DNA from: Eledone cirrhosa
Lineage: Eukaryota
Reading direction: 5' to 3'
Length of the DNA: 64,000 nucleotides
Assembly (NCBI GenBank): GCA_964016885.1
Contig: OZ024741.1
Coordinates: 296,112,001 to 296,176,000, forward strand
A model generated the notes under the pieces. It had not been told where the DNA came from. It worked only from the letters and a program-made list of their open reading frames with translations, and did no database searches. Made by a program: the position numbers and the translations under genes. Shown here piece by piece: positions 1 to 64,000 of this stretch (positions are counted from its first letter, which is position 1; the number at the start of each line of letters is the position of its first letter).

Positions 1-1440
1 GTTTTTGATATGAAATCGTGTGTCGAAACAAATATTGTTATACTTGGGGAGGGTCATATTTGTGTAATATTGCCAGAATTAATAACAGAACACACTCACT
101 GTTTGGTTGGTTTTCGCTTTTCGCTTCTGTGTCTTTTTTATCGGTTAATTTAATTTATTCGGTCCTGAATGTTGCCATTGACTTACCAACGGTCAAAAAT
201 ACAGATACAATATAGACACAAACACATATATATAGTCTATCAAAGTTCTTTCGTTGCACATCTGCAACATCGTCAGTGGTGCTATTGTTTCCTCCTGTTG
301 CATTGTATTTTCTACGCCATCTTTATTTAGTCTGTTTATATATTTATTTATTTTATTGTATTTTTTTTTGTCTTCTTTGCGCATGCATTTGCGCGTGTGT
401 ATAGTGTTTTGTTTGATGTGTGTTCGTGATTGGGTGACTGTGTATTGGTTAATGTATTCTATCTTTACTAGTGTGTGTTTATATGTGTTTGTTGTTATTG
501 TGCTTGTGTATGTATTTATTTATTTATCTATTTATTTATTTATTTATACTTCTCTTAGGTCAGTGTTGTTTGTTTTGGGTGTTATTGTTATTCCATTCAT
601 TTTTTCTGTTTAGTCTTGGCCTTCTAAGTTCTATTTCACTGGCCTCTCTGATTAGCCTATCTGCTGTGTCATTTCTATGTTTAGATATTATTCTAATTTC
701 TATGTTGTCTATGTTACCGTCGTGTTGTTGTCTGGCATGTTCGTATAGTACTGAACCGTCTTTTCGTCCTTTTAGTTCCCCCAGTGTTGGTCTATCCTTT
801 CACCTATGCTACGAGCTGTCTCGCCTATGTATGTTGTCATGTTTCTGCAAGTACCCTCTGTACATCTTATGCTATAGACTACGTTTCTAGTTTTACAATT
901 TATCCGGGGGTTTACTTTACATATTATACATTTCCTATTAGTACAGTGGGTTTTCTTAAAAGGGTAGGTTTTGCAGATCAGGGATTTGATGGTGGTTCCT
1001 GGCTTTTCTACCACCTTAATCTTTAAGTGGGTATTTCTCAGGGCCTTTCTACACTGGTTAGCTAATTTCCCTCCAGGGGTAGAGTCCACAAACATGACAC
1101 TCTGGCATCTCTGGTTGTCGTACCATGAGGTGGCTTTCCCTATCTTATGTCTAGCCCTATCTAAGCTATTCCATGATTTGCTCCTGTATAATGGGCAAAT
1201 TCCTTTCATGTCCAGTTCTATGAGGGTCTTATACTTTCCATAGCTCCTTCGTATACTCTGACTCTGTCTCTTTGGTTGTAGCCAGAGAACTGCATGCGGT
1301 TGATAAAGTGTTGGATGTGTCTTTCCATTTCTGTTGGGTCGCACATGCGGGACACGTTCTTCATCACTCGTACCAAGTCTGCGATCAGAATATTAAACTT
1401 AGCACTACTGGACATTGTTGAGTTTTTGTTTTTACCTGAT
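1..1440 (-). mobile_element. Penelope-like retroelement 3' fragment (Neptune-like): RT thumb + GIY-YIG endonuclease + 3' region, 5'-truncated and frameshifted
   Basis: ORF 1218-1415 (SAKFNILIADLVRVMKNVSR...FINRMQFSGY) is frameshifted into ORF 772-1344, which has a Cys-rich linker (CTNRKCIIC...C) and GIY-YIG motifs VVYSIRC...YIGETARSIGERIDQH. A hammerhead core lies downstream on the same strand. Confidence 0.8.
238..282 (-). ncRNA. Degenerate minimal type I hammerhead ribozyme in the PLE 3' region
   Basis: Minus strand reads CTGACGA-T-GTTGCA-GATG-TGCAAC-GAAA-GAAC-TT. Stem II is a perfect 6 bp; stem I is weak. Confidence 0.55.
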
Positions 1441-1510
1441 ACTCAAAGACTCAGCAGGCGGCGAGAAAGAGAGAGAAGAAGGAATAGAGGGAGAGTGATA
1501 CACTCACAGC

Positions 1511-1532
1511 TAGTAGTAGTAGTAGTAGTAGT

Positions 1533-1590
<58 letters not shown>
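1511..1590. repeat. (TAG)n/(CAG)n compound microsatellite
   Basis: Read directly from the sequence. Confidence 0.95.
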
Positions 1591-2220
1591 ATCGAGGTAA
1601 GATATGAATTTTATGAATATCGCTAGAAATGATGTCATGTGAAGAAATGTTTCCTTCTTGAATGAGTTCTCTATATATGGACATAACCACGCCCATATGA
1701 CATCATGTAGGAGTAACCCACAATAGGACATCAACTAATGGAAACGATGATTGTCAGTGATACCTAATTAACATAAATAATTCATGTCAAGAAGTCCTTG
1801 TGTCGCGTGACAGAAAGATGAACTAAAAATCTTGGCCAGTTGTTTGAAAGACACGGTTTCACTTCCCTCTAACAGCGCCCAGTGTTATAATTAGATGTCC
1901 CACTTAGTTTAAATAGTTTGTTATCGCAAAAGGCATTAACGCCACGGAATCACCTTTTCTTATATTCTGTTTTACATGAATAATTGTTACATATGCTCGT
2001 GTTTGTGTGTATATAGTTTTATGTGTATGTATATGCATGTATATGTTGATATCTTTGTGTGTGTATTCGAATATGTGTAAGTATATATAGGTCTTTTTTT
2101 TATCGATTAACAATATCCCACACCTCATTTGTTTAAAGAATGTGTTAGAACTCGTCAAATCGGACCAAGGAAACAATGTTTCTATTGGTCTTTCAATTAC
2201 TGATACTATCACCCCCCCCC

Positions 2221-2265
<45 letters not shown>

Positions 2266-2267
<2 letters not shown>

Positions 2268-2395
2268 GGCGTGTGGCTGAGTGGTTAGAGAATTGGATTC
2301 ACAATCTTGAGGTTGTGAGTTCGATTCCTGGACCAGGCGATGTGTTATGTCCTTGAGCAAGACACTTTATGTTCACGTTGCTCCTTCTACCTGGA
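2266..2395 (+). mobile_element. tRNA-derived SINE, 5' part
   Basis: A box TGGCTGAGTGG and B box GAGTTCGATTCC, followed by the core GTCCTTGAGCAAGACACTT. A homologous copy lies on - at about 33190-33325. Confidence 0.7.
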
Positions 2396-4084
2396 GTTGC
2401 GACCGATAGATAGTACTATCAACTGGAAAGACCAACAGAAACATTGTTTCCTCGGTCCGATTTGACGAAAGGTTCTGCTTTAGTCGCAGATTAATTAATG
2501 TCTTGTGAGTGAAATTTGGTTGACGAAATCTGTGCAGGAGTCTGTTGTATTGCTATGGATAGTTTAAACTGATCAATCACAGCCACACCAGTAGTCATGT
2601 GAGAACGCCAGACACTTGTGTTTCAGGGTGTTTGTCTACCTTTAGGTTCCCCTGTGAAGGCACATAGCTTTTGTGTTTAGGATGTTCAGCTTACTGTCTA
2701 AATGTCGTGAGTTCGATTCTTCCTTGTGCAAAACACTGGAAATAATTGTTTCAAAACACTGGAAATAATGTTGCTCCATTCTCTCAGCTGGAAAAATAAG
2801 TTCTACCCGTAATTCAATGAGGAAGCTTCGTGTCACACTACGAACTGTGTTAAGGGTACACGTGTCTGTCGAATGAGACCCCAAACATTTGAAAAATTCA
2901 TCGTAAAACATTATTTTGGCAGGAAGATGTCCCCACCCCACCCCGCCCGCTGAAGCACACCTAAGCACTATAGTAAATCACTATCAGCCACTTACGAGTT
3001 AGTTTCACAAGCAGGAAGTTCCGTTGATCATACAACTGAAACACTTCTCGTCGGAACTGATAGATGTCCAATAACAGCACACGTGTGTGTAGCTTTTCCT
3101 TCAAACGTGTTCTTTCAAAAGTTTTTTTAGCAGATGTGAATGCAGAGCCAGATTTAGATGTTGGGGTGCCCAGAGCATTTCCGGTTCGCCTCTGCACAAA
3201 AATGAAAATACATAAGAACCCTCCACTCCCAAAATTACATATCACACCTGTCTATTGCATGTAATTGGAATTAAAACTGACGGAGGCCCACATCCAACAC
3301 ATAGACTCCACTTTCCAGGTCACTAATTACCTGGATACAGGATATCAGCAATAATGACTTCCAGATACGCTATATCCTCTCCTTTGCCCCTCTAACTACT
3401 CTCGGGTCTCGAATAACCGTCCCTTCTCCAAAACTGCAGCAGATCTTTTGGTACCTTACCAAAAGGATCTCTACTAACTTTTCGGTATCTTTCTTTCGAA
3501 TGTTGAACCAGTACTCCCGGGGAGTATGTCAGCTCAGACTTATGCCTGCTACTGGTACCATGTAACTCAGTACAACCTGCTTCATAGTCAAATAATCGCT
3601 AACTAAGCCAGCTCTCCCACGAGAACCTAGTCTGGTGAGGAGGGGTAAGTGGAACCCAGCACCATAAAAAACAAGAGCTTTTAAAGGGTGGATGAACTCC
3701 TCAGAGCCAACGGCTATCCACCTCAACTATGGGTTAAATAGCCTCATAAACCTACAATTGGCCAAGCATAGTGAGTACAGTTACATCCCTGACATAACCA
3801 AAACCAAACAGAAAGCAGTAGAGGTCAACCAGGGAAGGGTTCTTCCAACAGGAGTGAGAAGGTCCTGGATTGGATTGGATTGGACTGGATTCCCGGGGAG
3901 GAAGCCTCCACGGAAAGCCTGTCTCTAATCGCAATGACCATGTCAGAAACATGTTTAAGCAGTTCAGGGACATGCTGAATGGTAATAAAGACCCCCTCCA
4001 CCGTCTCTCCTTTTTCTGGATCTTTCCAGCAGGAGAACAGTAAGGTACACACGCCTGCAGATCCAATCCAAAGCAAAGCTACCC

Positions 4085-4490
4085 GAACTGCTTTTGTGAT
4101 TGGTTTCTTTATGCTTTCTGGGGTAAAGAGTCCGAAAATATAGCAAAATCGGTCCGGGTCATTTACACATTTCCGGCGTTCCATCTCTCCCACTAGTCAA
4201 AGTTGTTGTGAATTATCCAAGAATAGCTGAGGATAGTTACAATTCTGTGATCTGAAACAAAAGCAGTAAGTATGAATTAGTTAACAACTAAATATAGTGG
4301 ATACAATTGGATGAAGTAACATCAGCCACATAGCTATGGGTCATAAACATGGATATGCTGGTTCTCGAAAACTAGACCCGATACAGCTTAACTGTTGTCA
4401 TATTCAGATTCTGCACACTTGATTACCCTAGAATCATACTAAATTATACTAGAACCATGAAATGGATATTTTTTTGTTGACTAGTGTTAT
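4085..4490 (-). mobile_element. DNA transposon left end with transposase N-terminus remnant (possibly Tc1/mariner superfamily)
   Basis: Peptide RRKCVNDPDRFCYIFG..FT...KPITKAVRVA resembles the Cys-rich N-terminus of a widespread invertebrate transposase family. The terminus reads TA|CACTAGTCAACAAAAA-like near 4490. Confidence 0.4.
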
Positions 4491-4712
4491 CAATAAAGTC
4501 AGTAACACACTCAAACTTCTGACCCCATAGATGTCCAGTCTCCTCACTCTCTATTTTCTACCGCTACTACAATGGCATCTGCTCCTCACAGTTAGCCGAT
4601 CTTGTGTCTCATCTCCTCTCCATGTTATAATCAAAGACCTGTTTTATCACTACGCCCTATCTTCCTCAACCTCAGAACGTTGACCCTTTGTAAAGCACAT
4701 CTACATATTTTT

Positions 4713-4783
<71 letters not shown>

Positions 4784-4814
4784 CATACATACATACATAC
4801 ATACATACATACAT

Positions 4815-4869
<55 letters not shown>

Positions 4870-4900
4870 CTCTGTATATACATATATCTATGTATATAGA

Positions 4901-4978
<78 letters not shown>

Positions 4979-5289
4979 TATGTATGTATGTATGTATATA
5001 TGTATGTATGTATTTATGCGAATGTATAATCCATACTTATAAACAATATGAAACACTACAACAGCACTACTACCAGCAACAATATAACTCCCACAACCAT
5101 CATCATCATCACCACCAACATCACTCCATTACGCTCTACAGTACTTCATCTCTTCCTTCTTCCCTAAATACCTCTCACTTCCATTCACTCCATCAACCAT
5201 TCATATTTTCCTCCTTCATTCACCTAATTCTTCCATCCATCATATTTTTGTGTGTGTCCGTGTGTTCGTTTTAACTTTCTGCGCTCTGA

Positions 5290-5332
<43 letters not shown>

Positions 5333-5367
5333 TATATATATATAAATAAATATATATATATAAATAA

Positions 5368-5406
<39 letters not shown>

Positions 5407-5547
5407 TATACATATATAAATATATACACATATATGTGTGTGCGTATGTGTATATATATATACATATATATACACACACACACACATATATATAAATATA
5501 AATATATATATGTGTGTGTGTGTGTGTATACATATACATACACACAC

Positions 5548-5585
<38 letters not shown>

Positions 5586-5692
5586 GTATTCTCTAGTTCA
5601 TGTGTGTGTATTCTCTCGGCATGTATATATGTGTGTGTGTGTGTGTGTGCTATTTGCATTTAATAATGTTCTTGTTTTTATTATTGTTACAA

Positions 5693-5754
<62 letters not shown>

Positions 5755-5755
5755 T
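4713..5755. repeat. Compound microsatellite block (TA, TACA, TG, TAG)
   Basis: Read directly from the sequence; explains the YIYI/VCVC/HTHT ORFs. Confidence 0.95.
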
Positions 5756-6182
5756 ACAGGAAGTGGTAATAGCGTAAAGTAATGAAAACAATGAAAACAG
5801 GTTATATACCAATCTCATACCCCCTCTTTCTCTCTGAGTATATATATATATATATACATAGAGAGAGCGAGAGAGAGAGATAGAGAGGGAAAGAGGGAGG
5901 GAGAGAGAGCTAATAGATAGATATATAGACAGTCAAATATAAATATATATTCATGTGTATGTGTAGATTGATAGATAGATAGATAGATAATAGGCAGATA
6001 GATAAATAAATGGTTAGATGGAAAAATAAGTAGATAGATAGATAGGTAGATAGATTTGTATCTACCTGTTCCGATTAAAAGAGTGTAGGAGGTGTGTATG
6101 TCTGTACCTGTGTGCCTGTTTGTGTGTGTGTGTGTGTGTATGCTGGATTCCGTGTAAGAATTTAAGATTGTGTTTGTGTATT

Positions 6183-6215
<33 letters not shown>

Positions 6216-7481
6216 AACTGTGCCAATGTGTGTGATAAAGAGACCGTAGTAGCGAGAGACGAAAAGAAAGAGAGGGGTAGAGGTTATGAGAGAAAGTAGA
6301 GAGAGAAAAAAGAGTAAGCGAGAAGATAATAGGAGAAATAGAGAGGATAGAATGACGACTGAGTAAGAGAAGAAAAGATTGAATGCGTTAACGTGATTTA
6401 ATAGCAACTCTCCTCCTCCTCCTCCTCCTCCTCCGTTCCCCCCAGTTGATATATTTCTTTTTCTTTGTCTTCTTCTCATCTCCTCTTTCTCTGACTTCCG
6501 TTTCAATGTACTGCCGTTACTCCCACCCTTTCTATTTCTCACTCTTTTCCTATGCCTTTCTCTCTCCCTCCCTTACACTCTTTTTTTCTCTTTCTTTTTC
6601 TTCAGTCGTACACTAACTATGATATAATATGACAGATATAGAGAGAAAAATAGAAGCCACAGAGAAAGATGTGAGGATAGAGAGAGCAAGAGAGAGAGAG
6701 TAAAAATCACAGTGATAGAGTCAAAGATGGACAGAGTGAAAGAGGAGAAGACAGAGAGAGAGAATAAAAGACAGAGAAAGAAGGGTAGACACAAAGAGAG
6801 AGAATGGGAGGTAGAGAAAGAGAATAAAAGACAGAAAGAGAGAACAAGTGAGAATAAAAGACAGAGGAAAGGGGAAGATAGAGAGAGAAGGAGTGCTGAA
6901 GCAGTGTAAAAAAACACACAGACACATCTATAACATGATAGAACACACAAGCACACACTATAGAGCACGTTTTCTGAAAAGTCTGGCGTGTGTTGTTAAT
7001 ATTACTTCAGCATTCGTGTTGTGGACTTGGAGCTGTGAGGAGTGAACATTTTTATTCTTTTAGTCTCGCTTGCTCGCCACCTCTCTCTCTCTCATTTTTC
7101 TACAGCAGCTCGCATATATATATATATACAGCATTACCACCACAACTTCTGCACGCAATTCGGAATTTAATGCTTGTTGTCTGCCAAGACCAAGTTTTAT
7201 ATATAAAAAAAACTATTTAGTCGCTACCTTTTTTCAAATTTTTATACATCTAAAATCAAGTTTAGCTTTCTTTACTCACACTCTCAAAGCTTGCTTTGAA
7301 AAATAAGAAACGAAAACATACATATATATATATACGTATATACACACGCATTTTGTATTTTACTCATTGTGAATTCTAAAAAAAAAAACAATTCCTTATA
7401 TCCTATTTGTGTTTAGGAGTTGACGAAAATTTAGTCAAGATTCATTTCCTTGTGAAGAATCCCTCCAAAACATTGTCCAAG

Positions 7482-7842
7482 ATGGACACAACAGTACACA
7501 TATCACCCCGAGATCTGTCCGAAATTATAACCAACAGTGAAAGTACCCTATTATTGGACTGTCGTCCTTTCCTCTCGTTCAACGAAGGCCATATTGTCAC
7601 CGCTCGTAACATTCACTGCCCACCAATCTTGAAACGCCGGTCCGGAGGTTTTATCTCGCTAGAGAACATTGTGCCGGACGAAACTAAGCGATTGCATTTG
7701 ACCAGTGGTCACTATACATCTGTTGTATTGTATGACCAGGACACAAACACATTAGCTGATGTCAGCAAGGATACAAATCTCTACTTGGTGTTTAAAAGTC
7801 TAAACCAACAAGTTCAAAATGTGGACATTTTTTACTTAAGTG
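7482..7842 (+). CDS. DUSP1: MAP kinase phosphatase (DUSP1/4/5-type), coding exon 1: rhodanese/CH2 domain with kinase-interaction motif
   Basis: ATG at 7482. Peptide LLLDCRPFLSFNEGHIVTARNIHCPPILKRRSGG...VVLYD...YLSG. Donor G|GTAAGT at 7843 (phase 1). Exact paralogue assignment is uncertain. Confidence 0.92.
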
Positions 7843-10566
7843 GTAAGTATATTTCTGTATTCTCTATTGTTTAGTGTTGTTATTTAGTCCCTGGTTCTTG
7901 ACTAAACTGGGCATTTCAGGTAGTTCAGCCGTGACCATTCCGGCTAGATTTTCTTTTTAAATATACAAGACTAATTTATTTTCTAATGTTTGACGATCAT
8001 GGCAAAACAGTCGTGATCAACACATTTTGGGTATAGGGGATAATCTAGAACTATATATTCTGTGTAATTTTAAGTGATTTGGCTGCTATTTCCAGCAAGT
8101 CAAGTGTAATGCTAAAAGAGTTGACTGCTATTTCTAACAAGTCAAGTGTAATTTTGAAAGATTTGGTTGCCATTTCTAGCAAGTTGAGATTTCATAGTTG
8201 ACTAGTGTGCGAGGTTGAGAGAGAGATGTTTTTTCTATTATTTCCTTTACAGTTTGTTTACTTCTGAGTTCGATCTCGCCGCGGTCAATTTTGTCTTTTA
8301 TCCCATCCAAGGATCAATAAAATAAAAACACAAGTGTTATCAATTATTATATCTTTCTTCTGATAATCTTCCTATTTAAACTATCGTTTGGGCATCGAAC
8401 GAAATACCTTGTTCTATTTGTTTTGGTTCTTTACGTTCTGAGTTCAAATTTCACCGAGGTTAATATTGTCGACTTTTATTTTATTTTTTTTTTCAATATA
8501 TTTTTCCGGGTTCGATAAAATAAAGTATTAATGAAGAACTCGGATCGATATAATCGCCTTATTGCCCCCCCCCTCAAAATTACTGGCCTTGTGCCTAGAT
8601 TTAAGTCATTACTATTATCATGTGGTGAGAAAAACATTGACGTAACTTGAAAAATATGAGGTTGGTTGACTTGGCTTCTTACTCGGTCATCTTTCCTTCC
8701 GGAGGTCACTGAGATATATAATTTATCAACTACTGAGGGGGCGGCTTTGATGGTAGCGGGGAGCCATCGATTCAATTCCATTCAATTTCATATAGCTGGT
8801 TCGTTCATTCACTTTAAATTTATTGGCGGCCATATCCGACTCTATTATATATGAATACCGTATTGAAATTTTTTTTTTCTTTCTCCCCGCTCTCACACAC
8901 ATGTGTCTTTCTAATAGTTCATAAAATACCAGTTGCATGCCAGGGGTTAAGATGGAATGCGGTCCTTATCCATCCTTCCTTAAATTTTCTAAGTCTTTCT
9001 TGCTGTATTTATATTGGAAGCTATCTTTATTGTATAGTCATTCATCTTGTTTGTGTGTATAATGTATATGTGAACGTGCATGTGTAAATATGTGTTGATG
9101 TGGGCGAGAGAATATATGTATATATACGTGTGTGTGGAGTGTGTGATGTCGGCAGTGGAGGAGGGTGACAAAGTAAACACACCTTGTGTTTTAGTGATGC
9201 AGATTGCTGTATGTGTGTGTGTGAAATGGAATCTTGGGGAAAGAAACACTTTTGACTATGAAAAAAATAATAATACATTAGACTAGAATTTATTGTGTGT
9301 GTGTGTATATTATGTTATATACACTATGTAATATCACAGCCATGTACTTGTATTGGTGTGTTCTGTTTATATACACTATATAGATTAGATATGTGGTACA
9401 TATTATATAACATTCACTTAGCTAGATTATATATATTCACGTGTGTATATTTATAATTATACAATCATATATATTATATATAATATACGATTTTAAGATA
9501 AACATTTAATCTGTTGAATTTTGAGTTGAAAATTCCGAAACATTGATAATGATGATGTTTGTGGCGCTGATGATGATAATGAGGGGGCGTGTGGGTTTCA
9601 GGAAGTAAAGTGATGGTGGAGGTGGTTGTGCTAGAGGAAACGGGAAGCTGAGATATTATTGAGAATTATGTTAGGAAGTACTGCTGATGATGGTGGCGGT
9701 GGCGGCGCCGTGGTTATTACTATATACATACTGTGTTGGTTCTCTGGCGAGGAATTTTATCTAGCTTTCTGCTTCTTCCGGTGGTGAACGCTGCTTGTCT
9801 AATGTGTGTGTGTGTGTGTGTATTTGTTGACATGGTTAGTGTGTAATAATGATGGTGGTGCTGTGTAGGTGTGCGTGACTGTAAGTTTGTGTGTATTTGT
9901 GGTGGCGGTAGTTATGTGTGTATGGTAGTGATAGTTCAGAATAACTTTCGATAAGAATGTATTTTCCTTTACAATTATTGTGATGGGTGGATAGTGGGAT
10001 GGTGGTAGGAAGGGCACGCATATATGATCGATAATATCGACCATTTTAAAATCTGGCTAGACAACACTTGTCCTTAAATTTTTGGGTCGGGCGCATTTCT
10101 TCTAAACAAGGGGATATAAGAGGAAGACTTAACTGGTTCTTCTTTATTTATCGTCCTCGAATGGTTGTAAGGCAAATTTAACTGACCTTGGTGGGATTTG
10201 AACTCTGATCGTTAAAGTTCGAATGGACCTCTAAAAGAAACTAGTCGTTTAGTGAATGAATGTATTTATTTTGTAATGCCAACTTCTATTAATAAACATT
10301 AAATATTCAGCGCTCATATATATTACACACATATGTATAATACATAAAAATGAATAAACACACCCACACACCACACACACCACACACACCACACACTATG
10401 TATGTATGTATGTATGTATGTATGTATGTGTATATATATATATATAATTAAACGTCTTTGATCAACTGATATATCGAAGCAACAAATAGGTAGAAAACAA
10501 GGGAGAGAATTTCAAATAGAATCAGTTGATCGAAAGATTTTGCTATTATAGGCAATGCGAGTTGGA

Positions 10567-10634
<68 letters not shown>

Positions 10635-11196
10635 CCTGACGACTGAGAGTACCCAAGAAATCTCCGTGTAACAAGACTTGAGCTTGGCTTTCATAAAGGT
10701 TTAATTTCTACTATGGTATTGAGTACTCTTTCTCGCAACCAATGACAAATTTCACAGGGAATCGAGAATCTAATCTAAAGCATAAATACCAGGTATTTGG
10801 GGGGGGGGGGGTATTTAGATTTTTTTTTTTTTTTTTTTTTTTTTCTATAAAATATAAAGATGTATTAGTGAATACAATCACTCTTTCGTTGAGAAGGATT
10901 TTTAGTTGAAAAACCACCACCACAACTACTATGTTACTGCTGCTGTTACTAATACTACTGTTGCTGCTGCTACTAGCCCCATTAAGAAGTGATTGTTATG
11001 TGTGTATATCACATTAATGGTAGAATCTCGGTCAAGCACATGAAAATCCCCGCGTGAACTACACAGACCTCTACGCTTTATTGAAAACAAAAGCCAAGCC
11101 GAGCTACCTGTCTCTGTCTATCCAGTTTAGTTAACTAGCAGTGTCGCGCTCTCTCCCTCCCTCCTCGTATGTATGTATATATATATATATATATTG

Positions 11197-11373
11197 CGAC
11201 TAGATATTCCCTTACCTTTATACATGCATGTGTGTGTGTATATATATATAATATATATTTATTAACGACTAGATATTCCCTTACCTTTATACATGCATGT
11301 GTGTGTGTATATATATATAATATATATTTATTAACGACTAGATATTCCCTTACCTTTATACATGCGTGTGTGC

Positions 11374-11411
<38 letters not shown>

Positions 11412-11455
11412 TTTATTAGCGACTAGATATTCCCTTACCTTTACACATGCATGTA

Positions 11456-11498
<43 letters not shown>

Positions 11499-11545
11499 TA
11501 GCGATTAGATATTCCCTTACCTTTACAAATGCATGTACGTGTGTA
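11197..11545. repeat. Minisatellite, 5 copies of a ~70-85 bp unit with an embedded TG/TA microsatellite
   Basis: CGACTAGATATTCCCTTACCTTTA[T/C]ACATGC recurs at about 11198, 11267, 11336, 11420 and 11501. Confidence 0.9.
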
Positions 11546-11641
11546 TATGGTCGAGATCGGGCAAACCACTAATCATGGGAGTACTCAATGCATGGGGAGA
11601 AGCAGAGTGAATGTAGAGATAGGTAAAATACTGATTTTTAC

Positions 11642-11677
<36 letters not shown>

Positions 11678-11902
11678 GTGTGTGTGTGTATGATGGAATG
11701 TAGCATCGCAATAAAACGATAGAAAGCCGTAATAGTTTAATTTGATCGGTAAAGACCGGAATCTAAATATTCAACTCATTCTAGCTCAACCTTTCACTGT
11801 TCCGATTAAGTTGAATGAACGGGAAATCTGTACTGACTTACATACAACATTGAATAAACAAATGTATTTATTTATGTAGTCACACATCTCTCTCTCTCTC
11901 CC

Positions 11903-11950
<48 letters not shown>

Positions 11951-12033
11951 GAAAAATGGCGAGCTGTGTTGTTGCAAATATGATATATATAATAAAGAAT
12001 TAGAAATAGAAGCCAGGACTATCCATCATCAGT

Positions 12034-12182
12034 GTTATATTTGGGGAGGGTCATATTGTTTATAATATTGCTAGAAATAAAACACACTCACTGTTTGCTT
12101 TGGAAAACCAATCCAAACCAAAACTGAGTGTTTTATTATTTCTGGCAATATTATAAACAATATGACCCTCCCCAAATATAAC
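12034..12182. mobile_element. Palindromic remnant of the 3' end of the PLE family seen at 1-120
   Basis: Arms 12034-12090 and 12125-12182 are reverse complements and match 38-100 (GTTATA.TTGGGGAGGGTCATATT). Confidence 0.8.
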
Positions 12183-12216
12183 AATATTTCATATAAAAAA
12201 CCTTGCAAAACAAATT

Positions 12217-12657
12217 TGTATGTATGTATGTATGTATGTATGTATGTATGTATGTATGTATGTATGTATGTATGTATGTATGTATGTATGTATGTATGTA
12301 TGTATGTATGTATGTATGTATGTATGTATGTATGTATGTATGTATGTATGTATGTATGTATGTATGTATGTATGTATGTATGTATGTATGTATGTATGTA
12401 TGTATGTATGTATGTATGTATGTATGTATGTATGTATGTATGTATGTATGTATGTATGTATGTATGTATGTATGTATGTATGTATGTATGTATGTATGTA
12501 TGTATGTATGTATGTATGTATGTATGTATGTATGTATGTATGTATGTATGTATGTATGTATGTATGTATGTATGTATGTATGTATGTATGTATGTATGTA
12601 TGTATGTATGTATGTATGTATGTATGTATGTATGTATGTATGTATGTATGTATGTAT
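12217..12657. repeat. (TATG)n microsatellite, ~110 units
   Basis: Read directly from the sequence. Confidence 0.98.
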
Positions 12658-13227
12658 AATTTTATTCTGTGGCAACGTTCCTACGATAGTAAATTTTCTT
12701 TGGACATTAAAAACATTTTACATGACAAAAATAAAGTACATTTGTTAGAAATCCCAAACGTAATAAGATAAATAAGATGGGTTATGGTCTCAATATGTAA
12801 ACTAAACTATTAATTCTGGTTTTTTAAAAACATCGAGACGACCAAGAAAAATTACAGATTTTCATAAGCCCCCCCCCCCCCCCCCCCCCCCCCATTACTT
12901 AAGACCCGAGAGTACCTCCAGTGTGACTGCCATTATTTTTCCGCCATTGTAAAACTACATCATAACCTATTTATAGTATATTACAGCTACTAAGCCTCCT
13001 CCATTTATTCATCACCATTTTCCTCCTCATCCTTCTTCCTCATTTCTCACTTCTCCTCCTTTGCCGTTGTTGCTCTTGCTGCTACTGTTGTTTATTTGAA
13101 CAGCTGAGTGGGCGACTTGGCTTACAGATTTGTTTTCTTTTGGTTTTTTTTTTTCTTTTTCATTTTATTTTAGTTTTTCTCATTAACAAATGTTATATAT
13201 ATATATATATATATGTGTATGTGTGTG

Positions 13228-13415
13228 TAATTTTCTACTTTTGGCACAAGGCCAGCAATTACCAGTACATTACTGGTACTTTATTTTATCGACCCGTAAC
13301 GATGAAAGGCAAAGTTAACCTCGGCGGGATTTGAACTCGGACTGGCAAGGACGGTAACTCTATGCTGCAGAGCATGGTGTCTGGCCCTCTACCGATACTG
13401 CCAATCCACCGCCAT
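13228..13415 (-). mobile_element. tRNA-derived SINE with Deu/Nin-like core
   Basis: Reverse complement of the copy at 47956-48150. B box GAGTTCAAATCC; core GCCTTTCATC...GGGTCGATAAAATAAAGTACC. Confidence 0.8.
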
Positions 13416-15255
13416 GATGCGACGTTGTGTTTACACAATTTCACTTCATAAATATATATTTTTTAATACAACAGTTCTCATTAACAAAAGATGTTATATG
13501 TAATTTATTTTGTCATGAAAGGCGTTCCACTCATGACCAATTCGTCTGTTGTATGTCAAGGACAATATTATAGAGGGTGGTGATCTTAATTTTTTTTTTT
13601 TAAACACGCTATATATGAGGGAATTTTGTTATTTCTACTAAATTAAATGGCCTTAGGGGTGAGAAAACTCTTGTGGGTGAAATTTTGCCCTTATATTTGA
13701 AACTGCCTTTGAAGTATGAAAACCTTTATGAAATGTGGGGAAAACGGCTTAATTCTTATACAATAAAAATTCTCTTTATAAGATGCACCATTTTTAACAA
13801 AATGGCTGCATTATATTATATCAAACAATTCGATAACAGAAACAATAGAGCGCTGAGTTGAATTTGACATCATTTTAATCCATTTAAGTTCTGCGTTCAA
13901 AATGATCGGAACTGACAATGGCTTTACATGGCTAATAAAAATATACACCTTTTATAAGATGGCAGCTTTTAAACAAAATGTCTGATGTCGGTCTCTCTTA
14001 CAACTGTCTGGATGGAAATCTTTTAAATGCTGTATACTTTTCCTTCAAAAGAAGAGTACGTGCGTCTTATACAAGATTACGTTTTATACACTAAAAAATA
14101 CGGTGTTTATGAATTTGAAAAATTAAGATTCGATCATTTTCTCAGCACCCACACGATTCTATGGATGCACTTGGAATTTTCCCCTGGTAACTAGAAACGT
14201 CCCCTCCCCACTACATACATCTGGCGTATGTAGAGGCTCCATCGTGGGTTCGACTTATGGGATCTATCTATTCTGTGGCTCACGAGTATGATGGGGGTGT
14301 GGTAGTAGTAATGAGAATTCGTTCATAACTAATGTTGTGTGTATGTGTATAATGTATGTATGTTTATATCTGCATATATACAGATTAGAAGTAACCGAGA
14401 CTGCATGAATGTGTATATAAATTTCAGTATATAAACACCTAAACATGTCTAATATGTATTTTTTTTTTCAATTTACAGAGAAATACGTATATTTAGCATG
14501 TTTGCATGTCTATACACTGAAAATGTAATTTATATACACGCTTCTATATGATATATACATATTATGTAATACAATTTAAATATTTTATTCCTGTGTGGGT
14601 TGATGTGCGCGCGTGTTCATTTGTGACATTGGTGTTTCGGGTAAGAAAATATTCATATAACCATACCCGCCTACAAAAAAACACTTATAATAATAATAAG
14701 CACGCCATCATTATTGTCTTTATAGCTCTATAGGAATAATGATGATACGATACAAAAAAATGGTGTCTAAAGTACTTAACTGGTACTTTATTTTATTGAC
14801 CTCGGAAGGATGAGAACTCTACCGAGTTGGTCAATCCACCACTCAAGAATAAACAATGGTTTCTGGTTTAGGTACAAGGTCAACAATTTTGGAGAAAGGG
14901 GTAAGTCGATTAAATCGACCCCAGTGCATCACTGGTACTTTATATTATCGAACCTGTAAGGATGAAAGGCAAAGCTAACCTCGGCGGGATTTGAATAATA
15001 AATAATAACGTTCTTTATTTAGCCACTAAGACGCACCTGGTAATTCATGAAAGATTAGAAACTAAGTTTGCAATGATGATGATGATGTCTAACGTATGCA
15101 AGAGCACAGGTCTTCAATATGTAGGATAGTGGAATTGCTCTGCTACGCAGATGTACTGCTTGCTAACTTGAGACGTTATCATTTCATTTCCTCGCGAAAA
15201 GCCACCAGTTTTATTCCACTTCTGAACACACACACACACACACACTCTCTTTCTC

Positions 15256-15295
<40 letters not shown>

Positions 15296-15431
15296 ATCAA
15301 AAGATGGTTAAAAGAGTTCCAAGTATTTTATCCGATATTTGCATTGCTTTATTGTGCTACAATAAAACTCGCCTCCTACATATATATATGTAAAATAAAA
15401 GTCAAATGTTTAAAATTTAGCTTCGTTTATT

Positions 15432-15486
15432 ACTGCTATATATATTTCGGTGACGGCCATCTTTGGTTGTGACCTCTTCAGGCAGT
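15432..15486 (-). ncRNA. Minimal type I hammerhead ribozyme (family 1, left arm)
   Basis: Minus strand: ACTGC-CTGAAGA-stem II-GAAA-TATATA-TA-GCAGT. Confidence 0.75.
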
Positions 15487-15622
15487 TTGAATTAGTGTGG
15501 TATAGACAAGTACATATGTTGTTGAGGTGTATAATTTTGTCAATACTCTATGGCATATCAGAGTATTGACAAAATTATACACCTCATCAACATATGTACT
15601 TGTCTATACCACACTAATTCGG

Positions 15623-15679
15623 ACTGCCTGAAGAGGTCACAGCCAAAGATGGCTGTCACCGAAATATATATATAGCAGT
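15623..15679 (+). ncRNA. Minimal type I hammerhead ribozyme (family 1, right arm; sense to the DUSP intron)
   Basis: Stem I ACTGC/GCAGT; core CTGAAGA 15628-15634; stem II GGTCACAGCCA-AAGA-TGGCTGTCACC; GAAA 15661-15664; palindromic TATATATA stem III; AUA cleavage triplet. Confidence 0.8.
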
Positions 15680-15823
15680 AATAAACGAAGCTAAATTTTA
15701 AACATTTGACTTCTATTTTACTTTATTTTACATTACTCCGGAGTAACCAAACCAACCTGCGCACTTCGTCCAGTGCTCCAGCCTGCATACTGAGGTGTTG
15801 GTATACAACCAACATATGCTCAA

Positions 15824-15859
<36 letters not shown>

Positions 15860-15952
15860 CTCGCTCTCGCTCTCGCTCTCGCTCTCGCTCTCGCTCTCTC
15901 TCTCTCTCTCTCATATAATATATATAATATATTATATTACTCGTATAAACAC

Positions 15953-16033
15953 CTGAAGATAGGTCACAATTTTGATGCCTCTTGTATTCAGGTGGTGTGA
16001 TCAATATTGGGCCTTGAAACCTTAAGTAGCACT
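15953..16033 (+). ncRNA. Hammerhead-like core with long stem II and degenerate stem I
   Basis: CTGAAGA-T-AGGTC ACAATTTTGAT...ATCAATATTG GGCCT-T-GAAA-CCTTAAG-TA. Confidence 0.5.
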
Positions 16034-16536
16034 TTCGTTCCGTGTATGAACATAAATAAATAATATTTCTGCTCTCTTCCTGATTGAGCACTCTTCCTTT
16101 TTCCTTTCCACACCTACTGATATTGCTGTGTGTGTATATATATATATAATGATCGGGATCAGTTGATACCAGTAATAAATTGGTACTTATGGATATGTAA
16201 ATCAATGCAGAAAAAAGTTATTGATTTAGTAGCTCTTCTGTCACAAATAAACAACTCCATCACACAATGGTGGTGGTGGGGAGTTCTATTTATTGGCATA
16301 ACCTATTAGAAACACATTTTGTGGTGGGGGCGGTAATAGATTTTTAAAAACCTTATCTTCCATCTCTACGTCTTCTCTGTGCTTAGAATGGCGTAAGTGG
16401 ATTGGTGGGTAAAGAAAATCTTCTCCAGCGAGACATAAGGAGTAGGAAAGTGGGATGCTGTGGAATTCCTGCATTTCCTTCCCACTGGAAAGGAATAACG
16501 ATGTCGTAGGTGGGTGGTGGAAATACTTTGTATATA

Positions 16537-16603
<67 letters not shown>

Positions 16604-16866
16604 AAACTCAATCGTGTAACAACTACTTTGAGATAGATTTGCTTAGGAAGTAGTAATTTGAACATACCCTTTTGATATACCCCCCCCCCCCACACACACA
16701 CATATAGTATTGACAATACATGTCCACCGTCTAGACTGTATCAACAGCAGCTATCTATCTGTCAATCTTTGGACAATGAAAACATCGTCTATCGATTTAT
16801 CTGTCTGTCTATATCTCTCTGTCCTGTCTGTTTAGGTCACTGTTTGTGTCCATCATTATCTCTCTC

Positions 16867-16926
<60 letters not shown>

Positions 16927-17091
16927 CGCGATTCACTTGTCCCAATAGCTTATTTTAGTTATTGCTCGCTCCAACCTGAGGTATCTGATTTTTAATGCGA
17001 TGAAATACCAATGATGGTTGGCAAATCACTGATGAGGGACTAATTTTATAATATGTAATCCATGTGCAACCACGCAGTATTCCTCTTCTCT

Positions 17092-17142
<51 letters not shown>

Positions 17143-17798
17143 CATAATTTCTCTATTTTCATTTATATATATATAATAATCTATTATCGCCACCACCACA
17201 AAAATATTTATTTCATATATATATATATTTATTCAAGGTCGATAAATAGTACCAGTTTAGTATTTGGGTTGATTCTTCCTCTATATCTCTTTCTCACTTA
17301 CATTCTCTCACTATCTTTCTCTAGGAGAAATGTGATGTATTCAGACCTAGATGGACTCCACCAGGTTTTAAAATGCCTTAGAAACACCGTGTCAATAAGG
17401 GCGTCCCCCACAAACCCCTAAGGAATTACGGGACTATATATACACACACATAGACACGTATTTATATTCACCTATCTGGTTATATTTACGAATGTATGAA
17501 TGAAACAGTCCTATAGAAGTCATTTCTATAATAAAATAAAGATGCCTATACTCTACCAACGTATTGAGTACCTTATTAAACTAGTCATTTCTTGATCCCC
17601 ATCGGCGATATAATGTAATCAATATTTAATTCTAACCACAAAAGTCAACCCTTAATACCGTGTGGTGTTGTATGGAAGAGCAATCGACTTCATTTCTTTC
17701 GCTCCTACACTCTAGACGTCTCTCCGCCTCCCATTCTCCTTTGTTAATTAATGCTACAGTGTACAAGGTTAATTGAGAATAAATTTAAGAGATAGATT

Positions 17799-17849
<51 letters not shown>

Positions 17850-17899
17850 GTATATGGGTGTGTATTTATATATATATATATATATTGTTTGTGTGTATT

Positions 17900-17947
<48 letters not shown>

Positions 17948-18081
17948 GTGTGTGTAATGGATATATTTACATGGTGGCGTATTTAAAAAAGAATGCTGCG
18001 TTTGACTTTTTAAAGAAAATATGATTTTTCTGCTTAGCTTATTTAATCTACCTATCTCTCTCTACCTAACTGCATATCGAC

Positions 18082-18142
<61 letters not shown>

Positions 18143-18517
18143 TGAAACGAAGTCATCGAATGATTTAAGCCAGTATCATTGAGATACCAACCAAAGGAAA
18201 ACAAGAGTACACTAATACGTTAAATAATGAGAAAAATGATTTTGTGTGGGTAGATTTGATTTTCTTTCCCAGACTAATACATTAGTTTCTACTGACGACA
18301 GTCCATATGGAACTGACGTGCACAGAAATTAGGTAATGCTGTTAAGCATTACGTAATTGGCTAAGAGCAGCTTCATCAGCGAGGAATTAGCCTTCTGGAA
18401 AGTGTCAGCTGCGAAACTACTGCCTTGGTGTAAATTCGCCATTACAGTAGTAAACTCAACTTTACCCCGCTTCACTGTTACGTGACACTTAAACTAGTTC
18501 TGCCTATTCTCAGAACC

Positions 18518-18550
<33 letters not shown>

Positions 18551-20564
18551 CAAAATGAAAAAAGAAAAAATGAAAAGGGGCCACAAAGCACTCATATTTG
18601 TCTGGAATTAGCTGTTGAAACGGTGAGAGCTCACCCGTCAGGCCCCGATCATTTCTAATATAGTCACACTCTATATCTCGAGTATCAAGTATTCTGTTGA
18701 ATAATGGTCTTACTAGTTTAATACTGATTGCGTGCGTGTGTGTGTGTGTCCTACAATATACAATGACTAGTTGTCTGTGAATGTCTGACTGAATGAATCT
18801 CATATTCAAATTTCAATTGTCAGTGACTGTTCCAACACACGCCGCCCACATACACACTTGATATAAGTTATCTTTGGCCTGTGCTACAAAGGCCTCGCTC
18901 CCATTTCACTGATAGAGATTGCTGACTGAAGAGAATGTGTATGAGAGAGACGGAGATACTTACTACCCCCAATCAGACTCAATTGGTGTTGAAAGTGCCA
19001 TCTCCCAGTTTCCTTGCGCTTAGAAACACTGAAATGGTGGTGTACATTATGACTGTTAACATGTTATATAGTACAAATAATTGGGAAAATAACTGAGATC
19101 TACACTAATTTATGTTAGGGTTTGTGTCTTCACGAAGGACTGCAAACACTTTGTTTCTTGTGAGCAAAGAGCAAGCCATTAGTACGTAGTTTGGTTTGGT
19201 GAATGCTTTTGACAGTATATCACTCAACAACGTTTCTCAAAGACCCAGGTCACGTTCCTCTACTTGCAATCCCAGGTTTCCTCAATCTCTCTCTCCCATT
19301 TTGTATTGGCATCTAGTAATTTTGCACCCGAGCACCATATTAACATGAACAAGATGAGTTTACATTCACAAACAGGATTAAGTTTGAAGCAGCAGTTTTT
19401 TGTAATCACCCTTATAGCTGAATATATTGATATTTCATTTGATAAATAAACAATAGTTGGGAATATTCGAATTTCATTTAATATATAAGATGTTTAAAAC
19501 AAAAAATTTGATCTCATTTGAGATGTAAATAATCCAGAAACTGTAAATTCTAGGACAACGAGACTGAAAAAGCTTAGTTGAGCAACATTAAGATTTATTC
19601 CTCGAAATCTAAATGAGAAATTCAAAGGTATGTGTCCTAGATTTTGTAGTTTCTAGGATATTTACATATCAAATTATACCAATTTTTTAAAACACTATAT
19701 ACAATGTACACAATTCTTTCCCTGTTTGGATTCTCTCGTGACTAAAATTATTCCTAATTCATGCCTTGGCTAAAATGTTCTCCCTGCGAGTTAAGTGTCG
19801 GTGTAGTTGAATAATAAGTTAACAGTTAGAGCACCCATCACATTTATTCTTTCAAATGATCAGAGCGTTCCTTGGTTGATATCTTCTGTTAACTCTTGGG
19901 TGGAATAAGTTCAAAGAAGTATTACCTTATCTGGCAACAAAAAGACCCCCCCACCCCACCCCACCCCTCTCTCTCTCTCTCTCAAGGGTAGATTGTATGA
20001 TGGTGTTTTATAATTAGGCGGGAAGGGATTAAAAGTTAATAGCAAAAAGTAGTAAAAACAGACATTTCAAACAAAATTCAGCATGCCGACGAAACTTCGA
20101 AGTCAGTCAAATTGCATTTCGTTTGAAAATGTTATATAAAATGATTGATATGTGTGTATATTCGCGCGCGCACACACGCACACGCTCATTCATTCACGCA
20201 CGCACGCGCGCAACACGCCAAGCTTGGCATGAGAAACCTGTCGTAGCGGAAGTTGTAATCTAATGTATCGGTTTTACCGGAAGTAACGTAATCTCTTCCA
20301 ACCCACACACGGGTCTGTCTAGTTATGTAATATTACTTCATCTTTTGTGTTTTTTCTTAATCTGTGCGTGCTCGAGCGCTAAGTGATTGCTTTACCCCAT
20401 ATAACCTTACACACACTTACACATACATACGCTCTATTAACTTTAAGTGGTTGTGTGTATAGATTAAATCTCAGCTAAGCTATTTGAGTATTCAGTCTCC
20501 CAACGGATATATATTTGTTTTATTTGTGTGTGTGTAAACCTACATAAACATTTACACACATACG

Positions 20565-20607
<43 letters not shown>

Positions 20608-21156
20608 GACGTTTTCCATTCTCACCACCCACTATATTTATTTAATATACACAAACTCCTCTCTGTGTGGGTGTTTTACGTGTAGTTCTGGTGTTTAACT
20701 CCCCTTTCCTTCTCTTCAACACCATTCATAAAGAAACAATACAATTGTGAATGACTCGTTTGTGACATTTATTATATTATAGCTATATCCGATAGAGGGC
20801 GTACGTAATCTCTACTTAATAATTAGTACCCTTCTCAGTGGCTGTTAGACTGCTTGAATGAGTGTGTACGTGTGTATTAGATGAATGTTAAGTTAGAAAG
20901 GTGTTTGTGTACGTATGTATTATAAGCATGTTAACTTATAGAGTAGTGTGTTTGTGTATTATGAGTGTTAAGTCATAGAAAACTCGGTGTATGTGTGTGT
21001 ATTATATGAATGTTGAGTTATAGAAAGCTCTGCATGTGTGTGTGTATTATAAGAATCTCTGGGTGTATGTTTGTATCTCTCTCATAAAAGCCAGAAGCAA
21101 TATAGTTCAGTGGTTTGAGAAAGTTGAAGGCAGGTTGTTAGTAACAGAACGTCTAA

Positions 21157-21353
21157 CCCTTTAGAATTTACATTACTCTATATATACTATTGTATTTTCG
21201 TAAAGGTTTTATCTTACATAATTATCTCACAAAATATTGAATCTATGAGATTTTGATGTAATTAACAATACCTTAACATCAATAAGCAGCCAGTTATGGC
21301 TGGTTTGAACAGAAAGAGATAAGAACATTCTGGCCGGTTTAAATGCTAAAGGG
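21157..21353. mobile_element. piggyBac-like MITE (degenerate)
   Basis: TIRs CCCTTTAGAATTTA / TAAATGCTAAAGGG are flanked on both sides by CTAA (TTAA-like). A related right end lies at about 26105-26190. Confidence 0.5.
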
Positions 21354-21630
21354 CTAAGGTACTAAGTTAATTCGGCTTGAAACGTGTGTGGGTATAAAAA
21401 AATGGATTTTACAGCCCACACTTATGTAGGTTTAGCTAGTTTTATACAAAGTTGTATCTCATATTTGTTGGCTGTTTTAATGACAGGGGCTGTCATATTG
21501 TGAAAGAAAAAAACGCGCTTTTGCCCAGGAATACAACGTACCGCTGCTGCGGGGATTTAGCCCGTCTTATTGACAGTACAACATACACCTTAAACACTAG
21601 ATCTGGTGTGTGTATGTATGTATATGTATG

Positions 21631-21687
<57 letters not shown>

Positions 21688-21799
21688 CGGACTTTTTTAG
21701 TATTTTGGTATATGTAGAAACTAAAGCTAGAAATTGATCCGTAACAAAAATAAGCTGCTGTTTGATATTGACCTGTCTGGATGAATCACTCTACTTTAG

Positions 21800-22130
21800 T
21801 TGTATGTAGAGAAGTTAAGAGCCAAAACACTTGCTTGGAGAAGAAGGTTTCTGCTCTGAAGATCTGCTATCCAGCTCTTCTGAGAGTTTCTTACCAATGT
21901 CTGTTTTTTTTTTTTCCGATTTTCCAATCCTCCCTCGCGTCTATTATTTGAGACCCTAGAGTATGTTGGTCTAACTTCTCAATATCACAAGGATTCAGAG
22001 ATTTACAACTTCACTTCTGGTTTCTATAGTATTGGCCAGATGAGCAAAATATTTCTGTGACGTTTAATTTCAAAGTCCTCCATAATATTTTTCGTATTTT
22101 CAACGTCTAGCATTCGTTATATTCAGTGAT
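21800..22130 (-). mobile_element. Decayed RTE-like LINE 3' fragment
   Basis: Minus translation with stops resembles the RTE C-terminus (HL...R...ILY....RGR...RW.E.LR). Confidence 0.35.
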
Positions 22131-22134
22131 CAAG

Positions 22135-22360
22135 GCAGTATAGATTGGCAAAATCGATAGAGCGTCGGTCAAATGTCTTGCGGCATTTAGTAATGGTCAC
22201 TTAAGGTTCTGGATTGAAATCCCAACGAGGTCAATGTGGCCTTTTACCCTTCCGGTGTCGATAAAATAAAGTACTAGTTAAGTTCTGGGATCGATTTAGT
22301 AGACCCTAACCCTTCTCCAAAATTAAGGTCCCTCGTACCTGAATTAGAAAGAAACCATTA
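22135..22360 (+). mobile_element. Diverged Deu/Nin-like SINE copy
   Basis: GGCAGTATAGATTGGCAAAATCG...GCCTTTTACCCTTCCGGTGTCGATAAAATAAAGTAC. Confidence 0.65.
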
Positions 22361-22674
22361 TTTACACGCAATAAAGTGTAGTTAAAATTGCTATTGCTCT
22401 TAAATGGATTCTAGTTTTTATTTTAGTCTATTTGTTATTCCAAAGAGGGTCTAATTCTAAGCTTTGTGTAACTGTTGTAATCCAACATTTGGGTTTCTTG
22501 AAGTAAACTTTAAGGGAAGTGGTTGGGAATCATGTCAGATGGTTTGTGTCTGTAATTCCAGTCTCTGGGGGAAATTACGTTAAACTTATACGTGTCTGGA
22601 ATACGCTTGCTCGCGTTAATTCAATGCAAGCAACTCAATATGCATCGCTGAAAACGACGAAGATCTCTTTCCCT

Positions 22675-22717
<43 letters not shown>

Positions 22718-22720
<3 letters not shown>

Positions 22721-22876
22721 GTTTCTACTTTTGGCACAAGGCCAGCAAATACCCAGTACAGTACAGGTACTTTATTTTATCGACCCCGTAAGGATGAAAG
22801 GTAAAGTTAACCTCGACGGGATTTGATTGCCTTTCATCCTTACGGGGTCGATAAAATAAAGTACCAGTAATGCACT

Positions 22877-22880
<4 letters not shown>
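22718..22880. mobile_element. Head-to-head palindromic SINE 3' halves between (TA)n tracts
   Basis: 22765-22803 (GGTACTTTATTTTATCGACCCCGTAAGGATGAAAGG) is the reverse complement of 22830-22866. Confidence 0.8.
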
Positions 22881-22924
<44 letters not shown>

Positions 22925-23119
22925 TCTACTTTTGGCACAAGGCCAGCAATTATCCCAGTTCATCGTGTGCATTATATATATATATATATATATAATGCAC
23001 ACGATGAACTGCCATGCTATTAATGATTTGGAGAGATATTTGAGCTGGCTGGCTGGCTGCCTAACTCCCTTCCCCCAACCCTCCCTATTTCATCTGCTTT
23101 TCCCTTTGCCTGGTCGCCT

Positions 23120-23348
<229 letters not shown>

Positions 23349-24614
23349 CATATTCCGTTTCCTCCTTTCTCTATCTGCCTCTCTAACTCTTCTCTCTCCT
23401 CTTCTCTCCACTTCATTGAGAAAGAAAATAGAACAGATGGAATTTATCTGGGGAAACTCCTGTCTTATAGAAAGGAGTAGGTGGTAGTGGCGGTACATGT
23501 TGATTGTAGGGTGGCGGTGGTAGCAGTACATGGTGGTTATGACGGTGACGGTGGTAGTAGTACATGTTGGTTGTAGTAGGTGGTAGCGTTGATGGTGGTG
23601 GTAGCAATACATGTTGGTTTGTAGTAGGTGTAGTAGCGATAGCAGAAGGTGGTGTGGTGTCGGAGGTGGCAGTAGGAAGCCTGGTGATTCCGGCTGCTGA
23701 ATTATTTCATATAAGCTAGCTTTTTGTTGTTGCTGCCGCCTGTGTGTGTATGTATGTATGTATGTATGTATCTGTTTGTGTGTCTGGTATCTGTATTATA
23801 GTGTATGTGAACGTTTGTATATAGTTTTATCACGACCCTACTACCATCAACACCACCACCGCTACTACTACTACTACTATGAACACATTACTACAACTAC
23901 CACTAATACCACCACAGCTACTATTATTACCACCAGCTCCACCGCTACTGCTACTACTACTACTACCACCATCACCAGCACCACCACTATTACTATCCAT
24001 CACTAACACTACCATCACCACCACCAACCCATTCATCAGCGTGCATTCCTCACATTTTCGAATGTCACGCTTTGCTCTAACGATCTGGTGTGTGTGTGTG
24101 TGTGTTGTGTGTTTGTGTGTGTGTGTGTGTGTACACGCGCGTTTCTCGTTATGTGTGTCAGTCGGTGTATGTAGTAAACTGTGAGTGTGTTTATATAAGT
24201 CAACGCGTTTATGTAGCTAGCTAGCTGTTTTGCAGGTGTGTGTTTATGTATAATAACATACACGCGTCAGTGTATTCATTTCGTAATGTATGTTCAAGAC
24301 CTGATTTATTAAAAATGTTGTTTAGTCCCCAAGACATTCTGACTTTGCATATCTATGATCAAAGATATTCCAACCATGGCCATCCTGTTTTTTGTTAGAT
24401 TACAATGTATTATTTGAAGACAGTAAGGTGTGATTTAATGGAGATTTTGTTGCTATTTCTATCACGTTTTTTTTCCTGGTGATGGTCTTTGTTTAGTCAC
24501 AAGTCAACACTGACGTGTTGAGCTATGGGCAAAGGCGTTCCAATTGTGACCATCCTGTTTTAGACATTTGAGGGGATTTGGCTGCTATTTCTAGCTTCGA
24601 GTGACTACCACTAA

Positions 24615-24646
<32 letters not shown>

Positions 24647-24925
24647 ACGGTAGTTGTAGCAACAACAGTATTAGTCACGGTGTTGGCGGTAGTAATTTTA
24701 AGGTTAACTTGGTAAAGGTGGTGGTGGTGGTGGTAAAACTGTTGTGATGGTTTTGCACTTAAGGTGGCGACGGTGTTTTACCCACGTGACGGCCATGTCT
24801 TCCTTCACTACCATATATGGCAGTTATAGAACACCTCCCCACCCTCCACTCGTGTCAGTCGTGATTATATCTCCGGTGTGTCTGTACTTTGAGTGTGGAT
24901 CTATGGAGGAGTTTTCCCAGCACCG

Positions 24926-24956
<31 letters not shown>

Positions 24957-25155
24957 TGTATGTTTTGCTTCGTGCTAACTGCACATATTGTATGCATACA
25001 TCTTGCAATCAAGTGTGCAAACACATGCACAAGGTTTTTTTTTTTTTTTGCTATATAGCATAGTGCATGTCTGGCAATGCAATCTATTTAGACATGCATT
25101 TCACAGTTAAGTCTGCACGTGCATCTAGCTATGTTTTGTACATACACACCACGTA

Positions 25156-25212
<57 letters not shown>

Positions 25213-25559
25213 TGAGTGCTCCTACCTACTTTCACAAACATGTATACCCATAACATAGATCTCGGAGATTCAGCAAGACACAATGTGTGACAAGGCTGGC
25301 CCTTTTAATTACAGGTACAACTCAGTTTTGCCAGCTGAATAGACTGGATCAAGAACATAATGTCCTGCCTGGTTCAGAAATCATATAAGGCGAATTGATG
25401 GAACTGTTATAACATTGGATAGAATGTTGTAATATTTATTCCATTTCTTTTACACTGAGTTCAATTCTCATCAAGATGACTCCAATATTTAGTATGCCAT
25501 TTTTTTTCTTTCTTCATGTGTGTTGTTGTCATTAAATATTCTCTTTTTCTGTTTTATAG

Positions 25560-25657
25560 GAGGTTATGCAACATTCAAAACTATCTTTCCACGGTTGTGT
25601 ATAGCGGAACGTGTTTTACTGGACAGTTACCTTGATAAACCATCCACCAGCTATTTG
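25560..25657 (+). CDS. DUSP1: MAP kinase phosphatase coding exon 2
   Basis: Polypyrimidine tract and TAG acceptor at 25557-25559. Peptide (G)GYATFKTIFPRLC (conserved GG-F/Y..F...P.LC). Donor TTG|GTAGGG. Phases 1 to 0 are consistent with exons 1 and 3. Confidence 0.88.
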
Positions 25658-25690
25658 GTAGGGACCAACACCTTTATTACAATCAGCACC

Positions 25691-25723
<33 letters not shown>

Positions 25724-25919
25724 AATCCTCATCTATGTTAACACTACATATGTATGTAAAGTGTAGTTGGTGAACAAAGACATTAGTTAGACTTGTTGAG
25801 GGCATGGCAACCTATGATAAAATTCACCTAGTACATTCTCTAAAAGTGTTGGTGTTAGGAAAGGCATCCAAATGTAGAAACCGTGCCAAAAATCGAACAT
25901 AGGGATAAGACATGATATT

Positions 25920-26097
25920 ATTGGCAGTATCGGTAGAGTCGGACATGCTTTCCAGCATAGTTACGTCCCTTTACGTTCCGAGTTCAAATCCTGCTGAGGT
26001 TCATTTTGCCTTTCATCCTTACGGGGTCGATAAAATAAAGTACCAGTAATGTACTGGGTAATTGCTGGCCATGTGCCAAAAGTAGAAACAATTATTT
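25920..26097 (+). mobile_element. Deu/Nin-like tRNA SINE
   Basis: TTGGCAGTATCGGTAGAG...GAGTTCAAATCC...GCCTTTCATCCTTACGGGGTCGATAAAATAAAGTACC...AGTAGAAACAATTATT. Confidence 0.8.
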
Positions 26098-26596
26098 ATT
26101 TTGACAACAATACCTTAACATTAGTATGAATGGTCAGTTTGAACAGAAAGAGGTGAGAGAATTATGGCCAGTTTAAATGCTAAAGGGCTAATTTATTTGC
26201 CTTATTGTTGCACAAACAAGCATAATAGTCCTCTTGTTTTAACAACCCCAAAATTGAGTTGATAGTACCTGAGGCAACATTTTCCATTGCCATACTTCTT
26301 TCTAAGTTAACACACTGCCAAGCATATTTGATTAATTCTGAAAATTATCATGGATTTGTAGATTTAGTGACATAACTTTAGAACATAACATAAAAGTATG
26401 ATGAAAGGTTTTTAGATGAATATAAAACAAATAAATTAGGATCTTAGAACTAGGAACAGTTTTCATTTTTCAATATCAATAGGGTTAATATGGCATGAAA
26501 CCTTTGTAATGAATTTATTTTAATTTTATAAAGATATTTTTATATAATATTGAGTTCATTCATTATAATTTCTTTCTCTCTTTATCTTTCATTCAG

Positions 26597-26816
26597 GTCC
26601 ATCCTGTAGAAATTCTTTCACATGTGTTTCTTGGTGATCATTGCCATGCCCGAAATATGGATCTACTGAAGAAGCTGGGGATGACTGCTGTCATCAACGT
26701 GTCCAGTTCTTGTAACAACTATTTCCCTAATGACTTCCGTTATCTGACCATTCCAGTTGAAGACTCTCAGTATGCAGATTTGTCATCCTGGTTCCAGCAA
26801 GCCATCACATTTATTG
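26597..26816 (+). CDS. DUSP1: MAP kinase phosphatase coding exon 3 (DSP catalytic domain, N-half)
   Basis: CAG acceptor at 26594-26596. Peptide VHPVEILSHVFLGD...GMTAVINVS...IPVEDSQYADLSSWFQQAITFI. Donor G|GTATGT (phase 1). Confidence 0.93.
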
Positions 26817-27184
26817 GTATGTATATTGCTGTTCTCTTTGTTTGTGTGTGTTGGATTCCAATCTGATGGTTGCAGTTGTCTACAAGTTTAAAAGAAGTCA
26901 ATGTTTAAAAAAGTACAATATAAAGTGGCGTGTAAATTTATAGACTTCATTAGAGAAGTATTAAGATGGTGCAGGTTTTCTCTCATTAACTATATATATA
27001 TATGAATGCAATGGAAGAAGTGTGTGTGTATCCCAATAAGCCATCACATTTATGTTTGCTTGTGTATACATTTTAGTGTATACATTTTAGTGTATACATT
27101 TGTGTATACATTTTAGCTGTTATATAACGTTAACAGAAAAAACGTCATTACATTTTCCTCTTTTTCTTTTTTGTTTCTCTTCAG

Positions 27185-27522
27185 ATCAAGAAAAAAGTGT
27201 TGGTGGACGTGTCCTGGTACATTGTCATGCTGGTGTAAGTCGATCTGCAACAGTCTGTCTTGCATATCTGATGCAGTACGATGGTTTAGGGCTGGACAGT
27301 GCCTTTGAATATGTACAGAGTCGTCGCAGTGTCATCTCACCTAATCTGAACTTCATGAAGCAGCTACAAGACTTTGAGAAAGAACTTTCGGAGTCGTCAC
27401 CCCCTAAAGACCCCTATTTGAAGTCTCCATGTCGGATAGAGGCACCATTCACATTTTGTTTCCCTGAATTCTGTCCATCATTGCAACATAAGCATAACAG
27501 TCCTCTTGCTTCACCAACCTAG
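27185..27522 (+). CDS. DUSP1: MAP kinase phosphatase coding exon 4 (catalytic loop to stop)
   Basis: CAG acceptor at 27182-27184. Peptide GGRVLVHCHAGVSRSATVCLAYLM...VQSRRSVISPNLNFMKQL; C-terminal FTFCFP and SPLASPT; TAG at 27520-27522. Spliced CDS is 1017 nt (338 aa). Confidence 0.95.
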
Positions 27523-28992
27523 AGAAGGGCCAACATGGCCCCAGGAAGGGGGTGAAACTTCACTTACGTTAATATGGCCAAAAACCTACTTCAATCTCTT
27601 TTCATCAATTTTTATTTTTTTTTTTATTTTTTTTTTATGATGAGAAGTTAAAATAAGGGCACTTTTTTTTTCCTCTTTCATTCTCCCGGTATATTTGGGA
27701 GCTAGTATGATTTGAAACTGGACTAATGGGATCTCTAATGTTCCATGATATTCCGGTGAACAATAAAGCAACAGCTTCATTGTACTTTGCTCTACTCCAG
27801 CAGAGCAGAACAAGACAGGGGTGTAATTCTATATTGTACATGGACCCTTCTCGAATACAAGCAGTGTAAACGAGAGGTGTGATTCCATTTAATTAATTGA
27901 TGTTAATCCAATTTAACACACCACTTTTCCTCCATTAAGATTTTTTTTTAATAATTGTATTATTTTTTCCTGACATTCATCTGTGGCAGTGATGAGGAGG
28001 AGGGAATGCACCCTACCACATTATTCATTCCGTAAACAAAATTCCCTCATGTTTTGGGGTTTAAGGGGAAAAAACATTGTATTTCTTCTTTCCTTGTGAA
28101 GGTGAGATAGTTCCAAGACTGTTGGAAGGACAATCAGGCAGGATATGACGTTTGGGGTTGATCTTTTAGAATACAGTGGATGCTTGTCATCTAGATAGCT
28201 AAGCAACCATTGCATATATACTAACATATGTATATATATATATATATATATATAATACATATACACACACACACACACATACATGCTACAGTGCACTGTA
28301 TTCAGTAAGGATCATTTGAAAGATTTTTAATTGGGTGGGATAGTCAGTGTATGAGAGGGAGTCAAGACAGCAAAATAGTAAGGATAGTGATGAGATTAAA
28401 GTAAAGAATTTTTTTTTTTTTTTTTTCTAAATTCTTCAAAAAGGTGCTGGACCAAAAAGCAGGGGATAAGTATGAAGGGGGTGATGAATAAAGTAAGAAA
28501 TAAACTTGAGGCCAATGTAGGAGAGAGTGGTTTTGCTTACTTGCTTGCTTGGCTATATGCTGCCATGCTTTCTCCACCAACATGGATTCATCCTCTCCAA
28601 AAGCTTTGTTCCTCCACACCCCTCTTTACTGGATGAACTGTGGAAACAGATTTAGTTTCAGAGTGGAATTTCTGTGAACAAATGACTTTATATATAAAGT
28701 ATAAAGTGCTCATATACACACACATGTTTATACATATATATATAATGTAAATCTAAATCTGTGTGTGTATATAAGTGTTAAAGGATTGTGGACTGGCTAT
28801 GTTGCGTGATGGGCATTATTAATTAAAACAAACAATATAATATATATGTACATTATGTGTGATTCAGGTATGAGGTGTGTTCTACATTGTGTGCATCTAT
28901 GTGTGTGTATGTTTGTATATATATATCTGAATGAATTGAACTTTTTCCTTTTTCAATGTAAAAATGAAAACAAATAACAAAACAATTATAGC

Positions 28993-29031
<39 letters not shown>

Positions 29032-29724
29032 ATCTATATATATATATATATATGCATGTGTACATATGTTCATTGCAAAGAAATTTTATGTATTATAAAA
29101 CTATATATATATTTTTTTAAACTGTCATCACCCCCCCCCCCCTCCCTCTCTTCTTCCATTTGTTTTACTCTGCTTTTCTTTCAACTTAAAAATCATGTTA
29201 ATCTTTTTTCCTTTTCTTTCTCTACACTTTTTTTACATGTCGTGCAAAACGACTCACAATCATACAAACACGTGCGTGTACACACACACACATCTATATA
29301 TACATATCTGTGCGTGTTTGCTTAAGCATTGCCTCAGATCTATCAGATGATTCTCATGGTCACAGGCCCTCAGTAGGACCACAGCTTCAAGGCCCTACCA
29401 CTTAACCACCCCACCAAACCTCCCTACAAACTCTTCTGGCTTAAATGGGGTTAATTTTTTTTTATTTTTATATTTTTTCAGATTTAAACGAAAAATCAAA
29501 ATTCCCCATCAGTACCCCTACTTCACTTCTTTGTGTACAAAATAATTTTCTTTCTCCTTGTTCCCATCACACCATGTTTATTTCCTTGGATCTTACTTGT
29601 TATATCCACCATCCTGCTACTAAAGTTATGAAGGCAACAACTAAGTTATGGTATTGGTGATTATATTCCATACTGTCATGTTTATGTAGCCGCCAAGTCA
29701 GCCCAGATAGAGGCTCTTGAAAAT

Positions 29725-30010
29725 TTAATCCAGTCTCACCATATGATTATGTATCAATGTGTCTGGGGAGATTGATCTAGGCTTACCATATGATAGTGTA
29801 TCATTGTTTGTCTGAGGATATTGATCTAGGCTCATCCTATGATAATGTATCAGGAGATTGTTCCAGGCTCACTGTATTAATAGTGTATCAATGTGTCTAG
29901 CTGAGAAGGCTGATCTAGGCTCACCATATGATAGTGTATAAATGTTTCTGTGAGGAGGCTGATCCAAGCTCACCATATGATAGTGTTTTCAGCATGTCTG
30001 TCTGAGGATG
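29725..30010. repeat. Degenerate ~40-50 bp tandem repeat, ~6 copies
   Basis: GATCTAGGCTCACCATATGATAGTGTATCA variants repeat across the interval. Confidence 0.75.
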
Positions 30011-30247
30011 TTAAAATTTGAAAACAAATCTTTCAGAACAATCTGGAAGAGAAAAGTGTATATCACCATTCCACCACACTCCAACACATGTATCTTAGAA
30101 ATCTTCCATCTTCTTCTTTTGTTGTTGTTTTTTATTAGACGAAGCTGAAGAAGGGGGGAAAGGGGAAGAAGAATTAAGTATTTAAAAAAAATAACAAAAA
30201 ATGTAAATTAGCCCCAAGCTGGGTTTTATATATAATATATAAATGTA

Positions 30248-30302
<55 letters not shown>

Positions 30303-31805
30303 TAGATTCAAAAGACATACAAGAGACATCTAAATAGCTGTTCCAGAACTTTCTGCATTATTTTTGGAATTTTTTATTTTGTTTTTGTTGTATTTTCCCC
30401 CTGGTTTAATAATGACGATATTTTCTTAAGTATATACTAACTCATTGCCTCCCTCTGCCACTAAAAGTGCAGAAAAACAATTGTTTGTGGAGGTACAAGG
30501 AGGAGAATAGAGCAGAAGGTTCTACAACTTAACAGCTGACTACATGTATGTATATATGTGTGACTGTATATATAACATATATATGTGTGGCTGTGCATAT
30601 AATATATAAGTAATAGTAAATATATCCTCCATCAGTTTCGATGATGAGTATTCCAGTTGTTTGATAAACTGGACTGCCTGCTCATTGAATTATTGTGCAA
30701 GTGGCTGAGTATTCCACTGACACATGTATACTTAATCCTCAGAGAGAATCAGGGAGACACAATGTATGACAAGATTGAGAGCTTTGAATTTTCAAAGACA
30801 ACCCATTGTGCATTTACCCTTTAGTTACAGTTATTTATGTTGTGAGTTCAAGCCACACTGAGGTTAAAGTACCAGTAATGCACTGGGATCGATTTAATCA
30901 ACTTTCCTCTCCCCAAAAATTGTTGACCTTTTGCCTAAATCAAAAGCCATTAGTGTAAGTGGTTCAGTATTCCACAAATACTTAAACATTTAATGTCATC
31001 CTGAAAGAGAATCATTGATACACATTGTATATGATAGGTCTGTACCTTTGAAATAACACATACAATCCATCGCATAGGCCTCCACATAGTTTCTGTCTGC
31101 CAGATTTCACTCACAATGTTTGTGTTGACTCATGACTAGTAAAAGTAAAAAAGCATTTGCCTAAAATGTGATATGATCAAATTTTGGGTCTCTTCATTAC
31201 AAAGCAAACTTCTTTGTCACACTAAGCATGGGCACAGACATATAAATATCCAGTCACATGCACACACACACACAAATATATATAGTGAAAAGTTAGTGCT
31301 TGACGACAGAGATCATGCCAAAGCAGCAGTGAGCTCAGCCGTCGGGCACTAACATTTCACTATATATATGCTTTGCTTTCCAAGTATCAAGCACCTAGCT
31401 GATGAAGGTCTGACACACACATTTCACCATCTTGGATTTTTTTTTTTTTTTTACCTGTTTAATTAAACTAAACAAACTTCTTATCCACCAATTTATCTCA
31501 CAATTTAATCACTCAACTCCAAAAGAAACCACTTCAACCATCATCAACCACCCTCCTCTTTTTCAACAATAATTCAAGTAATTTATAATTATTTATTTAT
31601 TCTTCACATGCTCATCTACCCCCACCCCGTTAATTACCCCCACCCCCTGCCGCTGCCAAACAAATATTGTATTATATAAATTTAGAGAGAAAGACAAAGT
31701 AACATTTGATCACCATTCTTTTTTCCTTTTTATACAAGACTGCTGTGTTTTCTATGTTTTGTGTGTATACACATGTATATATTCCTTTCATTCTTGTGTG
31801 TATGG

Positions 31806-31850
<45 letters not shown>

Positions 31851-31996
31851 ATAAATCGTTTTATTAAACTTTTTTTTATATATACCTAACGGTTTTCCAT
31901 ATTCTGTATGTAACTCATAAGCGTGTGTTTATAAATATAATTTGATTTATATACAAGTCTCCCCAAATTTTTTTCCCCTCTATTACATACATACAT

Positions 31997-32092
<96 letters not shown>

Positions 32093-32126
32093 AACCTAGA
32101 AAAGCACTTTGTATTATATTTTTAGT

Positions 32127-32158
<32 letters not shown>

Positions 32159-32959
32159 GTCTTTATTCTAAACTTTCTTTATACACTTTCCATGTTTACA
32201 ATTCCATTTAATACAAAAATTTGAAATTTAAACCTGTCTTCTCTTGTCTTTTCAAACTTCTGAATATATAAATAAAAATTTTAATTGTTGATATAATTAT
32301 AAATTGGTTAAACATACTGAAAAAAGCAGTATTGGAAAGAACTATAAATGCCATAAATGAGAGGAAAAGTGGCAGAACAAGGACTAGTCAAAGGAAGAAA
32401 AGGGAACACTCTACAAATAGATCAGAGCAGTGTGTTGGCGGAGCCCTGTGGACAAAATCGCAAAGGCATTTCCAGACAATACCCAGCAACACAGTGCAAC
32501 AACCACGCCTCCTCGCTGGACTCCTTCCTCAGACAGATCTGATTTTAGAGGTCAGCCATCCGGGGTCCAAGGACGCCTGAGGTCTCGATGGTAACTGGTG
32601 CTAAGAGGAAGTAGCTGAACTAGCTCTGATATTTGCTTGTCTTCCTGTCGTCTCGTGGCCAAGGCAACTAAGTTAGAGCCGGAGAACGTAAATAAATACA
32701 CATCATTTGGACTGTCTTTATATTTCAGTTAGAGAATAAATGAAAGAAAAAAGAATCCATATAAAAGACTCAATAAAGAGATCCTTTATGTGATTAACAT
32801 TTAGTATTTTTCTTGCTCTTTATATTCTGAGTTCAACTCTGTCATGGCGATAAAATTAAGTACCAGGGCCGACCTGCAATTGGCCAACATAAAAGTTGGA
32901 GAGAAAGGAATAAATTAATCCAAGCTCTGCTAGATATTGTATGTGTGTGTGAACAGGGA

Positions 32960-33325
32960 AGCACAGATATGTGAGAGAGAAACTAGGTGTACAACATATC
33001 AGATGTTGTATAAAAGATTCCCTTTGGTCACGAATGACCTTGGAATTTGCAGCTAGAAAGTTAACCCCAGTCCGAACAAGGTTGTTTGTGGAAGACCAGC
33101 AGTTACCCATGCATGCCAATCTCCCCTCTCCACGCTATCAATCTTCTCCAGTGGCCGATAGAGCTTGCCACCAGTGATGTTACAACTCATTTTCTACAGC
33201 TGAGTAAACTGGAGCAACATGAAACAAAGTGTCTTGCTGAAGAACATGTCAACTGGTCTTGGAATCAAACTCACAACCTGAGGATTGTGAATCCAACTCT
33301 CTAACCACTAAGCCAATGGGCCTTC
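32960..33325 (-). mobile_element. tRNA-derived SINE (same family as 2266-2395); related copy at ~39700-39950
   Basis: CTAACCACTAAGCCA (A box, reverse complement) and GAATCAAACTC (B box, reverse complement). Body TTTCTACAGCTGAGTAAACTGGAGCAAC is shared with 39896-39925. Confidence 0.7.
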
Positions 33326-33384
33326 ACTAATGCAGTGAACATTTCTGGTTAGAGATTATCAAGCACCTTGAATTGTGTATTTCT

Positions 33385-33602
33385 TGATCATCATCGTGTT
33401 CTCGCAACTAGTGCAGTCGGTCGTTGGGGTGCCACTCTAGACATTTCTACTATCAGTCGTCGCCATTGGTCTCTATTCTGTCATGCATAGAAGGGTCTTG
33501 GTGTTGGACCAGTCCAGTCTTTAATATTGTCGGATAAGGATTTTCTTTGTCTGCCTCTTCTTTGAGCCCTGAAAGATGATTTTGGAGAAGGAGTTGTGGC
33601 AG
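33385..33602 (-). mobile_element. RTE-clade LINE 3' fragment
   Basis: Minus translation HNSFSKIIFQG...RRGRQRKSLSDNIKDWTG is typical of the RTE C-terminus. Confidence 0.55.
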
Positions 33603-34489
33603 GATATAGTCCTTAATACACTGTTTAAAAATAAAAAGGATGAGATTGTCACTAAAAGAACACCTCTTATTATTGTGCTTTATCAGGAATGACCTGGCAT
33701 GTAACTACAGCAGGTAAGAACACTCGAGATAATGAAGTACAAAACCATGACTGAAATAGTCAGCGATAGAATGCTTTTGATCATTATTCTGCCTGCTATC
33801 GAATCTGACCTATGGTTAAATAACAACTACAACAAAGAGAAAATCACCTGAAGTAATAGTCCAAAACAATCAGAAAAACAACAATAAACGGGAGGGTCAC
33901 GGATAGAACAGCTTCGATCAATCGTCTTCTTAATGGGGAAAACTCACCTGGGGTCAAACAACAAAAGTAGAGAATGGTATTTCAGATAACGAAGTCCAAG
34001 ACCTTGAAAAATATTTAAAGCAGGAGGGGCATGGATAGAAAGTGTCTTTGATCATTTATCTGCTTGATCTCAAGGCTAACCTTGGGCTACAGAAGAATAA
34101 CAACAGTGCTAACATGATAAACAACTACATTTCATTCATACATTAAAGCTTGTCTCTAATAATAAGGGACGTCAAACGTAATGATTACCTATGTGAATTT
34201 GAGTCTACCTAATTTCACAACCAAATGACGCGTTTGTCATTCCTTACACACTGCAACCAACTATAAGGGCGAGGAACCACTGTTAACCACCACCGCCTCC
34301 ACCACTACCACCACCAACCCCTAATTACCGTCCTCATTACCTACAGTACTGTACTCAGCGTACCCAATGTACTTTTGGTATGTGTGCACTACAATAACAT
34401 ACCTACCTATATTTGTTTCACCTCCATTACCAACCAATACATAACACCGTTCATGTTACACTGTCACCTGAAACTGCCTCCCCTCTCTC

Positions 34490-35690
34490 CTCACCACCAC
34501 CACCACCACCACCACTACCACTACATACCATTAATACATTCTACAACCACGGAACAACACAGCACCTTCACTCCTCCTCACCACCACCACCACCACCACC
34601 ACCACTACCACTACTACCACTACATACCATTAATACATTCTACAACCACGGAACAACACAGCACCTTCACTCCTCCTCACCACCACCACCACCACTACTA
34701 CCACTACATACCATTAATACATTCTACAACCACGGAACAACACAGCACCTTCACTCCTCCTCACCACCACCACTACCACTACTACCACTACATACCATTA
34801 ATACATTCTACAACCACGGAACAACACAGCACCTTCACTCCTCCTCACCACCACCACCACCACTACTACCACTACATACCATTAATACATTCTACAACCA
34901 CGGAACAACACAGCACCTTCACTCCTCCTCACCACCACCACCACCACCACCACCACTACCACTACTACCACTACATACCATTAATACATTCTACAACCAC
35001 GGAACAACACAGCACCTTCACTCCTCCTCACCACCACCACTACCACTACTACCACTACATACCATTAATACATTCTACAACCACGGAACAACACAGCACC
35101 TTCACTCCTCCTCACCACCACCACCACCACCACCACCACTACCACTACTACCACTACATACCATTAATACATTCTACAACCACGGAACAACACAGCACCT
35201 TCACTCCTCCTCACCACCACCACTACCACTACTACCACTACATACCATTAATACATTCTACAACCACGGAACAACACAGCACCTTCACTCCTCCTCACCA
35301 CCACCACCACCACCACCACCACTACCACTACTACCACTACATACCATTAATACATTCTACAACCACGGAACAACACAGCACCTTCACTCCTCCTCACCAC
35401 CACCACTACCACTACTACCACTACATACCATTAATACATTCTACAACCACGGAACAACACAGCACCTTCACTCCTCCTCACCACCACTACCACTACCACT
35501 ACATACCATTAATACATTCTACAACCATCAGACTATACATAATACCGTTCACATTACACCGTCACCTCAAACTGCATCCTTCACTCCTCCTCACCACTAC
35601 CACTACCACTACATACCATTAATACATTCTACAACCACGGAACAACACAGCACCTTCACTCCTCCTCACTACCACCAACACCACTACTAC
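34490..35690. repeat. Minisatellite with 84/99 bp units, ~12 copies, containing (CAC)n
   Basis: ACTACATACCATTAATACATTCTACAACCACGGAACAACACAGCACCTTCACTCCTCCTC repeats across the interval. Confidence 0.95.
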
Positions 35691-35969
35691 GCCCACCACC
35701 ACTACTACTCCCACCACCTCCACTATCTAAACTACCTACTACCACCTTGACCTAAACAATAACAGATGGGATGGTCATGGCTAGAACATCATTGGCTCAC
35801 CTTTTACTATAGATCAATTGAGGCTAAATAACAATATATACGATGAAAGGTCACATGACCATGCTATGGTTCGGGGTGGGGTAGACAATTCTAAACTTGG
35901 CAATTCCTGCTACTGTTGTGATATCGTTTCAGTCATTGAACGTCTCGATAGAAGGATATAAAAGATATA

Positions 35970-36263
35970 CAGTTGTTCCCCCGTATTCGCGGGCGTTACG
36001 TTCCGAGAGCACCCGCGAATATTGGACGTGGTCCATAAAAATGCCTATAAACGTCAAACCATAACGTAAAATATAGGCCGACAAATATGGTATATTGTTA
36101 CTAATAATTTAGCGTTAAAAAGCGTGAAAAATATATATTGCCACGAAAAAAGCCATTAAAAAATCGTGGAAGATATTTACGATTCCGCGAATATGTGGTG
36201 GTTTCCACGAACAATTATCAGTCAGGCTCTAAGGAAAATTCCGCGAATACTGTGGGTACACTT
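35970..36263. mobile_element. pogo/Tigger-like MITE
   Basis: TA|CAGTTGTTCCCCCGTATTCGCGG ... CCGCGAATACTGTGGGTACACTT|TA: imperfect TIRs with TA flanks. Confidence 0.6.
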
Positions 36264-36344
36264 TAATTGAGTTAATGAATTTGGCATCAATTATTTGGTT
36301 GAGTTGTTAGTGGTGCATTTGACAGTATTTTAACCCATATTTTT

Positions 36345-36884
36345 CAGCGGTGTCCAAACTCCGTCTTGTCATTTGTCAGTAAGGGAAACGCCTTCTCTAT
36401 TCTGTCCGCCAGGGCCGCGGAGTGGCCAGCGCGTGGGCCCCCATTTGCTCATAATAATGAGAGATGAGGAGAGTGGGTGAGACGGAGGCAGTGGGAGTTT
36501 GGTTCTTTTGTGTTCGGACCTTGTGTGTGCGTATTTGTTTCACGGACACACTCTCCTGTATATATATGTTTGCTAGCTATCACACGAAGAAGCGGCGCAT
36601 ACATACTACATAATATAGAGTGAGTGAGTGAAAGTAATGTGAAAAGAGGAAATGTGTGACGTCCCAACGAGTATCTTCCACTTCCAACTAACTTACCCTC
36701 CACCTCTTGGTCCCGGCCGACAGGATGGAGAATATTACCCTGGGGGACAGTGAGGGAGATGTGTTAGAGCAGTTACTCGATTTCGCGGGGCTCGCAGCTG
36801 CAGGCGGCCAATTCCGCGCCGATAGCAGTGCGAGGGGTGTGGTCTGGGGGGCTGGGGGTGGCCCCAAAAGTTTGAGAACCTCTG
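36345..36884. mobile_element. hAT (Charlie-like) non-autonomous element
   Basis: Ends CAGCGGTGTCCAAACT and AGTTTGAGAACCTCTG resemble Charlie-type TIRs. An 8-bp TSD is not evident. Confidence 0.45.
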
Positions 36885-37074
36885 ACATAAACGGAGGCAA
36901 TTTGACACCGATTTACACCAGACAACATAAACACACATTCTTCTCTAGCTGCTCCAGCATGCGAGCTGTGGCTCTGATGTGGGGGTGCCTGTATGTGTGT
37001 ATAGCTGTATCATTACCACCTTAAAATACTACACTCACATGAAGTAAGATTTGAAGAGTCAGATATCAGTTTAC

Positions 37075-37450
37075 CTGGAAAGAAACAATTCAGTTATTAA
37101 TAAGAAGAGTTGAAATTAATACTTGCAAGGTTTCACAGCTCTAACATCACTCCTTCATAGTTTGACCAAGATACTCTCATGGAATGATCAAATGAGGTTT
37201 ATTTTTCAACATAATCCCTGGAAAGAAACAATGTAGTTAGTTATTAATAAGAGCTGAAATTAATGCATGCAATTTTCACAGCTTTGACATCACTCCTTCA
37301 TAGTTTGATCAAGATACTCTCATGGAATTACCAAATGGGGTTTATTTTTAACATAGTCCCTGGAAAGAAACAGTGCAGTTATTAATAAGAAGAGTTGAAA
37401 TTAATACACGGAAGATTTCACATCTCTAACATCACTCCTTCATAGTTTGC
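37075..37450. repeat. Tandem triplication of a ~142 bp unit
   Basis: CTGGAAAGAAACA...TTATTAATAAGA...CATCACTCCTTCATAGTTTG at about 37075, 37218 and 37360. Confidence 0.85.
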
Positions 37451-37539
37451 CGATGAAGCTTTCAGCCGACCCTTGTAGTCAGAACAGTCTTGAATAGAAG
37501 GTGAAAAAAAAAAAAAAAAATCAACAGCCAATAAAGATA

Positions 37540-38215
37540 AACATGTTGAGATTGGTGAAACCTAAGAATAAAATTGCCACCAAATTAAAACACAACCGAC
37601 CTGATATTGTTATTTAGGACCACAGATTTGTAATATGATCAATGTTAGAAAATTCGGGTGAAAGAAGACATCTAGGGATCATTCATGTGGAGTTTTCAAA
37701 TCCAGTACCCAAAATATACTTTTCAGATTTATACCTGTTATTATTGAAGCTACATGAGGGAGGTGGATTGGCAGTATCGGTAGAACATCGGATAATATGC
37801 TTTGCGGCATAGAGTTACGGCCTTTTTACGTTCTGAGTTCAAATCCCATCTTTTCTGTTACGTTGGGAGAAAGCGTTTGCCTTTGTTGTATCAGGTATAG
37901 TGGTGGTGGTGTGGTGGTAAGGTGGTGGGGTGGTAGGGTGGTAGGGTGGTGTGGTGGTGGTGGAGGTGGTGTGAGTGTAGTGGTGGTGGTGGTCAATAAA
38001 ATAAAGTAACAATCATGCACTGGAGTCGATTTAATCGACTTTCACTTCCCCTAAAATTGCTGGCCTTGTGCCTAAATAAGAAACCATTATTGAAGCTACA
38101 TGATGTATACCAACCAGCTTTGAATTCTTGAAGAAAGAACACAGTTCCTTAACTTAGAAATTACAAATCTTCGATATCTAGAACTGTAAACATTTGTAAG
38201 ACCTTAAGAAATGAT
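37540..38215 (+). mobile_element. Old decayed 3' fragment of R4/Dong family A, interrupted by a SINE
   Basis: GCCACCAAATTAAAACACAACCGACCTGATATTGTT matches 55603-55640; homology resumes after 38103. Confidence 0.7.
37758..38085 (+). mobile_element. Deu/Nin-like SINE with 18-bp TSD and an internal foreign insert
   Basis: TSD ATTATTGAAGCTACATGA at 37740-37757 and 38086-38103. Confidence 0.8.
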
Positions 38216-40157
38216 GAAAGATTGCTTAAAGGACGGTGGAAAGAACAAGACCCATTTTTTTTATAGTCTTGCCGCCGGGTTTGTGGTTAGTCAAAATATA
38301 CTATTAATTTTAAAAAGACATACATGTATACATACATATGCACATACGTACATACAGACATAAATACAAACAGACAAGCTGGAAACAGCAGCCAAATCTC
38401 CCACAAATCACTGAATGCGGTCTTAAGAAAGGAAGAACACATCAAATGATGTGTTCTTGATGCATTAAATCTGGATGAAAAAATAATGGGACGGTCACGA
38501 TTGGAGTGTCTGTTCGGTATGAACTAGAAGCTATAACATCGAGGTTATTGACCTATAATTCCTCCACCACTCCACTATGACAACCATTACAACACCACTA
38601 ACAACAGAACACTACTACCACCAACACCATCATTAACTCCACTACCACCATCACTACCATCACACCACCACCACTACTACCACCACACTATCACTACAAC
38701 ACCACTACCACCACACCACCACCACCACCACCACTATACCTGATACAACAAAGGCAAAACGCTTTCTCCCAACTTAACAGAAAAACTAGTTATTTGTAGT
38801 AACCGTGTTTAGCGTGGGCGGATAGGGTGTGTGGAGGGTGGAGGTGATTGGGGTGGAGGTGGTGGTAGTGACATACCGGAGTAGGGGCATAGGAGAGAAG
38901 GATGGGGGTGAGGAGAAAGGAGAAATAGTAAAATGGCAGAGTAGGGAAGTGAGAAAGAAGGACCGAGTATTAGAACGTTGGAGTTGGAATATACTAGGGT
39001 GAGGTAGGAAAGGGGCTCGGGAGAGAAGGATGGCTTAGTGGAGGGAAGAAGGGGGAAATAACAGTGACGTGGGGGTATGGATGAGAAGGACAGGGTGGTG
39101 GTGAAGGAGGGGTAGGGGGAATGGAATAGCAGGAAAGGAGAGAGTGAAGGGATCAGAGGGTGGAAGAAAGGCAGGTGAGGGGGTGGTCAAATACCTAAGA
39201 AGGAATGTGAGGAGAAGGAGGTGGAGGAGGAGGAGTCTGTGGGTGGTGGTAGTGGTGGTAGTGGTGGAGGGGTGAAAGTCAAATACCAGGAAAGGAAAGA
39301 GGGGCACTGTTGCTGCAGTTGTTTGGGGGATGGAGGGGGTTAGCAATAGTAAAAAGTCTGTGAGTTTTGTTTATGTACAGTGGTGTTGATGGTGGTGGTG
39401 GTGGTAGCTTTGCTACCATAGACAGTTGTTTTCGTCTGGCCTGAACATTCTTCAGGACACAGTTGATGGAATGTGTAGAGGAGGCAGACAAAGATATCCC
39501 TGGTCCGACAACATCAATGACTGGACAAGTCCCAACATTGCGACCAGGACCGGATTTCATCTGCTTAAAGCCCTAAATTATATGAAATTTGAGGCCCTTC
39601 TCTAAAAAAAACAAAAAAACGGGTAAAATTGTTTTTCAATAATTACGCATAATTATCATTTTTTATATTAATATTAATCAATAAATAATATATATATAAA
39701 GACCCGTCTTCTGTCATGAATGACCATGGGATTTGTACCTAGAAAGTCCCCCTCCGAGGCACAAGTCTGAGCAAGGTTGTTTGTGGAAGACCAGCAGTCT
39801 CCTGGACATACCAGTTTCCCCTCTCCACACCACTAATGTCGTTCAAGGGGAAGGCGAAGGCTGATACAGCGTAGCAGAATTGACGTCGCAACACATTTCT
39901 ACAGCTGAGTAAACTGGAGCAACGTGAAATAAAGTGTATTGCTTAAACACACATCGTCCTCACGTGCCTCCGTCTCTTGTGAGAAAATCTGCCTATATCC
40001 TCATATGTAGCTGTAATATTGAATAACAACCCCATTACGCATTCTCTCCATCCTTTCCATTTCCAATCTCCTTCTTATTATCCTGTACTGTATATCTAAT
40101 GTTCGTGTGACTAAGCTTGGTAGAGCTTATAATCAGCACTATATTTTTGTTTATAAA

Positions 40158-40202
40158 GCTCTGATGATTCCTTCGCCACGGTGTGGATGAAACATTGTCA
40201 GC
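40158..40202 (+). ncRNA. Degenerate minimal hammerhead ribozyme
   Basis: GCT-CTGATGA-TTCCTTCGCCACGGTGTGGAT-GAAA-CATTG-TC-AGC. Lies about 45 bp before a (TA)n tract. Confidence 0.55.
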
Positions 40203-40831
40203 GACTAAAAATTGTATGAGTATGTAGGCGTTCTTTGATTTCTTTTACATATATATATATATATATATGAAAACAGGGAGAAAGAGACGACCATGAGGAA
40301 GAAAAATATTTTTTTTTCCTTTTTTTGGGGTCTCTCTCTCTCTTTTTTCTGGGTTAGAAAATGATTAAAACGAAATGTTTTACTTTCTGTGAAGTGTTAA
40401 GGTATTAGTTGATTTATTTATTATTTAACAATGGCATTTATTTATCTATTTATATATTTAATTATTGTCTATTACCGGTTTCTGCATTTATATGCATTAT
40501 CAAATGATAGTGAAATGTATTAGCGTGGTGTCGCACATGTTAAACAGAAGGTGCAGAAAGAATATTGTTATATACAAACAAGGTTTAAGAAGTGAAAAGG
40601 AAAAAGAAAAAGGAAAAAAAAAACGTGCATAATGTGGAACGTAAAAAGTCAATGTGGAAGAAAAGTTAATGTTATTTACAAGCACAGTTATTGAAGTTAA
40701 GCAGTTCAAAATGTGTTAATATCGCAAGAGTGCTTAGTTGAACCATGGTTCCGTGAAGGAGGCAAATGGTGGACTGTGGTTTGATATGATTTCCCTTTTT
40801 AGAGAGTTAATATTTTATTATTATTATTATG

Positions 40832-40896
<65 letters not shown>

Positions 40897-41153
40897 GGAA
40901 AAAATGAAACGAAATTTCATTTCCCACTCTTAGTACGGCTGTTACTTAAATATAAGTATGTACGCGTACATACATATATGCATACAGACGTACAGTAGTA
41001 TGTATATATACATACATGCACACGTATATATATGTACGTATGGATTCACCGAACATTTATTATAATGCTCGGTGTGTTTGTAAACAAGCATCCCGTATTA
41101 AGCCGTAGTCTCCAGCAACCATCGTTGCTCGTTTGTTCAACACTGACAAAGGA

Positions 41154-41196
41154 ACGCTGTACTAGTTTCAAGCTTATTAGCTATCGTCAGCAACGT
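41154..41196 (-). ncRNA. Minimal type I hammerhead (family 2, left arm)
   Basis: Minus strand: ACGTTG-CTGACGA-TAGCT-AATA-AGCTT-GAAA-CTAG-TA-CAGCGT. Confidence 0.8.
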
Positions 41197-41368
41197 ATAC
41201 TTTCCTGCCAGATTGTTGAACGTATATACTTACCTTATGCATATTAACGGCTGAGTAGCCCAATTTGCACCCGGCCGATTAACCCACTCGATATGCAAAT
41301 TGGGCTACTCAGCCGTTAATATGCATAAGGTAAGTATATACGTTCAACAATCTGGCAGGAAGGTATAC

Positions 41369-41407
41369 GTTGCTGACGATAGCTAATAAGCTTGAAACTA
41401 GTACAGC
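41369..41407 (+). ncRNA. Minimal type I hammerhead (family 2, right arm)
   Basis: GTTG-CTGACGA-TAGCT-AATA-AGCTT-GAAA-CTAG-TA-CAGC, with a palindromic CTAG stem III. Confidence 0.78.
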
Positions 41408-41658
41408 CTTCCTTTGTCAGTGTTGAACAAACGAGCAACGATGGTTGCTGGAGACTACGGCTTAATAAGGGATGTTTGTTTACAAACACACCGAACATTA
41501 TAATAAATGTTCGGTGAATCCATACGTACATATATATATATATGTGTGCATGTATGTATATATACATACTACTGTACGTCTGTATGCATATATGTATGTA
41601 CGTGTACATACTTATTTATATATATATACATATATATATGTATATATATATAAATAAG

Positions 41659-41726
<68 letters not shown>

Positions 41727-41764
41727 GTATATATATATATATATATATATACATATACACATAC

Positions 41765-41841
<77 letters not shown>

Positions 41842-41922
41842 TGGACCTGTTATTTTTATCTAAAGACATTTTTTCCAATTCCATCCCGCCCGTCACCTCA
41901 ATCTATTTTACTTCTCATTCTT

Positions 41923-41958
41923 TCTTCTGATGAAGGACTAGCGTCCGAAACGTTAAGA
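41923..41958 (+). ncRNA. Minimal type I hammerhead (solo, in a short insert between TA tracts)
   Basis: TCTT-CTGATGA-A-GGAC-TAGC-GTCC-GAAA-CG-TT-AAGA. Confidence 0.75.
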
Positions 41959-42055
41959 CCCTCTTCCTGCTATATCAAGCGTTAACCTAATATATACCTT
42001 CCATATACTGTACCGATTGTGTTGTTACTTCTGTTTACCTTTTACATACATATAT

Positions 42056-42090
<35 letters not shown>

Positions 42091-42237
42091 GATGAGATTC
42101 TACGGGACTATAACTGATTTCTAAAGAATGAAACAGTTCTAGCCCTGTAGAATCTCATCTATATTAAAACTGTTATACTCTGCAATGTATTGAGTACCTT
42201 ACTTACTGTGGTTACCTCCGATTCAACCCGGAATAAC

Positions 42238-42276
<39 letters not shown>

Positions 42277-42278
<2 letters not shown>

Positions 42279-43254
42279 GAAAAATTGAACAGGGACAGAA
42301 CAGAGAGGCAGTACGATAAATGTTTATTAAATTCACGCTCAGGAGAGTGGGGGGTAGGTGGGGGACGACGTTTCGGGCATAAGCCCTTCTTCAGGTGAGA
42401 AGTGTGTGGGAACAGAGTTCAAAAGGTGTGTAGGGGAGTGGTGGAGAGACATATAGCGAAAGGAAACGGTGCGAATGAAAAATTAACAAATAAAGACAAA
42501 AAATATAATAAATAATAAATAAAAATAAAGCATGATCAAAATACAAGAAATGAGAAAATTTAAAAATAAAGGCATGATCAAAATAAACTGAAATTAAAAG
42601 GGGGGTAAACAGGTGGTGGAAGGGTGTGGGGTGAGTAGGGGTGGTGACGGGTGGAGTGGGGAGAGGGAGACGGGGTGTCCGAGCGGGGAGGGCTGAAGGT
42701 GGTGTGTGTGGTTAGGTGTGCGTGTGTGTGTGTGTGTGTGTGTGTATGTGAAAGTGAGGGTTGGGGGAAGAACGGGGTTGCATGTTCAGGAAGGTGTGTG
42801 TGGGGGGTGTTTTTGTGGGTCGGAGTGTCTGTGCGTGTGTGGATAGGGGGGTGGGGGGAGAGGAATCAGGAGGCTGAGGGTGTAAATATGTGGTGGGAAG
42901 CACGTGTGTGTGGTTTAAGCGTGATGTGGGTGTGGGTGGCGTGTGGATAAAAAAAATTGTTTGGGGTGTGTGTGTGTGGGTGAGTTATATAGGTGATGGT
43001 GTAAGAGGATGGTTGAAAAGTTGGTAAGTTCCACGGATGTTTGGAGATTTTGGTTAGAAGTCAATATCGCGTGTGGGTAATCCAAGAAGCGGTGGTCGGA
43101 AGAGGAGAGATGTGGGGTGCGCGCGCAACAGGAAGTGGTCAGCAGTGGGAGTGCTGTGGTCAGTTGGTGCTGAGACAGTGGTCGGAAGGGCATAGCAGCA
43201 GTCGGCGGAATGGTAGGGAGGCGAGGATGGGTAGGTGTGAGAGTTGGAGTGAGG

Positions 43255-43291
<37 letters not shown>

Positions 43292-43790
43292 TAGTAGGGG
43301 TGTTAGTGGGATGAGTGAGTGTGGAGCGGGGAGAGAAGGGTGTGTGTGGTTCTATGGAGGGAGTGTGGTGTACGAGGGTGTGTGGGTACGCGTGCGTGGG
43401 GTTGGAGGGTGTTAGTGATGTTAGTTGCGTGTGGGGTGGGTGGTGTAAGTGGGTGCGTGTGTGCGTGTGATAAGGAGGGGGGAGGAGGAGAAGAGGGGAG
43501 GGAAGGGATGTTAGTATGTTAGTTGGGGAAGGGTGGTCAGATGAGGGGTGGAGTGGAGGTGTTAGTATTGTTAGTGTGGGGTGGGCGGTGAAAAGGAGGG
43601 GTGTGTTAGTGGTGTTAGTGGGGGATAAGTGTGGGGGGAGGGGGGAGGTCGAACGCTAAAGGAATAAGGGTGGGGAGTTCAGGCCGGGGGGAGTGTGGGT
43701 CTGTAAGATGAAGATAGTGCGTTGTTCGACCGTAAGGCGATGGGCGGGTGTTCCGTGGCACTGGAGTAGGCCACAGACTGTGAGATGGCG
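42277..43790 (-). mobile_element. Non-autonomous/decayed PLE derivative, low-complexity, with a 3' hammerhead core
   Basis: (TA)n at both ends. Hammerhead core at 42365-42396 (-): CTGAAGA-A-GGGC-TTAT-GCCC-GAAA-CGTC. GIY-YIG-like remnants (SDHCLS / DHSTPTADHF) near 43130-43190. Confidence 0.5.
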
Positions 43791-43803
43791 TATATATATA
43801 TAA

Positions 43804-44072
43804 ATGGAAAAAATGAAACGAAATTTCATTTCTCACTAATACGGCTGTTACTTAAATATAAGTATGTACACGTACATACATATATGTATACAGACGTACA
43901 GTAGTATGTATATATATACATAGATGCACACACATATATATATGTACGTATGGATTTACCGAACATTTATTATAATGCTCGGTTTGTTTGTAAACAAACA
44001 TCCCGAATTAAGCCGTACAGTGTTTAGCAACCATCGTTGCCCTTTTGTTCAACACTGACAAAGGAACGATGT
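43804..44072 (-). mobile_element. Family 2 element 3' portion (single arm); another copy at 50410-50612
   Basis: Near-identical to 40897-41160. Confidence 0.8.
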
Positions 44073-44104
44073 CAGTGTTCCTTTGTATTGTGTATGTTTG
44101 TATG

Positions 44105-44268
44105 TATGTTATTTTTGACCGGCCACCTTGCTGGTGGCAAGGTTGTAAAAGAAAAGAAATTGTCATTCCTTGAATCGCAAGAATGTTTTGCAAACTTTGA
44201 AGGTGCCAGCTATCGCAGCCATTTGTAGACTATGAATTAGGGAGCTGCGCTCTTTGTCCGCAAATCCA
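44105..44268 (-). mobile_element. R4/Dong family A 3' end fragment
   Basis: Reverse complement of 55857-56015; flanked by TATG repeats. Confidence 0.85.
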
Positions 44269-44321
44269 TGTATTTATGTGTGTTTGTATGTATGTATGTA
44301 TGTATGTATGTATGTATGTAT

Positions 44322-45640
44322 GTTCTTCTGGTTTTATAATTTCACAAATTTTTTCCCAATAAAGAGAGAGTCGGTTTCTAACATAGACACAAGACTCTCT
44401 CATTAGAATTTACACAACATCAACTAGGTAGATTATGTATGCATGCATGTGTAGATATGGATGTTATTGTATGTGTGGATGTGTATGTTTTGAGTTGTAT
44501 GTGTGTATGTGTATATGCTTTGCATCTGTACATGTGTATATGCAGTTATTAGATGCAAAGTTTTGGGAATGTTTTACCTATTTTTACTGTTCCATTAATG
44601 GATTGTACTTGTAACTTCCTAACTAGTTGTGTTCTTTCTGTTCCTGTGAAGCCTAGCTTCTCAAGATTTGTATTGAGGCAGTTACTAACATACCCCAGTG
44701 CGCCAATAATCACAGGCATAAATCTGAGGTGTAATCAGGGTGGAGTATCTGCAGATTTCTCATCAGTTCTGCATAAATATTCTCCTTTTCGTTAATCTTT
44801 GATATTATATTAGAATCTGCTAGGCGGCTAATTTCCACTACTGTGCATGCTTTCTTCTCCCTGTCCCATATCATAATATCTGGTCTGTTATGCCTGCATT
44901 TTATTGGGGTTTTTACTGGAACATTCCACCAGTACTCTTTCATATTATGTACATGGATGTCTTCCACATTGCTGTAGCTTTTAATGTGTTTATTATCGGG
45001 GCTATCTTTTTTACGAACCGCATTGTACAGTGTTTTGGCCACTACATCATGCCTCATAGGTAGATAGTATCGCGATGACATCTTTGGACAGCTGCTGATG
45101 ACATGGGTGATATCCTCGATGTTAGTTCTGCAGAGTCTGCACTTGTTATCACATCAAGTGTTTTGCCTGCATCCCTATCTCTTTTGTGAATCAGGTATTT
45201 CGTGTTAATCTCATGTTCTTGGATTGCAAAAGCGTATCCTTCAAAGTGGGGGCCAATATAGCAGTTGTTGGTTCAAGATAGACTACTGTCGTTATCTATA
45301 TTACTCTCACTCTGGAGCTTCCTGGCAACATATCCGTGCATGATTTTTTGCTGATAAGCATGCAGTTTTTCATCCAAGGATTCACTGCGATACTGTTGAG
45401 CGACTTCCCTGGGTGCGAGTTTTTGATTATCACACAGGGAATATCTCTCGAGGAGTTCCTTCCCAACTGTCATGATCTTATCTGTTTCATGCAGATAGAC
45501 TTGCTCGAGAAACGGGCTCCTACGCTTCGAGGTTCGTAGATGTTGTCGGAGAGATATGATGCGACATTCAAATGCTGTCTAGACTGATGTTAGGCCTCTG
45601 CCTCCCTGCTTACGTTTCAAGTAAAGGCGATCTATTTCTC
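44322..45640 (-). mobile_element. R4/Dong-type RLE retrotransposon family B, 3' fragment (pseudogenised)
   Basis: GGRGL, CRLC..N.EDITHVISSC zinc knuckle, RHDVVAK, RHNRPDIMIWD...VVEIS RLE motifs. The 3' UTR ends in (TACA)n and is repeated at 45690-45975. Confidence 0.85.
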
Positions 45641-46388
45641 TGTCGATGTGGAAGTTTTCGGTGTTGTTTAGTATTTTTCGAGTTCCAACTATGTATGTAT
45701 GTATGTTTGTATGTATGTTCTGGTTTTATAATTTCACAAATTGTTTCCCAATAGAGAGAGAGTCGGTTTCTAACATAGACACAAGACTCTCTCATTGGAA
45801 TGTACACATCAACTAGGTAGATATGTATGCATGTCTGCATGTGTAGATATGGATGTTATTGTATGTGTGGATGTGTATGTTTTGAGTTGTATGTGTGCAT
45901 GTGTATATGCTTTGTATCTGTACATGTATATATGCAGTTATTAGATGCAACATTTTTGGAATGTTTTGGAATGTATGTATGTGTACGTGTATGTGTGTAT
46001 GTATTGTGTATGTTTGTATGTATGTGTGTATGTATGTGTGTATTGTGTATGTATGTATATTTGTATGTATGTATGTACGTATGTACGAATGCATGCTTGT
46101 TTGTATGTATGTATGTATGTATGTATGTATGTATGTATGTATGCATGAATGCATACAAGTATGTATATATGTGTGTGTGTATGTATGTATGTGTGTATGT
46201 ATGCATGTATGCATGCATGTAAGTATATATCTACGTATGTATGTATGTATGTACGTATGTATCGATGTATATATATATTGATGTATGTATGTATGTATGT
46301 ATGTATGTATGTATGTATGTATGTATGTATGTATGTATGTATGTATGTATGTATCAATGTATGTATGTACTGATGTATGTATGTATGC

Positions 46389-46625
46389 TAGCACGGCTGA
46401 ATGGTTAAGATGTTAGCTTCACAATCATGAGATCCTGGGTTCGATTCCGTTGCATGGCATCGTGGACAACTCTCCTTACCGTAGCCTCGGGAGAACCATA
46501 TTTTGTGAGTTAATTCTGGTAGACGGTACCTCTGTGGAAGCCTGTCGGATGGATTGTATCTATAATTCGAATGTACGGCCTTGTCACATATTGTGTCACG
46601 CTGATTCTGTTTGAGAATTAAATTA
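46389..46625 (+). mobile_element. tRNA-derived SINE (CORE-like)
   Basis: A box CGGCTGAATGG and B box GGTTCGATTCC. Confidence 0.6.
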
Positions 46626-46649
46626 AGGGGCCATGTAACAGAAAGAGCA

Positions 46650-46905
46650 ACATCTGGTGTGAAGGACATACTCGAGACCAATAGGAAGGGCAAACATAAA
46701 TGAGCTGGTCACGTCTCTTGTTTCAGAGACAACAGATGGATTATTAGAGTGACTGAGTGGACACCAAAGGCAGTGGAGAAGAACCAGTGTGTGGCCAAAG
46801 GCCAGATGGCGCGATGATCTGACTCGATACTTCGGGACCCCGTGGCGCAATAAGGCCAGTGATAGGAAACGGTGGAGATCAACCAGGGAAAGGTTCCCCC
46901 AACAG
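46650..46905 (+). mobile_element. RTE-clade LINE 3' fragment
   Basis: Translates to AGHV...DNRWIIRVTEWTP...PKARWRDDL. Confidence 0.65.
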
Positions 46906-47027
46906 GAGTAAGAATGCCCTGGATTTTGGATTTTGGATGTGTCTGTGAAATATTCGGCCCCTTGTACATTAGTTCACGTGTTAGACATTCAGTCGAAATA
47001 GTAAATGGCATAACTTGACGTTTTCTC

Positions 47028-47128
<101 letters not shown>

Positions 47129-47281
47129 GTTATACGTGGAAGGATCGCAGTCAGTGCTTGACTTACATATAAGCTAAATAAACTAGAGCTTAAGGCCACA
47201 TATCTTCGGGAGCCACATTTTAAAAATATATATTTTTATTTTATCATTAGTTTTTATTCTTTAACATTAAATCATAAAAAA

Positions 47282-47388
<107 letters not shown>

Positions 47389-47502
47389 GTCATTTTGAAA
47401 GCCTCAACAATGCAGATGGGTAAATCTCCGGGAACAGAATCAGGTAGTAATGAGAGAGAGAGAGCGAGAGAGCGAGCGAGAGAGAGAGAGAGAGAGGGAG
47501 AA

Positions 47503-47577
<75 letters not shown>

Positions 47578-47705
47578 TAAGATGAGGCATAGAGAGCGTA
47601 AAAGAACGCAGGGAAAGTGTAAAAAATAATAACACGAGATAGAGTTACCTTGGAAGTGATTTAATAGTCCCTATATTTCGGATTTCACATCCATCAACGG
47701 GAGAT

Positions 47706-47828
47706 TTTCCGAGGGGAAAAAGGTTGCTTCGGAGAGGGACAACACGTGGCCCCCGCTGTTTACCGTGTGCGTATAACAGCGGAGGCCACGTGTTGTCCCT
47801 CTCCGACACAACCATTTTCCCCTCGGAA
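47706..47828. repeat. GC-rich imperfect palindrome (~55 bp arms)
   Basis: TTTCCGAGGGGAAAA...TCGGAGAGGGACAACACGTGGCC.CCGCTGTT versus AACAGCGG.GGCCACGTGTTGTCCCTCTCCGA...TTTTCCCCTCGGAAA. Confidence 0.85.
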
Positions 47829-47955
47829 ACCCTATTTTTAAATGACTATTTTTATCATTTCACAACTCTTCAAGCTAACTTCTCTCTTGTCCGTAGGCGG
47901 TATGCCGTTTGAGTACTCGATGATCGTGGTGTAGAGCAGAGTATATTATTATAGA

Positions 47956-48150
47956 GGGCGGTGGATTGGCAGTATCGGTAGAGGGTCGGACGCCATGCGT
48001 TGAGGCATAGAGTTACGGCTCTTGCTATTCTGAGTTCAAATCCCGCCGAGGTTAACTATGTCTTTCATCCTTATGGGGTCGATAAAATAAAGTACCACTA
48101 ATACACTGGGGTAATTGCTGGCCTTGTGCCAAAAGTAGAAACAATTATTA
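47956..48150 (+). mobile_element. Full-length Deu/Nin-like tRNA SINE
   Basis: GGGCGGTGGATTGGCAGTATCGG, B box GAGTTCAAATCCC, core, tail ACAATTATTA. Flanked by an ATTATTATA duplication. Confidence 0.82.
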
Positions 48151-48182
48151 TAAATAACGAGGAATCAGTGATGCATCAAAAC

Positions 48183-48220
<38 letters not shown>

Positions 48221-48623
48221 ATAAATGTAATCTGAGTTTTTCGAATGTTAATAATAATATTCGATTCGTTTGCAATTTTGCAAACAAGCCTCAATTTTAT
48301 AGCCATGTCAGTAGAATGAACACTTCATTCTTGCTCTTGTGTGGGCATGCGAACAGAACCGCAGACACTAATGTTTCTGGGTATCACCCTTCATCAGTAC
48401 AGCTCACTGTTCACCTGCCAAACTGTCAGAGCTAGTGAAAATATATGCTATTTTCAAAAATACACAGTGACTGATCGGCCTCATTTGCATATTAGCAGAA
48501 TGGCTGATCAGTCAGATCTGCATATTAGCACATCCACTGATCAGCCGGATTTTCATGTCAACAGACTGGCCAGTCAGATTCCTGTAGACGAGCGATAAAT
48601 GGCCGGCTTTGCCAAATTCAAAT

Positions 48624-48984
48624 AAAAAAGAAAAGAAAATTTCGCTCTACATGGCTGAATACAATAAATGTAATCTGAGTTTTTCGAATATTAATAATAA
48701 CATTGGAGTCGTTTGCAATTTTACAAACAAGCCTCAATTTTAAAGCCATGTCAGTAGTATTAACATTTCATTCTTGCTCTTGTGTTGGCATGTGAACAGA
48801 ACTGCAGAGACTAATGCCAACACAAGAGCAAGAATGAAATGTTAATACTACTGACATGGCTTTAAAATTGAGGCTTGTTTGCAAAATTGCAAACGACTCC
48901 AATGTTATTATTAATATTCGAAAAACTCAGATTACATTTATTGTATTCAGCCATGTAGAGCGAAATTTTCTTTTTCTTTTTTTA
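48624..48984. repeat. Long palindrome (~170 bp arms); the left arm is also duplicated at 48222-48375
   Basis: 48624-48791 is the reverse complement of 48814-48984. Confidence 0.88.
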
Positions 48985-49260
48985 TATATATTATAGATAA
49001 CGAGAAATCAGCGATGCATCAAAACACAAATTATTAACATATTACATATGTTTCTCCGACGATCAGCTCAAGGCAGGATCTGTTACAGATCGAATGAAAT
49101 GCTTTGAAAGCGCAAAACTTATCTGAGGACCTTGCGAATGCAGAGTCAGATTCGATCTGGAACAGAACCTGCCTTGAGCTGATCGTCGGAGAAACATATG
49201 TAATATGTTAATAAATTGTGTTTTGATGCATCACTGATTTCTCGTTATCTATAATATATA
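48985..49260. mobile_element. Palindromic element with a hammerhead-like core at 49120-49205 (+)
   Basis: Arms 48985-49095 and 49150-49260. TAT-CTGAGGA...GGA-GAAA-CATATG-TA-ATA. TA tracts on both sides. Confidence 0.65.
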
Positions 49261-49680
49261 TATATATATATATATACAAATGGGAGCTTAGTAAACTCGA
49301 AGCTTTGGCTGTGGCCAAGCAAAGTCGACCTACAATAGGAATGAGTTAGCAAAGCACTCAATAAGGGTAGGTCCTTAGAGTAATAACATACGTTTAAATA
49401 GCTTGACAAATTGAACATAGCGGTAGGCAAAGCCCAACCACACAATACCAAAGTAACGAAAGAATTAACAGGTTAATAAACAGACCTGGACAAATCGGAC
49501 GATAAAAAATGTCGGAAGTGTTTCTATGAATTCGAAATCATTTATCCAACTAACGTAACACGCAAGGTTGCGGTATTCCATGATCGAACAGAGGATTCAT
49601 TTCATCAACAGGGATTCCGTTCTGCCTCAAACTGGTGTGAACAAACTAAATGCGACCGCTACAGAGAACAGCCTTCAAAC

Positions 49681-49743
<63 letters not shown>

Positions 49744-49783
49744 GATATTAAACAAATGGAAACTATATTTATAAAACCATATT

Positions 49784-49849
49784 TATTTCGTTATATATAT
49801 TTCTGGGATATCATATTAAAAATATGGTATGCCTTCCTCAGACAAAATA
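49784..49849 (-). ncRNA. Type I hammerhead (family 3, left arm)
   Basis: Reverse complement of 50143-50208. Confidence 0.75.
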
Positions 49850-50142
49850 CAATATATAAGCTGTTTTATAAATAATTTTGACATACCTTAGAATAATGCA
49901 ACTTCCATTTAAAAAGTTGATTTGGTAGTGAAACTGTTGAGGACAGTTATAGAGAAAGAAAGACGAAGAAAAACGAAGAAAAACGAAGATAAAAAGAAGA
50001 AGATGGAGAGATGTAAGCAAAGAAAAACAACAGAGCGAGATAGAGAGAGAAGGAGATATGGGAGAGAGAAATCAACTTTTTAAATGGAAGTTGCATTATT
50101 CTAAGGTATGTCAAAATTATTTATAAAACAGCTTATATATTG

Positions 50143-50208
50143 TATTTTGTCTGAGGAAGGCATACCATATTTTAAATATGATATCCCAGAAATATATATA
50201 ACGAAATA
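50143..50208 (+). ncRNA. Type I hammerhead (family 3, right arm)
   Basis: Stem I TATTTTGT/ACGAAATA (8 bp); CTGAGGA; stem II GGCATACCATATTTTAAATATGATATCC; GAAA; TATATA; TA. Confidence 0.78.
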
Positions 50209-50336
50209 AATATGGTTTTATAAATATAGTTTCCATTTGTTTAATATCGTAAACCTACTCCAAAAATTGTTGAGTGCTTTTATATCAGTTATAAAATATT
50301 TACTCGTTGTAACCCAACAATTTTAAATAAATCTTT

Positions 50337-50414
<78 letters not shown>

Positions 50415-50800
50415 CATGTATACGTACATACATATATGTATACAGACGTACAGTAGTATGTATATATATACATAGATGCACACACATATATATATGTACG
50501 TATGAATTTACCGAACATTTATTATAATGCTCGGTTTGTTTGTAAACAAACATCCCGAATTAAGCCGTACAGTGTTTAGCAACCATCGTTGCCCCTTTGT
50601 TCAACACTGACATCGTTGCATACACAAATACACACATACATACATACATACATACATATATACATACATACATACATACAAACATACACAATACATACAA
50701 ACATACATACATACATACATACATACATACATACATACATACATACATACATACATACATACATACATACATACATACATACATACATACATACATACAT

Positions 50801-51407
50801 ACTGACTGCCAACTCGTTTTCGAGTACGGCCACTACTTTATATCCATGTAGGAGAACCCCTACCGATGCGCTGAACGAGTGTGACTTTTTAGTCCAGCCA
50901 GCGACTTGGAAACTCTGGTACAAACACTACACTTGGGACAATTATTGACACATAGTGCTGGGCCCATGGTACCATGTGACGACAAGTGCAGAGAGATCTC
51001 CAGATATAAAGCAATGCCTGTGCCGTGAAGCTTTTATAGTGAGCAAAGGCACTGCACAAAGCCAGTCCCACTCTCTTAACCAAGATGATATTTACCAAAA
51101 AGAAGAACAAGTCAACATCATTGGATACCATCAGGGTTGCAGGTGTTATATCAGAGTTTTCCTTCTCCTAGAATTCTGCCTTGACAAAGGCTAAGGGGTC
51201 ATCTCTCCCGGTGATTTTGGATGGCCATTGACTCTTAAGAGCTCCTTTGCCCTTTGACAGGTTTTGATTTTAGTCCTGCGGGATGTCCAAAGTCACCCTC
51301 CTCACCAAGAAACCTTGGTGGGGTTGCCAGTTTAGTCGCCAACGACCCGACCATGGGACAGGTTGTACTGGGATACATGTTACCAGTAGCACCAACTGGT
51401 GACCTGA
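50801..51407 (-). mobile_element. Probable retroelement 5' fragment with a structured leader, inserted in (TACA)n
   Basis: Bounded by TACA repeats. 51280-51400 is homologous to 3540-3670 (GCTACTGGTA...CAGTACAACCTG...GGTGAGGAGGG). Confidence 0.45.
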
Positions 51408-51449
51408 CATACATACATACATACATACATACATACATACATACATACA

Positions 51450-51483
<34 letters not shown>

Positions 51484-51489
51484 CATACA

Positions 51490-51975
51490 TACAAAGATTA
51501 GTGAAAAGGAGAATATTTATGCAGAACTGATGAGAAATCTGCAGATACTCCACCCTGATTACACCTTCAGATATATGCCTGTGATTATTGGGGCACTGGG
51601 GTGTGTTAGTAACTGCCTCAATACAAATCTTGAGAAGCTAGGCTTCACAGGAACAGAAAGAACACAACTAGTTAGGAAATTACAAGTACAATCCATTAAT
51701 GGAACAGTAAAAATATGAAAAACATTCCAAACATTTTGCATCTAATAACTGCTTATACAGATGTACAGATGCAAAGCATATACACATACACACATACAAC
51801 TCAAAACATCCACATCCACACATACAATAACATCCATATCTACACATGCATGCATACATACATATCTACCTAGTTGATGTTGTGTAAATTCCAATGAGAG
51901 AGTCTTGTGTCTGTTAGAAACCGACTCTCTCTTTATTGGTAAAAAAATTTGTGAAATTATAAAACCAGAAGAACA
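51490..51975 (+). mobile_element. R4/Dong family B 3' fragment
   Basis: EKENIYAELMRNLQILHPDY...PVIIGALG; matches 44322-44800 reverse complement; TACA repeats on both sides. Confidence 0.85.
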
Positions 51976-52029
51976 TACATACATACATACATACATACAT
52001 ACATACATACATACATACATACATACATA

Positions 52030-52195
52030 GAACTTGGATTTGCGGACAAAAAGCGCAGCTCCCTAATTCATAGTCTACAAATGGCTGCGATAGCTGGCAC
52101 CTTCAAAATTTGCAAAACATTCTTGCGATTCAAGGGATGACAATTTCTTTTCTTTTACAACCTTGCCACCAGGAAGGTGGCCGGTCAAAAAAAAT
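52030..52195 (+). mobile_element. R4/Dong family A 3' end fragment
   Basis: Matches 55852-56012. Confidence 0.85.
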
Positions 52196-52229
52196 ACTCG
52201 AAATTAAGAGAAAGAGAAAACATACATAC

Positions 52230-55200
52230 AAATATACTAAGTAACGTTTTTTTGTTTTTTGTTTTGTTTTCAATTCAAACGATTCAAGAACAACGTTTAA
52301 AACACAGTTGTAGAATTAAAAACTAACCGAAAAGAAATATTACCCAAGCTGTGAATAACTTTAAATTTGATTCTGACAGAACTTTGTCGAAACTTTTAAA
52401 GAAGATCATCGACTATTTTGAAAAATAAATACAAAATATTAGTGAATAGACGAACTCATCATGGCAAAACGTACAAGTCTCCTTCGACCAAATCGCAACT
52501 ACAACCGTTGTATACAGTGGAGCTACGAGCTTAACACAGAATTATATGAAGCATACAAACAATCTGAACCCCAAAAGTTCGGTTTTATGCAAAGGCTAAA
52601 CACTTTATGGAACTCCAAACATCCAGAATTAGACTGTTCTTCAAAGCATTTAAATGAACAAGCAAAACGTATCATTAGATGTAAACTGATACATCTAACG
52701 GAATTGAGTGATACTACAAATACAGCCCTTGTAGACAACCACCCCACCTCCACTGACAGACAAAGAGAATGGCCAACTAAATCTAACAGTGAACAGCTCA
52801 CCAACAATTTTGCTGAAATCCATCCCACTTCCACTGAAGAACAGCGAGAATGGTTAGCTAACTCTAGTAGTAATTGTCACCACATCAAAAACGAGGCTGA
52901 AATTCATGACTCTACTGTACAAACAGAACACCAAAAACTTGTGAACACCTTACAAGTGATATGGGACGATATGTTTCAAGAGATACACAGCCTTAATGTG
53001 AGTGACAGACCATACTAGAATCAGTAAAGAACCCACTAAATTGGAATTGGAAGCGGTGAACGAAATAGCTGACAATTATCTGAAGGCTATACGATCTAAA
53101 GGTGTAGAAACGACATTTGAAACGCTTAACATTTTGTTATATGCTTCAGCTGTCACATTGCTATCCTATAGCAAACATCTAAAACCACGCAATCAAGATA
53201 CAGACAAAAAGCCTGAACCAGCGTGGATGCGAAATTTAAAAAGCAAAATTTTGTCCCTGAGACGAAGTATCTCACACATCACAGTCGTTATGAAATGCAA
53301 CATAGAGAGCAACTTCACACAACACCAGGAAGACCTAAAAAAAAAGTTAGAGAGACGATTTGGAGATACAAAATTTAAAACTTTAAACTCCAAATGACAC
53401 CAGTTGAAACAACAACTCACAGCTACAACAGAAAAACTAAAATATAAGTCAACAGCACATAAACGACAAGTGTTATATAGATTGTTTGCCAGAGATCCTA
53501 AATCAGTTTATCGCAGCTTCGGTGGCAAAAGCTCAATCTCTGTAAATGACACCCCTTCAAAAGAACAGGTTGAGAGCTACTGGAGATCTGTATGGGAAAC
53601 GGGTGACGGATTCAACAGACAAACTAATTGGCTAAAAGAACTGGAACAGGACTACTGCCAACACGTCCAGACAAAACAATATGACATAGATGGGTCAATA
53701 CTGGAAACAGCTCTACAGAAAATGTCGAATAGGAAATCACCAGGCCCAGACCTCATTACAGGATACTGGTTGAAGAATTTCAATTTCTATCAGCAAGATC
53801 TCATACGGCTGTTTACAGAAACCATTAAAGGCACACAAGAACTGCCCAGATGGTTATCAACTGCCACTACTCTCCTCATTCCCCCAAATAGCCAAACCAC
53901 CCTTGCTAAAAATTACCGCCCAATAGCTTGCCAAAACATCATGTATAAATGATATACTGGGTGCCTTAACCTGTTCTTACAGGATCACTGTGCTACCAAC
54001 AACATCATAACACCTGAGCAAGCTGGTGGAAAGAGGGAGGTGTGGGGTTGCATAGATGACCTACTAACTAATAAAATGATTCAAGAAAAAACAACAAAGA
54101 ATCGCAGAAACATGACTGTGGTGTGGCAGGACTATCAAAAAGCATTTGATAGTGTACCTCATGGGTGGATTGTTAAGGCTTTACAGTTAGCCAAAGTCCC
54201 ACAACCACTGGTAGCTGCTGTTGAACGTCTGACCAAGAACTGGTACACCAATTTGATCCTTAGAGGTGAGAAGGAGCAAGTTAAGACTGATAAGATACAT
54301 TACCAGAAGGGCATCTTTCAGAGTGATAGCTTGTCAGTGCTACTCTTCGTTCTCTCACTAAATCCACTATCTTACCTACTCAGGAAACAAGGTGGACAAA
54401 GAAGTGGGTCCAGAAGTATCTCCCATCTTTTCTTTGTTGATGACCTCAAGTTGTATGGGCCAAATATCAATGACATCAAGAAACAATTGGACCTCATTAC
54501 ACAATTTTCAACAGACATCAAAATGAAATTTGATGAGTCCAAGTGTGCATATTTGGCAGTAAAACGTGAAAGAGCTGTGCCCTCCTCTAGAAATCTAGAG
54601 ATGAACGGCCTGACAATACAACCTCTACAGTCAGGTGACAACTACAGATATCTTGGATAGGATGAGAATGTCAGATATGATGGACCCATAAATAAGGAGA
54701 GAACCAGAACTGAATACCTCAGAAGAGTAAAGAAAATATGGTCATCAGAACTGTCAGCGTACAACAAATACATTGCCCACAATACTTATGCTGTGCCAAT
54801 TCTAACGCCAACATTTGGCCTGCTGAGCTGGTCATTGCAAGAACTAAGTGAGATGGATGTTAGAACTCGCAAAATTCTCAGTGTTACTGGGAACTTTAAC
54901 ATCAATGGTGATATGGATAAGCTATACTTCTCACACAAGGAAGGTGGCCGGGGTCTAAAATCCATATTAACATCATATGAGACCCGGATAGTAACACTGA
55001 AGCAACATCTTCAACAGAGGAAAAAGGTTGGCAACCATCTTGCCCAGGTTTATGAGCATGAAAAAAAAAATCATTAGAATAGCCACTGATCTGGAGGAGA
55101 GATATGGAATAAAGCCTGTTATAAATGTCTCACCCAGAGAAATCGGAAGATCCTATTCAATGTTTAAACAAGATGAAAAAATTGACCAATTTACAGAAAA

Positions 55201-56015
55201 AGTTGTGCATGGATACTTGAGGCGTAAAACACAGACTATAGAGGGGATAAACCACTCAAAAAGCCTGGCATGGAGTTCCGACAAATTTATGATATCACAC
55301 CTTGGGGGATATCTCTATGCAATACAGGAACAAGAACTCCCTACCAAATATCTGCTGCACAAAAGAGGAGGGCCATAAGTTGACAATAAATGTAGGCTAT
55401 GTAAAACAAAGATCGAAGATGTAAGCCACATTGTTGCCAGCTGCGAAAGAATGTCATCTCGCTACTACCTCCCATGAGACACGATGGGATAGCTAGAACC
55501 ATCTGGAACGCACTTCGGAAAACAAAATTAACAACAAACGAGGAAGAATATATTGAGACAGGTGACACTAAGGAATACTGGTGGAACCTGAAAATAAAAA
55601 CTGCCACCAAATTAAAGCACAACCGGCCTGATATTGTTGTTTGGGACCACACATTGAAAACGTGTTCTGTTGTGGAGATCAGCTGCCCACTTGATGTAAA
55701 CGTTGTCAGAAAAATACAGGAGAATGGGGACATCTACGGACCATTGATGAGGAGTTTACAAATCCAGTATCCAAGATACACCTTTAGCTTCATACCCATC
55801 ATTATTGGAGCTACGAGTTATATACCAACCCGCTTGGACCAAAGTATGACTGAACTTGGATTTGCGGACAAAGAGCGCAGCTCCCTAATTCATATTCTAC
55901 AAATGGCTGCGATAGCTGGCACCTTCAAAGTTTGCAAAACATTCTTGCGATTCAAGGGATGACAATTTCTTTTCTTTTACAACCTTGCCACCAGGAAGGT
56001 GGCCGGTCAAAAATA
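52230..56015 (+). mobile_element. Near full-length R4/Dong-clade RLE non-LTR retrotransposon (family A), inactivated by stops and frameshifts
   Basis: Collinear ORF pieces 52461-55962: KSPGPD, NYRPIAC, DYQKAFDSVPH, GIFQSDSLS, HLFFVDDLKLY (RT); GGRGL; CRLCKTKIEDVSHIVASC; RHD; KHNRPDIVVWD...VEISCP (RLE). Both ends abut TACA repeats. Confidence 0.92.
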
Positions 56016-56168
56016 ACATACATACAAACATACACAATACATACACACACACATACATACATACATACAAACATACACAATACATACACATATACACACA
56101 CACATACACACATACATACATACATACATACATACATACATACATACATACATACATACGTACATACA

Positions 56169-56200
<32 letters not shown>

Positions 56201-56484
56201 ACCAAATATACTCCAATATAAACAAACATGTCTGTATGTGTATATATTTCTGAAGAAATCTGTCTCTGTTTACGTAGGTGTTGGTGAGGGGGTATTTAAC
56301 CTGTGAAAACTATTTTCGTTACAATCTTCGTTGCAACCGGAAGCAATATCTACAAGCCATGTTAAATAGCTGTTCTTAGACAATTTCCTTATCTGTTATG
56401 CAACTTCCGCCGGAAGTAATAAGAATAAGACACTTGATTTTCTTATAAATGCATACATATATATATATATACAAGCACACACAG

Positions 56485-56544
<60 letters not shown>

Positions 56545-56762
56545 TATAATTGAAATTTTATACACTTAATTAACATATATGCGTGAACTTAGGTTTCGGG
56601 GTCCAGTTATGGCCACCTCTATATAATGGAGGAGCCGTTTTAATACCGGCTTCTCATCTGGCGCTAGGACACACTTACAAACACACACACGCAAACGCAC
56701 ACGCACACGCACACGCACGCACACACACGCACACACACACGCGCGCGCGCGCGCACACACAC

Positions 56763-56812
<50 letters not shown>

Positions 56813-56872
56813 TCATATATATTCCGTTCCTTTCTCTTCTTTCTCTTTATCTTTCTACTCTCTCTCTCTCTA

Positions 56873-58531
<1,659 letters not shown>

Positions 58532-59650
58532 CATTCCACTTATTACAATGAAGCTCTTGCTCGAAGTGGATTTGTCGATAAGGTAGCATATACAGAGTAC
58601 GAAAATGGACCTAGAAGAAATAGATCCCGTCGCATTTGTTGGTTTAACCCACCATTTAATATGGAGGTGGCCACACCATTAGCTAAGATCTTTCTTTCCC
58701 TTATTACGAAGCATTTTCCCCCTACACATAAATATAGTAAAATTTTTAATAGAAATACTATTAAAATTTCTTACTCTACGACTCCTAACCTTGCACATAA
58801 CATCACTGCTTCAAATTTAGCTAAACTACCTAGCAGTAGGAACACGAGCAACCCTGTAGTTAGTACTAACTGTAATTGTAGGAATCGGGCTGATTGCCCC
58901 TATCCGGGAAATGCCTCTCTAGTAACATTGTCTACAAATGTAAGGTTGTAACACCCACGTCCCGTAGGGCCTACATAGGGTTAACCGCCAATAGTTTCAA
59001 GCAGCGTCTTTACATGCATACCCATTCTTTTCGTTACCCTCTAAGAAGGAATATGACGTCACTTTCAGCTTATATCTGGAGTCTAAAAGACAACCACACC
59101 CAATATAAGTTACACTGGGAGATCCTAGCTAGGGCTAGATCGTATAACGGAAATAAAAGACCATGTGACCTCTGCGCCGCTGAGGCCCTGGAAATACTCT
59201 ACGCCACAGACCACATCTTAAACAAAAAATCTGAGGCAATTTCGGCTTGTAAACATAAATTGCACAAAACTTTCCTGTATTACAGCCCCACGTTATACCC
59301 TAACGGATAGTACGATCTATACGTGGATATTTTACGTCCTGATGTGGGAGCTAATTATATGTTTTGTTTATTCCTTTACTTATTTGCATAGCGAACGTTT
59401 CCACGAACCAAAGTATCGTCTTCCTGTCTTCCTCCGGTTGCAACGTTTTTTGAAATATCCAGTTCTGCGTTTACAGATTGACTTTGTTAGTTTCAGAAGA
59501 TCCCGTTAAGGGTGAAAGCAGCGATTCTTTGCTTAAACTTTAATCTGTTATTTTAATAAATATTTGCTCTACGGTTCTTATATATTTGATATATATTTAT
59601 CCTTATCGAGCCCTCTTTGGATTTTAGTCTTCAATTTTATTATTATTACT
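58532..59650 (+). mobile_element. Second, shorter inverted copy of the same Naiad-like element (head-to-head)
   Basis: Reverse complement of 57015-58046 with scattered substitutions and a frameshift near 58895. Its 3' end extends about 85 bp further into (TA)n. Confidence 0.9.
59473..59548 (+). ncRNA. Full-length type I hammerhead-like fold with variant core (copies at 57029-57104 -, 60216-60291 -, 60767-60842 +)
   Basis: Stem I ACAGATTGA..AGTTT / AAACT-TTAATCTGT with a bulge; core CAGAAGA; stem II CCC-GTTAA-GGG; GAAA; stem III GCAG/TTGC; CUU triplet. Confidence 0.62.
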
Positions 59651-59676
59651 ATATATATATATATATATATATATAT

Positions 59677-61104
<1,428 letters not shown>

Positions 61105-61562
61105 TGCGTGTATGTGTGTGTATAAGTGGAGTAAATAATAATTGTTTCTAATTTAGACACGAAGCCAACAATCCGCCTCAGAGATTTACTGGTACTTTAT
61201 TTTATCGACGCCCAGCCCCACTCCCGGGAAAGACAAAGTTGACTTTGACGGGAATTGAACTTAGAACATCAAGAGCCGTTACTAAAATCCGCAAAACATT
61301 CTGTCTGAGGCATGTCATCAAATTTCTAATGAAATATATTGTATTTCATTTATTTAATGAAGAATTTGAAGGGATTTACTAAAATTATTGATTATTTCAT
61401 TACTAAGCTGGTGTTTGTAACGTAACAAATGGTTCTTATATGAAATTATGGTGGAAGATTTTAATTTTAAGAATTTTTGTTTTTATTTTATTTTCATTTT
61501 TATATTCACTTATCAGCTGAGGAAGTACTGGGTCTTGTCATGGATTACTAGCTCTCTCTCTC

Positions 61563-61614
<52 letters not shown>

Positions 61615-61616
<2 letters not shown>

Positions 61617-62030
61617 AAATAAAGTTAAATAAAAGTCAAATGATTAAAATTTAGCTTCGTTTATTACTGCTATATATATTTCAGTGACAGCCATCTTTGG
61701 CTGTGACCTCATCAGGCAGTTTGAATTAGTATGGTATAGACAAGTACATATGTTGTTTAGGTGTATGATATTGTCAATACTCTGATATGCCCAGTTCCTT
61801 GTTGGGTTGTTAATTCACTGGGGAACTGGAGTCTGATGAGGTCACAGCCAAAGATGGCTGTCACTGAAATATATATAGCAGTAATAAACGAAGCTAAATT
61901 TTAATCATTTGACTTTTATTTAACTTTATTTTACACTACTCCGGAGTAACCAAACCAACCTGCGCACTTCGTCGAGTGCTCCAGCCTGCATACTGAGGTG
62001 TTGGTATACAACCAACATAAACTCAAAATC
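61615..62030. mobile_element. Palindromic family 1 element with hammerheads at 61666-61720 (-) and 61833-61883 (+, 5' stem lost)
   Basis: Homologous to 15388-15827; CTGATGA core; TA flanks. Confidence 0.85.
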
Positions 62031-62429
62031 TATCTATATATATATATATATATATGGTCCCGTAACTCCTGATGATGTCGTAGGGACACCGCATTGACAT
62101 ACGGCGTTTCTAGGACATTTTATAAAACCCGGTGGAGCCCATCTCCTCTCCAGATCTATATACAGCATTCTTCCAGAGAAGGAGAAGGAAAGCGAGAGTG
62201 AGAGAATGGAAATAAGAAAGAAATATAAAGGAAGAATCGACCCCAGTATTAGACTGGTACTTTTTTATCGACCTCGAAAGGATGAAAGGTAAAGTTGACC
62301 TCGGACTAGCTCTATACGGACGTTCAAATTGATTGAATAAATAACTAGAAACCCTATTTAATAGGTGATTTTGATTCGTAGGACCAGAGTCAGTTTGGAA
62401 CAAATTGGTATCAAAAGTGTTAATAGTAA

Positions 62430-62608
62430 TAATTGTTTAGCACAAGGCCAGCAATTACCCAGTGCATTACTGGTACTTTATTTTATTGACCTCGTAAGGA
62501 TGAAAGGCAAAGTTAACCTCGGCGGGATTTGAACTCAGACCCTAAAGAGCCGTAACTCTATGCTGCAAAGCATGGCGTCCGACCCTCTATCGATACTGCC
62601 AATCCACC
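62430..62608 (-). mobile_element. Deu/Nin-like tRNA SINE
   Basis: Reverse complement of the family consensus seen at 47956-48150. Confidence 0.8.
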
Positions 62609-62699
62609 AATAGTAATAATAAAGGTAATAGTGGTTGTAACCCATCATAATCAAAGACAGATCATACATCTGAAGAAGTTTCTTTTTTCACTCTCAGAC

Positions 62700-63110
62700 G
62701 ATAGCTTATCTGACTTTAATAGAACGTGCTCCTAGTTCAAGTGGCACCCATGGCAAGTGCCACGCTTGTCATTCCTTTGTTACCCCACAACTCGAGAATT
62801 GTAATTCTATATATAACTCCACAAATATGTAGTACCCTGACACTGAACAAGTGTGTGCGGGTCGCTTTCGCTGCTCTGCGTGAATCTCGGACAGGTCTGA
62901 CGAACCGAACGGTACTTCTTCCGTGGCTGTAAAGCAGTCATGGGAAAACTGCAGCCCACGAACCGCATGCGGCCGTTTGGCTTTCTGAATGGCGCATCTA
63001 ATTTCAAAATTGCCTTGAATATCTTAGTCGTGCGGCTGGCCTTATGATGAATCACATCCTATGCGGCCTACTGCCAGAAAAAGGTTGCACTTCGGTAGTA
63101 CGGATGCGTT
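62700..63110 (-). mobile_element. Possible L1/Tx1-type LINE C-terminal (zinc-knuckle) remnant
   Basis: TCPRFTQSSESDPHTLVQCQGTTYLW resembles CPxC..E...H....C.....W. Confidence 0.3.
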
Positions 63111-63114
63111 AAAG

Positions 63115-63167
63115 ATAATGATGATGGTGATGATGATGTTGACGATGATGATGACGACGACAATGGC

Positions 63168-63208
<41 letters not shown>

Positions 63209-63221
63209 CGATGGCGATGAC

Positions 63222-63261
<40 letters not shown>

Positions 63262-63313
63262 TTGATGACGACGATGATGATGATGACGATGATGATGATG
63301 ATGACGATGATAT

Positions 63314-63352
<39 letters not shown>

Positions 63353-63365
63353 CGATGGCGATGAC

Positions 63366-63402
<37 letters not shown>

Positions 63403-63530
63403 TTGATGACGACGATGATGATGATGACGATGATGATGATGATGACGATGATATTGATGATGATGATGATGATATTGATGACGACGATGATGATGATGAT
63501 GATGATGATGATGACGATGACGAGACGATA

Positions 63531-63561
<31 letters not shown>

Positions 63562-63580
63562 CGGTGATGATGATGATGAC

Positions 63581-63614
<34 letters not shown>

Positions 63615-63620
63615 GTGATA
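63115..63620. repeat. (ATG)n/(ACG) microsatellite
   Basis: Read directly from the sequence; explains the poly-M and poly-S ORFs. Confidence 0.97.
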
Positions 63621-64000
63621 GAGATGATAGACAACCGCTTCCGCAAAAGCCTCACATCACAATAACAACAACAACAGCAGCACTCCCACCCCTCCTCGGT
63701 CTTACTCTGTGAACTTTAGTTGATAAAGCTTATAAAGAATGTGATAAAGAAGGTGGTGTGTTGTAAGGTGGGCGGTTTAAGGTTCGAATTTAAGGTGGGT
63801 TGACATTAAGGAGTATTTCAAGAATGTATGTGTCTATTCATCGTAATTAGAATGTCATGTTCGACATCACCGCCGCCGCCGCCACCAACACCACCAACAC
63901 CACCAACAACAACAACACCCCCACCACTACCAACAACAACATCACCACTACCACTACTACCACCACCACCACTACCACCACCTCCACCACTACTACCATC

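Follow-up and report, generated by a model that had tools for sequence, protein, structure and literature searches.

Hammerheads of Penelope-like elements and their natural variants

The closest described counterparts of the motif analyzed here are the hammerheads of Hydra-clade Penelope-like elements (PLEs). The defining marks of this clade are an RWK-like motif, DKT, a CxCX5C linker, no CCHH, and (TA)n targets (Craig et al. 2021, PMC8557442). As at the present locus, these are (TA)n-targeting elements with a reverse transcriptase (RT) and a GIY-YIG domain, and their hammerheads are of type I and lie on the sense strand near the 3′ end of the element. File S2 of the same paper contains 26 Hydra hammerhead rows. 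U4 is present in all 26, U10.1·U11.1 in 14/26, and U at the cut in 10/26. In all 26 rows, stem III starts A-C (G16.2) and the loops are palindromic and 1–3 nt long.

Minimal hammerheads of PLEs (Cervera and de la Pena 2014, PMC4209133) share with the present motif a place in a pseudo-LTR beside a spliceosomal intron, a low expected activity, and the occurrence of core variants. One of these variants, U3-A8, is also found in a sister family here. In contrast to the present motif, which has three helices, the minimal forms are without helix III and are thought to be dimeric. The passages of the supplement of that paper that were consulted contain no CAGA core.

The Anolis PAc Poseidon element (Frangieh et al. 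2024, PMC11167929) resembles the present family in having two reverse-transcription starts that bound a tail downstream of the hammerhead. Its uncut RNA is the template, and its cleavage needs protein. Unlike the element described here, it belongs to a different clade and has a minimal canonical core, and the consulted parts of the paper describe neither a start site inside the ribozyme nor strand transfer. The extended type I hammerhead of Schistosoma type (Dufour 2009, PMC2632901) defines a contact motif, RNnA/5′-U, in which loop II ends in A and loop I carries a 5′ U. The present motif has the same 5′ U in the internal loop of stem I and the same final A in loop II, and it differs by a 5-bp inner stem, a 9 x 2 loop, U·U in place of G-C, and A4.

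Natural changes of the core are known. The text consulted of Perreault 2011 (PMC3088659) names U4C, U3-A8, A6C, and U10.1-U11.1, but not U4A. U4C is known from a viroid and from zeta/betaviroid-like RNAs (PMC3088659; 10.64898/2026.09.16.752053), and the preprint 10.64898/2026.09.16.752053 names CCGA, with no "CAGA" in its main text. In these variants, as here, a natural setting that includes tertiary contacts accommodates one core change. The literature search, which covered running text, found no report of a natural U4A hammerhead.

Structure of the motif

The window is a stretch of 64,000 nucleotides of Eledone cirrhosa (contig OZ024741.1). The motif and its parts, as read from sequence pairing and hammerhead numbering, are as follows.

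59473-59548, + strand: intact copy of the type I hammerhead motif, A4 in the core
59473-59488, + strand: 5′ side of outer stem I and of the internal loop
59494-59500, + strand: core C3-A4-G5-A6-A7-G8-A9 (CAGAAGA)
59501-59513, + strand: U10.1·U11.1 (U59501·U59513) and 3-bp stem II CCC/GGG with loop GUUAA
59514-59534, + strand: G12 A13 A14, stem III, and C16.2 U16.1 U17 at the predicted cut site

The preliminary description had proposed three helices with a bulged, extended stem I, and this arrangement can be read in the pairing at 59473-59548. Outer stem I has 7 bp (59473-79/59542-48) and is separated from the 5-bp inner stem I (59489-93/59535-39) by an internal loop of 9 x 2 nt. Stem III has five pairs, including A15.1-U16.1 and one G·U, closes a 7-nt loop, and is preceded by GAAA. 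Cleavage is predicted after 59534, behind CUU. Compared with the type I definition, three helices can pair round the core with stem I open, and G12 A13 A14 and A15.1-U16.1 (59514-59517 and 59533) and H17 (U59534) are all present. Six positions of the core C3 U4 G5 A6 N7 G8 A9 fit, and position 4 does not, being A. The usual but not universal G10.1-C11.1 pair is replaced by U·U. The extended hammerhead's 5′ U in loop 1 and RNnA in loop 2 both have a counterpart here at the level of sequence. On these grounds, the motif is classed as a variant of the type I hammerhead, from which it descends, and, with A in place of U4, not as an established member.

The unusual features named in the preliminary description are of unequal weight. 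A4 is indeed exceptional, since it occurs in 0/26 of the published Hydra-clade rows and is not named in the variant texts consulted. U·U is normal for the clade (14/26 rows) and is also natural in the U10.1-U11.1 form of Perreault 2011. In CUU, only the C is exceptional (0/26 rows), and U17 is again clade-normal (10/26 rows). Apart from A4, the motif differs from the 26 rows in a flipped G15.2-C16.2 pair, a 5-pair stem III, and a 7-nt loop; it also differs from the listed Hydra-1_oBim row (PMC8557442).

The hammerhead fold of 59473-59548 is not the minimum free energy (MFE) structure, with −9.9 against −15.1 kcal/mol. The folding z-score was −0.63, and thermodynamics alone do not favor the hammerhead fold. 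Inner stem I has a pair probability of 0.07 here and 0.11 in natural U4 copies. The competing helix UUUCA/UGAAA has a pair probability of 0.33 with A4, compared with 0.01 in natural U4 copies. In an Rfam search (E<=5), no hammerhead family appeared among the best 150 of 246 rows. Because the hammerhead is not the predicted minimum, the case for it rests on comparison. In an alignment of 12 rows, 96% of cells were paired, compared with 24–52% when the structure, which was derived from one row, was slid along. Covariation in the helices of these 12 rows, which hardly vary, was not above shuffles (299/500).

The carrier element

The remaining copies in the window and the parts of the element that carries them are listed below.

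57029-57104, − strand: copy 2, stem II broken by C03G
60216-60291, − strand: copy 3, intact, from an intron-retaining truncated insertion
60767-60842, + strand: copy 4, with A6U (CAGUAGA) and a broken stem II
57267-58610, − strand: 3′ part of a Hydra-clade PLE open reading frame (ORF) with RT, CxCX5C linker, and GIY-YIG-type endonuclease, 5′-truncated
58532-59563, + strand: inverted second arm of the insertion holding ORF 57267-58610
59391-59392, + strand: exon junction, 750-nt GT-AG intron absent (compared with L032 4056-4805)
59549-59650, + strand: two ends of the element, 59563 and about 59650 (optional tail), followed by (TA)n
60355-60683, no strand assigned: remnant of a retained intron, containing 139-bp repeats and lying between copies 3 and 4

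The four copies (59473+, 57104−, 60767+, and 60291−) terminate two inverted insertions that belong to one family. All four have A4, U·U, and CUU, as the preliminary description stated, but only two are intact, and the CAGAnGA core that it gave for all four is CAGUAGA in the copy at 60767+ (A6U). Their agreement does not amount to independent support, because the copies are ends of two inverted insertions of a single repeat family. The element ends at 59563 and about 59650 are likely reverse-transcription start sites, as judged from the tail of the anole element (PMC11167929).

The motif occurs downstream of this RT plus GIY-YIG-type ORF. The element shows (TA)n targets, tandem and inverted pseudo-LTRs, and an optional tail. 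A Pfam search gave no match on the partial protein of the window. In a second locus (L032), a single ORF with an RT followed by a C-terminal GIY-YIG contains LRWR as its RWK-like motif, SDKT, the CxCX5C linker CNCRNRADC, and YIG, without CCHH, and the element occurs there and in L031 as tandem units of 3,258–3,259 bp. The 750-nt intron, present in L032, lies about 100 nt upstream of the hammerhead core, and spliced and intron-retaining copies, the latter with the 139-bp repeats (L032:4056-4805), coexist in one family. The segment 60201-60857 was considered as a separate non-autonomous element and was rejected, as it corresponds to the intron-retaining sequence. By its sequence and position, the motif is the type I hammerhead that a Penelope-like retrotransposon of the Hydra clade carries in its terminal repeat.

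Other hammerheads occur in the window. Minimal CUGAnGA hammerheads that belong to other PLE families lie as inverted pairs, with TATATA palindromes, at 59757-60121, 61600-61900, and 15430-15680, with cores near 59863−, 60016+, 61715−, 61833+, 15481−, and 15628+. At 48340-48420 (−) there is a single type I hammerhead with CUGAUGA, in which stem II sits on an A·A mismatch and the cleavage triplet is GUC. Outside the window, loci L252-L255 hold a PLE of another clade (DKG motif) with 4,188-bp tandem units, CUGAAGA, U·U, and G15.2, and retrozyme-like type I hammerheads were seen at L104:170-250, L087:2240-2310, and L177:6315-6390, one of them with a UUGAUAA (U3-A8) core. The window also contains a tandem array of a 183-bp unit at 34487-35709, open in two frames for about 450 codons, and an Rfam mir-124 match at 22948-23019 (40.5 bits, below the gathering score of 49).

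Sister families and the age of A4

A tree of the RT-endonuclease region was built from 21 proteins, which comprised families of the same genome and outside homologues, P0002 and P0004 among them. With A as the family of the window motif, the topology was (B,(A,P0002),(D,P0004)) at 100/100, with B as sister. Canonical hammerheads occur at the same position and with the same layout in sister families B and C. Family B has CUGAUGA, U·U, a 3-bp stem II, an 8-nt loop III, and GUA, with the layout of family A. Family D, read by eye, has a UUGAUAA (U3-A8) core; its stem II is long, and its loop III has 7 nt. Since the sister families keep U4, A4 is derived. The locus L175:5344-5436 shows this closest sister family D, with its U3-A8 hammerhead and a long stem II loop that contains a TATA-like box and a putative start. 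Truncated 3′ ends of Hydra family B are also present in the window, at 42100-42230 (+) and 17480-17575 (+).

The family was counted with sequence patterns that left free positions 4, 6, and 7 and two stem II positions. These gave 20,330 matches in the 3.0-Gb genome, and 0 for a reversed control. The notion that the motif resembles a hammerhead by chance draws on its fold, which is not the MFE (z = −0.63), and on the Rfam search, in which the best 150 of 246 rows held no hammerhead. It is hardly credible, however, as its position and layout are shared with the canonical hammerheads of families B and C and with published Hydra elements, a positional homology that already largely refutes it, and as 20,330 genome matches stand against 0 reversed ones.

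A4 is present in all of the first 100 listed of the 20,330 matches. U4 occurs in 94/20,330, mostly at junctions. Thirty of these 94 loci were inspected; 12 span the motif and are scattered over subfamilies, the rest lie at 5′ junctions, and no ancestral U4 subfamily was found among them. The oldest subfamilies have BLAST identities mostly of 72–85%. Among oldest-type matches (the first 100 of 298, read by eye), 94 have A4, and U, C, and G occur twice each. N7 is A or U in these matches, and loop II varies in both sequence and length. A4 is therefore old by sequence comparison, being shared by subfamilies that are 72–85% identical. The family was also found in assembled contigs from sequencing runs of three organisms. 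A metagenome scan gave seven distant loci, four of them with a canonical CUGAGGA hammerhead.

Core position 4 is also a fold-back hot spot (loci L222-L248), where the quasi-palindrome TTC-A-GAA joins perfect inverted pairs and reads CUGA. About 22 of 30 inspected loci among 1,376 CTGA matches (control 13) are fold-back junctions. Strand switching at this hot spot could be a route from U4 to A4.

Pattern of change across subfamilies

An old subfamily (about 10% diverged) was compared with a young one on 34 old and 45 young copies. None of 51 core and stem positions differed, compared with 44/404 intron positions, for which coverage was 4–16 copies and four positions represent one indel. Two changes were found within the motif, both in the stem I loop. 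The tail was unchanged as well (0/82), so this conservation could reflect repeat exchange between subfamilies.

The majority sequence of the oldest subfamilies was obtained from 59 old loci, with the positions fixed by each search pattern left out. It differs from the window copy at 0/52 paired or core positions, at 7/24 loop or N7 positions, and at 8/33 flank positions, some of the flank and loop II differences stemming from one indel. Stems and core thus changed less than loops and N7 (Fisher p 1.6e-4) and less than the flank (p 2.9e-4). Across subfamilies, core N7 is A or U with A4 retained, and loop II is G...A, 5–6 nt long, and otherwise variable. In the oldest subfamilies, G...A is retained in loop II, and U is the first base on the 3′ side of the internal loop. 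Both agree with the RNnA/5′-U contact motif (Dufour 2009); U59540 is found in 52/57 and A59509 in 49/52 of the oldest copies. The suggestion of the preliminary description that this is a natural variant hammerhead in a PLE is thus backed by position, by the sister families, and by the stem-versus-loop change across subfamilies.

5′ junctions and a putative transcription start

An anchor at the 3′ end gave 13,662 matches; the first 100 were taken, and 92 distinct copies passed filters. Their 5′ junctions lay upstream of 59393 in 39 copies, in 59393-59484 in 13, in 59485-59511 in 35 (including one alignment slip and two that are a duplicate), in 59512-59539 in three, and at the anchor in two. 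Within this distribution, 14 junctions fall in 59485-59492, as against 13 in the whole of 59393-59484 (p 3e-9). No junction was found at 59535, right after the predicted cut (0/92).

Copies with foreign bases at −5/−4 gave 1,648 matches, of which the first 100 were read by eye. The base before A59489 was T in 47 (templated), G in 32, A in 11, and C in 10, and the excess of G among the non-T bases is significant (p 2e-7). At 30 inspected loci, about 8/11 G at −1 were not explained by an inverted arm and about 3/11 were arm-derived, by eye; both A at −1 classed as "no arm" proved arm-derived. An untemplated G is a mark of a reverse-transcribed cap. The sequence at the start is TTAGTT (TCAGTT in the oldest subfamilies), which we take to resemble an initiator, and family A has a TATA-like box at −33/−34 that is degenerate in young copies. 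From the pile-up of junctions and the untemplated G, it is likely that a capped RNA starts within inner stem I, at A59489. The pile-up of 5′ ends at A59489 with an untemplated G is new here. The corresponding features are as follows.

59486-59489, + strand: putative capped transcription start, main A59489, possible minor G59486
59489-59534, + strand: putative 46-nt terminal repeat, from start to cut

Two other readings of such ends were examined and rejected. Splicing to an AG at 59490 or 59496 would place a donor exon in the flanks, and by eye it was found in 0/92. Contig pieces (X4) that start at 59534 and might be taken for cut ends are a k-mer overlap artefact, lying 30 nt before the branch at 59563.

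Copies of families B and D, found incidentally among the loci examined, were read in the same way. In family D, 19/40 junctions lie at −3..+15 of a site inside loop II with the TATA-like box TATTTAAA at about −29. In family B, the TATA-like box TATAAATA lies at −30 relative to the base that opens stem I, and 7/23 junctions are at −3..+15; the support for a start site in this family is thin, with 3/23 junctions within 3 nt. The distance from putative start to predicted cut is 46 nt in family A, 45 in B, and 41 in D. Neither family B nor D has a junction within cut−3..cut+4 (B 0/23). Because the canonical family B is also without cut-site junctions, their absence in family A does not discriminate between active and inactive hammerheads.

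The proximity of start and core raises the question of whether an overlapping core promoter in the DNA (+1 to about +45) accounts for most of the conservation; A4 would then have been fixed for the promoter, or by it, and the hammerhead would be a decaying passenger. C3 follows the putative start by 5 nt, an internal promoter that includes downstream elements is known from Penelope (PMC2377424), and the 0/51 of the old-versus-young comparison could also be repeat exchange between subfamilies. Against this, changes within +1..+46 hit loops II and III and N7, including changes of length, and spare both strands of the helices. The outer helix is kept on both sides, and family D keeps its hammerhead though its start sits elsewhere. 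A conservation due mainly to the promoter is therefore considered quite unlikely.

Efficient cleavage in both copies, which would yield RNA of unit length or RNA circles, the proposal of Cervera and de la Pena, is held to be very unlikely. It would suit the monomer-competent stem III, the extended stem I, and the general PLE model (PMC4209133), but copies run through the cut to the G-marked end at 59489, 0/92 start at 59535, and A4 is expected to be slow (PMC9901934).

Activity and proposed mechanism

In a deep mutational scan, single mutants of the CUGA region all had low activity, except a C3:G8 swap (PMC9901934). In the anole PLE, in vitro insertion did not depend on cleavage, and none of the reads stopped at the cut (PMC11167929). 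For a viroid hammerhead, U4A reportedly did not cleave and U4C did (Ambros and Flores 1998).

These points bear on a further explanation, in which A4 ended cutting long ago and the catalytically dead junction is kept as a protein-bound signal beside the reverse-transcription starts. The weakness of CUGA mutants (PMC9901934), the dispensability of the PAc hammerhead in vitro (PMC11167929), a tail conserved like the core between old and young copies (0/82), and the lack of cut-derived ends among 92 copies are all consistent with it. It is opposed by the pattern of constraint, which is that expected of catalysis: C3, G5, A6, G8, A9, G12, A13, A14, and U17 stay and only N7 changes, with several of these positions resting on 11–24 unbiased copies and G5 differing in 5/13. 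A dead signal is accordingly a doubtful alternative, to be kept in mind but below even chances, and the apparent selection on all of the catalytic positions speaks for a degree of activity.

The preferred reading, in which confidence is evenly balanced, is a slow cutter that depends on position, such that the 5′ copy would stay uncut and the 3′ copy would end the RNA after U59534. Transcription would start at A59489. An RNA that starts there lacks the outer helix and the docking loop in its 5′ copy, so the capped 5′ copy would be without outer stem I and would stay uncut; in family D, the 5′ copy of the RNA would be without the core. A 5′ copy that stays capped would fit cDNAs that run through the cut site to the cap. 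A4 may weaken the 5′ copy further, as it can pair with U11.1 in the competing helix. The 3′ copy alone would form the full fold with loop I–loop II docking and would cut after U59534, ending the transcript, by a residual and perhaps protein-aided catalysis despite A4. The contact between stem I and loop II that had been proposed in the preliminary description fits the published loop motif, but it is probably made only in this 3′ copy of the RNA.

More speculatively, reverse transcription may start at the tail sites of the 5′ copy and run to the cap, and the short cDNA may then jump to the RNA's 3′ end through the 46-nt repeat (41–46 nt over the families). In the anole element, reverse transcription begins at tail sites near the RNA 5′ end (PMC11167929). 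No paper stating a repeat-mediated cDNA jump for PLEs was found in the literature search. The complete proposal is an active natural U4A hammerhead of Hydra-clade Penelope elements that is switched by the transcription start, off at the capped 5′ end and on at the 3′ end, with its cut defining a 41–46-nt repeat for a retrovirus-like strong-stop cDNA jump. As a whole, it is tentative and rather unlikely to hold in every part.

Significance

Descriptors that require CUGANGA would miss a family of over 20,000 copies. U4 has been treated as nearly invariant, and cleavage by the A4 motif, if it occurs, would mean that the core tolerates more than was assumed. What hammerheads do in Penelope-like elements has been stated to be unclear (PMC8557442), and the signature of a start site that the genomic copies carry yields a concrete, testable model of this role. 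The predicted restriction of cutting to the far-end copy suggests how these elements could trim their tail yet keep their cap. If the hammerhead is indeed switched by the transcription start, this would explain both the function of PLE hammerheads and the start of reverse transcription near the 5′ end of the RNA.
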